Shown here: piece after piece, positions 1 to 64,000 of the stretch
How positions within the stretch are numbered: position 1 is the stretch's first letter
How the letters are laid out: each line of letters opens with the position of its first letter
NCBI GenBank assembly: GCA_020632535.1
Contig: JACKFJ010000007.1
Coordinates: forward strand, 13,749-77,748
Reading direction: 5' to 3'
Source of the DNA: Candidatus Omnitrophota bacterium
Lineage (GTDB): Bacteria; Omnitrophota; Gorgyraeia; Zapsychrales; JANLHA01
DNA: 64,000 bases
Made by a program: the position numbers and the translations under genes
The notes under the pieces: generated by a model
Databases searched by the model: none
Seen by the model: the letters and a program-made list of their open reading frames with translations, nothing else
What the model was told of the DNA's origin: nothing

Positions 1-1225
1 AGTGTCGCACCATGCCGGCTTGGGAAAGACAGAATGTGATAAAAACGTTGATACTATAAAGAACCACAAGCAATCCAACCGAGCCTTTTGTGGCAATCAC
101 AGTGATCAAAGCCGCTAATCCCATCAGAATGATTCCGTTTTGTGTAACGAGACGGTCGCTGAGACTCGCAAATTTTGAAGGCATCCAACGGTCGACCGCC
201 ATGTTTGCTAAAACGCGTGGCCCATCCACAAAACCTGTTTGCGCGGCCACAAAAAGGAGCATGGCTTCCGATATGAGAGTCACCAAAATAAAAATTTGTC
301 CCCAAGGATTTGCCCACGTACTGGCGATATTTTCCATTAAAACCGCGTTTAAAGTTTTATTTGGTTCAGGGGAAACATTTAAGAGCAAATATGCGACCAT
401 TAAACCTGCGACCGTTAAAGCAAGAGAAATAGACATGTAACGCATGGTCATTTTCCCCGTCACTGCCTTTGGTTCTCTCAAAATGGGGAGACCATTGCTG
501 ACCGCTTCAATTCCAGTGAACGTTCCGGCGCCCAAACTATAAGCACGTAGAATAATAAAAATAAGCCCCATAACGCCAACCTCGCCGCTGGTTTTACCGA
601 TCTCAGCGACACTGGTATTGACCATGTCTGGAACTTGATGCGCGTGTGTAAAAATGGAATAGCCGATTGCGAAACAATGCGTTATGACGAATGTGAGAAA
701 AATTGGTGTTAAAGGGACAACAGACTCTTTAACACCACGCATATTCATGATCAAAAGGAGTAGAACGCCAAAGACAGCCGCTCCCAATCGGTAACTGTGC
801 CATTCGGCGGGTAAAAAGCTAAATAAAGCATCGGATGCGCTGGCAATCGAAATCGCGATGGTCAGAACATAATCGATTAGAAGAGCACAGCCGGAAATCA
901 TTCCTACATGCGGATTTAGCAGTTTACTGGCGACAAGGTATCCTCCGCCACCATTTGGGAATAATTCGATAATTTGTGAATAACTTGCGCTGATTAGAAA
1001 AACGGTAATAGCTGTGAGAATGGCGACAAAAATGCCTAAATATTGGTGTTCGCCAAGGGCTCGAAAAGCTTCTTCCGGGCCATAACAAGATGAGGATAAT
1101 CCGTCTGCGCCTAGCCCTACCCATGCAAAAAAGGCGATCAAGGACATTTGATGGAAGATTTTTTTATCTTCTGGGTTTTTTGCTTTCCCTATGGCTAATC
1201 TTTTAAGACTGTTGAAGAAAGACAT
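1..1225 (-). CDS. APC-superfamily permease (partial; C-terminal part lies left of the window)
   Basis: Absent from the ORF track because it is open at the window edge. My reverse-strand translation from the ATG (complement of 1223-1225) reads MSFFNSLKRLAIGKAKNPEDKKIFHQMSLIAFFAWVGLGADGLSSSCYGPEEAF...ELFPNGGGGYLVASKLL, which is typical of APC transporter N-termini. The frame was still open in the stretches I translated (about 421-480 and 1081-1225); I assume it stays open to position 1. Confidence 0.75.
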   Translation of the reverse strand, partial: MSFFNSLKRLAIGKAKNPEDKKIFHQMSLIAFFAWVGLGADGLSSSCYGPEEAFRALGEHQYLGIFVAILTAITVFLISASYSQIIELFPNGGGGYLVASKLLNPHVGMISGCALLIDYVLTIAISIASASDALFSFLPAEWHSYRLGAAVFGVLLLLIMNMRGVKESVVPLTPIFLTFVITHCFAIGYSIFTHAHQVPDMVNTSVAEIGKTSGEVGVMGLIFIILRAYSLGAGTFTGIEAVSNGLPILREPKAVTGKMTMRYMSISLALTVAGLMVAYLLLNVSPEPNKTLNAVLMENIASTWANPWGQIFILVTLISEAMLLFVAAQTGFVDGPRVLANMAVDRWMPSKFASLSDRLVTQNGIILMGLAALITVIATKGSVGLLVVLYSINVFITFCLSQAGMVRH

Positions 1226-1281
1226 TCCAGAATTATACAATACGCCGCTTGTATTGCAAATTTTTCTCTGTCATTTTATTC

Positions 1282-1309
1282 TTGAAAGATTTTTGCAGAT
1301 AGATATAAT
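1282..1309 (+). promoter_or_regulatory. sigma70-like promoter candidate upstream of trxA
   Basis: TTGAAA (1282-1287), a 16-nt spacer, then TATAAT (1304-1309), in the divergent intergenic region about 100 nt upstream of the trxA ATG. Confidence 0.4.
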
Positions 1310-1411
1310 AGTGACTCCTTAATGGTGGTGGAGGAAATATTGATTAAGTTTTTGTGCCGCAATGAGTTTTATGTCATAAATATTTATTAAAATGTCACTA
1401 AGGAGCATGCC

Positions 1412-1735
1412 ATGTCTGTTATTCAAGTTACGGAAAAGAACTTTGAATCTGAAGTTTTGAAGTCTTCGGTGCCGGTTTTAGTCGATTTTTGGGCAGAGTG
1501 GTGCGGGCCTTGCAAGCAGCTAAGTCCTATTGTTGATGAGCTTGCCGCGGATCTTAATGGCAAACTGAAAGTTGTTAAAGTTAATGTGGATGAAGCTAGC
1601 GAGCTAGCAGCACAGCACAGTATTATGTCAATTCCGACTCTGATGGTGTTTAAAAACGGAGAAGCTGTCGATCAGTTCGTCGGTGCTATGGGTAAAGCGC
1701 AGCTTTTGGCCAAAATTCAGCCGAATTTAGGTTAA
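1412..1735 (+). CDS. trxA: thioredoxin
   Basis: 107 aa with the WCGPC active site (DFWAEWCGPCK). AGGAG Shine-Dalgarno 6 nt upstream of the ATG. Confidence 0.95.
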   Translation: MSVIQVTEKNFESEVLKSSVPVLVDFWAEWCGPCKQLSPIVDELAADLNGKLKVVKVNVDEASELAAQHSIMSIPTLMVFKNGEAVDQFVGAMGKAQLLAKIQPNLG

Positions 1736-1756
1736 TCGTCTTTTCTAAGGAAAATT

Positions 1757-2107
1757 ATGTTGATTACTTTTTGTAAATCAAAAATTGCTCACGCGACCAT
1801 TACGCAGGCAGAATTGTATTATGAGGGCAGCATTACCATCGATGAAGCGCTTCTCAAAGCGGTAGATATTGTTCCCGGCGAAAAAGTTGAAGTTCTTAAT
1901 ATTAACAATGGTAATCGTCTGGAAACGTATGTCATTGCGGGTAAGGCCGGATCCGGTTATGTTTGTTTAAACGGTCCAGCGGCGCGTATGGGTTGTGTCG
2001 GTGATAAGATCATTATTCTGAGTTATGGCTTGCTTAATAAAACAGAAGCTAAAAAGGCCAAGACTAAAATTATATATCTCGACGAAAAAAATCATATTCG
2101 TAAATAA
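1757..2107 (+). CDS. panD: aspartate 1-decarboxylase
   Basis: 116 aa, KSKIAHATIT...YEGSITID (Gly-Ser self-cleavage site), typical PanD length and motifs. Confidence 0.9.
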   Translation: MLITFCKSKIAHATITQAELYYEGSITIDEALLKAVDIVPGEKVEVLNINNGNRLETYVIAGKAGSGYVCLNGPAARMGCVGDKIIILSYGLLNKTEAKKAKTKIIYLDEKNHIRK

Positions 2108-2137
2108 TTCCTTTTGTAGGATTCATCAATTCTTTCA

Positions 2138-2635
2138 ATGATCCCGAAATTAAATATCCGTACTTACGGCGATCCGGTTTTAAGAAAAAAAGCATCAGCT
2201 GTCTTGCATGTTGGGTCCAGTGAAAGGATGCTCATTAAAGCCATGTGGGTGGCGATGTACGAAAATAAAGGCGTAGGTTTAGCTGCTCCACAGGTTGGAA
2301 TCAGTCAACAGATTTTTGTCGCGGATGTCGGCGACGGTCCTATTGCGATTATCAATCCTAAAATATTGAAGAAAAGTGGCAGTGAAAAGATGGAAGAAGG
2401 TTGCTTGAGTATTCCTGATATCAAGCTTAGTATCCGTCGTCCGAAAGAGATTTTAGTTCAATATACCGATGAGAATAATCAAAAGATCGAGAGGCATTTG
2501 ACTGATTTGTTGGCGCGGGTTTTTATGCACGAAAATGATCATCTCAACGGCAAGCTTATCATCGATTACGCAACATTGGCGCAAAAAGCAAGGTTGCGTA
2601 AAAAATTGCTCGATATCAAGAATAAGGTTCATTAA
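2138..2635 (+). CDS. def: peptide deformylase
   Basis: GVGLAAPQVG, EGCLSIP and HENDHL metal-binding motifs. Confidence 0.95.
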   Translation: MIPKLNIRTYGDPVLRKKASAVLHVGSSERMLIKAMWVAMYENKGVGLAAPQVGISQQIFVADVGDGPIAIINPKILKKSGSEKMEEGCLSIPDIKLSIRRPKEILVQYTDENNQKIERHLTDLLARVFMHENDHLNGKLIIDYATLAQKARLRKKLLDIKNKVH

Positions 2636-2637
2636 TT

Positions 2638-3543
2638 ATGTCTTCTGCACCAGATGTCACGCGCTTGCCGCAGTGGTTTCGACAAGAAATTCCTGATATG
2701 CAACGCATCAGCCAGATGAAAGGATCATTCCGGGAAAAACGTCTTCACACCGTTTGTGAGAGTGCCCATTGTCCTAATTTGGGCAAATGTTGGGGGCAGG
2801 GTGTTGCGACGTTTATGATTTTAGGCGAAGTATGCACGCGGGCTTGTCGTTTTTGTGCGGTAAAGGCGGGATTACCAAATGAATTGGATTTGGCGGAGCC
2901 TCACAATGTTGCGCTAGCTGTTCAGGAACTTAATTTGCGATATGTTGTTATTACATCGGTAGCGCGCGATGATCTCAAAGATGAAGGCGCAACGCAGTTT
3001 AGTGAAACGATTTCTGAAATTCGTCGTTTGATGCCGCACACAAAAATCGAAATTTTAATTCCCGATTTTTCTAATAAGATGGAAAGTTTACAAATAGTTG
3101 TCGCGGCAAAACCAGAAGTCGTCAGTCATAATCTTGAAACAGTTCGGCGGCTTTCGCCTAAAGTTCGTCCGCAGGCTCAATATGATCGTTCTTTGGCTGT
3201 TCTTAAGAATTTTAAGGATTTGGATGCTAATATTTTTACCAAGTCGAGCTTAATGGTTGGTCTTGGTGAGACGGATGAAGAAATGAAATACGCTATGGCA
3301 GACTTGGCGGAGGTAGGTTGTGATATTTTAACGGTGGGACAATATTTGGCGCCGACACAATTGAAACGTCATTTGCCTGTTGTGAAATTTATCGCACCCG
3401 AAAAGTTTAAGGAATACGAAGTGATTGGCTATGAAATGGGTTTCAAGCATGTGATGTCCGGCCCGCTTGTGCGCAGTTCGTTTATTGCGGAAGAAGGTTA
3501 CACCGAAGCCATGCGGGCATTACAAGAAAAGTCTGTTCTTTAA
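2638..3543 (+). CDS. lipA: lipoyl synthase
   Basis: CPNLGKCW and radical-SAM CTRACRFC cluster motifs; 301 aa. Confidence 0.95.
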   Translation: MSSAPDVTRLPQWFRQEIPDMQRISQMKGSFREKRLHTVCESAHCPNLGKCWGQGVATFMILGEVCTRACRFCAVKAGLPNELDLAEPHNVALAVQELNLRYVVITSVARDDLKDEGATQFSETISEIRRLMPHTKIEILIPDFSNKMESLQIVVAAKPEVVSHNLETVRRLSPKVRPQAQYDRSLAVLKNFKDLDANIFTKSSLMVGLGETDEEMKYAMADLAEVGCDILTVGQYLAPTQLKRHLPVVKFIAPEKFKEYEVIGYEMGFKHVMSGPLVRSSFIAEEGYTEAMRALQEKSVL

Positions 3544-3546
3544 TTT

Positions 3547-4512
3547 ATGAGCGATCAATTCAAAAAAATTCTTAGCAATGCCATTCCCTTCGTTCTTAGC
3601 GGTGGATTGCTTTGGTTTCTTTTTACGAAAATAGATTTTCCTCACACCGTCGCTGTTATAAAGTCTGCGGATATCCAATTTATTCTGTATGCCCTCGTTT
3701 TTTTTGTCCTTATCAATTTTATTTTGATTATTCGGTGGTTTGTTTTTATTAAAGCGTTGGAGCTGAAAGTAAAATTCTCGACGGCGGTACGATTTTATCT
3801 TATCGGGCTTTTGGGGAATTCTATTTTGCCGGGAGCGATCGGTGGAGACCTTATTAAGATTCTTGGGTTGTGTTCCGGCACAAAAGATAAACCTAAAGTC
3901 GTCGCATCTGTCTTATTAGATCGTTTAAGCGGATTTGCCGGCATGGTTGTGGTTGCCTCGGTGACTTTTATTTTAGGCTTTAAGATGATTTCGAATCTTT
4001 CGGTTGTGATCTTGATTGTTTGTATGGCGCTTGCATCGACAGTCATTGGTGTCGTTTTGTTTAATGAAACGGCATATTCTTTTTGTTGCCAAATTTTTGG
4101 TCGTTTTCCAAAGTTCAAAGATAGTTTGATGCGAATGCATTATGATATTGCCCTTTTAAAAGGTCGTCAGGGAGCAGGATATCAGGCGATCTTTTTGTCC
4201 GCGCTTTCACAATTGACGCTTGCTGTTACATATTTTTTGATTGCCAAGGCTTTGCATCAAGATGTTCTATTTTTTTATTTTCTAATCTTTACTCCTCTTA
4301 TTTGTGTTGTCTCATCGGTGCCTTCCATAGGTGGCTTGGGTGTGCGTGAAGCAGGTGCGGCTTACTTTTTTGGAATTGTCGGTGTTGCCTCCGGAATTGG
4401 GGGGAGTATAACATTCATCAGTTTTCTCTTCATGCTTTTAGTCGGTATTTTTGGGGGATTATATTTTGTATTGACTCGACCCCAAAAATCGATCGTGCAA
4501 GTCTCCAATTAG
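3547..4512 (+). CDS. flippase-like polytopic membrane protein (UPF0104 / lysyl-PG synthase TM-region family)
   Basis: Multi-TM protein with GNSILPGAIGGDLIK and SVPSIGGLGVREAG motifs characteristic of this family. Confidence 0.7.
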   Translation: MSDQFKKILSNAIPFVLSGGLLWFLFTKIDFPHTVAVIKSADIQFILYALVFFVLINFILIIRWFVFIKALELKVKFSTAVRFYLIGLLGNSILPGAIGGDLIKILGLCSGTKDKPKVVASVLLDRLSGFAGMVVVASVTFILGFKMISNLSVVILIVCMALASTVIGVVLFNETAYSFCCQIFGRFPKFKDSLMRMHYDIALLKGRQGAGYQAIFLSALSQLTLAVTYFLIAKALHQDVLFFYFLIFTPLICVVSSVPSIGGLGVREAGAAYFFGIVGVASGIGGSITFISFLFMLLVGIFGGLYFVLTRPQKSIVQVSN

Positions 4513-4527
4513 TGGAAAATTTATTCA

Positions 4528-5034
4528 ATGTCATTGCATTTTATTCTAGACGGTTATAATCTGGTAAAGCAGGACGCAAATTTTGCGGTACTTAAGCTTG
4601 AGGCAGGCCGTTTAGCGCTTTTAAAGTTGATTGAAAGTCGTAAATTGCAAGGCAGTGACAGCAATCCGGTTACGGTTGTTTTTGACGGACAATTAGGTCA
4701 TACCGAGGAACGTTACTCTGCGGGAATTAACGTGGTTTTTACTAGCGTGGAAACCGCGGATGATTGGATAAAGCGTTTTGTTGAAGATTCGCAAACGCCT
4801 AAAAATATCGTGGTTGTTACCGATGATCGCGAAATTCGTTATTTTGTGCGTGCTTTAGGGGCGGCTTTGATGGGTACGCGTGAGTTTTTGGAAGGACGTG
4901 GTTCTCGACGACGTGAAGCAGATCGGGCGAGGAAACTCAAAAGAATTCAAAGCGATAAGAAAAATATTTCCAGCGTTGTTGAAGATAAAATCACTTCCGA
5001 GATGAGTCGGGTTTGGCTTAAGGGTAAAAAATGA
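4528..5034 (+). CDS. NYN-domain (YacP/Rae1-like) predicted RNase
   Basis: ILDGYNLV...VVFDG...VVFTS..ETADDWI...VVTDDREI pattern of the YacP-like NYN family, followed by a basic C-terminal tail. Confidence 0.65.
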   Translation: MSLHFILDGYNLVKQDANFAVLKLEAGRLALLKLIESRKLQGSDSNPVTVVFDGQLGHTEERYSAGINVVFTSVETADDWIKRFVEDSQTPKNIVVVTDDREIRYFVRALGAALMGTREFLEGRGSRRREADRARKLKRIQSDKKNISSVVEDKITSEMSRVWLKGKK

Positions 5035-5038
5035 CACA

Positions 5039-5809
5039 ATGAGTTTTATTTTTAATCATTTTATAAAATTTATCGCAGGTGTTGGCGAAGCGCTATTTTT
5101 TCTATTGGATGTTGTTAAATATATCATTCTTGGGAGGATTCGCTGGAGTGAAGTTTTAAAGCAAATTTTTGAGCAGGGCATTCAATCTGTTGTGATCATT
5201 TGTTTAACGTCGATGGCGTCGGGCGCGGTTTTAGCTTTGCAAAGCTATGTTATGCTCAATCGGTTTGGTTCTAAGGAATTGGTTGCGCAGCTTGTGGCCT
5301 TATCTTTGGTGCGGGAATTGAGCCCGGTTTTTAGTTCTTTTGTTTTTACGGGAAAAGTTGGCGCGCGCATTACCGCGGAATTGGGTACCATGAAAGTCAA
5401 TGATCAGTTGACTGCAACGCGAGCTATGGGAGTTGATCCTGTTGAGTTCTTGGTTGTGCCGCGTATGGTTGCCTGTTTTTTAGTTTTACCGGGCTTGGTT
5501 GTTCTTTCTGAAGTTGTCGGAATTTGGGGCGGATATATGGTTGGTGTTTATAGTGCCGGAATTTCCAGCTCGACATATATTCATCAAACTTTGAGTGCCG
5601 TTGGAATGGTCGATTTCTTTAGTGGATTTACAAAAACATTTTTGTTCGCGCTTTTGATTTCATGGGTCGCTTGTTATCAAGGTTTTAAAACCAGCGGTGG
5701 ATCTTTGGGTGTTGGTCAATATACGACTAAAGCGGTCGCATTGTCATATATTTTAGTAGTTGTTTCTAACGTTTTTGTAACAAAAATCATTTTAGTGTTT
5801 TGGGGTTAA
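5039..5809 (+). CDS. mlaE: MlaE-family ABC transporter permease
   Basis: 256 aa polytopic protein. LVRELSPV...TAELGTMKVNDQLTATRAMGVDP is the MlaE/TTG2B signature. Confidence 0.85.
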   Translation: MSFIFNHFIKFIAGVGEALFFLLDVVKYIILGRIRWSEVLKQIFEQGIQSVVIICLTSMASGAVLALQSYVMLNRFGSKELVAQLVALSLVRELSPVFSSFVFTGKVGARITAELGTMKVNDQLTATRAMGVDPVEFLVVPRMVACFLVLPGLVVLSEVVGIWGGYMVGVYSAGISSSTYIHQTLSAVGMVDFFSGFTKTFLFALLISWVACYQGFKTSGGSLGVGQYTTKAVALSYILVVVSNVFVTKIILVFWG

Positions 5810-5824
5810 CAGGGGAGGGTTCGC

Positions 5825-6190
5825 GTGGTGAAAAATATTATTTACACTCTTGGAATCATGTTTGTGGTGGGGACTGTTAGTCTTGGGTGTAGTTCTACGT
5901 CGGAGAATGAGGGAAGTTTTACGATGTATAAATTCAAGACTCCAGAATCTGAATGGATTCGTAATGGCGAGCCGATTGAGTTTGAAGGTGAATTGTGGTA
6001 TCCGCGCGACAGTGTTGATATTTTAACGGACTCGGAAGTGACGCCCTTGGGTGTATATCGTGACGTCCCCTATTATTTGCAAACCATTGATGTCCGTCCG
6101 TATGATCGTCTGTATACGAAATTTGGTAAAAATAAGTTCCGTCTTTTTGAGACTAAAAATCAAAATGATAAAAGTAAACAAGCTTTTTAA
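5825..6190 (+). CDS. small lipoprotein, function unknown
   Basis: GTG start after a GGGAGGG SD; signal peptide with lipobox VSLGC. The 3' end overlaps the likely mlaF start by 26 nt. Confidence 0.5.
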   Translation: MVKNIIYTLGIMFVVGTVSLGCSSTSENEGSFTMYKFKTPESEWIRNGEPIEFEGELWYPRDSVDILTDSEVTPLGVYRDVPYYLQTIDVRPYDRLYTKFGKNKFRLFETKNQNDKSKQAF

Positions 6191-6881
6191 ACAATTTGGA
6201 AGTCAGGTCGTCTTAAACGAAATCAGCTTTGAAATAAAGCCGGGTGAACTTTTGGTTATTTTAGGCGAAAGTGGGTCGGGGAAAAGTGTACTTTTGCAAC
6301 ACTTGATTGGATTGATTAAGCCGGATCATGGCGTAGTTGAAATCGAAGGACGTGATATTACCAAATTACGTGAAAGTGATCTTTTGCGTGTCCGTCGAGA
6401 TATGGGTTATCTTTTTCAGGACGGCGCTTTGTATGATTTTATGACGGTGTATGAGAATGCCGCTTTTCCTTTACGAGAACACACGCGTTTAAAACGTAAA
6501 GATATTAAAACGAAAGTACTGGATATTCTTAAAATGGTTGATTTAAAAGGTGCTGAAGGTAAATTTCCTTCGCAACTAAGCGGTGGTATGCGAAAGCGCG
6601 CGGCATTGGCGCGGGCTGTTATTATGGATTCAAAAATTCTTTTTTGTGATGAGCCTACGTCGGGACTTGACCCGATTAAAAGTCGTAATATTATGGATTT
6701 GATTAACACGATTGTTCGTAAACTCAAGTGCACAACGGTAATTGCGTCGCATGACATTATTAATTCTTTGCGTATCGCGGATCGATTGATATTGATACGG
6801 CAAGGTCAGATTGTGGCTGCGGGAACACCAGCGGAATTGCGCTCATCGAAAGATGCGTATTTGCAAGAATTCTTTAATTAA
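6165..6881 (+). CDS. mlaF: MlaF-family ABC transporter ATP-binding protein
   Basis: Walker A GESGSGKS, LSGGMRKR signature and Walker B ILFCDEPTSGLD. Start moved to Met39 of track ORF 6051..6881 (MIKVNKLFKQFG), because the upstream residues are the alternate frame of the preceding gene. Confidence 0.85.
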   Translation: MIKVNKLFKQFGSQVVLNEISFEIKPGELLVILGESGSGKSVLLQHLIGLIKPDHGVVEIEGRDITKLRESDLLRVRRDMGYLFQDGALYDFMTVYENAAFPLREHTRLKRKDIKTKVLDILKMVDLKGAEGKFPSQLSGGMRKRAALARAVIMDSKILFCDEPTSGLDPIKSRNIMDLINTIVRKLKCTTVIASHDIINSLRIADRLILIRQGQIVAAGTPAELRSSKDAYLQEFFN

Positions 6882-6902
6882 CCTGATTGTGGAGTTTTTT
6901 CT

Positions 6903-7496
6903 ATGGAGCAAAACGATTTTTTAAAGAAATTTTTCGCGGGATTGTTCTTTATTCTCTGCCTTGGTCTTGTCGCCGTTGTGGTTTTTGTTATCGGTGTTGA
7001 AAAGGGATTGACTCAGCCGAAATTTCATATGACTGTTGTTTTTAGCAAAGTCGGGGGGTTGACTGTAGGCGCGCCGGTACGATTGTCGGGGGTCACTGTT
7101 GGGACTGTCAGAGATATTGGTTTTCTTGATAAGGAAATTGCCGGTCGTGACGTTGAAGTTAAATTGAATCTGTATTCGAAATATCAAAAGCAGCTTTTTA
7201 AGAGTGTCAAATTTGCGATTATTACTGAGGGAGTTCTGGGGCAAAAGATTCTTGAGATCACTACATCGCCGGGATTTCGACGTACAGATTTAACGCGAAC
7301 AGTTATCGGGGTGGATCCACTTGATGTGCAGAATTTGACGGAAACTTTTGGTGACGCAGCTGGGTCGCTTTTGGAAACGTCCAAGTCAATTAATGAAATG
7401 ATTCGTGAAATTAAAGATGTTTCTGGGTCAACTAAGCGTCTCTTAAATCGTCTTGAACAGCGGGTTATTGATGGCAATTTGTTTAAAGTTTTTTAA
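6903..7496 (+). CDS. mlaD: MlaD-family (MCE domain) substrate-binding protein
   Basis: N-terminal TM helix followed by an MCE-type motif (GLTVGAPVRLSGVTVGTV). Confidence 0.8.
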   Translation: MEQNDFLKKFFAGLFFILCLGLVAVVVFVIGVEKGLTQPKFHMTVVFSKVGGLTVGAPVRLSGVTVGTVRDIGFLDKEIAGRDVEVKLNLYSKYQKQLFKSVKFAIITEGVLGQKILEITTSPGFRRTDLTRTVIGVDPLDVQNLTETFGDAAGSLLETSKSINEMIREIKDVSGSTKRLLNRLEQRVIDGNLFKVF

Positions 7497-7511
7497 TTGT
7501 TGGGAGGGTCT

Positions 7512-7805
7512 ATGTTTGTTTTAGGAAATTTTGTTATCGCTGTTGCTCAGATTACCAATATTCTTTTGACGGCTTTGTATTGGCTGATCCTTGTGCGGGC
7601 ACTGATCAGTTGGGTCAATCCCGATCCATTTAATCCTATTGTTCAGCTTTTGCATCAGGCGACAGAACCGATTCTAGAGCCCATTCGTCGTTTTCTTCCG
7701 TCGTCAGGAATTGATTTTTCACCTCTTGTTGCTTTTTTAGTGATATTTTTTGCGCGGTCATTTATTGTGGGTACGCTTCTGGATATTGGTTATCGTTTGC
7801 AATGA
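7512..7805 (+). CDS. yggT: YggT-family membrane protein
   Basis: LILVRALISWVNPDPFNPIVQ...TEPIL.PIRR motif. ATG at 7512 follows a GGGAGGG SD; the track start at 7497 is a TTG. Confidence 0.8.
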   Translation: MFVLGNFVIAVAQITNILLTALYWLILVRALISWVNPDPFNPIVQLLHQATEPILEPIRRFLPSSGIDFSPLVAFLVIFFARSFIVGTLLDIGYRLQ

Positions 7806-7819
7806 CGTTTTTTTAAACC

Positions 7820-7848
7820 TTGCAAAAGCCAAGTATTTTGTGTATAAA
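7820..7848 (+). promoter_or_regulatory. sigma70-like promoter candidate upstream of ybaB
   Basis: TTGCAA (7820-7825), a 17-nt spacer, then TATAAA (7843-7848). Confidence 0.45.
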
Positions 7849-7885
7849 TCTTTAATATTCAAGTCACACCATAAGGAGATTTTAT

Positions 7886-8170
7886 ATGTTTGATAAGATG
7901 AAACAGTTGATGGAAATGAAAGGCCAAGCGGATCGGCTTAAAAAGGAATTGGATGGCGTGACCGTTGAAATTGCGGAAGTTAAGGGCATCAAGATTTCAA
8001 TAACCGGAAGCCAGGAAATCAAAGCGATTGATATTGACGAGGCACTTCTTACTCCGACGAATAAAAAGCGTATTGAGGCGGATTTGATGAGAAGTCTTAA
8101 TGTGGCGACGAAAAAAGTTCAGCAGGTCGCCGCGCAGAAGATGATGTCCGCGATGCCGGGTTTAAGATAA
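7886..8170 (+). CDS. ybaB: YbaB/EbfC nucleoid-associated protein
   Basis: 94 aa, MKQLMEMKGQADRLKKEL...ISITG...IDIDEALL pattern of YbaB; AAGGAG SD. Confidence 0.85.
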   Translation: MFDKMKQLMEMKGQADRLKKELDGVTVEIAEVKGIKISITGSQEIKAIDIDEALLTPTNKKRIEADLMRSLNVATKKVQQVAAQKMMSAMPGLR

Positions 8171-8191
8171 ATTCAATTAAGGAGGATTCAT

Positions 8192-8425
8192 ATGCCGTAT
8201 GATGCATCATTAGATAAAGAAACATTCAAGGTGACCAAGGAATTTGGCGAAAGCCGTGTGACGGTTGGGGTTTTTTCTTATAATAATGGCGAGAAGAAAT
8301 TGCAGATTTCCCGCGAAAATCGTGATCAAAATAATGAGTGGCGCTTTGCTAAACTTGGCCGTATGAATAAGGCGGAAGCACAGGAAGTCGCTCCTCTTAT
8401 TATGAAGGCTATCGAAAGTATGTGA
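8192..8425 (+). CDS. small PC4/YdbC-like putative ssDNA-binding protein
   Basis: 77 aa with an AAGGAGG SD. The segment VGVFSYNNGEKKLQISRE...WRFAKLGRMNKAEAQEV resembles the bacterial PC4-like (YdbC) pattern. Recognition by eye only. Confidence 0.45.
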   Translation: MPYDASLDKETFKVTKEFGESRVTVGVFSYNNGEKKLQISRENRDQNNEWRFAKLGRMNKAEAQEVAPLIMKAIESM

Positions 8426-8444
8426 CGCCTCGCGTCTTTTTTTT
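8424..8444 (+). terminator. intrinsic terminator candidate after the ybaB operon / upstream of greA
   Basis: GACGC-CTC-GCGTC hairpin (8424-8436) followed by T8 (8437-8444). A competing 11-bp stem pairs GACGCCTCGCG with CGCGAGGTGTC (to 8464). Confidence 0.55.
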
Positions 8445-8545
8445 GCTGCTTTACGCGAGGTGTCATATCGTGGTTTTACAAAGCCACGGTATAAGCGATG
8501 TGTTTATAGTTAGAAAAATTAATTGAAATAATTCTTAGGAGTAAT

Positions 8546-9025
8546 ATGGGACAGGAAATTTATTTAACGCGCGCAGGTTACGAAAAATTACGAGTTGATT
8601 TGGAGCAATTAAAGACGACGGAACGTCATCGTATTTCCAAAGCGATCGGTGAAGCGCGGTTGATGGGGGACATTTCTGAAAACGCTGAATATGATGCGGC
8701 TAAGGACGCGCAGGCGCATTGTGAAGCGCGTATTGCTGAACTTGAAGCCAAGTTAGCGAATGTTCGTATTATTGAGGATCAAAAAATTGCGGGCGATAAA
8801 GTTTTGATTGGTGCTTTGGTGTCCTTAAAGGACATTGAGTCTGGTGAACAGATGAAGTATTTGATGGTTTCTCCCGAAGAAGCCAGTTATGAAGAAAAGA
8901 AAATATCGATTTTCTCGCCTATCGGCAAGGGTTTGCTTGGCCACAAGGTTGGGGAAAGCATTGATATCAAGGTTCCTGCCGGAATTCTCCGTTACAAAAT
9001 CCTTAAAATTGAGCGTCCTCTATAA
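8546..9025 (+). CDS. greA: transcription elongation factor GreA
   Basis: 159 aa; LT..GYEKL..DLEQLK...GDISENAEYDAAKDAQ and the C-terminal FKBP-like domain. Confidence 0.95.
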   Translation: MGQEIYLTRAGYEKLRVDLEQLKTTERHRISKAIGEARLMGDISENAEYDAAKDAQAHCEARIAELEAKLANVRIIEDQKIAGDKVLIGALVSLKDIESGEQMKYLMVSPEEASYEEKKISIFSPIGKGLLGHKVGESIDIKVPAGILRYKILKIERPL

Positions 9026-9046
9026 CGAGTTGCGACTTAAATTAAA

Positions 9047-9075
9047 TTGCTTTTAAGGGCAGTTTCGAGTATATT
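9047..9075 (+). promoter_or_regulatory. weak sigma70-like promoter candidate upstream of the giant ORF
   Basis: TTGCTT (9047-9052), a 17-nt spacer, then TATATT (9070-9075). Confidence 0.3.
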
Positions 9076-9156
9076 TGTGTTGTGTATCTTGTGTGTATTT
9101 CTCTTTTATCTTAATTTCACATTGAAATCTTTTATTTTTAATTTTAGTGGAGAGGA

Positions 9157-12100
9157 ATGACTCTTTTGAAGGATTTGTTGTGTCACAGAAGAATATTGAG
9201 TGGCAAAAAAATCATCGCTAGCTTTATTTTGGCTATCTTTTTTGTTTCCTCGATCACGCCAGTAGGGGCGCAAATGGTGCCCGTCTCGGGAACTCGCGTC
9301 GGTTTAATCTCTGGCCTCGCCACGGATGGGCTCGGCATTCCCTCGGACATCGCTTCGCGGTCCTCGGTCAGCTTCCAACCGCCTGTGCTTTTGGGTCTCA
9401 AAATTCATCCTGAGAATCCGCTATTGTTTGACTTTATCGTTGATCAAGGGGAAAGCAGACTTTCAGAGGACGATCTTAAAGCTGAAACTGAAAAGCTCGT
9501 AAAATATTTTCTTGCCGCGTTAACTATTCCTGATAAAGAAGTTTGGGTCAATTTGTCGCCTTATGAAAAAGACCGCATCATTCCTGATGTTTTGGGTCAG
9601 ACGACAATGGGTAAGACAATGCTTGAGCAAGATTATCTTTTAAAGCAATTAGCGTCTTCGCTTACTAATCCCGAAGAAAAGTTAGGACAGGAGTTTTGGG
9701 GTAAGGTGAAGGCACAAGTTGGTGGAAGTGATGTGCCAATGAATACGTTTAATAAAGTTTGGATTGTCCCGCAAAAAGCTGAAGTTTTAGAAAGCCAAGG
9801 CATTGTCTTGGTTGGCGAAAAACGTTTGAAAGTTATGATGGCGGATGACTACACTGCGATGAATATGTCATCCCCGCAATCTCAATCTCTGTCATCCCCG
9901 AATGCTCAATCTTTGTCATCCCCGCAATCTTTAAGCGGGGATCCACTGGCAAAGAATGGATTCCCGATTAAAGATTTCGGGAATGACAAAAATATTAAAG
10001 CATTCGGGAATGATAACAGCAACGTTTCCTCCCAAGTCTTTCGCGACGTGATCCTTCCTAACATCGAAAAGGAAATCAATGAAGGCAAGAATTTTGCTGA
10101 TGTTCGCCAGATTTATAATTCCGTCATTTTAGCCGCGTGGTATAAAAAAGCACTCAAGGAAAGTTTATTGGGAAAAGTTTACACTGACAAAGGTAAGGTC
10201 GCGGGCGTTGAAACCGATGACAAGGATATGAAGCAGAGAATTTATGAGCAATATTTGTCCGCGTTTAAGAAGGGCGTGTATAACCTTATTAAGGAAGAGT
10301 CTGATGTGATAAGTGGTGACATTATTCCTCGTAAGTATTTTTCGGGAGGAGAAAACTTTGCTGATGTCGCCAGTATCATTTCTTCGAGTACTGTAACATT
10401 GCCGCAGGCCGGACGTTTGATTTCTAATAAGAAAACTCAGCTAGCGAAGGTTCAGATGGCTTTGGAACAACATGAATTTGATCAATTGCAGAGTCGTGTT
10501 AATGTTATTGCGTCGACGGGTGTTTTTGAAAGAGATAACTACATTTTCTTAAGATCAGGAAAGCTTTTTGAAGAAATGCGCATAAATGATGTCAAGGAAT
10601 TGTCTCCGGTGGATGTAGATCCTAAAGACATGAACTTTATGTATCATGCTTTTAACCGCGTTTATGAGGCATTATCTAATCGCGTGATTGAAGAAATTAT
10701 TGCATATTTAAGTCAGAGAAATATTCCGGTAAATGATGGGGACATTACAATAGGTTTGACCGACAAAATTATTAGAGGTTTTGTAGAGAAAATTGTCACT
10801 GCTAAAAGTGAAGTACACAATGCTTGGATGCATGCCGCCCAATCAAATCCACTACGATGGAATACGAAAGAAGCAATTAAGAGTCGGTCAAATCAAATAT
10901 TGACAAGTGTTGGTTTAGGCGGTAGCCATCCATTGCATCCACGGATTAGCGAAAAACTTATTTTATCTTTGCTTGATCGTGAGTTTTTAAATAAATGGCA
11001 TAATATGAATAAACCGCCGGAAAGCGCTTCATCCTCAATCAGGCAAGATGAAAGACTTGCTCTTGGACCAATTGCGAATCAGTTTTTGACGAGATTTATG
11101 ACGCAGGAGGAAGCTCATCAAGTTCCTCAAGATATTCGGGATTTTGTGGCGGGATTATTGCGAGCGGCTTTCTTGGGTGGTGAGATTTGGTATGAAAAAG
11201 CAACTTTTGCGGATGGTGCGCAAGGTTATGCTGTGAAATTAAAACAAGGTTTTACAATTTTTGAGTATAAGGCTAATCAGGAAATATATCAAAAAATTGG
11301 TGTCTTGGATGCGCAAGAGGAATTCAATTTGGTTGTTTTAAAAGTATCGCCTGATTTTGTTCGGAGGATTGAGGAAGAAGGTGGCAAGCTTGCATCGCTT
11401 TATGAGAAACTTGCCTTTCAGCGTGGAGTCAAAACAGCCCTTGTTGATGTTGAAAGAAAGCGATTGATTTATACCATTTTGGACTCGCAGAACCCTGAGA
11501 ATTCTTTAAAGAATTTTGAAGATTTTGTTACAAAATTTGAACAAGAGGAATTGTTTTTTGCAGAGGTAGACGCGCACGCGCAGCAACTGGAAATTAGTCC
11601 GATTAGGGATGCCATGATAGAGGTTACCGGTAATGATGCGGCAATGCGGGAAGTATTGTTATTGACGTTTGATAGTCTGGAAAAGGCTTTTGGCAAAGAC
11701 ACGATATTCTTGAGTGGAGAATTTGACTATATCGGATTTCTTTATGCAATTAAGGCAGCTGTAAAAGAGGAGATGCAATTTACAGTTAATGATGAGAAGT
11801 CTAAAATTGATAGGAAGTATATGCTGATCAGTTTAGATTTGGCGAGCGGGATTTTGAATACCAATGATGTTCAAAAAGCAATTGCAGATTTTGGGACTTT
11901 TACAGAAAGTTTTCTAAATGATTTATTTGTAATCACTGACCGGGAAGTGTTGCGTGAGGATTTCGGAAAATTTGAATATATTGGTGCGGAAATTAACGCG
12001 CATTTTGATAAATTGCTGGCGATTTCAGGTGAAATTGAAGTCGCATTGCGCCAATATACGTATATTTTAGGAATGGCAGCGGGTTATTTGTCCGTCGCGT

Positions 12101-12738
12101 CGAGTTCTGCGGAGAGTGATCCGTATTTTAGTCATTTAAAACAGGGGATAGAGGATTTTACTGGTATCAGATATGAGGGGTATTATGTTGCAGGAATAAA
12201 AGGAATTAGCGATACAGATAAATATAAGGCCGCCGTGCAGTTGTTGGATCCGAACGGCACGGGAAATGAAGCGGAATATCAAATCGAAAATTTAGTTAGC
12301 GCAATTCAAGAAGCCGTTTCTGCGCATGCAGAGAAGGCTGGTCAAGATCTTTCTGATTTTGATAAGAGGAATTTAGTAAGAAATTCGCGCTATTTTGTTG
12401 ATCAGTTTATTGGGTTTGTTGAAAATAATCCTCCGATAATTTCATCGAGCGGGGTGACCACTGAGCAATCCAAGATAGTAGCTTCCGCCCCGACAATTGA
12501 GCGCGTCGGTGGTATCGACTTTGACCCGACGAATATGAATTTGCAAATTAAGCGTGATGGGCGCGGTGTGCCGCTGCCATTGCCACAACAGAATTTGGAA
12601 CAGATCAATATTCAAGGTTTATTTCCAGTCATTATTAATATCGTGCCTGTTAACGCGCAGACTTTGCCGATCTTTTTAGGTCAAGCTCCTGCGGAACCAG
12701 CGAGAGAACCAGAGTTGGCGATGAGTACGGTGAGTTAA
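9157..12738 (+). CDS. 1193-aa exported or membrane-anchored protein of unknown function
   Basis: Longest ORF in the window, with a GGAGAGGA SD. The N-terminal hydrophobic signal or anchor is IIASFILAIFFVSSITPVGAQ. I recognised no catalytic motif. The termini look conserved (PPVLLGLKIHPENPLLFDFIVDQGE...RKYFSGGENF at the N-end; GGIDFDPTNMNLQIKRDGRGVPLPLPQQ at the C-end). Confidence 0.85.
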   Translation: MTLLKDLLCHRRILSGKKIIASFILAIFFVSSITPVGAQMVPVSGTRVGLISGLATDGLGIPSDIASRSSVSFQPPVLLGLKIHPENPLLFDFIVDQGESRLSEDDLKAETEKLVKYFLAALTIPDKEVWVNLSPYEKDRIIPDVLGQTTMGKTMLEQDYLLKQLASSLTNPEEKLGQEFWGKVKAQVGGSDVPMNTFNKVWIVPQKAEVLESQGIVLVGEKRLKVMMADDYTAMNMSSPQSQSLSSPNAQSLSSPQSLSGDPLAKNGFPIKDFGNDKNIKAFGNDNSNVSSQVFRDVILPNIEKEINEGKNFADVRQIYNSVILAAWYKKALKESLLGKVYTDKGKVAGVETDDKDMKQRIYEQYLSAFKKGVYNLIKEESDVISGDIIPRKYFSGGENFADVASIISSSTVTLPQAGRLISNKKTQLAKVQMALEQHEFDQLQSRVNVIASTGVFERDNYIFLRSGKLFEEMRINDVKELSPVDVDPKDMNFMYHAFNRVYEALSNRVIEEIIAYLSQRNIPVNDGDITIGLTDKIIRGFVEKIVTAKSEVHNAWMHAAQSNPLRWNTKEAIKSRSNQILTSVGLGGSHPLHPRISEKLILSLLDREFLNKWHNMNKPPESASSSIRQDERLALGPIANQFLTRFMTQEEAHQVPQDIRDFVAGLLRAAFLGGEIWYEKATFADGAQGYAVKLKQGFTIFEYKANQEIYQKIGVLDAQEEFNLVVLKVSPDFVRRIEEEGGKLASLYEKLAFQRGVKTALVDVERKRLIYTILDSQNPENSLKNFEDFVTKFEQEELFFAEVDAHAQQLEISPIRDAMIEVTGNDAAMREVLLLTFDSLEKAFGKDTIFLSGEFDYIGFLYAIKAAVKEEMQFTVNDEKSKIDRKYMLISLDLASGILNTNDVQKAIADFGTFTESFLNDLFVITDREVLREDFGKFEYIGAEINAHFDKLLAISGEIEVALRQYTYILGMAAGYLSVASSSAESDPYFSHLKQGIEDFTGIRYEGYYVAGIKGISDTDKYKAAVQLLDPNGTGNEAEYQIENLVSAIQEAVSAHAEKAGQDLSDFDKRNLVRNSRYFVDQFIGFVENNPPIISSSGVTTEQSKIVASAPTIERVGGIDFDPTNMNLQIKRDGRGVPLPLPQQNLEQINIQGLFPVIINIVPVNAQTLPIFLGQAPAEPAREPELAMSTVS
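9867..10016. repeat. palindromic MITE/REP-like element (copy A), in-frame inside the giant ORF
   Basis: Three 24-nt tandem units start with GTCATCCCCG (9867, 9891, 9915). They are followed by hairpins ATCCCCGC-N9-GCGGGGAT (9918-9942) and ATTCCCGA-N9-TCGGGAAT (9960-9984) and a half copy (9997-10013). The same modules occur at 36642-36751 and 61307-61379. Confidence 0.8.
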
Positions 12739-14084
12739 TTTTTCTTTTTTTCTGAAAGGATACTGCTAAAAACCCAGAACAGGGTCAGCGGTAAAAGGGA
12801 AAAGAGAATGCGATTAAGCGAGACAGATAACCACCATTTGATTTCAAAGTACGTGTTAATTTCATAATACGCTAAAATCACGCCGAAATATATAAAGAGA
12901 AAAATTGCCACAAGAAAGTTTTCGGTCCAAAGTTTTTTTCCCCCGAGTAGCCCGCCGAGTAGAATTAAAAACCATAGTCCATTCCATTTTCCACTTTTAA
13001 ATTCGGTTCCCAAATACATGAAAATGACTTGCAAGCGTTCCCACGTTGCGGGTTTTAATGTCGATGTCAGGCCGTTGATAAAAGTTTGATTGCCCGGGGA
13101 ATACAAGACATGGAAAGCAAGTGTCGGTAAAGACGCGAGAATAAATCCGATAAAGAACAATTTAGTATTCGCAGAAGAGAAAACGTTTTGTTTCTTAAAG
13201 ATGCTCCATGTTGTTAACGATACAACTAGAGCCCCTAAGATTAGCGCCGCGATGAGACCCTCAGGTTTGGTAAATCCTAAAAAACCGTTAAAAATTCCTG
13301 ATAATAAAGCTAAATAACTTTTTTTGTGTTTTTGTGCTTCCAGCAATGTCATTATTCCCGCCAAGAGATAAAAAGACAGCACAATATCGCAATACTGTGT
13401 TGTGGCAAGTAAATTGAAAAACGGTAAAGTCAAAAGCAAAAGTCCGGGAAGAATGCTAAAAAGATTTTTGGTCCGCTCCCATAAAGCACTGCACAATAAT
13501 CCCGCCGTTAAGCCTGTGAATAAGAAAGATGTGATTAAAGGAAGAATAGAAACGGGTTTTTCGGTAAAAAGCCAGCCCCAGACATTGATCAAAGGCAAAA
13601 GAAGAGGATAATGTGGACTGCTGCGCCAAAGTTCGGGTGAAAAAAGGTTGTGCCAGTTGTCCTCGGCCAAAAGTAGAAATTTTGCTTTAAAATTCCAGAC
13701 CTGCCATGCGTCCCAGCCGCCATGAGGATAAAACAAAGCCTGTTTAAAAACACAAGCCAATATGATGATGCCAAGAATGAGTAAAGCAGATTTTTGCCAT
13801 GACCATTTGGGTGGAGTGAACTTAACGCTGTTATTCCCCCAGAGGAAAGCGCGATTAAAGAGGAGTGCACAGAGAAGCAAAAGATGAATGTTGATAATGA
13901 TTTGTGGTTCTAAACGATTTAAAAATAGAAAACTGCCAAATGTCATATAGCTGCTTAAACCTAAACCTAAACCCGCGCCAAGAATGATTTTTAAATATAG
14001 ATTTGGTTGTGTTTCTTTTTTAAGAAACAGGCTTACGATAAGAAAACCGATTGTAAAAGAGATAAAAAAAGGCAAAAAGATCAT
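12735..14084 (-). CDS. polytopic membrane protein, putative GT-C (ArnT/PMT-like) glycosyltransferase
   Basis: 449 aa with about 12 predicted TM helices and loop motifs (YPHGGWDAWQVWNFKAKF, SSPHYPLLLPL) resembling GT-C-fold enzymes. Assignment by eye only. Confidence 0.4.
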   Translation of the reverse strand: MIFLPFFISFTIGFLIVSLFLKKETQPNLYLKIILGAGLGLGLSSYMTFGSFLFLNRLEPQIIINIHLLLLCALLFNRAFLWGNNSVKFTPPKWSWQKSALLILGIIILACVFKQALFYPHGGWDAWQVWNFKAKFLLLAEDNWHNLFSPELWRSSPHYPLLLPLINVWGWLFTEKPVSILPLITSFLFTGLTAGLLCSALWERTKNLFSILPGLLLLTLPFFNLLATTQYCDIVLSFYLLAGIMTLLEAQKHKKSYLALLSGIFNGFLGFTKPEGLIAALILGALVVSLTTWSIFKKQNVFSSANTKLFFIGFILASLPTLAFHVLYSPGNQTFINGLTSTLKPATWERLQVIFMYLGTEFKSGKWNGLWFLILLGGLLGGKKLWTENFLVAIFLFIYFGVILAYYEINTYFEIKWWLSVSLNRILFSLLPLTLFWVFSSILSEKKKN

Positions 14085-14581
14085 GGCTGTTGCCTACTCA
14101 TGTTTTTATCAATTATTGAAATCATGTTAGCTTTTTGTGTGTCGACTATGTTGGGATTATGCGCAATAATAATGCCATATTGATTGCCCTTGAGTGCTTT
14201 GGCGCCGATTTCTTTGATTTTATTAAGTGCGACGACTGGAGAACTGCAATTAAAGATAATAAATTCGTGATTGGTATTGTTGAGATCTAAAATGCTGGGA
14301 GCAAGAATAAGCTGTGCTTGCGCAAACTGCATTGCGGCATGGTTGTCGTCGAGGCTTTTATCCGTGTAGTAACCAATGTAAGGTGCGTTTTGGGTGATCT
14401 TTTCGATTCCACGAAACCAGTCGCCCTTGAAAGTATAAGGATATCGTTGGCGTAGCCGATGATTATTGATTGTTTCCTTGGCTAATGTGTAGAGATTAAA
14501 GACTAAAAGCACGGAGGCCGCCGTCAGGAAAATATGCTTTTTGTTAAAGTCGAGATTAGGGCGTAATTTATTTTGCTTCAT
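14081..14581 (-). CDS. membrane-anchored hypothetical protein
   Basis: 166 aa with one N-terminal TM helix. ATGA overlap with the downstream GT-C-like gene implies translational coupling. Confidence 0.5.
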   Translation of the reverse strand: MKQNKLRPNLDFNKKHIFLTAASVLLVFNLYTLAKETINNHRLRQRYPYTFKGDWFRGIEKITQNAPYIGYYTDKSLDDNHAAMQFAQAQLILAPSILDLNNTNHEFIIFNCSSPVVALNKIKEIGAKALKGNQYGIIIAHNPNIVDTQKANMISIIDKNMSRQQP

Positions 14582-14752
14582 TGTCGTTGAGAAAAGACCC
14601 TTGATACCAGTGTCGTATGATTTATTTTGTATTTCATAGATTCTATCTGGAAAAATGAGATAAATATAAAAAAATATTATTTTTAAGTTAACAGAAATTG
14701 CCTATAATGGCGGTAGCAATTCATTTAATTTTGACTCATCAAGGAGGTTTCT

Positions 14753-15769
14753 TTGATCCGTTTAGGCATTATTGGTTGCGGCCATTGGGGGCCCAACCAC
14801 ATCCGTATTTTTAATCAAATCGCGAACTCCCAAGTCGTAATTTGTGCTGATCTCGATGAAGATCGATTAAAATCGATCAAAGCGCTTTTTCCGACGATCA
14901 AGACTACCAAAAATTATCAGGAAATTTTAAAAGACAGTACAGTTGATGCGGTATGTATCGCGTCTCCGACCAATACGCATTTTCAATTTACAAAAGAGGC
15001 ACTTGAACATGGTAAACACGTTTTGTGTGAAAAACCGCTCGCATTGCATCCTGAGGAATGTTTAAAGTTAAAAGAGATCGCCCATCAGAATAATAAATTG
15101 CTCATGGTTGGTCATATTTTTGTTTTTAATCCGGGCATTGTCCGCCTAAAAGAATATATCCAGTCCGGTGAGTTAGGCACGATTCAGTACGCGCATTCAG
15201 AACGTACGAATTTGGGTCCTTTCCGTTATGATGTCAATGCGTTATGGGATTTAGCACCACACGACATTTCTATTTTTGATTATCTCTTTGAAAGCGCGCC
15301 ATTGAAAGTTTCGGCGTGTGGCCAAAAATGTTTAGGCAAAAGTCTCGAAGATGTGGCTTTTGCGTCGCTGGAGTATCCCGGCAAAATTATGGTTAATATT
15401 CATGTTAGCTGGCTTGATCCTAAGAAAGTCCGACAGATTACGATTGTCGGCGATAAAAAGATGGTTGTGTGGGATGATCTTGATAATTTAGGCCCAATCC
15501 GTCTGTACGATAAACACGTTGAGCGCACAGCAAAGTTTTATGAAAGTTATGGTGAATTTCAACTTTTATCCCGTGAGGGAAGTATCACAATTCCTAATAT
15601 GGGTTTTCATGAACCGTTAAAAATTCAGGCGCAGTATTTTATTGATTGTATGCAAAGCAATAAACAGCCGGAACGCGCGGATGCTGAAAAAGGATTTCAA
15701 GTGGTTCGTACATTATGCGCGACACAGCGTTCGATTGAAAAAGGCGGCATGCCCGAGGTAATTTTGTAA
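14753..15769 (+). CDS. Gfo/Idh/MocA-family NAD-dependent sugar oxidoreductase (WbpB-like)
   Basis: TTG start after an AAGGAGG SD. Rossmann motif IGIIGCGHWG and the EKPLA motif. Confidence 0.8.
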   Translation: MIRLGIIGCGHWGPNHIRIFNQIANSQVVICADLDEDRLKSIKALFPTIKTTKNYQEILKDSTVDAVCIASPTNTHFQFTKEALEHGKHVLCEKPLALHPEECLKLKEIAHQNNKLLMVGHIFVFNPGIVRLKEYIQSGELGTIQYAHSERTNLGPFRYDVNALWDLAPHDISIFDYLFESAPLKVSACGQKCLGKSLEDVAFASLEYPGKIMVNIHVSWLDPKKVRQITIVGDKKMVVWDDLDNLGPIRLYDKHVERTAKFYESYGEFQLLSREGSITIPNMGFHEPLKIQAQYFIDCMQSNKQPERADAEKGFQVVRTLCATQRSIEKGGMPEVIL

Positions 15770-16338
15770 TGTGGAAGAAAAATTATTTTCAGCATCCCAA
15801 TGCTTTGGTTAGTTCTAAAGCTACGGTTGGTGATGACACGCGGATTTGGGCTTTTGTCAATGTTCAAGCGGGAGCAGTTATCGGCCGCGAATGTAATGTG
15901 TGCGACGGATGTTATATTGAAAAAGGCGCGGTCATTGGCGATCATGTGATTCTTAAGAATGGTGTTAATGTTTTTGAAGGTGTGACAATTCAAGACAATG
16001 TTTTTTGCGGAGCGAATACGGCTTTTACGAATGATCGGCATCCGCGCGCGGTTCGTCGAGATCCGTGGGTTTTAGAGCAGACGCTAGTTAAAAAGGGCGC
16101 GTCGATTGGTAGCAATGCAGTCATTTTATGCGGAATCACGATTGGTGAATACGCAGTCATTGGTGCCGGAGCGATCGTGACCAAATCTGTCGGGGATTAT
16201 GAAATCATTACCGGTAATCCCGGCCGGTCTGTGGGGTATGCGTGCCGTTGCGGCCGCAAGCTTTCCGGTGATCATTTTTGTGCAGCCTGCCGACAACAGT
16301 ACATATTTTCTGACAACAAACTTCGCATCAAAGAATAG
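15769..16338 (+). CDS. left-handed beta-helix N-acetyltransferase (WbpD/WlbB-like) with a C-terminal Cys4 tail
   Basis: Hexapeptide repeats throughout and FTNDRHPRA. The tail CRCGRKLSGDHFCAACRQQY looks like a zinc ribbon. Confidence 0.75.
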   Translation: MWKKNYFQHPNALVSSKATVGDDTRIWAFVNVQAGAVIGRECNVCDGCYIEKGAVIGDHVILKNGVNVFEGVTIQDNVFCGANTAFTNDRHPRAVRRDPWVLEQTLVKKGASIGSNAVILCGITIGEYAVIGAGAIVTKSVGDYEIITGNPGRSVGYACRCGRKLSGDHFCAACRQQYIFSDNKLRIKE

Positions 16339-16348
16339 ATTTACTTTT

Positions 16349-17080
16349 ATGAATAAAGTTCTGGTCTGTCCGGTCGCTTATAATGAAAACGTCAAACTTA
16401 AGAATGTCATTGGTCGGTTTCTTAAGTCTCCGGTTTATGGAAAAGTCGATTATTTGATTGTTGATGACGCGTCGGATGATGGAACCAGTGAAATGATTCA
16501 CTCATTTGCGTCGCACGGTGTGCAAACGATTAAACAGTCTCAGCGCATGGGTGTTGGGGCCGCCATTCGAACTGCGGTTAAGCACGCGGTGGATAAAGGT
16601 TATGAGATTTTGGTTATTATGGCGGGTAATGATAAAGATAATCCTGACGAAATTCCACAATTGCTTGCGCCGATTATTGACAAAGGCTTCGATTTGGTTC
16701 AGGGGTCACGTTACATCGGGGGTAATCGTATCGGCGGAGACATGCCGTTTTATCGAAAATGGGCGACACGATTGCATCCATTTCTTCTTTCCGTTGCTGT
16801 TGGTCGTAAAGTCACGGATAGCACGAATGGTTTTCGGGCGATGCGCTTATCGCTCTTTAAAGATGCGCGAATCAATCTCGATCAAGAATGGCTCAACACG
16901 TACGAGTTAGAACCATATATCCTTTTTAAAACGATACGATTAAATTATCGTTTTTGTGAGGCGCCGGTTACTAAAATTTATCCCGCGAAAAGTTTGGGAT
17001 ACACGAAGATGAAACCTATTGTGGGATGGTGGAGTATATTAAAACCGATCTTTTATTTGGGGCTTGGCATTAAGAAATGA
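16349..17080 (+). CDS. family 2 glycosyltransferase (polyprenyl-phosphate sugar synthase-like)
   Basis: VDYLIVDDASDDGT and the DxD-containing GT2 fold. Start moved to Met51 of track ORF 16199..17080 (MNKVLVCPVAYNEN), because the upstream part overlaps the acetyltransferase in another frame. Confidence 0.8.
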   Translation: MNKVLVCPVAYNENVKLKNVIGRFLKSPVYGKVDYLIVDDASDDGTSEMIHSFASHGVQTIKQSQRMGVGAAIRTAVKHAVDKGYEILVIMAGNDKDNPDEIPQLLAPIIDKGFDLVQGSRYIGGNRIGGDMPFYRKWATRLHPFLLSVAVGRKVTDSTNGFRAMRLSLFKDARINLDQEWLNTYELEPYILFKTIRLNYRFCEAPVTKIYPAKSLGYTKMKPIVGWWSILKPIFYLGLGIKK

Positions 17081-17835
17081 AAAAATGTAATCGCTGTAAA
17101 ATTGTTTTTCATAGCGATGAACGCCTGCGCTGTCTTTATTGCGACACGAATTTATTGACTGTCGAAAAAGATGATACTTTGGGATTTCGGGATGATAAAG
17201 ATTTTGATCCCAATCTTGTCGGTGGCGATATTAAACGCGAAGTCTCAGTGCTTAAGGAAATTTTAAGTGAATGGGAAATGGGCGAGTTTCTGCGTGCCCA
17301 ATATGTTGTTGGGACATATTTTAAAGTCAGAACTTTTAAGTTTTTGTATGCTTTTAGCCGTAATCATTTTAGAATGGGCAGGGATTATAAACGACTTTTG
17401 ATCCAGCCATTGAATATTACGTCATTCTTAATTGTCCCGTGGGTCATCGTCGATGTTTTGGATTCTTTTTTTATCAGATTAACTTACAATGCGTATTGTG
17501 AAAAATGTGGATGGAAATTCCGTCAGGTGCACGCGACACAAATACATGACCCTGAGGAGTGTGAATATAATCAGGAATATTCGCGCATTGTAACCGAGAT
17601 TTTAAGCGGGAATGTCAATAAAACCGAAGGCTTGATTAAAGAAAGCGCGTATCGCAAGATTCGTACGGGTAAGCGCAGCGCGTACAAGGATCTTTGTTCT
17701 CGACGGAGCGCAACGGGATGGTTTATGGATGTGATGTGTATATGGCTGTCAATTCTTGCGCTACTTGTGGGTGCAGTTGTAGTTATTTTTCCGATATTTA
17801 TGAAATTTGGAAGTTTTATGACGTCGGATCTTTAG
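17077..17835 (+). CDS. zinc-ribbon membrane protein, function unknown
   Basis: N-terminal CNRCK...CLYCD ribbon, a second CEKCG...EECE cluster and a C-terminal TM helix. ATGA overlap with the GT2 gene. Confidence 0.5.
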   Translation: MKKCNRCKIVFHSDERLRCLYCDTNLLTVEKDDTLGFRDDKDFDPNLVGGDIKREVSVLKEILSEWEMGEFLRAQYVVGTYFKVRTFKFLYAFSRNHFRMGRDYKRLLIQPLNITSFLIVPWVIVDVLDSFFIRLTYNAYCEKCGWKFRQVHATQIHDPEECEYNQEYSRIVTEILSGNVNKTEGLIKESAYRKIRTGKRSAYKDLCSRRSATGWFMDVMCIWLSILALLVGAVVVIFPIFMKFGSFMTSDL

Positions 17836-17858
17836 TGTTTTCTAACTTAGGAGAAAAA

Positions 17859-18134
17859 ATGAAACCTTTTATCATGTGTATAGGAATTTTGATTGTGGCT
17901 GGTTGTACGACAGAAAGCCCGGTGACACATATTATTCGCGACCGAGAATTTAGCCAATATCAGGCGACTCTTGATGAATTGGAAAGTGAATATCTTCGCA
18001 AAGAAATCAGTTACGCTGATTATTTAGAGAAAAAGAAATATGTCGAGAATAATTATCAAAAGCAAGTTGATACACGTCGGACAACGATTCAGGATGCCAG
18101 TAGTATTCGCTTAAATACTGAGTTGGGTCAATGA
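17859..18134 (+). CDS. small lipoprotein, function unknown
   Basis: ATG at 17859 after an AGGAG SD. MKPFIMCIGILIVAGC carries a lipobox. The track ORF start at 17694 overlaps the previous gene. Confidence 0.5.
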   Translation: MKPFIMCIGILIVAGCTTESPVTHIIRDREFSQYQATLDELESEYLRKEISYADYLEKKKYVENNYQKQVDTRRTTIQDASSIRLNTELGQ

Positions 18135-18862
18135 AACTTTACGGTCGTAATCCTGTTCTAGAGCGAATTAAATCGAATCCGCGGAGTATTTTAAAAATCT
18201 TTGTTCAGGCGGGCCATCCGGAATCAGCTTACGTTCATGAAAAAGCTAAGAAATATGGCATTCCTGTGAATGTGGTTCCGGGATCGAAAATGTTAAAGTT
18301 GGCGCGTGATGTGAATTCGCAAGGTTTGCTCGCGGAAATTGAAAAATTTTCATATTTGCCTTTACCGGATGTTCTTGAGGCCGCAAAAAAGAAAAATGCT
18401 ACGCTGGTTTTTCTTGATGAGCTCAATGATCCTCAGAATTTAGGCGGTATTATGCGCAGTCTTGGTTGTTTGGGAGATTTTTATATTGTTTTACCGACGC
18501 ATCATTCGGTTGAAGTCACGGAAACCGTTTTGCGTGTGGCCTGTGGCGGTGATAATTATGTGGGGGTCAGCAAGGTTGCTAATATTGCAATTGCGCTTGC
18601 TAAAGCCAAAGAAGAAGGGTTTTGGATTGCCGGTTCCGTTGTCAAAGATGGACAGGATTTGATGGAAACCAGATTTCAATTTCCACTCGCGCTTGTTATT
18701 GGTTCCGAGCAAAAAGGAATTCGTGATGTGATTCGTAAACAGTTGGATTTGTTGGTCACAATTCCGATGGCAAACGCGCGTATGTCATTAAACGCGGCAC
18801 ACGCGACTACGATATTATGCTATGAGATTTTACGTCAACGTAAAAATGATACATCGCGATGA
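18131..18862 (+). CDS. rlmB: SpoU/TrmH-family rRNA 2'-O-methyltransferase (RlmB-like)
   Basis: LYGRNPVLE substrate-binding N-domain plus SPOUT motifs (LDELNDPQNLGGIMRS, LVIGSEQKGI, SLNAAHA). Confidence 0.8.
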   Translation: MKLYGRNPVLERIKSNPRSILKIFVQAGHPESAYVHEKAKKYGIPVNVVPGSKMLKLARDVNSQGLLAEIEKFSYLPLPDVLEAAKKKNATLVFLDELNDPQNLGGIMRSLGCLGDFYIVLPTHHSVEVTETVLRVACGGDNYVGVSKVANIAIALAKAKEEGFWIAGSVVKDGQDLMETRFQFPLALVIGSEQKGIRDVIRKQLDLLVTIPMANARMSLNAAHATTILCYEILRQRKNDTSR

Positions 18863-19476
18863 AAAAGACTAAGTCAAAAGTGTTAAAAAGTAAATCCCAG
18901 CCATCATTAGAAGCTGCGGTTGATTTTTTTGCTGAAGCTGGTCTTTTGAAGCATGTGAAGCGAAGCGGTTGGTGGGTCGCTGGTATCAAAGATCCTGAAT
19001 CGGTCGCGGAACATTGTTTTCGCACGGCAGTGATGGGTTTTTATCTTGCGCATCTCGAAAATATTGACCCTTACAAAGTTGTGGTGATGGCGCTTTTTAA
19101 CGATATTCATGAATCGCGGATTAATGATTTGCACAAAATGGGGCATTATTATATTGATTTTAAGGGCGCGGAAAAAAAAGTTTTTAAGGATCAAGTCGCT
19201 AATATCGACGGGAATATACGTTTGGTTCTTGAAAAGATGCGCAAAGATTATGATGAGCAGCAGACTAAAGAAAGTATTGTTGCGCGTGATGCGGATATTC
19301 TTGAATGTCTTTTACAGGCCAAGGAATACTATGATCGAGGGCATACGGGCGCCAAGCTTTTCTTTAAGCGGGCGCCGGGATATTTGAAAACGAAAAGCGC
19401 GCAAGCGATGTGGAAGAGCATTGCCAAGTGGGACAGCCATGGATGGTGGCAAAATGTTGTGAAATTTGAGCGATGA
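18859..19476 (+). CDS. HD-domain phosphohydrolase (YfbR-like 5'-deoxynucleotidase family)
   Basis: ESVAEHCFRTA and NDIHESRINDL metal-binding H..HD..D pattern. Confidence 0.7.
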   Translation: MKKTKSKVLKSKSQPSLEAAVDFFAEAGLLKHVKRSGWWVAGIKDPESVAEHCFRTAVMGFYLAHLENIDPYKVVVMALFNDIHESRINDLHKMGHYYIDFKGAEKKVFKDQVANIDGNIRLVLEKMRKDYDEQQTKESIVARDADILECLLQAKEYYDRGHTGAKLFFKRAPGYLKTKSAQAMWKSIAKWDSHGWWQNVVKFER

Positions 19477-20249
19477 GCTTTAAGGTTGAATTAGATATGA
19501 ATATAAAAATTATATTAACTTTTCTGATAGCTGTAACAATGAGTGGGTGCGCATCGCTTGGGAGTTATAATGCCGCGACTGGGCGCCAAGAATTGATTTT
19601 TATTTCCACGCCCCAAGAAGTCGCGATGGGTCAAACTGTACATAAGCAGATTACAGCAACGGAAAAACTTTCCAAAGATAGTGAACTTATTGCTCGTGTT
19701 AATCGCATTGGGAAGAAAGTTGCGTCAGCGTCAGACCGGCAGGACTATCAGTATCATTTTTATGTTATTGAGAAGAATGAAATTAATGCTTACACCGTGC
19801 CGGGTGGGGGTATTTATATATACACGGGATTGTTAAATGAGTTAAAGAGTGACGATGAAATTGCCGCGGTTTTGGGACACGAAATTGGTCATTGTGCGGC
19901 TCGTCATACGGTTAAGAAATTTCAAGCGGCACTGGGATATGATTTTTTAAGCGAAATTGTTTTGAGTAAGGTTGATCAGCAGATGCAGCAGCTTGCCGCC
20001 ATGGGTTCTGGCGCGGTGATGACGCTCGTTACATCAGCGTATAGCCGCAGTGATGAATATCAAGCTGATCAATTAGGACTTAAATATATGCGGCGCGCGG
20101 GTTATGATTTAAATGGCATGGTTAAAAGTTTTGAGGTTCTTGCGAAAGAAGGAGGTGGGGGAAGCACGCCGCTTATTTTGCGGACGCATCCTTATATCGC
20201 TGATCGTATCAAGGCTGTTAAAGAAGAAATCGCCAAATCTCACAATTAA
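19473..20249 (+). CDS. M48-family zinc metalloprotease lipoprotein
   Basis: HEIGHCAARH zinc site, lipobox TMSGC, and a downstream E..AD motif (SDEYQADQLG). Confidence 0.85.
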   Translation: MSFKVELDMNIKIILTFLIAVTMSGCASLGSYNAATGRQELIFISTPQEVAMGQTVHKQITATEKLSKDSELIARVNRIGKKVASASDRQDYQYHFYVIEKNEINAYTVPGGGIYIYTGLLNELKSDDEIAAVLGHEIGHCAARHTVKKFQAALGYDFLSEIVLSKVDQQMQQLAAMGSGAVMTLVTSAYSRSDEYQADQLGLKYMRRAGYDLNGMVKSFEVLAKEGGGGSTPLILRTHPYIADRIKAVKEEIAKSHN

Positions 20250-20261
20250 AGAGGATATAAG

Positions 20262-20552
20262 ATGGAACGAATTGGAATCGCGGCCAGCAAGATTGCCAAA
20301 GGGAATTTATTTCTTTATAACGTATATGTGATCGTTTTGTCTTTTTTGTTATCATTGCTGCTATTTTTATTAGCCGGCTCGGCAATTTTTCTTGGTTTAT
20401 GGGTCATCCGTTTAGTGATTGGACCGTTAATTCCGTCAATGAGTCAAAAACTTTGGAATGTGATTTTTAGTTTTTCATTAATTTCGCTGACGTTTGTCGT
20501 GACATCAGTAAGTTTGGTCGCGGTTTCCAAGAACATTAAATTTAAAAAGTGA
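20262..20552 (+). CDS. small 3-TM membrane protein, function unknown
   Basis: AGAGGA SD, hydrophobic segments, no overlap with neighbouring genes. Confidence 0.4.
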   Translation: MERIGIAASKIAKGNLFLYNVYVIVLSFLLSLLLFLLAGSAIFLGLWVIRLVIGPLIPSMSQKLWNVIFSFSLISLTFVVTSVSLVAVSKNIKFKK

Positions 20553-20565
20553 TCTTTTTGTCCTT

Positions 20566-22863
20566 ATGAGTTTAGCAAGCCCTATATTGTGGTCAGATGT
20601 CCGACCGTTAATGGATGCCATGCCTGTTGGTGTTTTTCGGATTGATCTTGAGAACAAGCGCGCTTTTATTTTTGCGAATGATTGTCTAAATCGTATTCTC
20701 ACGTATACGATTGCTGAGATTCAATCACTTTCTTGTGATGCGATATTCCCAGATAAAACGATTTTGCGCGCATTGATCGATCAGGCGATCAAGGATGGTT
20801 CTGCGTTTTGTCCGGAGATCGCTGTTCTGACGAAAACAAAACGTTCATTGTCCTGTTCACTTTCTTTGGTGGCAGTTAAGGAAGACAAATCCAAAGTTCG
20901 GTTTATCGACGGTATTTTGCAGGATCTTTCCGGCATTAAGCGGGTTGAGCGTGATTTTAAAGAATCAAAGGAACTTTTTCAGACGGTTTTTAATAGTTCC
21001 GCGGTTGCCATTATTGTCGCGGATGAATTTGGTAAAATTACAGCGTGGAATCCTTTTGTTCAGGAAATGCTTGAAATGGAAAAGATTGATATTTTCAATA
21101 AGGATGCGTGCGAACTTTATCCGCCCCAGGAATGGGATCGTATGCTTGCGCTGCGCAGCAAGGAAACCGGAATGGTTACGGATATTGAAACACAGGTTTA
21201 TAAGAAAGGCGGCGTTGCTTTAGATGTCGCCCTCTCATTGTCGTTTATCAGGGACAGTGAGCAAAAAGTTATTGGAACGATTGCAATTTTGCGTGATATG
21301 ACAAAACAAAAAATCGCGGAACGTAAGATTCGCGAGTCGGAAAATAAAATCCGTATTATTCTCGATCATTCCGCGGCGGCAATCACGTTGACTGATGAAC
21401 AGGAAAGGATTATTTCTTGGAATCGCTTCACGGAGCAAATGTTGGGCAAGACCAAAGACGATATTTATTTGCAGCATATCAGCAGTTTGTATCCAGAAGA
21501 TGAATGGAAAAAAATTCGTGCGGAAGGTATTCGTAAAACGGGTTCACGTCATCATTTCGAAACACGCGCGATTAAGAAAGATGGCACGATTATCGACGTG
21601 GATCTTTCTGTTAATATTCTTAAGGATTCCAATGATAATATTGTCGGATCTGTCGGTATCATGCAGGATATTACTGAACAGAAAAAAGTGCAGCAGATGC
21701 TCGTCAAAGCGAAAATAGCGGCGGAAGAAGCTAATAACTCCAAAAGCTTATTTTTGGCGAATATGTCGCATGAAGTTCGCACGCCGATGAATACGATTTT
21801 AGGGTTAGTCGACCTGACGCTTGATACACAGGGATTGACAGTCGAGCAACGAGATAATTTAAGTACAATTAAGAATGCGGGTGATGTTTTATTGAGCCTT
21901 CTTAATGATATTTTAGATCTTTCACGCGTTGAGGCTGGGAAAATTCAACTTGAAAATATTGAATTGAGTCTTTCGAATATTGTGCAAAGTGTCTGTAAAG
22001 GGCTTGAAGTTTTGTCGCGTCAAAAGAAATTGGAACTTGTTCGTGAGGTGGATTCATCCATTCCTGAAGTATTGATAGGTGACCCGGTGCGCATTCGTCA
22101 GATTTTGGTCAATTTGATTAACAATGCCATTAAATTTACATTTCAGGGGCAGATCACTACGCGGGTGAAGTTGATTAATATTGTTGATGGTGTGTGCGAA
22201 TTGCAATTTTCGGTTAAGGACCAAGGGGTAGGAATTCCGAAGGATAAAGTTGAAACAATTTTTGAAGCTTTTACTCAGGCGGACGCGTCGACTACGAGGC
22301 GTTTTGGCGGAACTGGTCTAGGTTTGGCAATTTCGAAACGGCTTGTTGAAATGATGGGAGGGCGGATCTGGGCTGAAAGTGAAGAGTTTCAGGGTAGTAC
22401 ATTTATTTTTACCGCGAAATTTCGTGTTGCAGAAAATGTTAAAGCCGTCACGGCTGAAGCGGTCGAAGCAGTGCCAGTTATCAAAGAGACAAAAAATCTT
22501 CGGGTCCTTTTAGCGGAAGACAATGTTGTTAATCAGAAAATTGCGGCTAAAATGCTTGAAAAGAAGGGATGGTTTGTCAAGGGCGCGGAAAACGGCAAGC
22601 AAGTTCTGGAGTATTTGGAGCAGGAACAATTTGATGTTATTCTCATGGACGCGCAAATGCCGGTTCTCGATGGATTTGAAGCAACTCGGCTTATTCGTGA
22701 GGCAGAACAGAAAACAGGTAAGCATATTCCAATTGTCGCGTTGACCGCTCACGCTATGGCCGGAGACAGGCAAAAATGTTTAGACGCGGGAATGGATGGA
22801 TATGTTTCGAAGCCGATTGATCGGCAAAAATTATATGAAGCTGTTGAAAGTGTCGTAACGTAA
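20566..22863 (+). CDS. hybrid sensor histidine kinase / response regulator with multiple PAS domains
   Basis: Three PAS-like repeats, the H-box MSHEVRTPMN, N/G boxes (NLINNAIKFT, DQGVGI, GGTGLGLAI) and a C-terminal receiver (LLAEDN...DAQMPVLDG...KP). Confidence 0.9.
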   Translation: MSLASPILWSDVRPLMDAMPVGVFRIDLENKRAFIFANDCLNRILTYTIAEIQSLSCDAIFPDKTILRALIDQAIKDGSAFCPEIAVLTKTKRSLSCSLSLVAVKEDKSKVRFIDGILQDLSGIKRVERDFKESKELFQTVFNSSAVAIIVADEFGKITAWNPFVQEMLEMEKIDIFNKDACELYPPQEWDRMLALRSKETGMVTDIETQVYKKGGVALDVALSLSFIRDSEQKVIGTIAILRDMTKQKIAERKIRESENKIRIILDHSAAAITLTDEQERIISWNRFTEQMLGKTKDDIYLQHISSLYPEDEWKKIRAEGIRKTGSRHHFETRAIKKDGTIIDVDLSVNILKDSNDNIVGSVGIMQDITEQKKVQQMLVKAKIAAEEANNSKSLFLANMSHEVRTPMNTILGLVDLTLDTQGLTVEQRDNLSTIKNAGDVLLSLLNDILDLSRVEAGKIQLENIELSLSNIVQSVCKGLEVLSRQKKLELVREVDSSIPEVLIGDPVRIRQILVNLINNAIKFTFQGQITTRVKLINIVDGVCELQFSVKDQGVGIPKDKVETIFEAFTQADASTTRRFGGTGLGLAISKRLVEMMGGRIWAESEEFQGSTFIFTAKFRVAENVKAVTAEAVEAVPVIKETKNLRVLLAEDNVVNQKIAAKMLEKKGWFVKGAENGKQVLEYLEQEQFDVILMDAQMPVLDGFEATRLIREAEQKTGKHIPIVALTAHAMAGDRQKCLDAGMDGYVSKPIDRQKLYEAVESVVT

Positions 22864-22882
22864 TATTAAAAAAGGAATATTC

Positions 22883-23236
22883 ATGAGTGAAGAAGTCATT
22901 GATTTACCGGAAGTCATGGAACGCGTTCAGGATGATAAAGAGCTTTTGCTCGAGCTGTTTGAAATCTTTACAAAAGATTATGTTCAGAAAACGCAGACAT
23001 TGCGGAGTGCGATTACAGAAAAGAATTTTGAGGTGATTAAAGATATTGTTCACTCAATTAAAGGCGCGGCCGGAAATATTTCCGCTAAGGCTGTACATGC
23101 CACGTGCTTGAATATTGAAAAATTATCAGCGGAAAAGAATATCTCTGCTATTGAGTCAACCGTTCCGGTACTCGATGGAAACTTTAAGATATTGCAGACC
23201 CGTATGGCGGAAATTAAAAAAGAGTTTGGTTCTTGA
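22883..23236 (+). CDS. Hpt-domain phosphotransfer protein
   Basis: 117 aa with the HSIKGAAGNISA phospho-histidine motif. Confidence 0.8.
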   Translation: MSEEVIDLPEVMERVQDDKELLLELFEIFTKDYVQKTQTLRSAITEKNFEVIKDIVHSIKGAAGNISAKAVHATCLNIEKLSAEKNISAIESTVPVLDGNFKILQTRMAEIKKEFGS

Positions 23237-23256
23237 ACCCAAATTGAGGTTTTGAA

Positions 23257-24255
23257 ATGCGCTCAATAATTGTTGCCACTGTTTTATTGCTCGTGCTTTT
23301 GACTTGCGTTTTCTATTATGTGTGTTTTACGCCGGCGCTTGTTTCGAAAGCAATACCAGCGGTAGTGGAAAAGTATTTTCCCAATGCCACATTGCAGTCT
23401 CTGCATATCGGCGGTCAGAGTTTTAAATATTCTGAAACTCTTAAACTTTCGGATATCACAGCACAGGTACAATGGAATGATCGTATTTACCAGTTTGACA
23501 TTGATGAGTTGAATTTCACAAACTTTATGACTTTTACGAAAGAAAAGAAGTTGGCCGCATTGAGTTCGAGTGGGTTTACTTTTAAGAAAGACGGTTTTGA
23601 GATTCATAATGCCGCTTTCAATGTTAATCTTCAACTTGGCGCGAATTCTGTGGATAGTTTTGAATGCCAATTGCTCGACGGTAAAATTGATTTGATGCCA
23701 TATCAATTGACAAATGTACAAGCCAAACTTCAGGGCAGTAAATTAGGTTTGACGATAACTGAAATTAAGGCTCAAGCTTATGGCGGACAGACGAAGGGGC
23801 AAATCAAATTGACTTTTTCGCCAAAATCTTCGGAAAATATCGAGATGGAATTTAACGGTGTTAAAAGTGATGCTTTGCAAGTGATATACAAGACAATTTT
23901 TTCGCAATTAACGGGCGAATTCAACGGCAAGATACGGTTAAGTCGCGTTGATCAACAAATTCAGGTTTTTGCCGTTTTGGCGGATATGTCTCGCGGTGGC
24001 ACGATGAAATCGACGTTGGCTAAGAAGATTATTAATTATATGACGGATGAAGAAAACCGTTATGATCTTACGAGTCTGCTTGAGAAAAAAGGTGAATTTG
24101 CTTTTGATGCGGGCGAGTTTCGCATCCTCAATGTTAATCAAAACATTGCCGCGATTACAGTGACTTTAAATGATAAGAAGCAAAATCTGCGCGTCCATGA
24201 AACTATCAATATGGATATTTCCCGAGTTCTTCAGAAAACTGCTTGGAAAAATTAA
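23257..24255 (+). CDS. membrane-anchored protein, possibly AsmA-like
   Basis: N-terminal TM helix, beta-rich sequence, and AQAYGGQTKGQIKL resembling the AsmA-family repeat motif. Weak assignment. Confidence 0.35.
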   Translation: MRSIIVATVLLLVLLTCVFYYVCFTPALVSKAIPAVVEKYFPNATLQSLHIGGQSFKYSETLKLSDITAQVQWNDRIYQFDIDELNFTNFMTFTKEKKLAALSSSGFTFKKDGFEIHNAAFNVNLQLGANSVDSFECQLLDGKIDLMPYQLTNVQAKLQGSKLGLTITEIKAQAYGGQTKGQIKLTFSPKSSENIEMEFNGVKSDALQVIYKTIFSQLTGEFNGKIRLSRVDQQIQVFAVLADMSRGGTMKSTLAKKIINYMTDEENRYDLTSLLEKKGEFAFDAGEFRILNVNQNIAAITVTLNDKKQNLRVHETINMDISRVLQKTAWKN

Positions 24256-24258
24256 GTC

Positions 24259-26043
24259 ATGCGCAATGCCCTTTTAGCGTTATTGATTCTCGGAACAGCG
24301 AGTTATTTTAACGCTGTCGGTAATCCTTTTGTTCATGACGATATTGTTTTTATTTTAGAAAACCCTAAAGTTCACGATATTGCCAGTATATCGAGTGTGT
24401 TTGCTCCAAATTCTTTTGTTGCGCATGATATTGCCTTAGCGAATCCTTATTATCGCCCATTTCTGGATATTGTTTATCGTTTAGAATATTGGTTGTTTGG
24501 CAAATCTGCAGTCGGTTATCATTTGGTAAATATTCTTTTGCATTTTGCGAATGCGGTGCTGATCTTTGTTTTGAGTTTGCGTTTAACTCAGCGGCGAGGA
24601 TTTGCTTGGTGTGTCGCGGCCTTATTTTTAGTTCATCCTGTGCAGACGGAAAGCGTCGCTTGCATTTCGGGGATTTCCAACCTGTTGTTTTCGTTTTTTA
24701 TGCTTTGCGCATTATTGCAATATATGCGTACCGCCGATCAAAATCAAGAATACAGCTTGGGCAAGGAAGTCGTCAATTACAGTACGGCTCTCGTTTTTTT
24801 TGGCGCGGCCTTATTAAGTAAAGAACAGGCGATTGTTTTACCGTTGATTGTTTTGCTTTATGAATTTGCTTTTCCACGTCTTTCTGGAAAGAATAATGCC
24901 GGCTGGCGTTTGCGTTTTTCCGGTTTGATCATTGTCGCGGGAGGTTATTTGCTTTGGCGTAAACTGATCACGGGGGGATTTGCAACATCATTGATCGCGA
25001 ATGTGGGCGAGTTTTATTTGCGGCTTAAGTCACTTGCGGGAATTGTTCTTAATCATCTGCACACTATTTTTTGGCCGATGGATCTCCATTATTATCGCAG
25101 CTACGATATTCTCTTACCATGGTTGTGGCCAATGGTTGGTCTGGTGTTTCTTGTCTTTGCTTGCATTTTGATATGGCGTGTTTTACCGAGAAGTCGTCAG
25201 CCGCTTTTTGCTTTTGGTCTTGGGTGGTTCGTTATTACTCTTTTACCGACGACAAGCATTATTCCATTGGTTCACGAATATTCCTTTATCGCGGCGTTTG
25301 AACATTTTCTTTATTTGCCGCTCGTTGGTATTTTGTGGAGCACTTTGGTTGTGTTGGAGTATTTCAGTGAACATGTTTTTCATAAAAGCAGTGTGCGATT
25401 AAAGAAAATAGTTATGGCTGTTGTTTTGGGTATTTGTGTTCTTCTGACATTTGTGCAGACGAAGATGTGGGCGTCAGAAACGGCGTTGTTTGAAAAAGCG
25501 GCACATTATGAAAATGATTTAGGGCGTGTGCATCTTCTTTTGGCGAAAGCATATTTTTCGCAACATGATTATCAAAAAGCAAAGGCTGAATTTTTAACAG
25601 CACGCAATATTATGACGAACTATTTGCAAAAAATACAAGATCAGCGTGTTAAACCATTTTATGTTGGGTTCTTAAAAGAAAGTCTTTTGGGAATTGCCGC
25701 TTGTGAGGAAGCGGTTGGAAACTTGGCGGGGGCAAAAGAGCAGTATGAGAAAATTGTAGTTATTGCTCCAGAGGATAGTGACGTGCAAAATTATTTCGGG
25801 TACATTATGGTTCGAATGGAAAAATGGGATGACGCGGTGATTCATTTTGAGCAGGCGTTAAAAATTAATCCGCGTAATGCACAGGCGCTCGCAAATTTAG
25901 GAGTGTGTTTTATTCAGTTGCAGGAGCCGGACAAAGGTGAAGAATATCTTCGGCGTTCTTTAGCGATTGATCCAAATTTGATTTCTGCTCGACAGAATTT
26001 AGAATTCTTATTAAAACAAAATGACATGAAGGATCATCCGTGA
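24259..26043 (+). CDS. TMTC-like GT-C membrane protein with C-terminal TPR repeats (putative protein O-glycosyltransferase)
   Basis: N-terminal motif GNPFVHDDIVFILENP...YYRPF...GYHLVNILLHF, about 10 TM helices, then TPR repeats (AKAYFSQHDYQKA..., ALKINPRNAQALANLG). Confidence 0.65.
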   Translation: MRNALLALLILGTASYFNAVGNPFVHDDIVFILENPKVHDIASISSVFAPNSFVAHDIALANPYYRPFLDIVYRLEYWLFGKSAVGYHLVNILLHFANAVLIFVLSLRLTQRRGFAWCVAALFLVHPVQTESVACISGISNLLFSFFMLCALLQYMRTADQNQEYSLGKEVVNYSTALVFFGAALLSKEQAIVLPLIVLLYEFAFPRLSGKNNAGWRLRFSGLIIVAGGYLLWRKLITGGFATSLIANVGEFYLRLKSLAGIVLNHLHTIFWPMDLHYYRSYDILLPWLWPMVGLVFLVFACILIWRVLPRSRQPLFAFGLGWFVITLLPTTSIIPLVHEYSFIAAFEHFLYLPLVGILWSTLVVLEYFSEHVFHKSSVRLKKIVMAVVLGICVLLTFVQTKMWASETALFEKAAHYENDLGRVHLLLAKAYFSQHDYQKAKAEFLTARNIMTNYLQKIQDQRVKPFYVGFLKESLLGIAACEEAVGNLAGAKEQYEKIVVIAPEDSDVQNYFGYIMVRMEKWDDAVIHFEQALKINPRNAQALANLGVCFIQLQEPDKGEEYLRRSLAIDPNLISARQNLEFLLKQNDMKDHP

Positions 26044-26741
26044 CACTTTCATTTCAGATTATAACTGCTGGAATCGCGATTTTTGTTTTCGCTGTGATTG
26101 GTTTTCTTCTATTGACGCCGTCACAAAAGTCTAAGCGCAAGATTCGTCGTGCGGAAGGTAAAGCTAGCGCAGAAGAACAGCCCAGTAAAGATTGGCAGCA
26201 GGTGAGTTTGAAACTTGAACGGCATATTCAAGCTTTACGCAGGGACATTGAAGAATATCAGAAAAAGGAAAGAACGCTGGAGCGGAATTTGACGGTGCAA
26301 AAGGAAAAATATTCCAAGTTGCAGGAAAAATTAGCGCAAGAACGGGATTGGCAGAAAAAAGAAGAAGATGATATGGAGAAAAAGGCCAAAGAAATTGTAC
26401 TTTTAAAAGAGCAAAGACAGCAAATCGAACATGATTTGGGTGTGATGCATTCGGAGCGCTTGCGTTTTGAACGTCAATTGCGGGAAGCGCAAAGCGAAAG
26501 CGAATCTATAAACGCTGCTCGTCGGGAATTGGAGCTGCAGGTTGCGAAGTGGACAGCGGAAAATGAGAGCTTGCGGAAAGAATTGCGTGAAGTCAAGATG
26601 CAGAATATGAGATTATCTGAGAAAAAGGATGCTGAAAGCTGGGTTCCCAAAGAAGAATATGAAAAACTTGCTGCCGATTTACAGAATAAAGAAAAAGATT
26701 TGACCCGCCTGAAAGATCAACTTAAAAAAGAAGTTCTGTAG
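26040..26741 (+). CDS. membrane-anchored coiled-coil protein
   Basis: GTGA overlap start, one TM helix, then about 190 aa of E/K/Q/R-rich heptad-like sequence. Confidence 0.5.
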   Translation: MTLSFQIITAGIAIFVFAVIGFLLLTPSQKSKRKIRRAEGKASAEEQPSKDWQQVSLKLERHIQALRRDIEEYQKKERTLERNLTVQKEKYSKLQEKLAQERDWQKKEEDDMEKKAKEIVLLKEQRQQIEHDLGVMHSERLRFERQLREAQSESESINAARRELELQVAKWTAENESLRKELREVKMQNMRLSEKKDAESWVPKEEYEKLAADLQNKEKDLTRLKDQLKKEVL

Positions 26742-26759
26742 CTCCTCTCGAAATAGTGT

Positions 26760-26788
26760 TTGTCTCGCCGGGAAAAAACCGCTATAAT
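26760..26788 (+). promoter_or_regulatory. sigma70-like promoter candidate upstream of the aminotransferase
   Basis: TTGTCT (26760-26765), a 17-nt spacer, then TATAAT (26783-26788). Confidence 0.4.
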
Positions 26789-26813
26789 GACCGCTTTCAA
26801 AGGATAAAGAGCC

Positions 26814-27989
26814 ATGAGATTTGCCCGACGGACTGAGTGGGAGCTAACTCCGAATAAAATTACCGGTATTCTTGAGGATTTTAAGAAAAACGGTCAGAAA
26901 ATTTTAGATTTGACCGAGTCAAATCCTACCCGTTGTGGATTTGCGTATTCTCAGAATGGTCTTTTGAATCAGCTTGCGACGCCGGACAATATGCTTTATG
27001 TGCCGTTGACACAGGGGCTTCTATCTAGTCGACAAGCTATCGCGGCGTATTATCAAAATCAGAATATTGCGATATCGCCCGATCAGATTTTTTTAACGGC
27101 AAGTACATCGGAGGCTTATACATTTTTGTTTCGGCTTTTGGCTGATCCGGGGGATACGGTTCTTTTCCCGAGTCCGAGTTATCCTTTGTTTGATTTTCTT
27201 GTTGATCTCAATGATTTGGAAAGAGGCTTTTACCCATTGGTTTACAATGACACGTGGGTCGTGGATTTTGCGGAATTAGGGAATCATATTACGCGGCAAA
27301 CCAAAGCGATTGTTACGGTTAACCCTAATAATCCGACGGGAACATTTATTAAGAAGGAAGAATTAGCCCAGCTTAATAAAGTTTGTTGTGCCGCGCGTTG
27401 TGCTTTGATCAGTGATGAAGTTTTTTTTGATTATGCTTTTGACAGGAAAGCGCATTTTTTAAGTTTTGCCGCTAACACGGAAAATTTAACATTCACACTG
27501 GGTGGGCTTTCCAAAACGCTTGGTTTGCCACAAATGAAATTGTCATGGATTGTTGTGAATGGACCGCAGGATATGATGAGGGAAGCTATCGGCCGACTCG
27601 AAGTTATCGCGGACACATATTTGTCAGTGAATACGCCGGTACAAAATGCTTTGCCGTCTTGGTTGGCATCGCGGCCTGTTATTCAAGATGAAATTATGAA
27701 GCGTGTTTGTACAAACCGTGAATATTTGCTTAGGAATTTTACGGATCATCGTTTGGGAACGGTTTTACACGCTGATGGTGGATGGTATTTGATTTTAAAA
27801 TTAATAGGCAGTGTTGACGAGGAGGAGTTGATCGAACAACTTTTGCTTGAGGATCAAGTTTATGTTCATCCGGGATATTTTTTTAATTTTAATGAGGGAT
27901 CGTATTTGATTTTAAGCCTTTTACCGTTGACCAAAACTTTCTCGGAAGGCGTTACAAGGATTACAGCTCGACTAAAGAAACAATTATAA
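26814..27989 (+). CDS. class I/II PLP-dependent aminotransferase
   Basis: NPNNPTG and the SKTLGLPQMKLSW (PLP lysine) motifs; 391 aa. Confidence 0.8.
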   Translation: MRFARRTEWELTPNKITGILEDFKKNGQKILDLTESNPTRCGFAYSQNGLLNQLATPDNMLYVPLTQGLLSSRQAIAAYYQNQNIAISPDQIFLTASTSEAYTFLFRLLADPGDTVLFPSPSYPLFDFLVDLNDLERGFYPLVYNDTWVVDFAELGNHITRQTKAIVTVNPNNPTGTFIKKEELAQLNKVCCAARCALISDEVFFDYAFDRKAHFLSFAANTENLTFTLGGLSKTLGLPQMKLSWIVVNGPQDMMREAIGRLEVIADTYLSVNTPVQNALPSWLASRPVIQDEIMKRVCTNREYLLRNFTDHRLGTVLHADGGWYLILKLIGSVDEEELIEQLLLEDQVYVHPGYFFNFNEGSYLILSLLPLTKTFSEGVTRITARLKKQL

Positions 27990-28000
27990 GGGGTTTAATA

Positions 28001-29074
28001 ATGGAAATTGGAATTGTAGGATTGCCGAATGTAGGAAAATCAACATTGTTTAACGCTTTGACTGGCGCGGGGGTTGCCGCCGAGAACTTCCCTTTTACAA
28101 CAATAGAGCCGAATGTTGGTATTGTCCCACTGCCTGATGAGCGATTAAATGTTTTAGCCGAGATCAATGAAAGCGTCAAGATTTCTCCTGCCGGTATTCG
28201 TTTCGTAGACATCGCTGGTATTGTTAAAGGAGCAAGTCAGGGGGAGGGTTTAGGCAATAAATTTCTTTCTCACATTCGTTCCGTCGACGCAATTTGTCAC
28301 GTGGTGCGGTGCTTTAAGGATGAAAATGTTGTCAATGTCCTAGGTGATTTAGATCCTTTAAATGCCGCGGATATTATTGAAACTGAACTTTTGCTTGCTG
28401 ATTTGCAGCAAGCGCAAAAGGCTTTGGACAAATATAAAAAACCTGCGCAAGCTGGTGACAAAGTCGCGAAGGAGAAAACCGCGGTTTTGGAAGCAGCTAT
28501 GAAGGGATTTAATGAAGGCAAGTCCGCGCGTTCACAAGGTCTTTCCGCGGAACTGGTCGCTGAATATCAATTTTTGACTTCTAAGCCGATTGTATATGTC
28601 GCGAATACCGATGAGGGTGGTGCCGCTTTGGAACTTTTAAACCCCTTGCAAGAACGGGCGGCCAAGGAGAATGCGGAAGTTGTCGTGCTGTGTACGAAGA
28701 TCGAAGCTGAAATATTAGAACTCCCTCCAGAAGAACGCGCGTCTTATTATGACAGCGCCGGGATTACTTCGCCGGGATTAGCATCGTTGGCGCGCGCGGG
28801 ACAAAAACTTTTGAACCAAATTTGTTTTTTTACCGCCGGCCCGACTGAAACACGCGCGTGGCTTATTCCCGAAGGAACACGAGCGGTTAAGGCGGCAGGT
28901 AAAATACATACGGACATTGAGCGAGGTTTTATTCGCGCTGAAATTCACAAATATAAGGATCTTATTGATCTTGGCTCATATAAAGCCGTTCAAGAAAAAG
29001 GTTTGGTTTCTTTGGAAGGTAAAGATTACGAAATGAAAGATGGCGACGTTGTCTATTTTCGTTTTAGTGTTTGA
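28001..29074 (+). CDS. ychF: redox-regulated ATPase YchF
   Basis: GIVGLPNVGKSTLFNALT P-loop, the central coiled-coil insertion and the C-terminal TGS domain (DGDVVYFRF). Confidence 0.95.
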   Translation: MEIGIVGLPNVGKSTLFNALTGAGVAAENFPFTTIEPNVGIVPLPDERLNVLAEINESVKISPAGIRFVDIAGIVKGASQGEGLGNKFLSHIRSVDAICHVVRCFKDENVVNVLGDLDPLNAADIIETELLLADLQQAQKALDKYKKPAQAGDKVAKEKTAVLEAAMKGFNEGKSARSQGLSAELVAEYQFLTSKPIVYVANTDEGGAALELLNPLQERAAKENAEVVVLCTKIEAEILELPPEERASYYDSAGITSPGLASLARAGQKLLNQICFFTAGPTETRAWLIPEGTRAVKAAGKIHTDIERGFIRAEIHKYKDLIDLGSYKAVQEKGLVSLEGKDYEMKDGDVVYFRFSV

Positions 29075-29115
29075 TAGGATTTATTAAACTGATAATGTCA
29101 TCAGCGAGGGAAATT

Positions 29116-29625
29116 ATGCCAAAAGCAAAAAAAGGTATTAAGAAAATCGTTAAATCTAATCGTCCGGATTGGGATCAATATTTCTTAAAATTAGCGATGT
29201 TGGCGTCTGAACGTGCCACGTGTCCTCGGATGCATTGCGGCTGTGTTCTCGTTAAAAATAAAAATGTTATTACCACCGGTTACAACGGGTCGATTCCCGG
29301 TGATCAACATTGTGAAGATATTGGCTGTTTGATTGTGGATAATCATTGTGTGCGGACAGTGCACGCGGAAATGAACGCGATTGTGCAGGCGGCTAAGCGC
29401 GGCCATGCGGTGTCGGGTGCGACCGCGTATGTTACAAATATGCCTTGCACAACGTGCGCGAAGGCCTTGATCACGGCCGGCGTTGAACGCGTTGTCGTGT
29501 TTTCTGATTATCATGATACTTTAGCGACGCAGTTTTTTGCGACGGCGAATGTTCGTATTGATAAAATTGAAATTCCATCGCAGCAAATCAATTATGATTT
29601 AAAAAGTTATACATCAGCGAGGTAA
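29116..29625 (+). CDS. dCMP deaminase (ComEB-type)
   Basis: HAEMNAI and PCTTCAKAL zinc motifs. ATG at 29116 follows a GAGGGA SD; the track start at 29071 is a TTG inside the ychF stop region. Confidence 0.85.
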   Translation: MPKAKKGIKKIVKSNRPDWDQYFLKLAMLASERATCPRMHCGCVLVKNKNVITTGYNGSIPGDQHCEDIGCLIVDNHCVRTVHAEMNAIVQAAKRGHAVSGATAYVTNMPCTTCAKALITAGVERVVVFSDYHDTLATQFFATANVRIDKIEIPSQQINYDLKSYTSAR

Positions 29626-29629
29626 TCAT

Positions 29630-30034
29630 ATGACAAAAATTAAAGTGTTGATGGCAGATGACGAACTAGAAATTCTTGAAATCATGGCGAAGCGTGTTAA
29701 GTCGGAAGGTTATGAAGTGATTACCGCGCATGACGGTCAAGAGGCGTGGGACAAAATTATCACCGAAGATCCTGATGTGATTTTAATGGACGTGACAATG
29801 CCCAAGCTTGAGGGTTTTGAAGTTTTAAAGCGTTTGCGAGAAAGTCCGCCGTCAAAAAAATGGCAGCCGGTCATCATTGTGTCTGCCCGCGAAGAGCTCA
29901 AAGATATTCAGAAGGGGTTTTCGCTCGAGGCGGATCATTACTTAACCAAACCTTGCAATATGGACGATGTCATTAATGGCATTCGTTTGATGGTCAATCT
30001 GATTCCGCAGCATAAAGCGCATGGTGAATATTGA
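29630..30034 (+). CDS. stand-alone response regulator receiver protein
   Basis: 134 aa, ADDE...DVILMDVTMPKLEG...KP receiver motifs, no output domain. Confidence 0.85.
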   Translation: MTKIKVLMADDELEILEIMAKRVKSEGYEVITAHDGQEAWDKIITEDPDVILMDVTMPKLEGFEVLKRLRESPPSKKWQPVIIVSAREELKDIQKGFSLEADHYLTKPCNMDDVINGIRLMVNLIPQHKAHGEY

Positions 30035-30860
30035 TACGAAAGTCGTGATGAGAATAATTTTCTTCTTGGTGGCTGGATTTGTTCTTTTGATTGTTTATGT
30101 GCGTTTTCTTGAAGCAGTCAGTCTATTTATTCCCTCCCGAAAAATAACGATGACGCCTAAGGAAGTTGGACTTGATTTTGAAGATATTTATTTCTTAACT
30201 CAAGATCATGTCCAGATCAATGGTTGGCTGGTCAAGGCTAAGGTCGATTCTGATAAAGTATCAACAATTCTTTTTTGCCATGGGAATGCCGGGAATATTG
30301 GCGATCGAGTTGAAAAAATTCAGAATTTTCGTGATCTTGGGTTAAATGTTTTTATTTTTGATTATCGTGGCTACGGAAAAAGCCAAGGGCGGCCAACAGA
30401 AAAAGGGATGTATTTAGACGTCGCGGCCGCTTTGGATTATTTGCAAAGTCGTCAAGATATCGCCGCGGAGAGGATTATTGTTTATGGCGCATCGATGGGT
30501 GGGGTCGCGGCTATTGATATAGTGTCTAAGCGTCCAGTTTTGGCCTTGATCGCTGATTCAACGTTTACGTCATCGGCTGATATGGCAAAAACGATTATTC
30601 CGTTTGTCCCAGCTTTTATTTTGGGTACGAAGTTGGATAATGCGACAAAGATCAAAGGCATTATCGTCCCCAAATTGTTTATTCATAGTCCTAGTGATGA
30701 AACGGTTCCGTTTCGATTGGGACAAAAACTTTTCAAGTTGGCGCCGGAACCAAAAGAATTTTTGGTGATTTCTGGCAATCATAATGAAGGATTTATACTG
30801 TCGCAGGATATTTATTTGCCCGGCATCGAAAACTTTTTAAATAAATACAATTTGAGGTAA
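30021..30860 (+). CDS. alpha/beta hydrolase with an N-terminal TM anchor
   Basis: HGNAGN oxyanion region, nucleophile elbow GASMGG, and a late D/H (SPSDE, GNHNE). Confidence 0.75.
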   Translation: MVNIDTKVVMRIIFFLVAGFVLLIVYVRFLEAVSLFIPSRKITMTPKEVGLDFEDIYFLTQDHVQINGWLVKAKVDSDKVSTILFCHGNAGNIGDRVEKIQNFRDLGLNVFIFDYRGYGKSQGRPTEKGMYLDVAAALDYLQSRQDIAAERIIVYGASMGGVAAIDIVSKRPVLALIADSTFTSSADMAKTIIPFVPAFILGTKLDNATKIKGIIVPKLFIHSPSDETVPFRLGQKLFKLAPEPKEFLVISGNHNEGFILSQDIYLPGIENFLNKYNLR

Positions 30861-30862
30861 AA

Positions 30863-31666
30863 ATGATCATTGCCAGTTTTTCTAATCCTAAAATCAAAGA
30901 ACTCGCTAAACTTCGGGATCATCGCGAGCGTGTTAAAACGGGTCTGACTTTGATTGAAGGGATTCGGGAAGTCCGCGCAGCCATAAATGCGGGCATTAGC
31001 ATTAAGGAAATGTATATTTGTCCGTCGCTATACGAAGGTCATGAGCAAGGTCATGTGGAAGATGAAATATTAAAAGGTTTAGTGGCGCGCAAAGTTGATA
31101 TTGTGGAAGTGACGAAAGAAGTTTTTGCGAAAGTTTCCTTTGGTGATCGCAGCGAAGGTGTTTTGGCAATTGGTTCCGCTCGAGCGCTTGCGATTAAGGA
31201 TGTAGAATTAAAGAAAAATCCTATTTTTATGCTGGTGGAAGGTGTTGAGAAGCCGGGAAATCTTGGTGCGATTTTGCGCACATGTGACGCCGCGGGGGTT
31301 GACGCATTGTTTGTGTGTGACGCGGCGACAGATATTTTTAACCCCAATGTTATTCGCGCGAGCTTAGGGACAGTTTTTACTGTTCCGGTTATTAATGCGA
31401 CGACAGAACAAGTTGTGGAATTCTTTAAAAGTAAGAATATTAAAATTGTGGCGGCAACACCGGCGGGTAAGAAATCGTATACATCCGTAAATCTTTGTGG
31501 TGGAATTGTCATTGCCGTCGGAAGTGAAAAAGACGGTTTAAGCGCGACCTTTTTGAAGGCAGCGGAAGAAAAGGTTTTTATTCCTATGAAGGGTCGGGCG
31601 GATTCACTGAATACGTCAGTTGCCGCGGCGCTGTTGGCTTATGAAGCATTGCGGCAGCGCAGTTAA
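30863..31666 (+). CDS. SpoU/TrmH-family RNA methyltransferase
   Basis: SPOUT motifs VEKPGNLGAILRT, VGSEKDGLS, SLNTSVAAA. Confidence 0.8.
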   Translation: MIIASFSNPKIKELAKLRDHRERVKTGLTLIEGIREVRAAINAGISIKEMYICPSLYEGHEQGHVEDEILKGLVARKVDIVEVTKEVFAKVSFGDRSEGVLAIGSARALAIKDVELKKNPIFMLVEGVEKPGNLGAILRTCDAAGVDALFVCDAATDIFNPNVIRASLGTVFTVPVINATTEQVVEFFKSKNIKIVAATPAGKKSYTSVNLCGGIVIAVGSEKDGLSATFLKAAEEKVFIPMKGRADSLNTSVAAALLAYEALRQRS

Positions 31667-31694
31667 AATTATTAATTATCACTTGAAAGAAAAT

Positions 31695-32408
31695 ATGGAT
31701 ACACAGCGGCTTAACGTTTATTTGGCGCATCAAGGCATATGTTCTCGTCGCAAAGCTATGGAAGCGATTCAAATGGGATATGTTAGCGTCAATGGCAAAG
31801 TCGTTCGTGAACCATCCACGCCAGTGAACGCCAAAGACCGCGTTGTTTTTGATGGTGATATTGTTCAGAGCAAATCTTATCAATACATTATGCTCAACAA
31901 GCCAAGTGGTTATGTGACGACACGTGAAGACCGATTCGCGCAAAAAACTGTTTTGGATCTTTTGCCCACAGCGTTGCGGCACTTGAATCCCGTCGGACGG
32001 CTTGATAAGAATACAGAAGGCTTGCTTGTTTTAACAAATGATGGGGAATTAGCGAATCATTTGACACATCCTCGCTATGATGTGGACAAAACATATGTTG
32101 TGCAAATTCAGAAAAAATTAGCGCCGCCGGAACAAAAACAGTTGGAATCTGGCGTGATTGTCGATGGCGAAAAAACCGCTCCCGCGAAAATCACGGGATT
32201 AAAGATATTAAAGAATGGTTGTGAATTTTTGATTACGATTCATGAGGGACGCAAGCGTCAAATTCGTTTAATGTTAGCGCACGTCGGGCATCATGTGACA
32301 TATTTGCGAAGGATTCAGCAAGGTCCTTTATTGTTGGGCGATCTTGCGACAGGAAAATACCGGGCTTTGACATCGGCAGAAATTAAGGAATTAAAAAAAG
32401 ACATTTAA
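31695..32408 (+). CDS. pseudouridine synthase (RsuA/RluB family)
   Basis: S4 domain (RLNVYLAHQGICSRRKA) and the catalytic motif GRLDKNTEGLLVLTNDG. Start moved to Met26 of track ORF 31620..32408. Confidence 0.85.
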   Translation: MDTQRLNVYLAHQGICSRRKAMEAIQMGYVSVNGKVVREPSTPVNAKDRVVFDGDIVQSKSYQYIMLNKPSGYVTTREDRFAQKTVLDLLPTALRHLNPVGRLDKNTEGLLVLTNDGELANHLTHPRYDVDKTYVVQIQKKLAPPEQKQLESGVIVDGEKTAPAKITGLKILKNGCEFLITIHEGRKRQIRLMLAHVGHHVTYLRRIQQGPLLLGDLATGKYRALTSAEIKELKKDI

Positions 32409-32418
32409 GGAATATTTT

Positions 32419-34365
32419 ATGATTACAATTAGCGGATTATCAAAGAATTTTACGGGACGGACATTGTTTAAGGATGTGAACTTAAGTATTTTTTCCGGCG
32501 AGAAAATTGGCTTAACCGGTCCCAACGGCTCGGGTAAATCTACCCTTTTTTCGATTATCCTCGGGCAATTGGAATCGACCGGCGGCAGTGTTCAGATGCA
32601 GAAGAATTTGAATATTGGACATTTGGCTCAGGAAGCGCACTTTGCTTCGACTCAGACGGTTATGGATGAGGTCACTGCCGGTGATGAGCGCATCAAAAGA
32701 CTTTTACAAGAAAAGCATGAGTTGGAAGACGCTAACAAAGCTGACAGTATGCGATATGGTGATATTCTCGGCGAGTTGGAGCAAGCCGGAATTTATGAGT
32801 TGGAAAATAAAGCTGAGCGAATTCTTACGGGTTTGGGATTTAAGGAAGAAGAATTTCATAAGCCGATTAATACGTTTAGCGGTGGTTGGCAAATGCGCAC
32901 GCTTTTGGCGAAATTGCTTTTATATCCGTATGATATTATTTTGCTCGACGAGCCGACAAATTATCTTGATTTGCACGCGACATTGTGGCTCAAAGGATTT
33001 TTGGCAAGTTATAGCGGGACGTTTATCATTATTTCTCATGACAAAATATTCTTAAACGATGTTACCAATTATACAATCGTCCTTGAGAATGGCCAGATGA
33101 ACAAAGTGAAGGGAAATTATCAGGCGTTTGAAGAGCAAAAAGAATTGATGTTTCGGTCAATGGAAAAGAAGCAGAAATCGCTTGAGCAGAAGAAGGACCA
33201 ATTGGAAAAGTTTGCCCAGCGGTTTCATGCACAGCCCAATCGCGCGGCGGCCGTTCGCAATAAGCGTAAAATGCTTGAAAAAATTGAAGAGCAGCAGGTT
33301 GATTTGCCGGAAGAGCGTCGCAGTATCCGTGATTTTGAATTTCCTGAGACTCAGGAAAGTGGTTATGTCGTCGCCAACGCGCAGAATTTGAGTAAAGCTT
33401 ATGGGGAAAAGCAGATTTACAAAGATTTGGATCTGGAAATTATCAAAGGTCAGAAGATTTGTTTGATTGGTCCAAATGGGGCGGGTAAGTCGACATTATT
33501 AAAAATGCTTGCCGGTATTCTCGAGCCTGATACGGGAAATGTTAAGCTCGGTTTTAACGTTACGCGCGGATATTTTTCGCAGACTCGTTTGGATGTGCTT
33601 AATCCTAACAATACCGCGCTTGAAGAATTGGCGACGGCGTCGTCAAAGAGTGTCCCAGCGGTGACGATGCGAACCCTTTTAAGTATTTTTAATTTTCGTG
33701 GCGATGATGTTTTTAAACATGTCAAAATTCTTTCCGGCGGGGAAAAAAGCCGATTGATTTTAGCCAAGTTGCTTTTAAATCCGCCCAACTTTGTTTTGCT
33801 TGATGAGCCGACAACTCATTTGGATATCGACGGAGTTGAGGCTTTGACAGAGTGTTTTCAAAAATACGCCGGTACATTGGTGTTTATCAGTCATGATCTT
33901 TTTTTTGTTAAGGAAATTGCCGATCACATCATTGAGGTTGATCGTGGTCGTATTAAAATTTATTCCGGCGGGTTAGATTATTATCTCGACAAGAAAGCGG
34001 CCGGTCAAACTTTAGGTCAGGAAAGCGAAAGAATTCAGCGTGAAGAAGAAATGAAAATCAAAGATGAAAAGCGTAAAGTTTTTGATACAGAAAATCAAAA
34101 AATGCAGGAAGCGCGTCAACAGCATAATCAGGCGCTTAAGCGTCTTTCGGATATTAAAAAAGAAATTAAGGCTATGGAAGACGAAAAGAAAGAAATTGAG
34201 ACCGAAAGTTATGTCAAGGCGAGGGTTCTTTCTAATTCTTATGGTAAAGATCAGCAGACAATTAAGGAATATGGTCAGCGTTTGAAGTGGATTCAGCAGC
34301 GCTTACGGGAAATTGAGACAAAAACCAAGGATTTAGAGGAAGAACGAGACCAAATCAATAAGTAA
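32419..34365 (+). CDS. ABC-F family ATPase (Uup-like, with a C-terminal coiled coil)
   Basis: Two ABC cassettes (GPNGSGKST / FSGGWQMR / LLDEPTNYLD and GPNGAGKST / LSGGEKSR / LLDEPTTHLD), no TM domain, K/E-rich tail. Confidence 0.9.
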   Translation: MITISGLSKNFTGRTLFKDVNLSIFSGEKIGLTGPNGSGKSTLFSIILGQLESTGGSVQMQKNLNIGHLAQEAHFASTQTVMDEVTAGDERIKRLLQEKHELEDANKADSMRYGDILGELEQAGIYELENKAERILTGLGFKEEEFHKPINTFSGGWQMRTLLAKLLLYPYDIILLDEPTNYLDLHATLWLKGFLASYSGTFIIISHDKIFLNDVTNYTIVLENGQMNKVKGNYQAFEEQKELMFRSMEKKQKSLEQKKDQLEKFAQRFHAQPNRAAAVRNKRKMLEKIEEQQVDLPEERRSIRDFEFPETQESGYVVANAQNLSKAYGEKQIYKDLDLEIIKGQKICLIGPNGAGKSTLLKMLAGILEPDTGNVKLGFNVTRGYFSQTRLDVLNPNNTALEELATASSKSVPAVTMRTLLSIFNFRGDDVFKHVKILSGGEKSRLILAKLLLNPPNFVLLDEPTTHLDIDGVEALTECFQKYAGTLVFISHDLFFVKEIADHIIEVDRGRIKIYSGGLDYYLDKKAAGQTLGQESERIQREEEMKIKDEKRKVFDTENQKMQEARQQHNQALKRLSDIKKEIKAMEDEKKEIETESYVKARVLSNSYGKDQQTIKEYGQRLKWIQQRLREIETKTKDLEEERDQINK

Positions 34366-34410
34366 GCCTTGGGGTTTATTTTGTGTAGGGAAGGTGGTAT
34401 ACTTGTGGCA

Positions 34411-34872
34411 ATGAAAATGACCAAATTATTTCTTATTCTTTTACTGTTTTTTGCTGTCTCATCCACTGGCTGCGCTAAAGTAGCCCATATGCAGGAGCTT
34501 TTACGGCTCAAAGGTTACTCTGAAGAAAAGGATCGCCAAGAACTTTTGGTTGAAAATCAAAATAAAAGATTTGAACGCTTGCTTGCCGCCGTCAAGAGTA
34601 ATCAGCTTGAAAATTTTCCAGATCAGAGAAGCATTTGGATGAGTTTTGGTGAGCCGGTTTTTGAAAAGAAGATCACTCTTGCCCAAACCCCGTATACTGT
34701 TTGGATGTATCGTTATTCAACGAAATTCTTTGGTTCCGAAAAGGTTTATCTTTACTTTGATGAAAAAAGGAATTTAAGCAGTTTTGATTTTTCGCCTGGT
34801 GGTGTTATGACGCCTGTTAAGCGAAAGGGATTACAGCATGTCCAACAAGCCTCGTCAAAAACTAGATCCTAA
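34411..34872 (+). CDS. lipoprotein, function unknown
   Basis: MKMTKLFLILLLFFAVSSTGC carries a lipobox. ATG at 34411 follows a GAAGGTGG SD; the track start at 34369 is upstream. Confidence 0.45.
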   Translation: MKMTKLFLILLLFFAVSSTGCAKVAHMQELLRLKGYSEEKDRQELLVENQNKRFERLLAAVKSNQLENFPDQRSIWMSFGEPVFEKKITLAQTPYTVWMYRYSTKFFGSEKVYLYFDEKRNLSSFDFSPGGVMTPVKRKGLQHVQQASSKTRS

Positions 34873-35401
34873 GAAATTCACTCCTTCTTCTGAATCGCAA
34901 CCTAAAAAGGATAGAGATTGGACGTATGAAGATATTTTGCGTTCCAAATCCCGACGTCGTGGTTTTACTTTGATGGAGATTATTATTGTTACTATGATTG
35001 CTGGTGTACTTGCGTCGATTGGGTTTGTTAATTATTCGATGGTAATTGAGAAATCTAAAGCGCATGGGATTGAGCAAAATCTTTGGTCACTTTATGCTGC
35101 TGAAGAGGCGTATAACTTAGAGTATGGTCAATATGACTGTACGGGAACAAAATTAGGGATTGAAATGCGTCAGCCTGATTACGGTGTTCTTGGTGGCTTT
35201 GCTTGCGGCTCCGGGTCTATTGTTGTTTTTGGAGTGCGGTTGCCTGGAACTTATTCGATCACATATAACTGCCCTTGGGGTTCTGCTTCGACAGGACAGA
35301 CAGCTTTATACGGATTAACCATCGGACGCAATGCGGGTCAGGAACCTACTGTTTGTTGCGGTGAAGGTAAGCCGGGGATTTGTGCGAAATTAGGATATTA
35401 A
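34838..35401 (+). CDS. type IV pilin-like / pseudopilin protein (prepilin N-terminal methylation motif)
   Basis: RRG/FTLMEIIIVTMIAGVLASIG is the class III signal peptide. The C-terminal domain has 7 Cys. With the ATG start the leader would be 41 aa; an in-frame TTG at 34937 would give a conventional 9-aa leader. Confidence 0.7.
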   Translation: MSNKPRQKLDPKKFTPSSESQPKKDRDWTYEDILRSKSRRRGFTLMEIIIVTMIAGVLASIGFVNYSMVIEKSKAHGIEQNLWSLYAAEEAYNLEYGQYDCTGTKLGIEMRQPDYGVLGGFACGSGSIVVFGVRLPGTYSITYNCPWGSASTGQTALYGLTIGRNAGQEPTVCCGEGKPGICAKLGY

Positions 35402-35419
35402 AGATATATTGGTTTTATG

Positions 35420-35454
35420 CCCGCTCTCGATATAATATGAGAGCGGGTTTTTTT
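35420..35454 (+). terminator. Rho-independent terminator
   Basis: 9-bp GC-rich stem CCCGCTCTC / GAGAGCGGG (35420-35428 / 35439-35447), a 10-nt loop, then T7 (35448-35454). Confidence 0.8.
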
Positions 35455-35473
35455 ATTTGTGGTAAATTCAATT

Positions 35474-36631
35474 ATGACTAAAATCATTATGCATGTGGAT
35501 CTCGACGCGTTTTTTGCTGCGGTTGAGCAACGCGACAATCCACGATTACGCGGCAAGCCGGTTGTTGTCGGCGCTGATCCTAAAGAAGGCCGCGGACGCG
35601 GTGTTGTTTCGACATGCTCGTATGAAGCGCGTCAGTTTGGAATTCACTCCGCAATGCCAATTTCGAAGGCGTATCAATTGTGTTCTACCGCGATTTTCTT
35701 AGCTCCCAATTTTGAGAAATACAGTAAGGCCTCTCGCGCTGTTTTTAAAATATTTTATGATTTTACGCCTCATATAGAAGGGATTAGCATTGACGAAGCA
35801 TTTTTGGACATGACGACGACGTACCATTTATTCGGTACATCTGTTCAGGCGGCAGAACGGTTAAAAAAGCGGATTAAGGATGAGGTGGGTTTGACGGCGT
35901 CGGTCGGTTTGGCACCAGTTAAAATGGTGGCCAAGATTGCGTCTGATTTATCAAAGCCTGATGGCCTGTTGGAAGTCAATGAAAAGGATGTCATTTCATT
36001 TTTGGCGCCTTTGAAAATTGAGCGTCTTTGGGGTGTGGGGCCTAAGACCGCAGAATCTCTGCATCAATTGGGAGTAAAAACAATTGGGGATTTGGGTGCT
36101 ATGTCCCGTGAGCAATTGATACAGCAATTTGGCGAAAGCGGTGGACATTTGTATAATTTGTCGCGCGGTATAGATCCTCGTGATGTCGTCGAGGATACTG
36201 ATGTTAAGTCGGTCAGTCATGAGCATACTTTTGACCAAGACACATCGAATGCCGAGCAAGTTTTAACTATTATGCTGGGTTTAAGCGAACAGGTGTCAAG
36301 GCGCTTGCGAAAGTACAACTTGAAAGCGCGAACTATCACGGTTAAAATACGCTTGCAAGGATTTCAAACTTATACTCGTGCGGAAACTTTGAGTGAACGA
36401 ACTAATTTTACTGATATTATTTTTCAAAAAGCAAAGGGAATTTTTAAAAAGTTCTTTAAGACCAATATGAAAATTCGGTTGATTGGCGTGAAAGCTAATC
36501 ATTTTGATGATGCTTATGTTCAGGAAAGTTTGTTTGTAAATTCGATGAATGAACGACGAGAAAAGATTCACAACGTTTTGGATCGGATCAAAGATAAATT
36601 TGGCGAAGATGTGATTGGACGTGGGAAGTAA
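35474..36631 (+). CDS. dinB: DNA polymerase IV
   Basis: IMHVDLDAFFAAVEQRDNP, SIDEAFLD and the little-finger region. ATG at 35474; the track start at 35459 is a GTG. Confidence 0.9.
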   Translation: MTKIIMHVDLDAFFAAVEQRDNPRLRGKPVVVGADPKEGRGRGVVSTCSYEARQFGIHSAMPISKAYQLCSTAIFLAPNFEKYSKASRAVFKIFYDFTPHIEGISIDEAFLDMTTTYHLFGTSVQAAERLKKRIKDEVGLTASVGLAPVKMVAKIASDLSKPDGLLEVNEKDVISFLAPLKIERLWGVGPKTAESLHQLGVKTIGDLGAMSREQLIQQFGESGGHLYNLSRGIDPRDVVEDTDVKSVSHEHTFDQDTSNAEQVLTIMLGLSEQVSRRLRKYNLKARTITVKIRLQGFQTYTRAETLSERTNFTDIIFQKAKGIFKKFFKTNMKIRLIGVKANHFDDAYVQESLFVNSMNERREKIHNVLDRIKDKFGEDVIGRGK

Positions 36632-36641
36632 AGCTAGTCTT

Positions 36642-36751
36642 GTCATTCCCGCATGCTTTTAGCGGGAATCCATGGATGTGCATGGATCCTCGCTTACAGC
36701 ATTCGAGGATGACAGAAGAATGGATCCCCGATAAAAGATTTCGGGGATGAC
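36642..36751. repeat. palindromic MITE/REP-like element (copy B), intergenic dinB-rmuC
   Basis: Hairpins ATTCCCGC-N9-GCGGGAAT (36645-36669), CCATG-N6-CATGG (36670-36685), ATCCTCG-N11-CGAGGAT (36686-36710) and ATCCCCGA-N9-TCGGGGAT (36724-36748). The termini GTCATTCCCG / CGGGGATGAC are inverted repeats. Confidence 0.85.
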
Positions 36752-36770
36752 AAATCAAAGAGAGGTTTTT

Positions 36771-37937
36771 ATGGGAATTTTGATTGCCGGAATTATTGCC
36801 GCGATTGTTATTTTAGGGGGATTTATTTTTATCCTTTTGCGTATTCTCAAAGAACAGGGGCGTAGGCAGGAAGAAATTTTTGCTCAGAAAATTCAGGAGC
36901 AGATGAAATTAAATCAAGAGCAGTTTTTGCTTTTGGCCGGTCAGCAGTTTAAAACCGAGCAAAGCAAAGCTTCCGGTGAATTAGAAATCCGTAAACAGGC
37001 CGTCGAGACGTGGGTTGTTCAGCTTAAGGAGGAACTCAACCAATATCAAAAACTCATTCGTGATTTTGAGCAAGATCGCTCGGTCAAATACGGCAAACTT
37101 GAGAATGAATTAAAGAATGCGTCGCTTGCGACACAACGTTTGCAGGACACGACTAATCATTTGAACAATATTCTTGGTAATGTCAAACTCCGTGGTCAAT
37201 GGGGCGAACGTATGGCCGAAGATATTATTCAGTACGCGGGATTGATCGAAGGTATCAATTATGAGAAGCAAAAAAAAGTCGAGAACGCGGCGACAAAACC
37301 GGATTACGCTTTTTTCCTTCCGAATAATCATCGTGTGAACATGGATGCCAAATTCCCTCTCGATAATTACACTAAGATGGTCAATTTGCCTGAAGGTTTA
37401 GATCGCGCCGCGGCTTTGAAGGAATTTTTAAAGAATGTTAAGGATCGTATTAAGGAAATTCAGAATCGCGAATATATTAATCCGGCGGAAAACACGCTGG
37501 ATTTTGTTTTGCTTTTTATTCCAAATGAGCAAGTGTTTGGTTTTATTCAGGAAAATTTGCCTGAGCTTATGTCGGAAGCGCTCAAAGATAAGGTTGTTCT
37601 GTGTTCGCCATTTACGCTATATGCGATGTTATCAGTGATTCGTCAGGCGCATGAAAATTTTCGTTATGAAAATGATATTCGTAAAATTATTGGGCTTATT
37701 GAACAATTTATTGGACTTTATGATCGATTTAAGGGACGTTTTGACGACGAGCTCGGTAAGCAGGTTGAAAAATTGAATTTGCTTTATTCCGACATAAAAA
37801 CTAAGAATTTTCAGCAGATGGACGTAAAAATTCGCCAGATAGAAGAGTATAAACAAGGCAATCCTTCGATTACGCAAGAAGCTACCACTTCTTTTATCGA
37901 CTTAAATACCGAGGCAAGCCGTGAATCTCGTGTTTAA
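36771..37937 (+). CDS. rmuC: DNA recombination protein RmuC
   Basis: N-terminal TM helix, coiled coil, and the RmuC nuclease-like core (QWGERMAEDII...PDYAFFLP...VNMDAKFPL...FVLLFIPNEQVF). Start set to the ATG at 36771 after an AGAGAGG SD, because the track ATG at 36747 lies inside the repeat hairpin. Confidence 0.85.
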   Translation: MGILIAGIIAAIVILGGFIFILLRILKEQGRRQEEIFAQKIQEQMKLNQEQFLLLAGQQFKTEQSKASGELEIRKQAVETWVVQLKEELNQYQKLIRDFEQDRSVKYGKLENELKNASLATQRLQDTTNHLNNILGNVKLRGQWGERMAEDIIQYAGLIEGINYEKQKKVENAATKPDYAFFLPNNHRVNMDAKFPLDNYTKMVNLPEGLDRAAALKEFLKNVKDRIKEIQNREYINPAENTLDFVLLFIPNEQVFGFIQENLPELMSEALKDKVVLCSPFTLYAMLSVIRQAHENFRYENDIRKIIGLIEQFIGLYDRFKGRFDDELGKQVEKLNLLYSDIKTKNFQQMDVKIRQIEEYKQGNPSITQEATTSFIDLNTEASRESRV

Positions 37938-38622
37938 AAATTTTTTCCCGCAAGATGTGACTGCGTTGTTTGTTGATCGGCGCGTGGACTTTATTTTACC
38001 CGTTGACGCTGTTGGTTTGTCGGCACAACAAAAAGAATTTTTATTACAAGAATTAAAATTAATGCCAGAAAAAGTTTTTACGATGCGGCAGGTGCATGGG
38101 AATAAAATTTTAAATATTGCTTCATCAGATTTGCCGCAACAAGGATCTATTCCTGACGCTGATGGGATGGTGACTAATGTGAAAGGCGCTGTTTTGACAA
38201 TGCGTACGGCGGATTGTTTGCCGGTATTTCTTTGTGATCCCAAAAAGAGATGTATTGGTCTTGTGCACGCGGGCTGGAAAGGGAGCAGAGAGCGGATTGT
38301 TGTGAAAGGTATCGAATCTTTGACGAAGAATTTTGGAAGTCATGCCGGTGATATTTTGGTAGCTTTTGGTCCGTCGATTCGCAAGTGCTGTTATGAGGTT
38401 AGCGAAGACTTTCAGAAAATATTTCCCGCTGAAGTATCCCGCGTCAATGATCGATTGTGTTTGAATTTAGCAGAAGCTAATAAAACACAGTTATTGGGAA
38501 CGGGTGTTAAAGAAGAAAATATTTTTGATTCCAAAGAATGTACGGTCTGTAATCTCAAATATTTTTCTTATCGGCGTGATGATGAGCGATCTGGCCGTCA
38601 TCTTTCTTTAATGGTGTTATAA
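37921..38622 (+). CDS. pgeF: YfiH/PgeF-family laccase-domain protein (purine nucleoside phosphorylase / peptidoglycan editing factor)
   Basis: QVHG...DGMVT...TADCLPV...GLVHAGWKG...SYRRD motifs; GTG start overlapping the rmuC end. Confidence 0.85.
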   Translation: MNLVFKNFFPQDVTALFVDRRVDFILPVDAVGLSAQQKEFLLQELKLMPEKVFTMRQVHGNKILNIASSDLPQQGSIPDADGMVTNVKGAVLTMRTADCLPVFLCDPKKRCIGLVHAGWKGSRERIVVKGIESLTKNFGSHAGDILVAFGPSIRKCCYEVSEDFQKIFPAEVSRVNDRLCLNLAEANKTQLLGTGVKEENIFDSKECTVCNLKYFSYRRDDERSGRHLSLMVL

Positions 38623-38636
38623 AATTTTGTACGAAA

Positions 38637-38963
38637 GTGATTGTGATGCATATTATCGTTTATGTTACTGCTAAGAATTTGGCTGAAGGTCGCCGGATCG
38701 CTAAGCATTTACTTGCGCGCAAACTTGTCGCTTGTGTTAATATCGTAAATGCTTTGGAATCGCATTATTGTTGGGAAGGAAAAATTGAGCAGTCCGCGGA
38801 AGTGTTGTTGATTATTAAGACGCGCAAAGCACTTTTTGCTAAAGTGGCCAAGGCGGTCAAGGATGTTCATAGCTATCAGGTGCCGGAAATTATTGCTTTG
38901 CCGATTGTCGCCGGTGAAAAGAAATATATGGCGTGGCTGGCGACCGAAACACAATCAATTTAA
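38637..38963 (+). CDS. cutA: divalent-cation tolerance protein CutA
   Basis: About 105 aa, LVACVNI...SHYCWEGKIE...LLIIKT...YQVPEI signature. The start could be the GTG at 38637 or the ATG at 38646. Confidence 0.85.
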   Translation: MIVMHIIVYVTAKNLAEGRRIAKHLLARKLVACVNIVNALESHYCWEGKIEQSAEVLLIIKTRKALFAKVAKAVKDVHSYQVPEIIALPIVAGEKKYMAWLATETQSI

Positions 38964-38984
38964 TAATTAATATGGAGGCGTAAT

Positions 38985-39497
38985 ATGAGATTTTCATTAA
39001 AGTGGTTCTGGGCTTTGAGTGTGGCCGCGCTTATCTTTATTCCTTATCCGGCGCAAGGACAATTTGCTTTTGATGAAAATCCTTTGCTCAATAAACAGGC
39101 TCCTGATTTTAAGTTAAAAACTTTGACGGGCGAATCAATGAGTTTAAGTCAGTTTCGTGGTGATGAGCCGACGATTATTTTCTTTTGGGCGACGTGGTGT
39201 CCGCATTGCCGTGAAGAATTAAAAACTTTGGGTAAGAATGCCGCGGCAATTCAAAAAACAGGGATCAAAATACTTTTGGTTGATATTGAAGAGAGCGCCA
39301 AGCAAGTTAAAGCGTTCGTTGATAAATACAATGTGCCATTTACAGTCTTTCTCGATGAAAAATCAGAAGTAGCGGAGCAGTATAGCTTGATCGGCGTCCC
39401 AACTTTATTTTTTATTGATAAAGAGGGTGTTATTATAGCGATGGAACATGAGCTGCCGGCCAATTATGTCGAAATGCTAAAACCTGTTAAAAAGTAA
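38985..39497 (+). CDS. TlpA/ResA-family periplasmic thiol-disulfide oxidoreductase
   Basis: Signal peptide and the FWATWCPHC active site. Confidence 0.85.
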   Translation: MRFSLKWFWALSVAALIFIPYPAQGQFAFDENPLLNKQAPDFKLKTLTGESMSLSQFRGDEPTIIFFWATWCPHCREELKTLGKNAAAIQKTGIKILLVDIEESAKQVKAFVDKYNVPFTVFLDEKSEVAEQYSLIGVPTLFFIDKEGVIIAMEHELPANYVEMLKPVKK

Positions 39498-41013
39498 TCT
39501 TTTTGTTTTCCGGCAAATTAGATTGCAAGTTTGCTTTCAAACGTAGCCGCACGAGAAAATCGTTAAATTCCTTGGTCTTTTTCTCTAAAAGAATCGCGCT
39601 CGCGTAATTATTCTTTTCCTTTTCAAAATCCTTCATGTCGGCTTCTGTACGATTGTCCAAATGAATGATGCAGTAGCCTCTGGATGTTTCTGCGACATCG
39701 CTAATGGGATTGTCAGCTGTGAGGTTAAAGGATTTTTCCAGAAAATCTGGGGCGGGCCCTAGTTTGGGTAAATAATTTTCTTGTCGCCCGAAAGATGTGG
39801 TTTGTGTGATTTCCAATCCGGCATCCTTCGCTATTTTAGCAAAATCGATTTTGGCAATGTCTGCTGTTGTGGCGCGAATTTTTTGCAGTGTTTCGTTAGC
39901 TTGCTGTTTTGCCAATTGAGCGGCTTCAATGGTTTTCCACTCGTCAACAACTTTGTCTTTGATTGTGCTTAACGCGGGCATTGCCGCGGCTTGAGACTCT
40001 TTCATGCGCAAAATTTGATAGCCTTGCGCCGTTTCAACAGGATCACTGATCTCATCGACTTTCATGGCAAAGATTTTTTGAATCAATTCAAAAGGCCAGC
40101 CGGCTTTGAGGTTAGGCTGTTCCATGCTAAAAAAGCCGCTCTCATGGATTTTGAGATTATTTTTGGCCGCGACCGCGTTAAAGTTAGGGTTTGTTTTTAA
40201 TTCTTGACGAGCATCATAAGCTTTGTGCCATGTCGCGTCCTTTTCTGCTTCGCTAACTTCGGTGGCCGTTTTTTCTTTTTCTGTTTTCGCAATCGGAAAG
40301 TCAAAGCGCAAATATTCGACATTGACCATGGGCGGGGTCGCAAAATTGCTTTTGTGGTCTTCATAAAACTTTTGTACTTTCGCTTCGTCAACGACAACTT
40401 TATTTTTGAAGGATTCGTTGGCAAATAGAATGTAGCTGACCTGAACTTTTTCATTGTATTGCCGGTAAACTTCTTTAGTTTCTTCTTCAGTCACAGAAAT
40501 CGCCGCTGTTTCTTGTTCAGTGACTTTGTCAATTTTGAGTTTGTCGCGAAAACATTCTTCGAATTTTCGTGGGGTGATTCCTAGGTAATCCTTAAGGAGA
40601 TTGTTGTAATATAAATCGTCAAATTTGTCTTCAATTTGAAATTTGGGATAATTTTGAATGGCGTTGACTAAATCCTGATCTGAAATCTGGATATTGCGCT
40701 TGTTTGCTTCGTTAATCAAAAGGATGCGAGTCCAAGTGCGCTGAATGCGATCTTGATCAAGGAGATGTTGGATTTTTCTGAAATTATTTCCATAATTGAG
40801 TTTATCCATGAGAACCGTTTGTTGCAGCTGATTCTGAAATTCTGTAAAGGGGACTTTTCGTCCGGAAATTTTGCCCGCATATTTTAATTGTTTATCAGCG
40901 GGGGATTCCATATCATAAGCTGTTCCAAAAAAACCAAAAGCTAAAATAATAATAACAGCCAAGAACCAGAGGATTATTTTGGAAACACCTTTTTTTCGTA
41001 AAATTTTAAGCAT
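39487..41013 (-). CDS. PpiD/SurA-like periplasmic chaperone / peptidyl-prolyl isomerase
   Basis: N-terminal TM anchor, a SurA-N-like region and a parvulin-like segment (SGFFSMEQ...GWPFE...ISDPVETAQGYQILR). The 3' end overlaps the convergent tlpA-like gene by 11 nt. Confidence 0.7.
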   Translation of the reverse strand: MLKILRKKGVSKIILWFLAVIIILAFGFFGTAYDMESPADKQLKYAGKISGRKVPFTEFQNQLQQTVLMDKLNYGNNFRKIQHLLDQDRIQRTWTRILLINEANKRNIQISDQDLVNAIQNYPKFQIEDKFDDLYYNNLLKDYLGITPRKFEECFRDKLKIDKVTEQETAAISVTEEETKEVYRQYNEKVQVSYILFANESFKNKVVVDEAKVQKFYEDHKSNFATPPMVNVEYLRFDFPIAKTEKEKTATEVSEAEKDATWHKAYDARQELKTNPNFNAVAAKNNLKIHESGFFSMEQPNLKAGWPFELIQKIFAMKVDEISDPVETAQGYQILRMKESQAAAMPALSTIKDKVVDEWKTIEAAQLAKQQANETLQKIRATTADIAKIDFAKIAKDAGLEITQTTSFGRQENYLPKLGPAPDFLEKSFNLTADNPISDVAETSRGYCIIHLDNRTEADMKDFEKEKNNYASAILLEKKTKEFNDFLVRLRLKANLQSNLPENKKITF

Positions 41014-41115
41014 GACAACTCCTTAATGAGGCTTTAGTAAAAATTCGGGGAACCATGGAGAATTCAATAAAGTTTGCATTATATCCGTGTGTTTGGGCTT
41101 TGACAAGAAAATTTC

Positions 41116-41144
41116 TTTACAACACTCTTTCCGGTGGTTATAAT
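41116..41144 (+). promoter_or_regulatory. sigma70-like promoter candidate upstream of hisG
   Basis: TTTACA (41116-41121), a 17-nt spacer, then TATAAT (41139-41144), 30 nt before the hisG ATG. Confidence 0.45.
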
Positions 41145-41173
41145 GTCGCCTTGCTTATTAAGGAAATGAAATT

Positions 41174-42049
41174 ATGACAAAATTAAAATTAGGGTTACCC
41201 AAAGGCAGTTTGCAGGACGCGACCGTTAAGGTTTTTGAGCGTGCCGGCTTTAAGGTTAATGTTTCGTCTCGGTCTTATTTCCCGACGATTGATGACCCCG
41301 AAATTGAACTTGTCCTTTTACGCGCGCAGGAAATGTCGCGTTATGTTGAGCAAGGTGTTCTCGATTGTGGAATCACTGGCGCGGATTGGATTCAGGAAAA
41401 TGAATCCAAGGTTGAAACAATTGCCGATTTGGTTTATGCCAAAACATCTTCTGTGAAAGTCCGCTGGGTTTTAGCTGTTCCGGAGGCTTCAAAGATTAAG
41501 TCTGTCAAAGATTTACAAGGAAAACGTCTTGCGACCGAACTAGTAAACGTGACTCGCAATTACCTTAAGGAACATAAAGTCAAAGCGGATGTGGAATTTA
41601 GCTGGGGCGCGACGGAAGCCAAGGTTGCGACTGGTTTGGTTGACGCGATTGTTGAATTGACAGAAACAGGTAGCAGTTTGAAAGCTCACAATCTTCGTAT
41701 CGTGACAACTCTCTGTGAATCGACAACACAGTTTATTGCGAATACAGCCGCGGCGAAAGATTCTTGGAAAAAAGCAAAAATGGAACAAATTTCTATGCTG
41801 TTGGGTGGCGCGATCGCGGCTGACGGCATGGTTGGCTTAAAATTGAATGTTGAAGAAAAGAATTTGAAAAAGATTTTGAGTCTCTTGACTTCGCTCAAGA
41901 ATCCGACAATCTCAACTTTGAGCAAAGAAGGCTGGTTGGCCGTTGAGACCGTGATTCATGAAAGTAAAGTCCGTATTCTTGTGCCGCAAATCAAGTTAGC
42001 TGGTGGTCAGGGCATTATCGAGTACACTTTAAACAAGATTATTTATTAA
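41174..42049 (+). CDS. hisG: ATP phosphoribosyltransferase (long form)
   Basis: [31 protein letters not shown] and the C-terminal regulatory domain; 291 aa. Confidence 0.9.
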
Positions 42050-42068
42050 CCCTTAGAAAGAGCATCAT

Positions 42069-42170
42069 ATGCCTTGCGGAAGAAAACGCAAACTTCGAAA
42101 GATTCGGACGCACAAGCGTAAGAAATTGCGTAAAGCGCTTCGTCATCTCAAAAAACGCGATTGGGCGTAA
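42069..42170 (+). CDS. 33-aa highly basic peptide, possible bS22-type (AURKAIP1/COX24-like) small ribosomal protein
   Basis: Below the ORF-track cutoff. My translation is MPCGRKRKLRKIRTHKRKKLRKALRHLKKRDWA. The K/R pattern with an internal HKRKK resembles bS22 peptides. Confidence 0.45.
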   Translation: MPCGRKRKLRKIRTHKRKKLRKALRHLKKRDWA

Positions 42171-42244
42171 TTTTTTATTCTTTGATAGAAAGCCATGTCC
42201 TTAATTAGGCATGGTTTTCTGTTAGAATTGAGGAGTTTCATCCC

Positions 42245-43228
42245 ATGAAACTTAAGGAATTCGGCAAATCCAGTATGTGGGCCCTTGCACCGGTATTCTT
42301 TTTGTTTTTTTATGTTGGCGCCGCTTCGGCGATGAATCCTCATGAAGAGCAGACCAAGTCAATTTCAGCATACGCGATGGGTGTCATACATGATCTTAAC
42401 GGTGATACTGAGAACGCGATTAGCGCCTATGAGCGCAGTGCCAAATATAAGAAATCCATCGCGGTTCGCTTAAGACTGGGCGCGGATTATGCTCGATTAG
42501 GCAAATTAGACGAGGCAGCTAAAGAACTTGAAAGTCTCCTTAAAGAAGATCCCCAAAACGTTCAAGGACGATATCTATTAGCCCTTATTTATACGACGAA
42601 GAAAGAATACGATAAAGCTTCGAAGGAATACGAAAAGATTTTAACTTCGCTGTCTAAGGCAGATCCGCAAAATATCGAAATTTATGGTTTTCTCGCCCAA
42701 CTTTATTATTCACAAAAAAAATACGATAAAGCGATACAAGAATTTGAAACAGTTTTGTCTTTAAATCCAACGGAGAACGCGGATCTTGTTTATCTGTTAG
42801 GTTCTTTGTACTTGGAAGTCAAAAATCGTGATAAAGCGTTGGAGCTTTTTTTGCGCGCGTTAAAAATTGATCCGAATCATGATGAAACGTTAAATTCATT
42901 GGGTTATCTTTACGCCGAGGATGGCACTCGTTTAGACGAAGCTCTCAAATTTGTTCAACGTGCCGTCGAGATTTCTCCCACCAATGGTGCTTATCTTGAC
43001 AGTTTAGGTTGGGTCTATTTTAAAAAAGGGGACTATACCAAAGCGCTTGAATATTTGACAAGAGCGGACAGTCTTCTTAAAGATCCCGTGATTTATGAGC
43101 ATCTTGGGGATTTGTATTTTAAGATGGGTGAAAAAGATACCGCGAAAAAATTTTGGAAACTTTCCATCGGACTTGAACCGAATCAGGCTCATGTCACGCA
43201 AAAATTACAAGCTCTTGATTCACTCTAA
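42245..43228 (+). CDS. secreted TPR-repeat protein
   Basis: Signal peptide (FFLFFYVGAASA) and at least 7 TPR units (for example AISAYERSAKY, LALIYTTKKEYDKA, ALKIDPNHDETLNSLGYLY). Confidence 0.8.
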   Translation: MKLKEFGKSSMWALAPVFFLFFYVGAASAMNPHEEQTKSISAYAMGVIHDLNGDTENAISAYERSAKYKKSIAVRLRLGADYARLGKLDEAAKELESLLKEDPQNVQGRYLLALIYTTKKEYDKASKEYEKILTSLSKADPQNIEIYGFLAQLYYSQKKYDKAIQEFETVLSLNPTENADLVYLLGSLYLEVKNRDKALELFLRALKIDPNHDETLNSLGYLYAEDGTRLDEALKFVQRAVEISPTNGAYLDSLGWVYFKKGDYTKALEYLTRADSLLKDPVIYEHLGDLYFKMGEKDTAKKFWKLSIGLEPNQAHVTQKLQALDSL

Positions 43229-43233
43229 AGTGC

Positions 43234-44091
43234 ATGCCTAGCCTTCGTTTGTATTCTCCCGCGAAACTCAACCTTTTCCTCAAGGTTTTAAATAAGCGTC
43301 CCGACAACTACCACAACCTCGAAACTATTTTTGAACGGATCAATCTGGTTGATGAAATTCGATTGATTCCCAATTCTACCGGAAAAATCAAGATCATCTG
43401 TGATCACCCGCAAGTGCCCAAGGGGCCGAAGAACTTAGTTTATAAAGTGAGCCAAATGTTACAAAAGGAATTTGGTATTACTCAAGGTGTGACAATTAAT
43501 ATTAAAAAGAATATTCCGGTAGCGGCCGGTTTGGCAGGTGGCTCAACTAATGCTGCCACAACGCTTTTGGGACTTAATAAAATTTGGGAAATTGGTCTTT
43601 CGCAAAAACAATTGGTCGAAATCGGAGCCAAAATCGGTAGTGATGTGGCCTTTTTTTTGTATAATTGCAGCTGGGCTTTGGGACAAGGGCGGGGGGAGCG
43701 GATTACGCCGCTTAAAATCAAGCAAAAATTGTGGCATGTTGTTGTGGTTCCTCGAATTAAGATGTATTCCAAAGATGTCTTTGGACGCCTGAATTTGAAG
43801 TTGACAAAAAAGAGGGTGGATGCTAATATTCTGACTCTTGCATTAAAGACGCAGTCTGCCTTGCAAGTGGGAAATTTGCTTCATAATGATTTGGAAACAA
43901 GCATTTTGAGTATTCGACCCGAACTTTTGCGGGTTAAGGAAAAGATGCTTAAAAATCGCTGTTGTGGTGTAGCTTTTTCTGGTAGCGGTTCAGCGTGTTA
44001 TGGACTTGTTCCGTCGAGAAGAATAGCGAGCGCAGTTGCAAAGGATTTAAGGCGATCTTACGCTCGGGTTTTTGCAGTGTGCACGTTTTAG
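43234..44091 (+). CDS. ispE: 4-diphosphocytidyl-2-C-methyl-D-erythritol kinase
   Basis: PAKLNLFLKV, the GHMP ATP motif IPVAAGLAGGSTNAA, and GSGSACYGL. Confidence 0.9.
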   Translation: MPSLRLYSPAKLNLFLKVLNKRPDNYHNLETIFERINLVDEIRLIPNSTGKIKIICDHPQVPKGPKNLVYKVSQMLQKEFGITQGVTINIKKNIPVAAGLAGGSTNAATTLLGLNKIWEIGLSQKQLVEIGAKIGSDVAFFLYNCSWALGQGRGERITPLKIKQKLWHVVVVPRIKMYSKDVFGRLNLKLTKKRVDANILTLALKTQSALQVGNLLHNDLETSILSIRPELLRVKEKMLKNRCCGVAFSGSGSACYGLVPSRRIASAVAKDLRRSYARVFAVCTF

Positions 44092-44173
44092 AAAAAGTAG
44101 GGACAGTTCCTGCATTTCTTCGTGATCTTTCCGGGATGGTTTTACGCGAAAACAAAATTTTGATGGTATATCT

Positions 44174-44245
44174 TGCCCGGTGGTGTAATCGGTAACACAC
44201 GAGAATTTGGATCTCGTTTTCCAGGTTCGAGCCCTGGCTGGGCAG
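44174..44245 (+). tRNA. tRNA-Gln (anticodon UUG)
   Basis: Hand-folded cloverleaf. Acceptor stem TGCCCGG/CTGGGCA (one G-U), D stem GTGT/ACAC, anticodon stem CGAGA/TCTCG with loop ATTTGGA, a 4-nt variable loop, T arm CCAGG-TTCGAGC-CCTGG, discriminator G. CCA is not encoded. Confidence 0.85.
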
Positions 44246-44278
44246 TATTAAAAAAATATGTGGTTCAAAGCTCATTGA

Positions 44279-44575
44279 GTGAAAAGAAAACCCGCACAGA
44301 AGAAAAAGATTGTTAAGAAAAAATTGTCGTGGTGTGTGTATGTTTTAGAGTGCGCGAACGGCGACTTGTATACCGGCATCACCGGCGATCTTCAGCGAAG
44401 ATTTAAACAGCATCAAAGCGGCAATGGCGGAAAATTTACTAGGACGTTTGGAGCAAAAGAAATTCTTTATTTCGAAAAATCATCTGGCCGCAGTCAGGCG
44501 CTCAAACGGGAATTTGAAATCAAAAGTTTGTCGCGAAAAAAGAAATTAGAATTGGTTAGCAGAAAGTTATTGTGA
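44279..44575 (+). CDS. GIY-YIG nuclease-family protein (UPF0213/YhbQ-like)
   Basis: WCVYVLECANGDLYTGITGDLQRRFKQHQSG...E.KSL motifs. GTG start with a Lys-rich N-terminal extension; the start is uncertain. Confidence 0.75.
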   Translation: MKRKPAQKKKIVKKKLSWCVYVLECANGDLYTGITGDLQRRFKQHQSGNGGKFTRTFGAKEILYFEKSSGRSQALKREFEIKSLSRKKKLELVSRKLL

Positions 44576-45837
44576 TGAGTTCTTTAGCGACGATTATTTT
44601 GGCGGCAGGTAAAGGAACGCGGATGAAATCCGCCCTTCCCAAAGTCCTTCACGAAGTTTGCGGTCGATCCCTTATTGAACATGTTTTAGATATTAGTCGA
44701 CAACTGGGTTCTTTAAAGACATGCATTGTGCTTGGGCACGGGATTGAAAAAGTTCAAGCCCATTTGCCAAAGAATATTTTGACCGTCGAGCAAAAAAAAC
44801 TTTTAGGCACCGGCGACGCTGTTAAAATTACGGAAAAGATTTTTCAGAGTTTTCAGGGCGATATTTTGATTTTGTGTGGAGACACCCCACTTTTAAAAGT
44901 TGAAACCATTCGTTCATTGATCAAAAAACATCGTAGTGCCAAAGCTGTCGCCACGGTTTTGACGGCGGTTGTTGAGGATAGCCGTGGATATGGTCGCATG
45001 ATTCGTGATCATCATGGGAATGTTATTGCCATTCGTGAAGAAAACGATTGTGACGAGCTCGAACGAAATATCAAGGAAATCAATTCTGGTGTTTTTTGTT
45101 TCAATGCCAAGGTGCTATTTGAAAATTTACGCAAGATCAAAGTTAATTCAGATAAAGGCGAATATTATTTGACGGATTTGATTGCTCTTCTTGCCGTGAA
45201 AGATTTGCGAATCGAGACGGTCACAACATCTGAGTCCGCTGAAGGCTTGGGTGTTAATACCCGGCAGGATTTGGCTGCCTGCGCGGCAGTCATGAGGCAG
45301 CGGATTTTGAAAGATTTGATGTTAAGTGGTGTGACCATCATTGATCCTGCGACAACACATATTGCTGTGGATGTGAAAATCGGAATCGAAACCGTGATCA
45401 AACCTTTTACGGTGATCGAAAATCACGTTGTTATCGGGAAAAATTGTATTGTCGGGCCTTTCGCGCATCTTCGTCCCGGCACATGCGTTGATGATAACGT
45501 TGAGATCGGAAATTTTGCTGAAGTTTCACGAACCACGGTTGGAAGCGGTACGTTTGTTAAGCATTTTAGTTTTTTGGGTGACGCAATTGTCGGGAGAAAT
45601 GTTAATATCGGTGCCGGCACAATTACCGCAAATTACAATGGTGTAGAGAAGAGTCGAACTGTCATCGGTGACGGAGCTTTTATTGGATCGGATTCGATTT
45701 TGGTCGCGCCGGTCAAAATTGGCAAAAAAGCGATGACTGGAGCCGGATCAGTTGTGACGGCCGGTAAAATTGTCCCTGATGGGAAAATTTTTGTAGGTGT
45801 GCCGGCGAGAATGGTGCCGGGGAGAAATAGAAAATAA
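44572..45837 (+). CDS. glmU: bifunctional UDP-N-acetylglucosamine pyrophosphorylase / GlcN-1-P N-acetyltransferase
   Basis: LAAGKGTRMKSALPKVLH, LCGDTPL, and the C-terminal hexapeptide-repeat domain; 421 aa (slightly short). Confidence 0.85.
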   Translation: MMSSLATIILAAGKGTRMKSALPKVLHEVCGRSLIEHVLDISRQLGSLKTCIVLGHGIEKVQAHLPKNILTVEQKKLLGTGDAVKITEKIFQSFQGDILILCGDTPLLKVETIRSLIKKHRSAKAVATVLTAVVEDSRGYGRMIRDHHGNVIAIREENDCDELERNIKEINSGVFCFNAKVLFENLRKIKVNSDKGEYYLTDLIALLAVKDLRIETVTTSESAEGLGVNTRQDLAACAAVMRQRILKDLMLSGVTIIDPATTHIAVDVKIGIETVIKPFTVIENHVVIGKNCIVGPFAHLRPGTCVDDNVEIGNFAEVSRTTVGSGTFVKHFSFLGDAIVGRNVNIGAGTITANYNGVEKSRTVIGDGAFIGSDSILVAPVKIGKKAMTGAGSVVTAGKIVPDGKIFVGVPARMVPGRNRK

Positions 45838-45856
45838 TATTTGGGAGGAATAAAGT

Positions 45857-46822
45857 ATGCGCGGCATGGCTATTTTGACTGGAAACTCTAACCCTGAGTT
45901 AGCGCGTGAAATCGCTGAGCAATTGAGTCTCTCGTTAACGGATGTTTTGGTTGGGCGCTTTAGTGAAGGCGAAATTCGTGTTCAGATCAAAGAAAATATC
46001 CGCGGCCGCGACGTTTTTATTGTTCAGCCGACATGCCCTCCGACGAATGATAATTTGATGGAACTTTTGATTATGATGGACGCGGCTCGACGTGCTTCCG
46101 CGCAGCGCATTACAACGGTTATCCCGTATTTTGGATATGCTCGTCAGGATCGTAAAGATCAGTCGCGTGTTCCAATTACCGCGAAGTTGGTGGCGAATTT
46201 GATTTGTGCCGCCGGCGCGAATCGTGTTTTGGCAATGGATTTGCATGCTAGCCAAATTCAAGGGTTTTTTGATATTCCTGTTGATCATCTTTACGCGATC
46301 AATGTTTTGTGTGATTACATCAGCAGTAAAGGGATCGATTCGAAAGACATTGTCGTTGTTACGTCTGATGTGGGCGGGGTTAAAATGGCGCGAGCGTATG
46401 CCAAACGTTTGGGCGCAGAATTGGCTGTTGTTGACAAGCGTCGCAAAGGTCCCGAAACAACAGAAGTTATGCATATTTTAGGTGAGGTTCAGGGAAAGAT
46501 TGCCGTTATCGTTGACGATATTGTTGCAACGGCCGGGTCTCTTGTGGACGCGGCTGAGGCTTTGGGACGCAATGGTGTTAAGGAAGTTTATGCGGCGGTC
46601 AGTCACGGGATTCTTTCTGGTACGGCCTTAGAAAAAGTTCAAAAATGTAAAATGATTAAAGAGCTTGTGATTACCAACAGTATTCCGTTTGATCGTCAAG
46701 TACAATGTCCGAAGGTCAAAGTTGTTTCCGTGGCTCAACTTTTAGCAGATGCCATAAAGCGTATTCACGCCGAGGAATCGGTCAGTATATTATTTGAAGA
46801 AACACAGAATCAGATGAAGTAA
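45857..46822 (+). CDS. prs: ribose-phosphate pyrophosphokinase
   Basis: FSEGEIRVQI, GYARQDRK, and the PRPP loop VIVDDIVATAGS. Confidence 0.95.
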   Translation: MRGMAILTGNSNPELAREIAEQLSLSLTDVLVGRFSEGEIRVQIKENIRGRDVFIVQPTCPPTNDNLMELLIMMDAARRASAQRITTVIPYFGYARQDRKDQSRVPITAKLVANLICAAGANRVLAMDLHASQIQGFFDIPVDHLYAINVLCDYISSKGIDSKDIVVVTSDVGGVKMARAYAKRLGAELAVVDKRRKGPETTEVMHILGEVQGKIAVIVDDIVATAGSLVDAAEALGRNGVKEVYAAVSHGILSGTALEKVQKCKMIKELVITNSIPFDRQVQCPKVKVVSVAQLLADAIKRIHAEESVSILFEETQNQMK

Positions 46823-46924
46823 AAAAAGTAAAACGTCTAACGCAGCCAGCACTTAGTGAGCAGGCAATCTCCGGGCGGCGTTTCACCAGGAAAACCAACA
46901 ACAAGAAAAGGCAGGTATTGAGAA

Positions 46925-47635
46925 ATGGAACAAGTTGATTTAGATGTCCAGATCCGTGAAGAGGTCGGGACCGCGAAAGCAAAGGCTATTCGTCGAGAAA
47001 ATTTTGTGCCGGGTATTGTTTATGGCAGTAAAAAGCCGCCTACGGCAGTTAAGGTCAGTCGCAAAGCGTATGAGCGTATTCGCCGTGAGCATCATGGTGA
47101 AAACGTCATTTTTCATATCAGTGTTTTTAATGGTGACAAAAAACTGCGTGATTATTCCGCGATTGTGAAAGAAGAACAACATCATCCCGTCAGCGATCAA
47201 GTACTGCATATCGATTTTAACCGTATCTCATTAACTGATAAAATTACTGTCAATGTCGGTATTACGGCAGTGGGCGAAGCGGTTGGTGTCAAGCGCGATG
47301 GTGGGTCTTTAGAGCACGTGCTTTGGGAATTGGACGTTGTGTGTTTGCCGACGCAGATTCCGCATCATTTGCAAGCGGATGTCAGCAAATTAGAAATTGG
47401 TGATAGTATTCATGTTCGGGAAATTGTTCTTCCCGAAGGCGTAATTACAAAGCATGATCTTGATGCGATTGTATTTACTGTTGTTCCGCCGATGAAGGAA
47501 GAACTTCCGACAGATGCGCCTCCAGCTGAACTCGAAGTGATTAAAGAAAAGAAAGATAAGGAGCCGGCCGCTGATAAAAAAGATGGCGCTGCGCCTGCTG
47601 CGGGTGATAAAAAGGTTGATGATAAGAAAAAATAA
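46925..47635 (+). CDS. rplY: 50S ribosomal protein L25 / general stress protein Ctc
   Basis: RRENFVPGIVYG, the HPV...LHIDF core, and a long K/A/P-rich C-terminal tail. Confidence 0.9.
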   Translation: MEQVDLDVQIREEVGTAKAKAIRRENFVPGIVYGSKKPPTAVKVSRKAYERIRREHHGENVIFHISVFNGDKKLRDYSAIVKEEQHHPVSDQVLHIDFNRISLTDKITVNVGITAVGEAVGVKRDGGSLEHVLWELDVVCLPTQIPHHLQADVSKLEIGDSIHVREIVLPEGVITKHDLDAIVFTVVPPMKEELPTDAPPAELEVIKEKKDKEPAADKKDGAAPAAGDKKVDDKKK

Positions 47636-47645
47636 GGGTGGTTTA

Positions 47646-48230
47646 ATGTCGGATAAGCGATTGATTGTGGGTCTGGGGAATCCCGGATCTGAATATGAGT
47701 GGACCCGACATAATATGGGTTTTTTGACCGTAACTCGATTAGCGCAAGATTTGGGTTTACGTTTAAGAAAATCCACGTCTGTCAAAGGTATATGGGCGGA
47801 AGGTCGCTTAGAAAACAGTGAAGTTGTTTTGCTTTTGCCGCATTCATTTATGAATAATTCCGGCATGGTTGTCAAGCAAGCTGTCACGGCGAAAAAAATT
47901 GATCCTGAAAATGTTTTGATCGTTTGTGATGATTTTAGTTTGGCCTTTGGTCAGATTCGCCTGCGTGAGCAGGGGAGTGATGGAGGGCATAATGGTCTTA
48001 CATCGATTATTGAGCAATTAGGGACCAAGAAGTTTAGTCGGCTGCGTTTAGGGATTGGGCCGATTCCGCCGCATAAAAATACGGTGGATTTTGTTCTCGA
48101 GGATTTTCGTCTTGACGAAAAAAGAAAGTTGCCGGATTTTTTGACCGCGGCCGCGGATTGTTGCCGTGCGTGGACGAGCGAACTGCTTTCTACGGTCATG
48201 AGCCGGTATAATCAGAAATTATTGACATAA
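47646..48230 (+). CDS. pth: peptidyl-tRNA hydrolase
   Basis: LIVGLGNPG..Y..TRHNMGF and GSDGGHNGL motifs. Start moved to Met22 of track ORF 47583..48230. Confidence 0.95.
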   Translation: MSDKRLIVGLGNPGSEYEWTRHNMGFLTVTRLAQDLGLRLRKSTSVKGIWAEGRLENSEVVLLLPHSFMNNSGMVVKQAVTAKKIDPENVLIVCDDFSLAFGQIRLREQGSDGGHNGLTSIIEQLGTKKFSRLRLGIGPIPPHKNTVDFVLEDFRLDEKRKLPDFLTAAADCCRAWTSELLSTVMSRYNQKLLT

Positions 48231-48261
48231 TTTTTATTTAACTCAAGTTAATGGAGGAAAC

Positions 48262-48552
48262 ATGAACAAGTACGAATTAGCGGTTGTCGTGGATGCAGCA
48301 TTGCCGCAGGAACAGAAAGACAGCATTGTTAAGGAAGCCAGTGAAGCGATTACCAAATCTGGTGCGAAATTGATTAACAGCCAAGTTTGGATCGAAAAGC
48401 ACAAATTCAGTTTTCGCATGAACAAGTGCTGGGAAGGGACTTATTATTTGTTAAATTTAGAAAGCCCGACGTCAGCTGTTTTGCCTTTACAAAAGATTCT
48501 GCGCGTCAATGAGCGTATTTTGCGCTTCTTGATGGTTCGCGCCGCGGCATAA
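48262..48552 (+). CDS. rpsF: 30S ribosomal protein S6
   Basis: MNKYELAVVV...W.EK.KFSFRMNK...GTYYLLN... pattern; GGAGGA SD. Confidence 0.9.
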   Translation: MNKYELAVVVDAALPQEQKDSIVKEASEAITKSGAKLINSQVWIEKHKFSFRMNKCWEGTYYLLNLESPTSAVLPLQKILRVNERILRFLMVRAAA

Positions 48553-48616
48553 ATTTGGTATTGTTAATTATTGTTCTTTAATTCATAGATATCATTTAAA
48601 ACATGTGAGGCAATTT

Positions 48617-49081
48617 ATGGCTAATCTTAATAAAGTTTTTCTTATTGGAAATTTGACTCGTGCTCCGGAGTTGCGTTATACCCCCGCGAGTGTCGCGGTC
48701 GCGAATTTGGGTTTAGCGGTTAATCGTCGGTTTCGTGATAAGAATGGTGAGTTTAAAGAGGATGTTTGTTTTTTAACGGTTACGGTTTGGGACAAACAGG
48801 CTGAGGCGTGTTGCCAGTTTTTACAAAAGGGCAGTCCGATTTTTGTCGAAGGTGTTTTGCAATCTCGTTCGTGGGAAACTACCGACGGACAAAAGCGCAG
48901 CACCATTGATGTTCGCGCAGAACGTATTCAGTTTTTGGGCAAATTCGCGACCGATTCTAAAATGGACAAGATTGACGGCATTTCCGCGGGTTCGGAAAGT
49001 CAAGGCGAAAGCGCTGCCGCGGCCAATAATGGGCCACTCGGGGACACTGTTAACCCCATGGATATTGCTTGGGACGAATAA
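48617..49081 (+). CDS. ssb: single-stranded DNA-binding protein
   Basis: MANLNKVFLIGNLTRAPELRYTP OB-fold N-terminus and an acidic C-terminal tip DIAWDE. ATG at 48617; the track start at 48605 is a GTG. Confidence 0.95.
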   Translation: MANLNKVFLIGNLTRAPELRYTPASVAVANLGLAVNRRFRDKNGEFKEDVCFLTVTVWDKQAEACCQFLQKGSPIFVEGVLQSRSWETTDGQKRSTIDVRAERIQFLGKFATDSKMDKIDGISAGSESQGESAAAANNGPLGDTVNPMDIAWDE

Positions 49082-49090
49082 TAAAATTTA

Positions 49091-49183
49091 AAGTGCCTAG
49101 AATTGGTTGCGAGGCTGCAGACAATTCGGGATTAATTCGTGCGGCTGACTTGACGTCGTTTTTGGCGCCATAAGTCAGGCACT
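49091..49183 (+). promoter_or_regulatory. possible structured 5' leader of rpsR
   Basis: Nested inverted repeats: AGTGCCT (49092-49098) / AGGCACT (49177-49183), GAATTG / CAATTC (49101-49127), TGACTT / AAGTCA (49147-49177). The element ends 7 nt before the AGGAGG SD. Confidence 0.3.
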
Positions 49184-49201
49184 CATTTAAGGAGGATCAA
49201 A

Positions 49202-49567
49202 TTGGAAAATCGAGGAAAACCTAGATCATCGTCATCATCGAAATCATCGACGAGATCATCATCGGCAGCTTATAAGGGCAGAAATGCCAGTAGCAGTGAC
49301 AGCAGATCTGACAGTCCGCGTGGTGGTGGCCGTGGTAGCGATAGACCGCGTTTTCGCAAGAATATCGCAAAGTTTATTTTGCCCAAGGACATCAAGATTG
49401 ATTATAAGAATCTTCCCCTTTTGCAGCGTTATACAACGGAACGCGGGAAAATTGTTCCTCGTCGTATTTCGGGGATCACGGCTACAGAACAACGCGATAT
49501 GGCGATTGCGATCAAGTATGCTCGTTATTTGGGACTTTTGTCGGTCGGTAGTTCGAAGAAACATTAA
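49202..49567 (+). CDS. rpsR: 30S ribosomal protein S18 with a Ser/Arg-rich N-terminal extension
   Basis: TTG start 6 nt after an AGGAGG SD. The core reads [47 protein letters not shown]. The first roughly 50 aa are low-complexity S/R/G. Confidence 0.85.
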
Positions 49568-49575
49568 AACATCAT

Positions 49576-49647
49576 TCATTGCGAGGAGTCCCTTATGGGA
49601 CGATGAAGCAATCTTGAATAGATTGCCGCGCCCTACGGGCTCGCAAT
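49576..49647 (+). repeat. cloverleaf-like palindromic element between rpsR and rplI
   Basis: Outer 9-bp stem CATTGCGAG (49576-49584) / CTCGCAATG (49639-49647) enclosing three hairpins: GTCCC-TTAT-GGGAC, GCAATCT-TGAAT-AGATTGC and (G)CCC-TAC-GGG(C). Confidence 0.6.
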
Positions 49648-49669
49648 GGTTCAAACGGAGGCTATATTA

Positions 49670-50113
49670 ATGGAAGTAATTCTTTGTCAGCAAGTTCCCA
49701 AGGTTGGGAAAATTGGTGATGTGGTCAAGGTCAAGGATGGTTTTGCTCGGAATTTTTTGCTTCCGAACAAACTTGCCTGTCCAGCCACACCAGCCAACAA
49801 GCGTCGTGTCGAGCACGAAAAAGCGACACGTATGAAAGAATACGAAGCATCCAAGCAACAAGCGCAAGAATTAGCAGATAAAATTTCAAAAGTTTCCTGC
49901 ACGGTAACAGTTGAAGTCAATGATCTTGATAAGCTGTACGGTTCGGTTTCCGAAATCGATATCGCTAAAGCTCTTGAAGTCGAAGGGTTGACGATTGATC
50001 GTAAGATTATTGAACTTGAAAAACCAATCGATGAATTAGGTATTTTTGAGGTTGGGGTTAAACTTCATCCAGAAGTAATTGCCAAAGTCCGTGTATGGGT
50101 GGCCAAGAAATAA
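49670..50113 (+). CDS. rplI: 50S ribosomal protein L9
   Basis: MEVILCQQVPKVGKIGDVVKVKDGFARNFLLP N-domain. ATG at 49670 after a GGAGG SD; the track start at 49646 lies inside the palindromic element. Confidence 0.9.
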   Translation: MEVILCQQVPKVGKIGDVVKVKDGFARNFLLPNKLACPATPANKRRVEHEKATRMKEYEASKQQAQELADKISKVSCTVTVEVNDLDKLYGSVSEIDIAKALEVEGLTIDRKIIELEKPIDELGIFEVGVKLHPEVIAKVRVWVAKK

Positions 50114-51426
50114 AACTTCCACCGCAGAATCTGGAGGCGGAGAAATCCGTTCTCGGAGCCATTCTTATTGACGAAGAGGCTATAGGTCTCTGTGTCGAAA
50201 TTCTCAATGCCGCATGGTTTTATGAAGAACGTCATCGCCGGATTTATTCCGCGATTGTCGATCTTTATAATAATCGCAAAAATGTTGATCTGATCACGCT
50301 TTCTGAAAGGCTTAAGAGTGATGGGCAGCTTGAGTCTATCGGCGGGCAGATGTATCTTTCGCAATTGATCGACCTTGTTCCAACAGCCGCCAACGTCGAG
50401 CATTATGCCAATATCGTTAAGGAAAAAGGCATATTGCGTATGCTCATTTCAAACGCGACCAAGATTGTTCACGAAGCGTATGAGTCCAAGAATGATGTTT
50501 CGGAAGTTGTTGATACCGCGGAAAAACTGATTTTTGAAATTTCGGATTTGAAGCATCGTCAGAATTCCGTTCATATCAAAGAGCTGGTAAAAACTACCAT
50601 TGAAAAAATTGATACGCTTTATCAGCGTAAAGAACATATCACGGGTTTGGCGACGGGTTTTGCGGATTTTGATCGGATGACGTCCGGATTGCAGCCGTCG
50701 GATTTGGTCATTGTCGCCGGACGCCCATCGATGGGAAAAAGTGCTTTGGCCTCGTCAATTTTGGAACACGTCGGTATTGATTTGAAAAAACCAGTCGCTT
50801 TTTTTAGTCTCGAAATGTCAAAGGAACAATTGGTTCAGCGTATGCTGTGTTCTCAGGCTCGGGTCGATGCGCATAAAGTCCGTTCTGGGTATCTTTCTCC
50901 GTCCGATTGGCCCAAATTAACGTCCGCGGCCGGACGTCTATCATCATCGACAATTTTTATTGATGATACACCCGCGATTTCCGCGATTGAATTGCGAGCC
51001 AAGGCGCGCCGTCTTAAATCACATAATGATATTCAATTGATTGTTTTGGATTATCTTCAGCTGATGCGTGGAAATACTAAGACCGATAATCGTCAGCAGG
51101 AAATTTCCGAAATTTCACGATCGATTAAGGCTTTAGCGCGCGAGCTAAATATTCCGATTATTGCCTTAAGTCAGCTTTCCCGCGCGGTAGAAAGTCGGCA
51201 GGATCATCGGCCGATGCTTTCGGACTTGCGTGAATCTGGCGCCATTGAGCAGGACGCTGACGTGGTTGTTTTGATGATGCGTGAAGAGTATTATAATCCT
51301 ACGGAAGAAAACCGCGGGGTCGCCGAAATCAATATTGCCAAGCAGCGTAATGGTCCGGTTGGTACGTTAAAGCTGGCCTTTATTAAAGAGTACATGCGTT
51401 TCGAAAATCTTGCACATCAAAATTGA
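50095..51426 (+). CDS. dnaB: replicative DNA helicase DnaB
   Basis: PPQNLEAEKSVLGAIL, Walker A GRPSMGKSA, VLDYLQLM, and SQLSRAVESR...LSDLRESGAIEQDADVV. Confidence 0.95.
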   Translation: MGGQEIKLPPQNLEAEKSVLGAILIDEEAIGLCVEILNAAWFYEERHRRIYSAIVDLYNNRKNVDLITLSERLKSDGQLESIGGQMYLSQLIDLVPTAANVEHYANIVKEKGILRMLISNATKIVHEAYESKNDVSEVVDTAEKLIFEISDLKHRQNSVHIKELVKTTIEKIDTLYQRKEHITGLATGFADFDRMTSGLQPSDLVIVAGRPSMGKSALASSILEHVGIDLKKPVAFFSLEMSKEQLVQRMLCSQARVDAHKVRSGYLSPSDWPKLTSAAGRLSSSTIFIDDTPAISAIELRAKARRLKSHNDIQLIVLDYLQLMRGNTKTDNRQQEISEISRSIKALARELNIPIIALSQLSRAVESRQDHRPMLSDLRESGAIEQDADVVVLMMREEYYNPTEENRGVAEINIAKQRNGPVGTLKLAFIKEYMRFENLAHQN

Positions 51427-51451
51427 CAATATCTTCCCCAGTACCTATAAT
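51423..51451 (+). promoter_or_regulatory. consensus sigma70 promoter overlapping the dnaB stop, immediately upstream of bamA
   Basis: TTGACA (51423-51428), an exactly 17-nt spacer, then TATAAT (51446-51451). In-frame ATGs at 51453 and 51459; no SD. Confidence 0.5.
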
Positions 51452-51458
51452 CATGGTC

Positions 51459-53933
51459 ATGCAAAAATCTCTTGTTGTATCTTTATTTATATTAAGCACT
51501 TTAGTCTGTGCTCAAAATATTTCCGCCCAAGAAAATTCTCCTGAACAAATATCTACACTTTCTGTTAATGCTGAGGTTGGGAAAGAACAGCCTTTGAAAG
51601 ATGCTGTGTCTGAGGCTGTTGTTAATAGCGAAGCGATACCTGCCGACCCTGTTGTGCTAGCTGCGGCTCCTGTTAAAGCATCAGCTCCGGTTGAAGTCGA
51701 AACCGCTGCTGTGATTAGAAAAGACGTGAAAAGTGTTGAGGTAAAAGGTAATAAGAGTATTGGGCTTGCCGCTGTTCTGGCAAAAATCAAGACGCGTGTG
51801 GGGCAGGATTACAATCAGGCGATGATCAGTGATGATTTAAAGCGCTTGTACAATACAGGCTATTTTGCTGATGTCAGCGTAGATCGTCAGGATATGGATG
51901 GCGGTTATAAAGTTATTTTTATTGTTGTGGAAAAGGCGATTGTTGAAAAAATCACATTTACGAAATTAAAGTTTTTGAATTCCAAAGCGATTTTAAGCAA
52001 GATCAAAACTGCTAAAGGTAAATTTCTTGATAATAAAACGTTGAATGATGATATTCGTACTATCGAGGAGCTTTACGCTAAAAAAGGTTTGACACAGGCT
52101 AAGGTCAGTGTTGAGACGCAGGCGGATATCATTAATAATAAAGTCAACGTGCATTTTGTTATTAAGGAAGGTCATAAAGTCAAAATTAAGAATATCCTTG
52201 TGGATGGGAATACCACTTTTAAACGCGGACGTATTCTTAAAATTATCAAGAGCCGTTATAAGTGGTTATTTAATTCCGGTTTTTTGAAAACCGAGGTTGT
52301 TGATGAGGATATGGAACGGATTAAGTCTTTTTATGAAAAAGAAGGTTTTATTGACGCGACGGCTACGTATGATATTGAAGAGATCAATGATTCGGCGCGA
52401 CTCGTTAAGATTCACATTCATGAAGGTCAGAGGTACTATGTCGAACAGGTTACAATTGTCGGGAATTCGATTATTGATACGGATAAAATTGCTGCCGCAA
52501 TGAAGGAAATCAAAGAAAAAGGTATTTTTAGCCGCGATAAACTTACGGTGGATATTTCCAATATTCGATCATTGTATTTTGATGAAGGTTATATTTTTGT
52601 CGATGTGCGCGAAAGTACGTCCTTAAATAGCCAGACGGGGAAAGTTGATGTGCGTCTGGAAATTACGGAAGGTGAATTAGCGTATATTAATCAGGTTAAA
52701 ATTCAGGGTAATGATCGTACTCGCGACATTGTTATTCGTCGTGAGCTTAAGCTTTATCCGGGAGATCGTTTTGATGGCAGTAAGTTGCGCCGCAGTAAAG
52801 AACGTTTGCGTAATTTGGGTTACTTTGAAGATGTCAATTATGACATTGAAGACACGGATAGTCCGACGAAAAAGAATCTTGTTGTTTTGGTCAAAGAGGC
52901 GAAGACGGGTTCATTTTCATTTGGCGCGGGTTATAGCACGGTTGACCAGTTTGTTGGGTTTGCGGAAATTGAACAGAAAAATTTTGATTTCGCGAATTGG
53001 CCGAGCTTTACCGGCGCCGGTCAGAATTTGTCGGTGCGCTTGGAATCCGGTTCGACACGAAGCAATACGCGTTTAAGTTTTACCGAACCTTGGCTTTTTG
53101 ATTATCCTATTTCCGCTGGTTTTGATGCGTATATTACGAAACATGATAAAGAACAAAGTGTCGGTTACGGTTATAATGAAAAACGCGTCGGTGGAAATAT
53201 TCGGCTTGGCCGCCGTTTTGGTGAATATTCGAACGGTGGAGTTTCGTATCGTCGAGAAAATATTGAAATTGATGATTTTGATGATGATGTTTCCGCGGAT
53301 TTAAAGGCGGAAGAGGGCAGCAATACATTAAGCTTGATTGGCTTTTCTCTATCGCGTGACACGCGCGACAGTTCATTTGCTCCGACAAAGGGTCTTTATT
53401 TAAGTGGTGGCGTTGATTTCGCGGGCGGCCTTTTGGGTGGGACAAAAGATTTTTGGCGATTGTCGACACGTAACAGTTATAATATTCCTTTTAAATTTGA
53501 TTCGACATTAGAATTTCGTATTCGCGCCGGTATTCAGGACGCGTATGGCGATTCAGACAAAGTCCCGATTTTTGAGCGTTTTTACGCGGGTGGTGAGCGC
53601 ACAATTCGTGGGTATGATGAACGCGCCGTCGGGCCTGTTGATCGGACTACGAAAGACCCTATCGGTGGCGAAAGCATGCTTGTCGGGAATGTTGAGTACA
53701 CGATTCCGGTTATTGCTTTTGTGAAATTAGCCACGTTTGTTGATATGGGTAATGTGTGGGGCAAATTGTCGGACTTTGGTTCTGGTGGTTATAAGACCGG
53801 CGCGGGTTTTGGTTTGCGTGTCAAGACGCCCATTGGTCCGGTCAATTTGGATTATGGTTTTCCATTTGATTCTGTTCCTGGGTCTGAAAAAAAATCCGGC
53901 AAGTTTTATTTTAGTGTCAGTCGCGGGTTTTAA
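51459..53933 (+). CDS. bamA: outer membrane protein assembly factor BamA
   Basis: Signal peptide MQKSLVVSLFILSTLVCAQNISAQ, five POTRA-like repeats (VKGNKSI..., KITFTKLKF..., IKNILVDGNT..., VEQVTIVGNS..., INQVKIQGN) and a C-terminal beta-barrel ending FYFSVSRGF. The start could be 51453 or 51459; the track gives a TTG at 51423. Confidence 0.9.
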   Translation: MQKSLVVSLFILSTLVCAQNISAQENSPEQISTLSVNAEVGKEQPLKDAVSEAVVNSEAIPADPVVLAAAPVKASAPVEVETAAVIRKDVKSVEVKGNKSIGLAAVLAKIKTRVGQDYNQAMISDDLKRLYNTGYFADVSVDRQDMDGGYKVIFIVVEKAIVEKITFTKLKFLNSKAILSKIKTAKGKFLDNKTLNDDIRTIEELYAKKGLTQAKVSVETQADIINNKVNVHFVIKEGHKVKIKNILVDGNTTFKRGRILKIIKSRYKWLFNSGFLKTEVVDEDMERIKSFYEKEGFIDATATYDIEEINDSARLVKIHIHEGQRYYVEQVTIVGNSIIDTDKIAAAMKEIKEKGIFSRDKLTVDISNIRSLYFDEGYIFVDVRESTSLNSQTGKVDVRLEITEGELAYINQVKIQGNDRTRDIVIRRELKLYPGDRFDGSKLRRSKERLRNLGYFEDVNYDIEDTDSPTKKNLVVLVKEAKTGSFSFGAGYSTVDQFVGFAEIEQKNFDFANWPSFTGAGQNLSVRLESGSTRSNTRLSFTEPWLFDYPISAGFDAYITKHDKEQSVGYGYNEKRVGGNIRLGRRFGEYSNGGVSYRRENIEIDDFDDDVSADLKAEEGSNTLSLIGFSLSRDTRDSSFAPTKGLYLSGGVDFAGGLLGGTKDFWRLSTRNSYNIPFKFDSTLEFRIRAGIQDAYGDSDKVPIFERFYAGGERTIRGYDERAVGPVDRTTKDPIGGESMLVGNVEYTIPVIAFVKLATFVDMGNVWGKLSDFGSGGYKTGAGFGLRVKTPIGPVNLDYGFPFDSVPGSEKKSGKFYFSVSRGF

Positions 53934-53981
53934 TCTCGTAATAATTTGGATATAACAATGAATAAAACAAGGAGGAAGGTC

Positions 53982-54500
53982 GTGAAGAATCTTAAAGTGG
54001 GTGTTTTAACTGCGGTGTTTGCTTTTGTTTTTTGCGCCGGTGCTTACGCGCAGGGCGCGCAATTAAAGAAAATCGGCATTATGGATTTGAGCAAAGTTTT
54101 TGATAATTATCAAAGAACCAAGGATTATGATGCTGTTCTCGAGGGCAAAACAAAGGATTACGAAAAAACCCGTAATGAAAAGATTGATAAAATCAAAGAG
54201 CTCCAAAATAAGATGGCGCTTTTGAAGGAAAATGAAAAGGAAAAAGTATCTAAGGATATCGATAGTATGCGCAGTGATTTAGCTTCGTTTGATCAGGCGC
54301 AGCAGACGGATTTGCGCAAACAGCGTGACGAAAAGATTCGTGAAATTTTACTCGAAATCGAAAAAGTCACCAGTGATTTTGCAAAGAAAGAAAAATACGA
54401 CATCATCTTTAACGATCGCGTTCTCGTCTATGGCGCCGAGGGCATGGATGTCTCATCGCAAGTGCTTGAAATTTTGAACACGAATTTTAAAAAGAAGTAA
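53982..54500 (+). CDS. skp: OmpH/Skp periplasmic chaperone
   Basis: GTG at 53982, 6 nt after a GGAGG SD, gives the signal peptide MKNLKVGVLTAVFAFVFCAGAYAQ. The rest is K/E-rich coiled arms typical of Skp. Confidence 0.8.
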   Translation: MKNLKVGVLTAVFAFVFCAGAYAQGAQLKKIGIMDLSKVFDNYQRTKDYDAVLEGKTKDYEKTRNEKIDKIKELQNKMALLKENEKEKVSKDIDSMRSDLASFDQAQQTDLRKQRDEKIREILLEIEKVTSDFAKKEKYDIIFNDRVLVYGAEGMDVSSQVLEILNTNFKKK

Positions 54501-54670
54501 AACAAACGTTTGTCATCGTATCAAGAGTATTGGGAAGGTTGCCGTAAAATTTAAAACGGTCAGCTTTCCCAATATCCTTGTTTGAGTGGTGAATTGTTTT
54601 GATTTGTGATTGAGTGCGGATTGTCCCGTCGGCCATTGGCCTTGTTGCAATGGAATAATGAGTTAAAAAA

Positions 54671-55702
54671 ATGAATAAGAAATTATCAGATATCGCAAAA
54701 ATTGTTGACGGAAAAGTCAGTGGCAACGCTTCGGTTGTGATCACCGGTCTTTCGGGGATTAAGGAGGCTAAGTCAGGGGATTTGACTTTTTTGGCAAACG
54801 TTAAATATTTTCCACTTTTGGAAAAGACCGCCGCGTCAGCAGTCATTGTCGCTTCCGGCGTTGAAACGGGAAAAATTCCCGCGCTCATTGTGGATAATCC
54901 GTCCTTAGCCTTTTCAAAGATTGCGGAAGATTTTTTTCAAGGTCAGGCATCGACTCTTAAAGGCATTCATTCGAGCGCGATTATTGGTCAAAATGTGAGT
55001 CTAGGAAAAAATGTCGCCATCGGCGCGTATGCCATTATTGAGGACGGCGTAACACTGGGTGACAACACATGTATATATGGACTTTCATTTATCGGGCATC
55101 ATACTAAAATTGGCGCGGATTGTTTGATTTATCCCAACGTGACGATTCGTGAAAAAATCAATATTGGTCAGCGTGTTATTATTCATAGTGGGACTGTGAT
55201 TGGGTGTGATGGTTTTGGTTTCGCGAATGTCAAGGGTGTGAACGTCAAAATCCCGCAAATCGGAACGGTTGATATCGGTGATGATGTTGAGATCGGCGCG
55301 AATGTGTCCATTGACCGGGCACGCTTTGATAAGACTGTTATTGGAGAAGGAACCAAAATTGATAATTTGGTACAGATCGCGCACAATGTCCGCATTGGAA
55401 AAAATTGTATCATTGTTTCGCAGGCGGGCATATCCGGATCGACGATATTGGAAGACAATGTGACGTTGGCTGGGCAGGCTGGGCTCGTCGGACATATTAC
55501 GATCGGAAAGAATTCAATTGTTGCCGCAAAGTCAGGCGTTCCCAATTCAATTCCTCCTGATTCGGTGTATTGGGGATTTCCCGCCAAGCCGATTGATGAA
55601 GCAAAGAAAGTTAATGCCGCGGTTCAGCGGTTGCCGCATTATGTCAAAATCATTCTTGATCTTAAAAAGCGTGTCGATGAATTAGAAAATCAGAATAAAT
55701 AA
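54671..55702 (+). CDS. lpxD: UDP-3-O-acylglucosamine N-acyltransferase
   Basis: N-terminal uridine-binding domain (SDIAKIVDGKV...GDLTFLAN.KY), a long LbH region and a C-terminal helix. Confidence 0.9.
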   Translation: MNKKLSDIAKIVDGKVSGNASVVITGLSGIKEAKSGDLTFLANVKYFPLLEKTAASAVIVASGVETGKIPALIVDNPSLAFSKIAEDFFQGQASTLKGIHSSAIIGQNVSLGKNVAIGAYAIIEDGVTLGDNTCIYGLSFIGHHTKIGADCLIYPNVTIREKINIGQRVIIHSGTVIGCDGFGFANVKGVNVKIPQIGTVDIGDDVEIGANVSIDRARFDKTVIGEGTKIDNLVQIAHNVRIGKNCIIVSQAGISGSTILEDNVTLAGQAGLVGHITIGKNSIVAAKSGVPNSIPPDSVYWGFPAKPIDEAKKVNAAVQRLPHYVKIILDLKKRVDELENQNK

Positions 55703-55703
55703 T

Positions 55704-57041
55704 ATGAACGAAAAACAAAAAACAATTGCCAAAGAATTTTCATTAAGCGGCCGCGGCTTGCATACGGGAAATTTTGTTACGATGACGGTTAAGCCCGCGG
55801 TAGAAAATCATGGCATTGTGTTTATTCGTGTTGATTTACCGGAAAAAACGCAGATTAAGGTGGGTGTTGAAACGATTCGTTTGGATTCCGGTGTTCCTCG
55901 CTGCACGACGATTGGGATTGGCCAAGTGTTTATTCACACCGTCGAACATTTGATGAGCACATTGTGCGGTTTAGAAATTGACAATGTGACAATTGAAATC
56001 GACGGCAATGAAGTCCCACTTTTAGATGGTAGTGGTTTAGAATTTTTGCATGCAATCAAAAAAGTCGGTGTAGTCGAGCAGAATGCTTTGCGGGAATGGA
56101 TTATTATTCGTGAGCCGATTGTCGTTAATCACAAGGACGCGTCGATAACGGTTGTGCCCGATGAAGAATATAAAGTTTCATATCTTTTGGATTACAAACA
56201 TCCATTCTTAGGGACGCAATTTTTTTCGATGATAGTTAATTCCACGAATTTTGAAAAAGAATTGGCGCCGTGCCGTACATTTTGTCTTGAAGAAGAAGCC
56301 GCGGAATTGCGCAAGCATAATTTAGGCTTGGGAGCCAATTATGAAAATACGCTGGTGATTAATGACAAAGGCGTTATTAATAATCAATTGCGTTTTGCTG
56401 ATGAATTTAGTCGTCATAAGGCTTTGGATTTTGTGGGTGATTTGTATCTTTTGGGTAAGCCGATTCGTGGCAGTGTTTCTGCCATCAAAAGTGGACACAA
56501 TTTGAATTTGGCCCTGCTTAAAAAAATTCATCAACAGTATGTCAATTATGCGAAACAAAGTTTTATTTCTAATACAACATTTTGTGATAAGACGGAACTT
56601 GATGTTAGTCAAATCATGAAAATTTTGCCGCACCGGTATCCATTTTTGTTTTTAGATCGAATTGTGCACTTGGATAGAGGTAAAAAAGTCATTGGCATCA
56701 AAAATGTCACCATTAATGACAATTTCTTTGAAGGACATTTTCCAACCCGTCCGATTATGCCGGGTGTTTTGATGGTTGAAGCTTTGGCTCAGGCGGCAGG
56801 GATCCTGATGTTGACGAACCAAGATCATCATGGTAAAGTAGCCCTGTTTATGGCGGTCGACAAGGTCAAATTTCGCAAACTTGTTGTTCCGGGTGAACAA
56901 TTGCATTTGGAAGTGGAAATGGTGCGTGATCGTTCTCGTACGGCGCAGCTTAAGGGCGTTGCCCGCGTCGGCGATGAAATCGCTGTTGAAGCGGAAATGA
57001 TGTTTTCTTTTATTGATGGGCAATTTTTGTTACAAGGATAG
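55704..57041 (+). CDS. lpxC-fabZ: bifunctional UDP-3-O-acyl-GlcNAc deacetylase / 3-hydroxyacyl-ACP dehydratase (LpxC-FabZ fusion)
   Basis: The LpxC part carries GRGLHTG, TVEHLMS, HKALDFVGDL and GHNLN. The FabZ part carries ILPHRYPFLFLDRI, FFEGHFP..PIMPGVL.VEALAQ. Confidence 0.9.
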   Translation: MNEKQKTIAKEFSLSGRGLHTGNFVTMTVKPAVENHGIVFIRVDLPEKTQIKVGVETIRLDSGVPRCTTIGIGQVFIHTVEHLMSTLCGLEIDNVTIEIDGNEVPLLDGSGLEFLHAIKKVGVVEQNALREWIIIREPIVVNHKDASITVVPDEEYKVSYLLDYKHPFLGTQFFSMIVNSTNFEKELAPCRTFCLEEEAAELRKHNLGLGANYENTLVINDKGVINNQLRFADEFSRHKALDFVGDLYLLGKPIRGSVSAIKSGHNLNLALLKKIHQQYVNYAKQSFISNTTFCDKTELDVSQIMKILPHRYPFLFLDRIVHLDRGKKVIGIKNVTINDNFFEGHFPTRPIMPGVLMVEALAQAAGILMLTNQDHHGKVALFMAVDKVKFRKLVVPGEQLHLEVEMVRDRSRTAQLKGVARVGDEIAVEAEMMFSFIDGQFLLQG

Positions 57042-57042
57042 T

Positions 57043-57828
57043 ATGGAAATCGAAAAAATACATAAAACTGCCGTTGTCCATCCTGAGGCGAAATTAGGCC
57101 AGAATGTTACGATTGGTCCTTATACAGTCATCGGCGCAAATGTGACCGTGGGCGATAATTGCCGTGTCGGTAATAATTGTGTTCTCGAGGGACAAACCAC
57201 GATCGGAAAAAACTGTCAGATTTTTACCGGTGCGATTGTCGGTTCCGCGCCGCAGGACAAGAAATACTCTGAAAGTGATGATGTCGAACTCATCGTCGGT
57301 GATAACAATATTATTCGTGAATATGTGACGATGAACTCAGGCACGATTGATGGCGGCCGCAAAACCATTATTGGCAATAATAATCTTTTTATGGTCAATA
57401 CGCACGTGGCGCATGATTGTATTGTCGGAAATAATTGTGTGTTGGCAAATGTCGGCACTTTGGCCGGACACGTGACAACGGAAGACAATGCGATCGTCGG
57501 TGGTTTGAGCGCGGTTCACCAATTTGTCCGTTTGGGCCGTTTGTCTATTATTGGCGGATGTTCAAAGGTTGTGCAGGATATTCCGCCGTTTTCAATGTGT
57601 GACGGTCATCCTGCTAAGGTTTTTAAACTCAATACGGTTGGTCTTGAACGCGCGAAAATCCCCATTGAAGCGGTGAGAAGTTTGAAGTTGGCTTTTAAAA
57701 TCCTTTTTCATTCGGGTTTGACGAAGACACATGCGATTGAGCAAATTCTCAGAGATGTTCCGCCGTGTCCTGAGCTAGATCATTTGATTTTCTTTGCCAA
57801 GACAACTAAACGTGGTTTGTGTTCCTAA
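57043..57828 (+). CDS. lpxA: acyl-ACP--UDP-N-acetylglucosamine O-acyltransferase
   Basis: IHKTAVVHPEAKLG, hexapeptide repeats, HVAHDC, and the C-terminal helical domain. Start moved to Met11 of track ORF 57013..57828. Confidence 0.9.
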   Translation: MEIEKIHKTAVVHPEAKLGQNVTIGPYTVIGANVTVGDNCRVGNNCVLEGQTTIGKNCQIFTGAIVGSAPQDKKYSESDDVELIVGDNNIIREYVTMNSGTIDGGRKTIIGNNNLFMVNTHVAHDCIVGNNCVLANVGTLAGHVTTEDNAIVGGLSAVHQFVRLGRLSIIGGCSKVVQDIPPFSMCDGHPAKVFKLNTVGLERAKIPIEAVRSLKLAFKILFHSGLTKTHAIEQILRDVPPCPELDHLIFFAKTTKRGLCS

Positions 57829-57840
57829 GTGGCCAGTGAC

Positions 57841-58644
57841 ATGGAAACTATTGGACTGATCGCCGGCAACGGCAAATTCCCCATCCTTTTTGCCCGTGAA
57901 GCCCGTCGCCAAAATCTCAAAGTGGTGGCCGCAGCGATCAAAGGCGACACATCTATTCTCCTAAAATTCTTTACTGATGATCTTAAGTGGTTTAAGGTTG
58001 GAGAACTCAAAAAACTTTTTTCCTATCTTAAAGACCGTGGTGTTAAGCGCGTCATTATGGCCGGACAGGTCAATCCTAAAAATCTTTTTGATAAGTCCGT
58101 CGCGCTTGATGGTGAATTTCACGATTTGATGCAAGCTTTGGAAGATCGTAAGGCCGATACGATTTTTCGCGCCGTGGCCGATAAATTAAAGACGGAAGAT
58201 TTAGACCTTTTGGATTCTACGTTTCTTTTGAAAGGATATTTGGCGCCCAAAGGCACGTTAACGCGACGCGGTCCGACGATCTTGGAATTGGAAGACATTA
58301 CGTTTGGTCGCACGATTGCCAAGGCTATGGGCGGATTAGATGTCGGGCAGACTGTCGTTATTAAAGAAAAAGCGATTGTCGCCATCGAAGCGATGGAAGG
58401 GACGGATCGCTGTATCCGTCGGGGCGCCGAGATTGCCCGCGAAGGCGCGGTTGTTGTCAAAATGAGTAAGCCCGGGCAGGATTTGCGTTTTGATATTCCT
58501 GTCGTCGGAGCGCGTACAATTCAAAACATGATTCGCGGTCACGCCAAGTGTCTGGCCATTGAAGCAGAAAAAACATTGATCATCGATCGCGCCGCTTGTG
58601 TCAAACTTGCCAATAAGGCGGGTATTTGTATTGTCTCGTCGTGA
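57841..58644 (+). CDS. lpxI: UDP-2,3-diacylglucosamine diphosphatase LpxI (DUF1009)
   Basis: IGLIAGNGKFPILFA and GLDVGQTVVIKEKAIVAIEAMEGTDRCIRRG motifs. ATG at 57841; the track start is a GTG at 57829. Confidence 0.8.
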   Translation: METIGLIAGNGKFPILFAREARRQNLKVVAAAIKGDTSILLKFFTDDLKWFKVGELKKLFSYLKDRGVKRVIMAGQVNPKNLFDKSVALDGEFHDLMQALEDRKADTIFRAVADKLKTEDLDLLDSTFLLKGYLAPKGTLTRRGPTILELEDITFGRTIAKAMGGLDVGQTVVIKEKAIVAIEAMEGTDRCIRRGAEIAREGAVVVKMSKPGQDLRFDIPVVGARTIQNMIRGHAKCLAIEAEKTLIIDRAACVKLANKAGICIVSS

Positions 58645-58650
58645 GGTTTT

Positions 58651-59658
58651 ATGCCAAAACGCCTTACATTTTCTTCTCTAACCTACATTCAGCTCGTTAA
58701 GCTCATCAAGAGTGAAATTGTTGACGGGAAAAAGATCATTCAACAAACGCAGGCGCAAAAATATTGGAATATCGGTAAATCAATTTCGGAATATATTTTA
58801 AACGGCAAAGATCGCGCGAAGTACGGCGAACATGTTTTTAAGAAGCTTGCAGACGATTTGAATGTCAACGCCAGGATTTTGTATCAAGCTAGTGATTTTT
58901 ATCGCAAATTTCCAATTTTGAACGCGCGTTCACAATTGAGCTGGACACACTTTCGTGAGCTTTTGACTCTGCCTGACTCGACGCAGCGCAAAGATTTGAT
59001 GGAAAAAGCTCGACGGGAAGGCCTGACCAGTCGCGAGTTTAAACAATTGGTTCAAAAGAAAAAGGTTGTTATTCCGACGGAAGGGACAATTGCGCAACTC
59101 AAAGTCACGCGTGGAAAACTTTATACCTATAAGATCAATGAGTTTAAGCATTGGAAATCGATTGAATTGCAAAAGGGCATTGACTGCGGATTTGATGTGT
59201 CCTACCGGCCGACGGCGGTGCAGTTGGCAAAATTTACCGCGGGAAAAATCATTGAAACGCTAAAGGCTGATAATAATTATTCGGTCAAGTCCAGTGAACG
59301 TGTCGAGAGCGATCTGTTTACTTTTAAAGCCAAAGTTGAAAAGGTCATTGATGGGGACACGCTTTTAACGCGGGTCAACTTAGGCTTTAGGATGTCCAAA
59401 AAGCATAAATTGCGTTTTCGTGGAATTGACACGCCGGAAATCGACACGCCCGAAGGTCAATTGGCTCACAAGTTTGTTGAAGACCGCATTAAGCAGTGTG
59501 AATTCATTGTGATCAAAACGCATAAAGATGATAAGTACGGGCGGTATCTCGTCGATGTTTTTTATCTTCCCGGAGAGCCGGATGCGCAAAAGGTCGCCGC
59601 AACAGGAATTTATTTAAATCAAGAACTGCTCGACAATCGTTTGGCGGTCAAATGGTGA
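58651..59658 (+). CDS. fusion protein: DUF1016 (YhcG) N-terminal domain + staphylococcal-nuclease (SNase/thermonuclease) domain
   Basis: The N-part (YWNIGKSI...RAKYGEHVFKKLADDL...DFYRKFP...LSWTHFRELL...LTSREFKQLV) matches the YhcG N-terminal helical pattern. The C-part has VIDGDT, LRFRGIDTPE and DKYGRYLVDV, that is, all the SNase catalytic residues. Confidence 0.7.
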   Translation: MPKRLTFSSLTYIQLVKLIKSEIVDGKKIIQQTQAQKYWNIGKSISEYILNGKDRAKYGEHVFKKLADDLNVNARILYQASDFYRKFPILNARSQLSWTHFRELLTLPDSTQRKDLMEKARREGLTSREFKQLVQKKKVVIPTEGTIAQLKVTRGKLYTYKINEFKHWKSIELQKGIDCGFDVSYRPTAVQLAKFTAGKIIETLKADNNYSVKSSERVESDLFTFKAKVEKVIDGDTLLTRVNLGFRMSKKHKLRFRGIDTPEIDTPEGQLAHKFVEDRIKQCEFIVIKTHKDDKYGRYLVDVFYLPGEPDAQKVAATGIYLNQELLDNRLAVKW

Positions 59659-59741
59659 ATAAAAGAATGAAAATTCCGCGTGGATTTCTGATTGGGACGA
59701 TGTTTATAATGGATCTTAACAAATTTCCGCTTTGCGGCTGA

Positions 59742-59770
59742 TTGACTTTCCCCGCCTTTTTCTATATAAT
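59742..59770 (+). promoter_or_regulatory. sigma70-like promoter candidate upstream of lysS
   Basis: TTGACT (59742-59747), a 17-nt spacer, then TATAAT (59765-59770). Confidence 0.45.
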
Positions 59771-59820
59771 CCTTCTATTATTTTTTATATAATCTTCGAC
59801 GGAAAAGGGAATCTCTTTTT

Positions 59821-61296
59821 ATGGAAGTTGATGAAATCAAGCACGTTAGGATTGAAAAGCTCAATAAATTGATCGCGCAAGGTCTTGAGCCGTATGGCCG
59901 CCGCTTTGTAACGACACATGCCATTGCGGATGCTTTGGCAAATTTTGTGGAAGAAACGCCTGTTGTTTTGGCTGGTCGCGTTCTCGCGAATCGTCGTCAC
60001 GGCAAAGCCCTTTTTCTTGATCTTGTTGATCAAAGCGGCAAGATTCAGCTGTATATCAATGCCGGTCACATTGGTGAACAAGGCTTTGCCATCGTCGAGG
60101 AAATGGATATTGGCGATATCATTGGCGTCGAAGGGGTCATGTTTAAAACCAAGACGGGACAGGAAAGTGTCAAGGTTTCTAAGGTCACGGTTTTGGCCAA
60201 GTCGCTTATGACTTTGCCCGAAAAGTGGCATGGCTTAAAAGACGTTGAGATTCGTTACCGTCAACGTTATGTGGATTTGATCGCAAATGCTAGCGTGCGT
60301 GAAATTTTCTTAAAGCGCACTAAGCTTATTACCTTTATTCGTTCCTATCTCGATACGCGCGGATTTTTGGAAGTCGAAACGCCGATGCTGCAGCCGCAAG
60401 CAGGTGGAGCGCGTGGTCGTCCGTTTAAGTCAAAGCACAATACGTATGATATGGATGTTTATTTGCGCATCGCGCCGGAGTTGTATTTAAAGCGTTTGCT
60501 CGTCGGAGGATTTGAGCGTGTGTACGAAATTAATCGCAATTTTCGCAATGAAGGAATTTCGACGCGCCACAATCCTGAGTTTACGATGTTAGAGGCCTAT
60601 CAATCGTATGGTGACTTTAACGACATGATGGATTTGATGGAAGGCTTAATCAGCGAAAGCGCCAAGCTTTTGACAGGTTCGTATAAGGTGCAATATCAGG
60701 GCAAAGAAATTGATTTTACGCCGCCATGGGAACGCCGTTCGTTTGCAAAAATTATCAAAGACAAATTTGATATCAATCCCGAAGATGATGCCAAGACCAT
60801 GTTAGACAAGGTCAAAGCCAAAGGCGGTCGTGGCAAGATTGACACGCTGACCCGTTCCGCGGTCATGAAAATCGTTGAAGACATTCTCGACGAGGACGCG
60901 ACGATGAATCCGGTTTTCTTTACGGATTACTTTACATTTTTGTGTCCGTTGGCCAAGACTAAGAAGGACAATCCATTTATTTCTGAGCGTTTTGAATGTT
61001 TTGTCGCGGGATTGGAAGTCGGCAATGCGTATTCGGAGTTAAACGATCCGCAGGAACAGAAGGCGCGGCTCTTGGAAGATTTGACTGATGATACGGAAAC
61101 GGGATTGCGTACGATCGACGAGGATTTTATTAACGCGCTTGAGTATGGTATGCCGCCGGCGGGTGGTTTGGGGATTGGCATTGACCGACTTGTGATGTTA
61201 TTGACAGATTCGCCTACGATACGGGAAGTTATTTTGTTCCCGCTTTTAAAGCCACTTGTCAAATCAGAAGAGGAATCTCCAAAGTCGTCGGGGTAA
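59821..61296 (+). CDS. lysS: lysine--tRNA ligase (class II)
   Basis: OB anticodon-binding domain, RYRQRYVDL, FLEVETPML, NRNFRNEG, EFTMLE and GMPPAGGLGIGIDRL. Confidence 0.95.
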   Translation: MEVDEIKHVRIEKLNKLIAQGLEPYGRRFVTTHAIADALANFVEETPVVLAGRVLANRRHGKALFLDLVDQSGKIQLYINAGHIGEQGFAIVEEMDIGDIIGVEGVMFKTKTGQESVKVSKVTVLAKSLMTLPEKWHGLKDVEIRYRQRYVDLIANASVREIFLKRTKLITFIRSYLDTRGFLEVETPMLQPQAGGARGRPFKSKHNTYDMDVYLRIAPELYLKRLLVGGFERVYEINRNFRNEGISTRHNPEFTMLEAYQSYGDFNDMMDLMEGLISESAKLLTGSYKVQYQGKEIDFTPPWERRSFAKIIKDKFDINPEDDAKTMLDKVKAKGGRGKIDTLTRSAVMKIVEDILDEDATMNPVFFTDYFTFLCPLAKTKKDNPFISERFECFVAGLEVGNAYSELNDPQEQKARLLEDLTDDTETGLRTIDEDFINALEYGMPPAGGLGIGIDRLVMLLTDSPTIREVILFPLLKPLVKSEEESPKSSG

Positions 61297-61306
61297 AAAT
61301 ATCAAT

Positions 61307-61379
61307 GTCATTCCCGCAATCTTTGAGCGGGAATCCATGTTTTTAAAATGGATCCCCGATAAGAGCATTCGGGGATGAC
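61307..61379. repeat. palindromic MITE/REP-like element (copy C), intergenic lysS-lolC/E
   Basis: ATTCCCGC-N9-GCGGGAAT (61310-61334) and ATCCCCGA-N9-TCGGGGAT (61352-61376). The termini GTCATTCCCG / CGGGGATGAC are inverted. Confidence 0.85.
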
Positions 61380-61405
61380 AGGGATAGAAAAAATATAAGG
61401 GAATC

Positions 61406-62599
61406 ATGAATTTCGAAAATTGGATCAGTTATCGTTATATGACCGCAAGCAAGGGGCGCTTTTTGGCCTTCTTGAATTTTATTTCCATTGCCGGTGTCGG
61501 CGTTGGCGTTATGGCGCTCATTGTTGTAACGGGTGTTATGACCGGCTTTGGTAATAATTTGCGCGAAAAAATCATTGGCGCCACACCGCACATTGTTGTT
61601 GAAAAAGAAACCGGCATTACGGATTTTGCGGCTGTGCAGAATCAACTTGCTAGTATGTCCGGGGTTGTGAGCACGTCGCCGTTTGTGCAAGGCAATGTTT
61701 TTCTTGAGAATGAGGGTCATGCGGTCAGTCAAATTGTGCGCGGGGTCGATCCCAAAACCGAAAAAGGCGTAACCAAGATCAGTTCGTATCTTACCGAAGG
61801 CAAACTTTCGGATCTAAATGACGGCGGAATTATTATTGGTCAAGAGTTGGCGCGATATTTTGGGTATAGTATCGGTGATGAAGTGATTTTAATCGCGCCG
61901 GGTTCTGGCATTTCCGGTCGCGGCTGGCGATATACGGCAAAAGTTGTGGGAATTTTTAAAAGCGGGATGGTTGATTATGACATGAATTTGTCTTTTATTA
62001 CACTGCCGCAAGCACAGAAAATTTTTGATTTTAGTGCCAATCGCGTTTCCGGTATTGGTGTAAAACTAGCCGATCCGTATAAGGCCAAGGAAATTAAAAA
62101 GGCAATCTTTTCCGAGTTAGGATATAGCTATCGTGTCAAAACATGGATCGATATTAACAGCAATTTGTTTGAAGCGCTTTTTCTTGAAAAATGGGGACTT
62201 TTTATTATTTTAACGCTTATGGTTTTGGTGGCGTCATTTAACATTATTAGTACGCTTATTGTGACGGTGACGAGCAAAATTCATGATATCGGGATTTTAT
62301 TGTCGTTTGGTGTTCCGCGCGCTTCGATTCGACGTATTTTTATGAAACAAGGGCTGTTTATCGGCGGATTAGGGACGTTTTGGGGTTTGGTTAGCGGGGT
62401 TGCGATCAGTTTGATTTTAAAAACGTATGTGAAAGTTCCGGCTGAGATTTACTCGATTGATCATGTGCCTGTTGAATTGCAGTTGCAGGACATTTTGATT
62501 ATTATTTCTGCGGCGATGATTATTACGTATTTGGCGACATTGTATCCGGCGGCGCGAGCGGCGCAGTTGCAGCCGGTTGACGCTTTGAGATATAAATAA
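61406..62599 (+). CDS. lolE: lipoprotein-releasing system permease LolC/E family
   Basis: SYRYM...FISIAGVGVGVMALIVV, a MacB-type periplasmic domain, and a C-terminal FtsX region ending ARAAQLQPVDALRYK. Confidence 0.85.
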   Translation: MNFENWISYRYMTASKGRFLAFLNFISIAGVGVGVMALIVVTGVMTGFGNNLREKIIGATPHIVVEKETGITDFAAVQNQLASMSGVVSTSPFVQGNVFLENEGHAVSQIVRGVDPKTEKGVTKISSYLTEGKLSDLNDGGIIIGQELARYFGYSIGDEVILIAPGSGISGRGWRYTAKVVGIFKSGMVDYDMNLSFITLPQAQKIFDFSANRVSGIGVKLADPYKAKEIKKAIFSELGYSYRVKTWIDINSNLFEALFLEKWGLFIILTLMVLVASFNIISTLIVTVTSKIHDIGILLSFGVPRASIRRIFMKQGLFIGGLGTFWGLVSGVAISLILKTYVKVPAEIYSIDHVPVELQLQDILIIISAAMIITYLATLYPAARAAQLQPVDALRYK

Positions 62600-62601
62600 T
62601 G

Positions 62602-62701
62602 ACTGGGGTCATTGAAGTATCCTAGGCGAGTTTGGCGAGCCTCGAACTTTTGTGAGAGCGCGAGACATTGTTTGAGCATGGGATACTTCAATGATCCCAG
62701 T
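62602..62701. repeat. 100-bp element with 21-bp terminal inverted repeats between lolE and lolD
   Basis: ACTGGGGTCATTGAAGTATCC (62602-62622) versus GGATACTTCAATGATCCCAGT (62681-62701), 20 of 21 complementary, with a 58-nt spacer. The element starts 3 nt after the lolE stop. Confidence 0.75.
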
Positions 62702-62757
62702 ATTTATAAGAATATTTACTTACAAAGGTTTTTAAAAAAGGTTAAAATGGGTCGTTC

Positions 62758-63426
62758 ATGCTTGAAGTTTTAGATGTTGAAAAACATTACGATCACCCTT
62801 CGGGAAAGATTCAGGTTCTTAAAGGGATTCGCTTGACGATTTTAGACGGAGAGGTTGTCGCTATTGTCGGTCCGTCAGGCGCTGGAAAATCCACATTGTT
62901 GCATATTATGGGGGGATTGGACCGTCCGGCAAGTGGGCAAATCCAGTTCGCGGATGAAGATCTTTATCGCCTCAACGAAAATAAGCGCGCGCAAATTCGC
63001 AATAGGAAGTTTGGGTTTATTTTTCAGTTTTATCATTTATTGCCGGAATTTACCGCTTTGGAAAATGTCATTTTACCGGCCTTACTCGACAAAAATGTCG
63101 GCAGTATGGATTCGGTCAAAGCGAAGGCGATTTTGGTTCTTGATCGTGTTGGTTTAAAACATCGGTATGAACATAAGCCGCATGAATTATCCGGCGGCGA
63201 ACAGCAAAGAGTCGCGATAGCGCGAGCATTGATCAATGAACCCAAAGTTATCTTTTGTGATGAACCGACGGGAAATCTTGATTCTGAAAGCGGCAAAGGC
63301 GTTATTGATCTTTTGATGGAGATTAATCAAAAGAATAAACAAACACTTGTTATTGTCACGCACGATGAACAAATTGCCAAGCGTTCACATCGGATCATCA
63401 AAATGCGTGACGGAAAATTAGTGTAA
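62758..63426 (+). CDS. lolD: lipoprotein-releasing system ATP-binding protein
   Basis: GPSGAGKST, LSGGEQQRVAIARAL, IFCDEPTGNLD and the LolD-type FIFQFYHLLPEFTALENV. Confidence 0.9.
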   Translation: MLEVLDVEKHYDHPSGKIQVLKGIRLTILDGEVVAIVGPSGAGKSTLLHIMGGLDRPASGQIQFADEDLYRLNENKRAQIRNRKFGFIFQFYHLLPEFTALENVILPALLDKNVGSMDSVKAKAILVLDRVGLKHRYEHKPHELSGGEQQRVAIARALINEPKVIFCDEPTGNLDSESGKGVIDLLMEINQKNKQTLVIVTHDEQIAKRSHRIIKMRDGKLV

Positions 63427-63432
63427 TTTAAA

Positions 63433-63457
63433 AAGGTAGGGACGTCGCCTACTTTCT
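63433..63457 (+). terminator. weak hairpin / possible terminator after lolD
   Basis: GGTAGG-N7-CCTACT stem flanked by an A-run and TTTCT. Short, and not followed by a clean T-run. Confidence 0.3.
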
Positions 63458-63469
63458 GAAAGGACAGTT

Positions 63470-64000
63470 ATGAAAGTTTATATCAATGGCAAATTTTATT
63501 CAAAAGATAAAGCGGCCGTGTCCGTGTTTGACCATGGATTCCTATATGGTGACGGCGCTTTCGAAGGCATCCGTTCTTATGGCCGTCTCGTGTTTCGTCT
63601 TGACGAACACATCACGCGCCTCTATGAAACATGCCACACGATGATGATCACAATTCCGCTTTCCAAAAAGGAAATGGAAAAGGCCATCATTGCCACGCTC
63701 AAAGAAAATAAGATTGATAACGGTTATATTCGTGTGATTGTGACGCGTGGTGTTGGTGATCTCGGACTTGATCCTCGCAAATGCCATGGCAGTCCGATGG
63801 TGATTATTATTGCGGATAAGATTACCCTTTATCCGGCTGAGCTTTACAAAAAAGGCATGGAAATCATTACTGTCCCGACGGTCAAGAATCATGCCGAGGC
63901 GCTTAATCCGCAACTTAAGTCGCTTAATTATTTGAACAATATTTTGGCTAAAATTGAAGCGAACAATTCCGGTTATAACGAAGCTATTATGCTCGACGGA
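63470..64000 (+). CDS. ilvE: branched-chain amino acid aminotransferase (class IV), partial, runs off the right edge
   Basis: Absent from the ORF track (open-ended). My translation is MKVYINGKFYSKDKAAVSVFDHGFLYGDGAFEGIRSY...GYIRVIVTRGVGDLGLDP...LKSLNYLNNILAKIEA. Confidence 0.85.
   Translation, partial: MKVYINGKFYSKDKAAVSVFDHGFLYGDGAFEGIRSYGRLVFRLDEHITRLYETCHTMMITIPLSKKEMEKAIIATLKENKIDNGYIRVIVTRGVGDLGLDPRKCHGSPMVIIIADKITLYPAELYKKGMEIITVPTVKNHAEALNPQLKSLNYLNNILAKIEANNSGYNEAIMLDG

Follow-up and report, generated by a model that had tools for sequence, protein, structure and literature searches.

The window analysed here, a 64-kb stretch of DNA from a Candidatus Omnitrophica MAG, carries the same palindromic repeat at three loci, as seven hairpin modules. 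Two of the loci lie between genes, and the third lies within a protein-coding gene, H6754_07785 (Table 1). At 1193 aa, the product of this gene is large, rather than giant as the first-pass annotation had labelled it. The protein begins with a sequence resembling a signal peptide. Its N-terminal domain (~380 aa) and its C-terminal module (~70 aa; GGIDFDPTNMNLQIKRDG...PVIINI) are conserved, and the region between them is variable; its 4219 homologues have in common only the N- and C-terminal modules. A search of the host protein against Pfam returned no family, and a model of the N-terminal domain had no match among PDB folds. The host is a secreted or membrane (surface-type) protein, and it belongs to a large family of Omnitrophota paralogues.

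Table 1. Coordinates of the host gene, the repeat elements and the GIY-YIG gene in the window.
Feature	Position	Strand	Basis
Host gene H6754_07785, 1193 aa	9157..12738	+	Translation; 100% match to P0001
Extra 5' half copies of hairpin 1, two x 24 nt (GTCATCCCCG...)	9867..9914	+	Tandem-repeat analysis
Core two-hairpin element, 73 nt	9915..9987	+	Inverted repeats, covariance-model matches, SRM pattern
Duplicated 3' half of hairpin 2, 27-nt period, in frame	9988..10016	+	Direct/inverted repeats, fold
Intergenic copy B, three hairpin modules, between dinB and rmuC	36642..36751	+	Covariance-model matches
Single-domain GIY-YIG protein, 98 aa	44279..44575	+	Pfam PF01541, E 3.6e-17
Intergenic copy C, canonical 73-nt two-hairpin element	61307..61379	+	Covariance-model matches

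The first-pass annotation had described an in-frame palindromic repeat at 9867-10016 of the 1193-aa ORF, and every feature it listed lies where it was placed: three 24-nt tandem units (9866/7-9937; TRF period 24, 2.7 copies); a first hairpin, ATCCCCGC-N9-GCGGGGAT, at 9918-9942, and a second, ATTCCCGA-N9-TCGGGAAT, at 9960-9984, each with an 8 bp stem that is 100% complementary; and a 3' half copy at 9994-10016 that is offset by 27 nt from 9967-9989 and 87% identical to it. The Ser/Pro/Gly/Asn-rich translation quoted for the segment is also exact. Including its T...A flanks, the core element is 75 nt long (25 codons), has the termini TGTCAT...ATGACA, and carries hairpin 2 in inverted orientation to hairpin 1; the two hairpins score 49.5 bits (9912-9947, forward strand) and 52.6 bits (9955-9990, reverse strand) with a covariance model. 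The 5' duplication is in frame and lineage-specific, being missing from the orthologous element in another genome (L004), which does have a half copy matching the one at the 3' end. In the predicted fold, the 3' duplication pairs with the second 24-nt unit, and 9867-10016 as a whole makes up one long, composite hairpin with an MFE of -65.9 kcal/mol (z = -8.2). The 75-nt core, the two 24-nt duplications and the one 27-nt duplication are all multiples of three, and only one of the six frames of 9867-10016 is free of stop codons, namely that of the host gene. Conservation of the frame suggests that the insert is translated into protein; its peptide, which contains SSPQSQSLSSPNAQSL...FGNDN, is probably a passive linker.

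A resemblance between the segment and two intergenic elements had been proposed, and it is well beyond chance. The motif GTCATYCCCG occurs eight times in the window, with 0.17 occurrences expected, and none of 100 shuffles reached eight. We scanned the window with a hairpin covariance model built solely from unrelated metagenomic copies, and recovered exactly seven hairpin modules (E values from 2e-13 to 6e-6; next-best match, E 0.36): the segment holds two of them, 36639-36754 three and 61304-61382 two. The repeat unit, (T)GTCAT-YCCCGM-loop9-KCGGGR-ATCC, occurs as an inverted doublet of ~73 nt, and the 73-nt core of the segment corresponds to copy C module for module. We refer to this hairpin family, which starts GTCAT, as family A. 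Copies B and C both lie between genes, as had been claimed, with C flanked by a class-II aaRS gene and an FtsX/MacB-type permease gene. Considered as intrinsic terminators, copy B lacks a terminator-like appearance by prediction, and prediction gives no terminator within copy C. Scanning the segment against Rfam gave no family at the gathering score; at relaxed thresholds the sole matches, on both strands, were to plant miRNA-precursor models, because the segment is a long hairpin.

For the repeat family the first-pass annotation gave no known description, but its stem and flanks are those of the Neisseria NTS/dRS3 repeats and it fits the published pattern of the Ssn-related motif (SRM), HGTCWYN(0-2)YYVSBRHN(0-5)WNVSBRGN(0-2)RNCYNB (PMC11893778). 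The NTS sequence CGTCATTCCCGCG..CGCGGGAATCYRG and the window hairpin TGTCATTCCCGC..GCGGGAATCCAT have identical stems and flanks. The SRM pattern has three matches in the window (9914-9946, 36641-36673 and 61306-61338), compared with a mean of 0.025 in 40 Markov-2 simulations. NTS/SRM sequences are substrates of SsnA-type GIY-YIG single-strand DNA nucleases, and for cleavage or binding by SsnA the GTC directly 5' of the palindrome and the C directly 3' of it are critical (PMC11893778); all seven window hairpins have the form GTC-AT...AT-CC. NTS/SRM repeats and the window repeat are alike in being hairpin-forming and dispersed. They differ in that the loop is 9 nt long in the window repeat and ~4-5 nt in NTS, and in that the window repeats, unlike NTS, are inverted doublets, occur in Omnitrophota, and are embedded and translated in genes. 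In a metagenome contig from another organism (L176), a GIY-YIG gene is embedded in arrays of these hairpins. Ssn genes are small, belong to the cd10448 type of GIY-YIG genes and typically have the repeats on either flank; no cd10448-type gene was identified in the 64 kb of the genome covered here. The window does encode a GIY-YIG protein, whose candidacy as a hairpin-repeat nuclease is by analogy only; among solved structures it is closest to the UPF0213 proteins 1zg2 and 1ywl, and no hairpin repeat lies within 1.2 kb of its gene in either direction.

Differences between copies of the repeat are compensatory, as the first-pass annotation had pointed out: hairpin 1 of the segment has the stem TCCCCGC/GCGGGGA where the intergenic copies have TTCCCGC/GCGGGAA, and the other hairpin shows the reciprocal change. 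The middle hairpin of copy B adds a third compensated variant, ATCCTCG/CGAGGAT. The compensation, from which selection on the stems had been argued, holds family-wide, with Watson-Crick pairing at the variable Y-R pair in 127 of 131 cases (Fisher p = 2e-25) and at the inner variable pair in 126 of 131. Overall, paired cells make up 99.3%. The covariation score, 0.215, was reached by none of 500 shuffles, which gave 0.080. Coding copies also keep their stems: the L004 copy has 8/8 pairs in both hairpins despite a changed closing pair and a changed loop length, and the stems of another copy (L056), GTCCCCGA/TCGGGGAC and ATGCCCGA/TCGGGCAT, are compensated.

Comparison with homologues indicates that the segment is an indel, as had been supposed. 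Four proteins with 86-90% core identity to the host protein (P0004, P0006, P0007 and P0011) have a loop of 32 aa where the host has 70 aa, and DNA alignments with close homologues put the surplus at ~114 bases. P0003, the nearest relative in another genome (93% core identity), is without the window element and has a different palindromic insert in the same position; we detected no family-A hairpin in the 24.5 kb of its genome that we examined. The reading frame is preserved, also as claimed, with the conserved domain read in one frame before and after the insert and 99 of 100 homologous loops in frame at the DNA level. In an AlphaFold2 model, residues 242-284 have pLDDT <50 and no secondary structure, and sit between helices 229-244 and 286-298, with the flanking core at pLDDT 86-93. 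In this model, the insert occupies a predicted disordered loop that is compatible with the fold of the N-terminal domain.

The L004 element described above lies in the same position as that of the window gene. The two elements are identical at 31 of 33 nt. The coding DNA on either side is itself ~80% identical, so the elements do not clearly stand out, and identity alone cannot date the insertion. By contrast, the 3' half copy is found in both genes, which argues for common descent. A paralogue in the same genome (P0002) is 100% identical to the host protein (P0001) over residues 54-398, including the insert; the identical tract passes straight through the hairpins and ends at the domain border, at about residue 398. 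On these sequence comparisons, the element predates the split between the host gene and its L004 orthologue, and the element, together with the entire N-terminal module, has been copied into a second gene of the same genome. The insertion is not a recent one confined to the host gene.

Translated palindromic repeats in the same loop are widespread in the protein family. Roughly 52 of 120 homologues have one, and at least six repeat types are represented; loop types were assigned with hand-made peptide-motif patterns, such that these classes are approximate, and the protein alignment comprised 30 sequences. The density of perfect hairpins is 2.25 per kb in the loops, compared with 0.29-0.30 per kb elsewhere in the genes, and long variable regions of the same genes have no hairpin excess. 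Of the 71 repeat-motif matches in the 1.2 Mb sampled, 41 fall within ~3% of the sequence. Two further loops of the N-terminal domain also carry repeats. Among 120 metagenome loci that were selected for the hairpin, one has a gene of the host family, and there the hairpin lies exactly in the same loop. In one homologous locus (L072), the reading frame is shifted, and the repeat contains a stray duplicate of part of the upstream coding sequence. The content of the loop changes much faster than the domain core, as P0003 illustrates with a different repeat type at 93% core identity. Many members of the family have no repeat in the loop, and A-type loops are dispersed across the similarity tree of the homologues. 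Nearly all coding family-A copies consist of a C-type hairpin followed by a T-type hairpin, and this uniform order suggests spread with the paralogues, or exchange of loops, rather than many independent transpositions. Targeted insertion or a function, as opposed to mere tolerance, could account for the concentration of repeats in a single protein family. We found no literature on palindromic repeats in Omnitrophota, or on GIY-YIG proteins tied to Rickettsia palindromic elements (RPEs).

We consider it likely that the segment is a translated, in-frame, two-hairpin repeat of the NTS/SRM-REP type, located in an unstructured loop of the N-terminal domain of an Omnitrophota protein that has many paralogues. 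The distribution of the repeats suggests that they are mobile. We propose that they spread, or are homogenised, as hairpins of single-strand DNA through the action of a trans-acting enzyme, for which an Ssn-type GIY-YIG nuclease or a RAYT-like transposase would be the obvious candidate. Copies in coding DNA would be lost unless the protein can tolerate them and the frame remains open. The host loop and the two other loops of the same domain may be such permissive sites, and would therefore accumulate and exchange repeats of several families.

An alternative possibility is that the repeats have been exapted, with the cell using the hairpins either as sites that an Ssn-type nuclease would recognise or cleave and that shape recombination or gene conversion among paralogues, or as a device to vary an exposed surface loop rapidly. 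A parallel would be Neisseria, in which NTS cluster around the genes for variable antigens and NTS repeats modulate recombination (PMC11893778). Exaptation is consistent with the concentration of repeats in three loops of one surface-type protein family, the rapid turnover of loop content and dispersal of A-type loops across the similarity tree, the intact stems of the L004 and L056 coding copies, and the very recent copying of the N-terminal module between the P0001 and P0002 genes. Nonetheless, the identity between those two genes continues through the hairpins and stops at a domain border rather than at a repeat, the GIY-YIG gene in the window is UPF0213-like and has no flanking hairpins, and many family members have repeat-free loops. 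We consider exaptation unlikely. In a stronger form, which we regard as at least as doubtful, the loops of the N-terminal domain would be dedicated landing pads for NTS/REP-type hairpins, which the cell would use, via an Ssn-like nuclease or a repeat-mobilising enzyme, for rapid loop replacement and the exchange of modules among dozens of paralogues.

We also considered a role at the RNA level, in which an mRNA hairpin of ~125 nt would, for example, pause translation or be processed by an RNase, so that the N-terminal domain is made separately from the rest of the protein. The stability of the predicted structure and the sub-threshold matches to models of long-hairpin miRNA precursors on both strands would fit such a role. 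However, the two strands fold equally well, which is what a palindrome in DNA would give; the same element also occurs between genes, with hairpins in both orientations; and homologues manage without it. Moreover, in 190 cells for the two variable stem pairs there are 2 U-G wobble pairs and 5 non-pairing combinations, with all others being Watson-Crick. These observations make an RNA-level role very improbable. It is more improbable still that slippage and duplication produced the segment locally, out of ordinary loop sequence, and that it shares short motifs alone with the intergenic elements, since, although the 24-nt and 27-nt tandem duplications indicate that slippage is active at the site, this is contradicted by the module-for-module correspondence of the 73-nt core to copy C, by scores of 49-53 bits with a model built from unrelated metagenomic copies, by the SRM match, and by the absence of the segment from close homologues. 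We give equally little credence to an assembly or gene-calling artefact, i.e. a repeat-induced chimeric join in the MAG that created a false ORF: repeats can cause misjoins, and L072 has a frameshift and a stray duplicated piece, but ~100 independent assemblies have the domain running in frame through both flanks of the loop, L004 has the orthologous element in the same position, and the identity between P0001 and P0002 extends >100 residues past the insert.

To our knowledge, the RPEs of Rickettsia are essentially the only textbook case of palindromic repeats colonising genes in frame. The repeat described here extends such colonisation to an uncultured phylum of free-living or host-associated bacteria, and ties in-frame palindromes to the recently characterised NTS/Ssn class of hairpins. 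RPEs (Ogata et al. 2000) are short palindromic repeats that occur both between genes and in frame within genes, according to a summary of that work (PMC10969869). As far as that summary describes them, RPEs resemble the window repeat in adding a peptide where the fold of the protein can accommodate it, with presence varying among orthologues; they differ in being longer, in occurring in Rickettsiales, and in being spread over many unrelated genes. The window element, by contrast, is ~73 nt long, has NTS-type hairpins, and is found in Omnitrophota, with at least six repeat types turning over in two or three loops. The window insert is RPE-like as a phenomenon of in-frame colonisation.

The pattern in this protein family is more focused than that of RPEs: three loops, in which at least six repeat types are swapped while the surrounding domain remains 60-90% identical. 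Since the same loop hosts several kinds of repeat across relatives, it illustrates how junk-like DNA becomes protein, making the system suitable for asking how selfish DNA turns into protein sequence, and also whether hairpin repeats and nucleases shape the evolution of paralogous surface proteins. If the loops did prove to be dedicated landing pads, this would be a case of repeat-powered diversification of exposed loops, uniting the Rickettsia palindromes and Neisseria NTS as one mechanism. For annotation, peptides such as SSPxxLSGDP, GFPxKxFGND, VIARSPQGDEAIS and TLDAGRSTLEK in MAG proteins are to be regarded as translated repeats, not domains.

Other bacterial repeats with in-frame insertions include the MITEs ERIC, BOX and Coxiella QMITE1 (PMC10969869). 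MITEs and the window element are alike in being non-autonomous, in having terminal inverted repeats, and in occasionally forming translational fusions with host ORFs. The window element is much shorter, and consists of two self-complementary hairpins. We know of no related autonomous insertion sequence for it. Across 30 elements, the base at -1 is T in 21 and the base at +1 is A in 23; none of the 30 has a target-site duplication at k of 4 or more, and flanking direct repeats are not above chance. Hence, despite the terminal inverted repeats, we rejected a classical MITE because of the absence of target-site duplications. REP/REPIN/BIME elements, which RAYT (Y1) transposases mobilise, are short imperfect palindromes, as is the window element. 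Scanning ~20 ORFs of the window against Pfam revealed no transposase or RAYT. Like REPINs, the window element is an inverted doublet that folds into a longer hairpin, without target-site duplication, and repeat arrays, as for REPs, occur in two contigs (L095 and L176). The GTAG head found at the 5' end of REPs is missing from family A, but some homologues have further palindromes in their first loop (GTAGGGAAC...GTTCCCTAC) that bear this head, as REPs do.

The segment at 9867-10016 is laid out exactly as the first-pass annotation had described: its 24-nt units, two hairpins and 3' half copy (Table) match the sequence, as does the translation quoted for it within the 1193-aa ORF at 9157-12738, and the 3' half of hairpin 2 is repeated 27 nt downstream. 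The proposal that two intergenic elements (36642-36751 and 61307-61379) are built from the same modules is also borne out. The decamer GTCATYCCCG occurs eight times in the window, where 0.17 occurrences are expected, and all eight sites fall in the segment or in these two elements; a covariance model built from 95 unrelated metagenomic hairpins picks out seven modules across the 64 kb (two in the segment, three in the first intergenic element and two in the second), with no further significant match. The fold of the segment as a single strand is a long composite hairpin (-65.9 kcal/mol, z = -8.2). Thirty-odd complete copies from the window and other loci define a unit of ~61-90 nt, consisting of two inverted hairpins with the consensus (T)GTCAT-YCCCGM-loop-KCGGGR-ATCC ... 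GGAT-YCCCGM-loop-KCGGGR-ATGAC(A); none of the collected copies of this repeat, which we call family A, is surrounded by a target-site duplication. Since the in-gene copy comprises a 75-nt core and duplications of 24 and 27 nt, each length change is a multiple of three.

Features of the in-gene repeat, the GIY-YIG gene, and the palindrome sites and types in homologous proteins
Feature	Coordinates	Strand	Details
Three tandem 24-nt units	within 9867-10016		start GTCATCCCCG; Tandem Repeats Finder: period 24, 2.7 copies
Hairpin 1	9918-9942		perfect, 8 bp, ATCCCCGC-N9-GCGGGGAT
Hairpin 2	9960-9984		perfect, ATTCCCGA-N9-TCGGGAAT
Canonical 73-nt core	9915-9987		75 nt with T/A flanks, 25 codons
Duplications of core 5' half			two, 24 nt each
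Duplication of core 3' half			one, 27 nt
Single-domain GIY-YIG protein	44279-44575	+	98 aa; between tRNA-Gln (44173-44246) and ORF 44572-45837
Second-loop sites	9700-9753; L004:10532-10570; L007, L009, L067, others		
Third site	L056:13780-13875		in-frame two-hairpin family A element between FILDRGDKGL and DEELKQEANKLIKYFLAAL
Type A			family A repeat; reads LSSPxxxxGDP...GFPxKxxGND
Type B			TGTCATTGCGAG...CTCGCAATGACA; reads VIARSPQGDEAIS / EIASxxxxARND
Type C			GGACGYTGGACG-type; reads TLDAGRSTLEK...NVQPPTSN
Type D			CCCCCTCTTTA...TAAAGAGGGGG
Type E			GGGGCGTATTGCAATACGCCCC
Type F			GGGACAGTCCC-type

Copies of the repeat are dispersed, and their stems are under constraint. In a metagenome pattern scan that left two variable stem positions free and returned at least 131 hairpins, 127 of 131 of the matches listed have a Watson-Crick Y/R pair (T-A 96, C-G 31; Fisher p = 2e-25) and 126 of 131 a Watson-Crick closing pair (A-T 68, C-G 58). 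Across the 95-sequence alignment, 99.3% of cells are paired and two pairs covary, with a covariation score of 0.215 against 0.080 in shuffles (0 of 500 shuffles reach 0.215). Coding copies follow the same pairing rule as the metagenomic hairpins; one coding copy, in locus L056, has doubly compensated stems, GTCCCCGA/TCGGGGAC and ATGCCCGA/TCGGGCAT. The earlier reading of stem differences as compensatory therefore holds.

We compared 120 aligned homologues of the host protein (H6754_07785) over the loop between "EKRLKVMM.EDY" and "SS.(V/I)FR". This loop is 70 aa in the host protein and 12-115 aa in homologues, and is 32 aa in four relatives with 86-90% core identity (P0004, P0006, P0007 and P0011); in DNA alignments with two homologous loci, L003 and L001, the window has about 114 extra bases. 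P0003, which at 93% core identity is nearest to the host protein among relatives in other genomes, has no family A element; its loop holds a different palindrome at that position, with arms CCATTGCGAG..GAAGCAATCTC / GAGATTGCTTC..CTCGCAATGG; no family A hairpin is found near its gene in 24.5 kb. Close homologues are thus without the element rather than carrying the same segment, in agreement with the proposed insertion.

The in-gene copy has been inherited, expanded in three-base steps and copied together with its domain. An orthologue from another genome (P0005, encoded at L004) contains a related element in the same position and frame, with the extra 3' half copy; the insertion is therefore older than the split of the two genes. 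The two additional 24-nt units are missing from the L004 element, hairpin 2 of which has a C-G closing pair and a 4-nt loop versus A-T and 9 nt in the window. Stems have stayed perfect throughout, and the 24-nt expansion is lineage-specific. A second gene of the same genome, H6754_00220 (P0002), is 100% identical to the host over residues 54-398, the whole insert included, and diverges from it completely past residue 398 (window 9157-10350 compared), which indicates that the N-terminal module was duplicated, or converted from one gene to the other, very recently.

The host protein, from a Candidatus Omnitrophica MAG, belongs to a family of 4219 database proteins (E <= 1e-5) that share a signal-peptide-like N-terminus, a ~380-aa N-terminal domain and a ~70-aa C-terminal module, with a variable middle region whose diverse domains include kinases, receiver domains and HEAT repeats. 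The host has no Pfam family, and a PDB fold search found no solved structure resembling the N-terminal domain. The C-terminal module (host residues ~1115-1193; GGIDFDPTNMNLQIKRDGxGVPLPLPQQ...GLxPVIINIxPV) is at the end of all members and may be a sorting or anchoring signal. An AlphaFold2 model from a 30-sequence alignment (mean pLDDT 66.8; core blocks 86-93) places the in-frame copy in a predicted disordered loop, in which residues 242-284, flanked by helices 229-244 and 286-298, are unstructured (pLDDT < 50).

Translated palindromes of at least six types (Table), verified in the DNA of fetched loci, are found in the homologous loop (window 9841-10050; L001-L079, L200). By approximate, hand-made peptide patterns, about 52 of the 120 homologues have at least one of the six types in the loop, and 15 of these have type A. 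In 99 loops the density of perfect hairpins (stem of at least 8 bp) is 2.25 per kb; the 600 nt on the upstream side have 0.30 per kb, the 3 kb on the downstream side 0.29 and all loci taken together 0.52. Of 71 matches to the motifs of the six repeat families in 1.2 Mb, 41 are in family loops, which make up ~3% of the sequence. Preservation of the reading frame, claimed for the host gene, extends across the family: 99 of 100 loops are in frame, and the host frame is the sole stop-free one of the segment, the other five all containing stops. In the homologous loop at L072:10610-10884 we observed a frameshift, with a partial copy of upstream coding sequence (AEVLES..VLVGEKQLQVM) inside a type B palindrome; the explanation is that the gene is a pseudogene, that a rearrangement took place at the repeat, or that the assembly is wrong there. 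The residues just before NKVWIVP form a second loop. In 75 of 98 homologues it is a 22-aa segment that is conserved, whereas the clade around the host protein has in-frame palindromes in its stead, such as GTAGGGAACAGGCATGCCTGTTCCCTAC with its REP-like GTAG head. A third site of the same domain, in the family member at L056, hosts a family A element (Table). Loop types scatter across a tree built on domain-core similarity and differ even between proteins with 93% core identity, so loop content turns over far faster than the domain. In an unbiased metagenome sample selected by hairpin, the only family-gene locus among the matches listed, L149, has its hairpin exactly in the loop.

The annotation knew of no description of the repeat family, but a full-text literature search with the terminal decamers led to one. 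The Neisseria NTS repeat, CGTCATTCCCGCGMAVGCGGGAATCYRG, encompasses dRS3 and is bound and cut as a single-strand DNA hairpin by SsnA, a 94-aa GIY-YIG protein (cd10448); binding depends on the C after the palindrome, and cleavage on the three bases before it (PMC11893778). The generalised form, the "Ssn-related motif" (SRM), occurs in many phyla, often flanking an ssn gene, and is abundant in symbionts, including Rickettsia and Wolbachia (PMC11893778). NTS shares its stem and flanks with the window hairpin TGTCATTCCCGC-N9-GCGGGAATCCAT, and the published SRM pattern has exactly three window matches, one per element (0.025 expected); the class is therefore an already described one, although the window repeat differs from NTS/SRM in its longer loop, doublet organisation, phylum and coding location. 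Hairpin-bearing metagenome loci range from 33 to 69% GC, so the hairpin class crosses lineages. The window also encodes a GIY-YIG protein (Table), whose nearest solved relatives are UPF0213 proteins; no hairpins flank its gene, and the ORF that follows is putatively glmU-like by appearance. A metagenome contig (L176:4800-6300) has a ~95-aa GIY-YIG gene, 36% identical to that of the window, with dense GGATTCCCGCTTTCGCGGGAATGAC-type hairpin arrays on both sides, a repeat-nuclease-repeat layout that matches the Ssn architecture (PMC11893778).

We propose that a trans-acting enzyme, with Ssn-like or RAYT-like enzymes as the known precedents, spreads or homogenises these repeats in single-strand hairpin form, and that coding insertions would persist only at permissive, frame-compatible places; the family loops would provide such places, with many targets per genome. 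Alternatively, the hairpins may serve the cell, for modulation of recombination or diversification of an exposed loop, an idea made attractive by the focus of the repeats on one protein family and the fast turnover of loop content. The single recent conversion tract observed, shared by the host and P0002, does not support it, as the tract passes through the hairpins and stops at the domain border. In-frame palindromic repeats and MITEs are known (RPEs, ERIC, BOX, QMITE1; PMC10969869), as is the hairpin class (PMC11893778). The literature searched contained nothing about Omnitrophota palindromic repeats or about translation of NTS-type hairpins inside genes. What is new, as far as can be told, is that several repeat families are concentrated in the hot-spot loops of a single family of paralogous surface proteins.

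The ORFs that precede the two intergenic copies end at 36631 and 61296; each copy starts exactly 11 nt later and takes up nearly all of the spacer before the next co-directional gene, and neither (36642, 61307) resembles an intrinsic terminator. Window genes are almost all on the + strand, as are all three SRM-pattern matches, and positions 1-64000 show a strong, uniformly positive GC skew of about +0.1 to +0.26.

Follow-up and report, generated by a model that had tools for sequence, protein, structure and literature searches.

Why does a nuclease gene stand at the end of a lipid A synthesis cluster, and what might its product do there? In the window, the whole 64-kb stretch of Omnitrophota DNA analysed here, an open reading frame lies downstream of dnaB, bamA, skp, lpxD, lpxC-fabZ, lpxA and lpxI and upstream of lysS and lolCE/lolD-like genes (Table 1). 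A sequence-only reading had taken its product for a DUF1016-type N-terminal domain fused to a staphylococcal nuclease (SNase) domain, inserted into a conserved operon and of a kind typical of defence or restriction-like genes. We confirmed the frame, together with every motif quoted in that reading, and found the gene to be real, intact and selectively maintained.

Domain architecture of the nuclease

The translated product was 100% identical to the NCBI entry 'thermonuclease family protein [Candidatus Omnitrophica bacterium]', and the GC content of the gene was unremarkable. Both a DUF1016_N domain and an SNase domain exceeded their Pfam cut-offs in this single 335-aa protein, which bore out the proposed fusion, and its AF2 model had a pLDDT of 87.7. 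A tblastn search of the window with 120 family members matched this locus only and revealed no second copy. No signal peptide or transmembrane segment was found in the protein (maximum Kyte-Doolittle 19-residue mean of 0.85), and a secreted nuclease was rejected on the grounds that the N-terminus contained no hydrophobic stretch; the best reading is that of a cytoplasmic, solitary nuclease.

Table 1. Coordinates of the nuclease gene, its predicted domains and its flanking features in the window
Feature	Position	Strand	Basis
lpxI, left flank of the insertion	57829..58644	+	Pfam LpxI_N plus LpxI_C
Junction with lpxI	58642..58650	+	lpxI stop TGA at 58642-58644; overlapping GAGG Shine-Dalgarno-like motif at 58643-58646, 4 nt before the ATG
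CDS of the DUF1016_N / beta-domain / SNase protein	58651..59658	+	ORF list; ATG start; 335 aa plus stop
DUF1016_N module, all-helical, residues 1-139	58651..59067	+	Pfam, PADLOC, profile and structure matches
Four-stranded conserved beta-domain, residues 140-222	59068..59316	+	Conservation, separate model, hhalign
Predicted hairpin duplicating SNase beta1-beta2, residues 153-186	59107..59208	+	hhalign; without the DGDT metal site
SNase/thermonuclease catalytic domain, short phage type, residues 223-335	59317..59655	+	Pfam, phrog_452, Foldseek
lysS promoter-like site TTGACT, 17 nt, TATAAT	59742..59770	+	11/12 consensus matches; right boundary of the insertion
lysS, right flank of the insertion	59821..61296	+	Pfam tRNA-synt_2 plus tRNA_anti-codon

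The N-terminal region proved to be a true DUF1016_N module, as had been proposed. PF17761 matched residues 27-136 at E = 3.2e-16 (60.1 bits against a cut-off of 32.8), the domain was 37% identical over ~105 residues to the N-domain of the canonical DUF1016_N+YhcG_C protein P0120, and helices spanned residues 12-137 in the AF2 model. PF17761 was also present in the precomputed annotation of most homologs. Around 20 PADLOC models of PDC-S02, which is a candidate defence system only, matched the protein as well (best E = 6.6e-21), but solely through residues ~10-138 and the N-terminal ~150 positions of the models, and none matched over its full length. The C-terminal half of the module resembles a ParB-type helix-turn-helix and is presumed to be the DNA-binding or targeting part. 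Three comparisons pointed in this direction, namely a match of HTH_ParB (PF17762) to residues 93-138 only (22.7 bits against a cut-off of 22.6), a match of the N-domain family profile to the Spo0J/ParB DNA-binding region of PDB entry 6sdk (E = 0.0027), and structural matches of the module in BFVD to DUF3102 and ParB-like phage proteins. The similarity to the ParB/Spo0J helix-turn-helix and phage DUF3102 was weak and partial, covering residues ~66-138, and the window protein differs from ParB/Spo0J in having neither the N-terminal CTPase/ParB-box domain nor a partition context; parS-like sites were not in evidence. The ParB of RK2/RP4 was considered separately as a plasmid-borne SNase-like analogue and dropped, since that relationship has been called erroneous (PMC3482391).

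At the other end of the protein, PF00565 matched residues 253-332 at E = 1.3e-6 (29.3 bits against a cut-off of 21). Residues ~220-335 of the AF2 model matched SNase crystal structures in Foldseek (E ~2e-6, TM ~0.67 on the target), with >200 SNase chains matched at E <= 1e-3 and an rmsd of 2-3 A over 117 columns; the full-length search against the PDB returned SNase point-mutant structures only and nothing for the other two domains. Alignment to the S. aureus thermonuclease placed D236, R255, D260, T261, E263 and R298 at SNase D21, R35, D40, T41, E43 and R87, respectively, so that the catalytic residues were all present, in agreement with the motifs read from the translation. Given that no match to YhcG_C (PF06250) was found in the protein by Pfam even at E <= 1, the proposed exchange of a PD-(D/E)XK core for an SNase with an intact active site was upheld.

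The active site was well conserved across 247 homologs, where D234, D236 and R255 were kept in 99-100%, R298 in 246, E263 in 233, and D260 as D or N in 245; the equivalents of D21, R35, D40 (or N), E43 and R87 were all retained together in 230. The metal site was not uniformly of the S. aureus type, because 49 of the 247 members had N at the D40 position, the Leptospira copies had W there, and the T41 position was highly variable across the family (A, C or T, with T in the window protein). The description of the domain as complete held for its catalytic residues but not for its extent: it is a short form in which helix alpha3, found at the C-terminus of the S. aureus enzyme, is missing; the Pfam match ends at model position 74 of 107, and the protein ends approximately where SNase residue 112 aligns.

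The same short C-terminal end was found in phage proteins of 119-127 aa, and the phrog_452 'endonuclease' profile matched residues 188-329 through its positions 34-171 of 201 (E = 1e-27, 98.3 bits). The short phage endonucleases of this group, such as gp48 of Flavobacterium phage Fpv5 (127 aa), shared ~40% identity with the window protein, the absence of a signal peptide and C-terminal helix alpha3, and the hallmarks F.Y.AKV..V.DGDT, DLGF, KYGRYL and LN..LL..GLA. With the SNase superfamily (PF00565) as a whole, the window protein shares the fold and the catalytic and metal-binding residues, but its nuclease domain, unlike that of the superfamily and its phage forms, is fused to a DNA-binding-type module and a duplicated hairpin domain. 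Its gene is chromosomal in Omnitrophota and not phage-borne, and its product is not of the secreted kind, whereas the S. aureus enzyme Nuc is extracellular.

Between these two parts, the sequence-only reading had seen a beta-rich linker of ~70 aa, a description that we replaced with that of a folded, conserved beta-domain of ~85 aa with an invariant motif of its own (G155, D178-x-G180-F181), each residue of which was kept in at least 96% of the 247 homologs. Modelled alone, the domain reached a pLDDT of 89. Comparison of the middle-region profile with the SNase profile by hhalign gave a probability of 93.5% (P = 2.2e-7) and a score of 38.2, whereas 30 column shuffles reached 14.9 at most, indicating that the first hairpin of the middle domain duplicates the beta1-beta2 hairpin of SNase. 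The hhalign comparison found no internal repeat beyond 34 columns, and the second half of the domain matched no later SNase strands detectably. Searched against the PDB, the separately modelled domain gave no significant fold match (best E = 0.79, with weak, scattered matches to small OB-type barrels). The presence of a catalytic-type SNase fold and a degenerate SNase-derived element in one polypeptide recalls the eukaryotic SND1/Tudor-SN, but here one hairpin of ~34 residues is duplicated and not whole domains, no Tudor domain is present, the biology is unrelated, and homology beyond the SNase fold was not detectable.

Insertion and retention at the lpxI-lysS junction

Among the 40 Omnitrophota species having both lpxI and lysS, the two genes followed each other directly in 29, with a junction of 94-317 bp. 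The expectation that lpxB should follow lpxI therefore did not apply in Omnitrophota, where lysS is the normal follower, but the accompanying suggestion of an insertion into a conserved operon was well founded, the lpxA-lpxI-lysS-lolCE array being otherwise conserved. The nuclease gene occupied the junction only in L012-L014 and the clade of the window and was absent there in 38 of 40 related species. Other lineages bear unrelated cargo between lpxI and lysS, and the junction is a recurrent insertion hotspot in Omnitrophota. A TTGAC(A/T)-17-TATAAT sequence was found upstream of lysS in both empty (L015-L019) and filled (L013 and L014) junctions, and the nuclease gene entered between the lpxI stop codon and this promoter in an ancestor shared by a small clade of Omnitrophota. 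The gap between lpxI and the nuclease gene was 6 nt; because a promoter and terminator scan of this junction revealed no convincing site of either kind, the gene is probably co-transcribed with the bamA-skp-lpx operon, which it would close. Target-site duplications and att-like or inverted repeats around the insertion were represented by short imperfect matches at chance level only, and no transposase or integrase was adjacent to the gene in the window.

We then examined how the gene had been maintained. Orthologs at 66-68% identity occupied the same slot between lpxI and lysS, and the neighbouring proteins there were 70-90% identical. Compared with an ortholog of 90% identity, the gene had a dN/dS of 0.081 and a dS of 0.66, where the corresponding values for its neighbours were 0.02-0.07 and 0.42-0.64, respectively. 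The same pattern was observed at a second junction, fabG|fabZ, with the family protein 76% identical and its neighbours 70-83%. This is an old insertion, and strong purifying selection has kept the gene in place.

Family distribution and genomic contexts

The DUF1016_N-SNase fusion is neither unique to the genome of the window nor recent. The family comprised ~1,170 clusters at 50% identity, mostly from Omnitrophota and additionally from Leptospira plasmids. The sequence-only reading had allowed that the architecture might belong to a widespread, already characterised family; it is indeed widespread, but all of its members are uncharacterised, and a survey of the literature on DUF1016_N, PF17761 and SNase as an anti-phage effector yielded no characterisation of this architecture. 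No full-length member was found in GenBank phages or IMG/VR, where stand-alone SNase domains only were detected, and these collections thus gave no evidence for a phage-borne fusion. A 330-aa 'nuclease' of an archaeal virus was set aside, its full-length BFVD alignment (TM 0.25) being uninterpretable.

Distant homologs were located at other housekeeping junctions, including trmD|rplS, fabG|fabZ and the region upstream of pyrD. The trmD|rplS island carried ORF6N and AbiEii-like genes alongside the family gene, and another locus contained a split YhcG, NTase/HEPN, a tandem paralog, RadC and HTH_3. Tandem paralogs of the family gene were present in L007, a Fic gene lay near one homolog, Mrr_cat and MNT/HepT lay near another, and the Leptospira plasmid homologs were situated among IS982, Rpn and RHS/immunity genes. 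In a set of 149 flanking genes from 51 metagenome loci, the recurrent families were HTH_3, HTH_31, Fic, HigB, HEPN, NTase and RadC, and small toxin-antitoxin pairs recurred as neighbours. Housekeeping genes of an ordinary kind made up most of the flanks, the 149 neighbours covering 159 different Pfam families, and the enrichment of defence and toxin-antitoxin neighbours is a qualitative one, judged on these loci by themselves. No conserved immunity, antitoxin or methylase partner was found among the 149 neighbours.

Among known systems, YhcG/DUF1016 (PF17761 + PF06250; COG4804; PDC-S02) is one of the nearest. Both have the N-terminal helical module with the motifs YW.IG, RA.YG and LSWTHYR.L, followed by a C-terminal nuclease, and both are encoded by solitary, partnerless genes, sometimes in several nearby copies, that occur on mobile elements and in the vicinity of restriction or toxin-antitoxin genes. 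The YhcG family proper is defined by a C-terminal PD-(D/E)XK domain with an E-D-E(I/L/V)K motif, and its function has not been demonstrated (PMC1189080); DUF1016 genes are enriched next to restriction-modification loci (PMC9881135). The window protein differs in carrying, in place of PD-(D/E)XK YhcG_C, the unrelated OB-barrel fold of SNase with a different chemistry, and in having the extra beta-domain between the N-module and the nuclease.

Proposed function and competing explanations

The reading that we put first, at an even balance of probability, is that of a YhcG-type, DNA-tethered solitary nuclease with a swapped effector, most likely serving as an accessory conflict or defence nuclease against foreign DNA. 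The DUF1016_N module would most likely bind DNA and position the enzyme, a step that leans on weak similarity, with the HTH_ParB match just at its threshold and the PDB profile match at E = 0.003. The beta-domain would have arisen by duplication of the first hairpin of the nuclease barrel, and the short phage-type SNase domain would cut the bound nucleic acid by means of a metal-activated water, leaving 3'-phosphate ends, most likely in a Ca2+-dependent manner. The targets would be foreign DNA of phage or plasmid origin, and lipid A would have no part in the activity.

The defence role itself is plausible, though unproven. The defence or restriction-like role that had been proposed is an inference: some homologs adjoin toxin-antitoxin, Mrr, RadC and Fic genes. 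On the other side, the flanking genes are mostly housekeeping, and in the single published trial that came to light, a PDC-S02 representative challenged in E. coli B with T4, T5 and T7 did not figure among the four candidates that gave protection (bioRxiv 10.1101/2024.09.26.614923). Furthermore, the long vertical retention, strong purifying selection and probable constitutive expression from an operon would be just as compatible with a housekeeping role specific to the lineage, and a cytoplasm low in Ca2+ is awkward for constitutive activity of a Ca2+-dependent enzyme.

Bacteria, archaea and phages commonly encode DUF1016/YhcG proteins, which occur in restriction-modification loci and constitute a candidate defence system without known function. 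A large sister family that retains the N-module with a completely different nuclease whose active site is intact shows the N-module to be the constant, function-defining part and the nuclease an interchangeable effector. Because such modular effector swaps are typical of conflict systems, the N-module would be the part to study, and because SNase is among the best understood enzymes, proteins of the window type could offer an easy biochemical handle on its targets, for which the plasmid homologs in cultured Leptospira provide a tractable organism. In Omnitrophota, a poorly known uncultured phylum, an abundant accessory nuclease has been identified. Effector swapping being a familiar theme, no major paradigm is changed.

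Among the competing explanations, the most probable is a lineage-specific housekeeping nuclease that serves everyday transactions of DNA or RNA, for instance repair, recombination, nucleoid processing or nucleotide salvage, although we consider it unlikely. Its scattered sites would then reflect genome shuffling in compact same-strand arrays. The near-equality of its dN/dS and dS with those of its neighbours, retention in place across deep divergence within each of two clades, the unremarkable GC content, the probable place in an essential operon and the concentration of a very large family in one phylum beside mostly housekeeping genes are all as this explanation would have it. It fits less well with the absence of the gene from the lpxI-lysS junction in nearly all related species, the lack of a conserved partner or pathway neighbour, the recurrent small toxin-antitoxin pairs next door, the tandem paralogs, and the Leptospira plasmid homologs among IS elements and RHS toxins. 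Moreover, the N-module is common to YhcG proteins, which typically accompany restriction-modification loci (PMC9881135).

A special case of defence, a Ca2+-gated latent toxin or abortive-infection effector, was judged rather improbable. Such an enzyme would be inactive at low Ca2+, or held by the N-terminal and middle domains, and would be unleashed on all cellular DNA once infection or envelope damage admitted Ca2+, resulting in self-killing and not in selective restriction. It would account for a cytoplasmic and probably constitutive protein without a recognisable immunity gene, and it agrees with the conserved SNase Ca2+ ligands (D236 and D260, with T261 in the window protein) and with the toxin-antitoxin modules recurring near homologs. 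Nevertheless, it is purely inferential, the protein contains no sensor domain, and the metal site varies within the family as described above.

Less probable still, and in our view a slight chance, is a selfish nuclease that colonises junctions in the manner of free-standing homing endonucleases, binding and cutting the empty junction so that the gene is copied into it when the cut is repaired from an occupied allele. The presence of the gene in some genomes and not in others at precise junctions inside conserved arrays (lpxI|lysS, trmD|rplS, fabG|fabZ and upstream of pyrD), flanking repeats not above chance with no adjacent transposase or integrase in the window, a DNA-binding-plus-nuclease layout like that of free-standing homing enzymes, and a nuclease module closest to phage-encoded short endonucleases would all be expected of it. 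However, a gene that is under strong purifying selection and has long diverged together with its host locus does not resemble a homing gene in its expected cycle of gain, decay and loss, the lpxI|lysS junction is occupied in one clade only and by unrelated cargo in other lineages, no full-length member was found on viral contigs, and SNase cleaves without specificity, leaving 3'-phosphate ends. If true, this explanation would provide an SNase-fold equivalent of free-standing homing endonucleases, account for precise single-gene insertions without an integrase, and assign to the widespread DUF1016_N module its first function, sequence recognition.

Finally, a functional connection with the making of lipid A or of the outer membrane was rejected on comparative grounds as having practically no chance of being correct; all that would point to it is the place of the gene, 6 nt behind lpxI, in the window and its nearest relatives. 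It is effectively refuted by the 29 of 40 empty lpxI-lysS junctions, the arrangement is confined to one shallow clade, distant homologs lie beside trmD/rplS, fabG/fabZ, pyrD and many other genes, and all of the domains are nucleic-acid related.

Architecture and active site of the fusion protein

A 335-aa open reading frame was found at exactly the position and on the strand given in the sequence-only reading, and an HMM search placed both domains of the DUF1016_N–SNase fusion proposed there above their Pfam cut-offs. YhcG_C, the usual PD-(D/E)XK partner after DUF1016_N, had no Pfam match in the protein. An AlphaFold2 model with 75 homologs as input was confident (mean pLDDT of 87.7 over the full length) and had three parts: helices (residues 12–137), four strands (159–214) and an SNase barrel with helices (224–335). 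The sole part matching the PDB in Foldseek was the SNase barrel (TM of about 0.67 on the target, rmsd of 2–3 Å, 117 columns). Because the reading frame, Pfam domains, SNase residue alignment and neighboring genes all agreed, the initial observation was confirmed.

Locations of the gene, its domains, nearby elements and plasmid homologs
Feature	Location	Details
DUF1016_N–SNase gene	window 58651–59658 (+)	335 aa, ATG start
DUF1016_N	residues 27–136	Pfam E = 3.2e-16, 60.1 bits, cut-off 32.8
HTH_ParB	residues 93–138	Pfam borderline, 22.7 bits, cut-off 22.6
SNase	residues 253–332	Pfam E = 1.3e-6, 29.3 bits, cut-off 21
lpxC-fabZ fusion	window 55704–57041	one 445-aa gene, LpxC plus FabA-like domains
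lysS promoter-like TTGACT-17-TATAAT	window 59742–59770	
Leptospira plasmid homolog	L092 6767–7759; L093 6767–7765	330 aa, all three parts

About twenty PADLOC models of PDC-S02, a candidate defence system of the YhcG kind, matched the protein through their N-terminal ~150 positions only, and its N-module (residues 1–139) shared 37% identity with that of P0120, a canonical DUF1016_N+YhcG_C protein, across about 105 residues. The N-module profile also matched the Spo0J/ParB DNA-binding region (6sdk, E = 0.0027), and phage DUF3102 and ParB-like proteins were weak structural matches to the model; the N-module probably binds DNA. YhcG and PDC-S02 have the same N-module plan, whereas the window family carries a different nuclease fold and, in addition, a hairpin-duplication domain. 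YhcG itself is only a predicted PD-(D/E)XK nuclease whose helical N-domain has no assigned role (PMC1189080). It is enriched adjoining restriction-modification loci (PMC9881135), and one PDC-S02 representative assayed in Escherichia coli fell outside the protective candidates (bioRxiv 10.1101/2024.09.26.614923).

The stretch between the N-module and SNase, previously taken for a linker, turned out to be a folded domain with near-invariant residues of its own: modelled in isolation it reached a pLDDT of 89, and conservation of G155, D178, G180 and F181 was ≥96% each across 247 homologs. The pattern 'LYTY...(V/I)D.GF' was present twice in the family consensus. In a profile-profile comparison of this domain with the family's own SNase region, residues 153–186 aligned with 218–251 (93.5% probability, P = 2.2e-7), with a score of 38.2 versus at most 14.9 in 30 column-shuffled controls. 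The middle domain therefore begins with a duplicate of the SNase β1-β2 hairpin, one from which the DGDT metal site has been lost; no match to later SNase strands was detected for its second half. The isolated domain had no significant PDB neighbor (best E = 0.79), the weak matches being small OB-type barrels.

In a phmmer search of PDB sequences, residues 227–319 aligned to S. aureus thermonuclease, with D236, R255, D260, T261, E263 and R298 matching all six of its positions D21, R35, D40, T41, E43 and R87; the SNase catalytic residues are thus complete, as had been claimed. Across 247 full-length members, D234 and R255 were invariant, D236 was found in 245, R298 in 246 and E263 in 233, while the D40 position held D in 196 and N in 49. 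Since the catalytic set was retained by 230 of these members, the active site is under selection. The window nuclease is probably Ca2+ dependent. The phage 'endonuclease' family phrog_452 was matched at E = 1e-27 (residues 188–329), and stand-alone phage proteins of 119–127 aa were about 40% identical to the SNase module, sharing its DLGF, KYGRYL and LN..LL..GLA motifs and short C-terminus; both they and the window protein lack the C-terminal helix α3 of the S. aureus nuclease. An active DNA-tethered nuclease is what we predict, with high confidence. RK2/RP4 ParB was set aside as an SNase analogue, the oft-repeated statement of its homology to staphylococcal nuclease having been called erroneous by Zhang et al. 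2012 (PMC3482391).

An insertion between lpxI and lysS

Upstream of the gene lie dnaB, bamA, skp, lpxD, the lpxC-fabZ fusion (also present in the relatives L001, L009 and L094), lpxA and lpxI, and downstream lysS and lolCE/lolD-like genes. We took lpxI loci from 80 species-representative genomes and located lpxA, lpxI, lysS, lolCE and the gene by tblastn. Among the 40 Omnitrophota loci with both lpxI and lysS, the junction was empty in 29, with lysS starting 94–317 bp past lpxI; the normal neighbor of lpxI in this phylum is hence lysS, not the lpxB that had been expected. One small extra ORF was found in three loci (L031, L036, L039) and unrelated insertions of 1.1–5.8 kb in six, among which were the AbrB/PIN toxin-antitoxin pair of L050, a GIY-YIG-like gene in L024 and, in L058, thiamine genes accompanied by one resembling LexA. 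Other cargo at the junction is Fic in L009 and a Band_7 protein in L001. Among the surveyed loci, the gene itself was present only in L013 and L014, and likewise in L012, whose contig ends early; these are the species nearest to the window (LpxI 81–84% identical), and the proposed insertion is upheld. The junction (window 58644–59821 versus L015–L070) is an insertion hotspot across Omnitrophota, and the insertion is very probably unrelated to lipid A.

A lysS promoter-like TTGAC(A/T)-17-TATAAT was kept across the phylum, in both empty (L015–L019) and filled (L013, L014) junctions, which places the gene after the stop codon of lpxI and ahead of the lysS promoter. The gap to lpxI is 6 nt and the start is preceded by a GAGG motif, with no promoter or terminator of the gene's own evident, which suggests transcription by read-through from the lpx operon. 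Repeats flanking the insertion did not exceed chance. At window 59781–59794, 23 nt past the first TTTTCTATATAATC, comes a second TTTTTTATATAATC copy.

Against its closest relative, L094 (90% identical), the gene showed purifying selection (dN = 0.053, dS = 0.657, dN/dS = 0.081; dN/dS by part: N-module 0.05, middle domain 0.09, SNase 0.12), and seven neighbors gave dS of 0.42–0.64 and dN/dS of 0.02–0.07. In the more distant L001 and L009 the gene was 66–68% identical and its neighbors 70–90%. Across these three loci it keeps its slot while the surrounding cargo varies (Band_7, Fic, a 343–346-aa protein, giant ORFs), and its GC content is unremarkable. The low dN/dS, neighbor-like dS and stable slot show an insertion that is old, vertically inherited within the clade and maintained by function. 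Two giant ORFs (1837 aa and >1456 aa) without a Pfam match come next after the gene in L094 (11179–21008), where lysS is not its direct neighbor.

Family, genomic contexts and possible roles

The window protein is 100% identical to the NCBI entry 'thermonuclease family protein [Candidatus Omnitrophica bacterium]'. Its relatives in a word-indexed search numbered 141, nearly all full-length with both Pfam domains and, where named, mostly Omnitrophota. When 1.84 billion cluster representatives were searched exhaustively with a profile, 1,174 proteins reached E ≤ 1e-30, and the best 150 all matched end to end; this fusion is therefore no annotation artefact and has many counterparts. No publication on the DUF1016_N–SNase architecture came up in literature searches. 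The sequence-only reading had named a widespread, already characterised family as grounds for its refutation: widespread the family is, large and with annotated members, but uncharacterised.

Contexts of the homologs are variable and partly of conflict type. One island (L007 3886–9056) combined a YhcG split into two genes (DUF1016_N, 143 aa; YhcG_C, 160 aa) with an NTase/HEPN pair and a tandem pair of DUF1016_N–SNase paralogs (67% identical), beyond which lay RadC and an HTH_3 gene. Distant homologs were found in a trmD|rplS island with ORF6N and an AbiEii-like nucleotidyltransferase, and upstream of pyrD-pyrF. At the fabG|fabZ junction of two related contigs, homologs were 76% identical to each other and neighbors 70–83%, and on one contig the homolog is preceded by inserted genes for an Mrr_cat (Mrr-type) nuclease and MNT/HepT. 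Plasmid homologs in cultured pathogenic Leptospira (L. interrogans, L. weilii, L. noguchii and L. kirschneri) sit among IS982, Rpn, RHS/immunity and HTH genes; RLHNVWSAE replaces RFRGIDTPE in these copies, changing the Ca2+ ligand D40 to W, and they may be inactive or have a different metal site.

We further surveyed 51 metagenomic loci, two genes per side, by Pfam scan. The 149 flanking proteins matched 159 Pfam families and included no conserved partner gene, the sole recurrent families being HTH_3 (5), HTH_31 (4), Fic (3) and RadC, HigB, HEPN and NTP_transf_2 (2 each). Of 92 immediate neighbors, 37 were ≤135 aa and 69 on the same strand as the homolog. The toxin-antitoxin/defence flavour of these neighborhoods is a qualitative impression.

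The evidence best fits a solitary nuclease of the cytoplasm; neither a signal peptide nor a membrane segment was found in the protein. In this reading a YhcG-type, ParB-HTH-like module would tether an SNase domain of the short phage type to nucleic acid, on the YhcG plan with the effector swapped. Such a nuclease would presumably act against foreign DNA, and we give even odds to the full statement that includes a defence or conflict role. A housekeeping nuclease specific to the lineage, to be weighed with the purifying selection on one side and the conflict-type neighborhoods on the other, is unlikely. Less likely still is a suicide effector gated by Ca2+, a variant of the defence reading. A selfish gene of homing-like kind is improbable, and a lipid A role is extremely so. 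Because swapped effectors are well known, a swapped nuclease is moderately surprising; its value is that it reveals DUF1016_N as the module that stays constant and supplies an enzyme simple to assay, with which that module's target could be learned.

A full-length alignment to the model was also obtained for BFVD A0A8B0LSB6, an uncultured archaeal virus 'nuclease' of 330 aa (TM 0.25, rmsd 18.6); it may be noise, or a virus may have a comparable multi-domain arrangement. Both fabG|fabZ contigs (L010 and L257) come from the metagenome-assembled genome GCA_040960315.1 and carry the array ribD-ribE-fabF-fabG-[homolog]-fabZ-acyP-ligA-xerC. Their proteins are 70–83% identical, and two related populations therefore seem to be mixed in this bin; the same assembly contains P0074 (L008) as a third family member.
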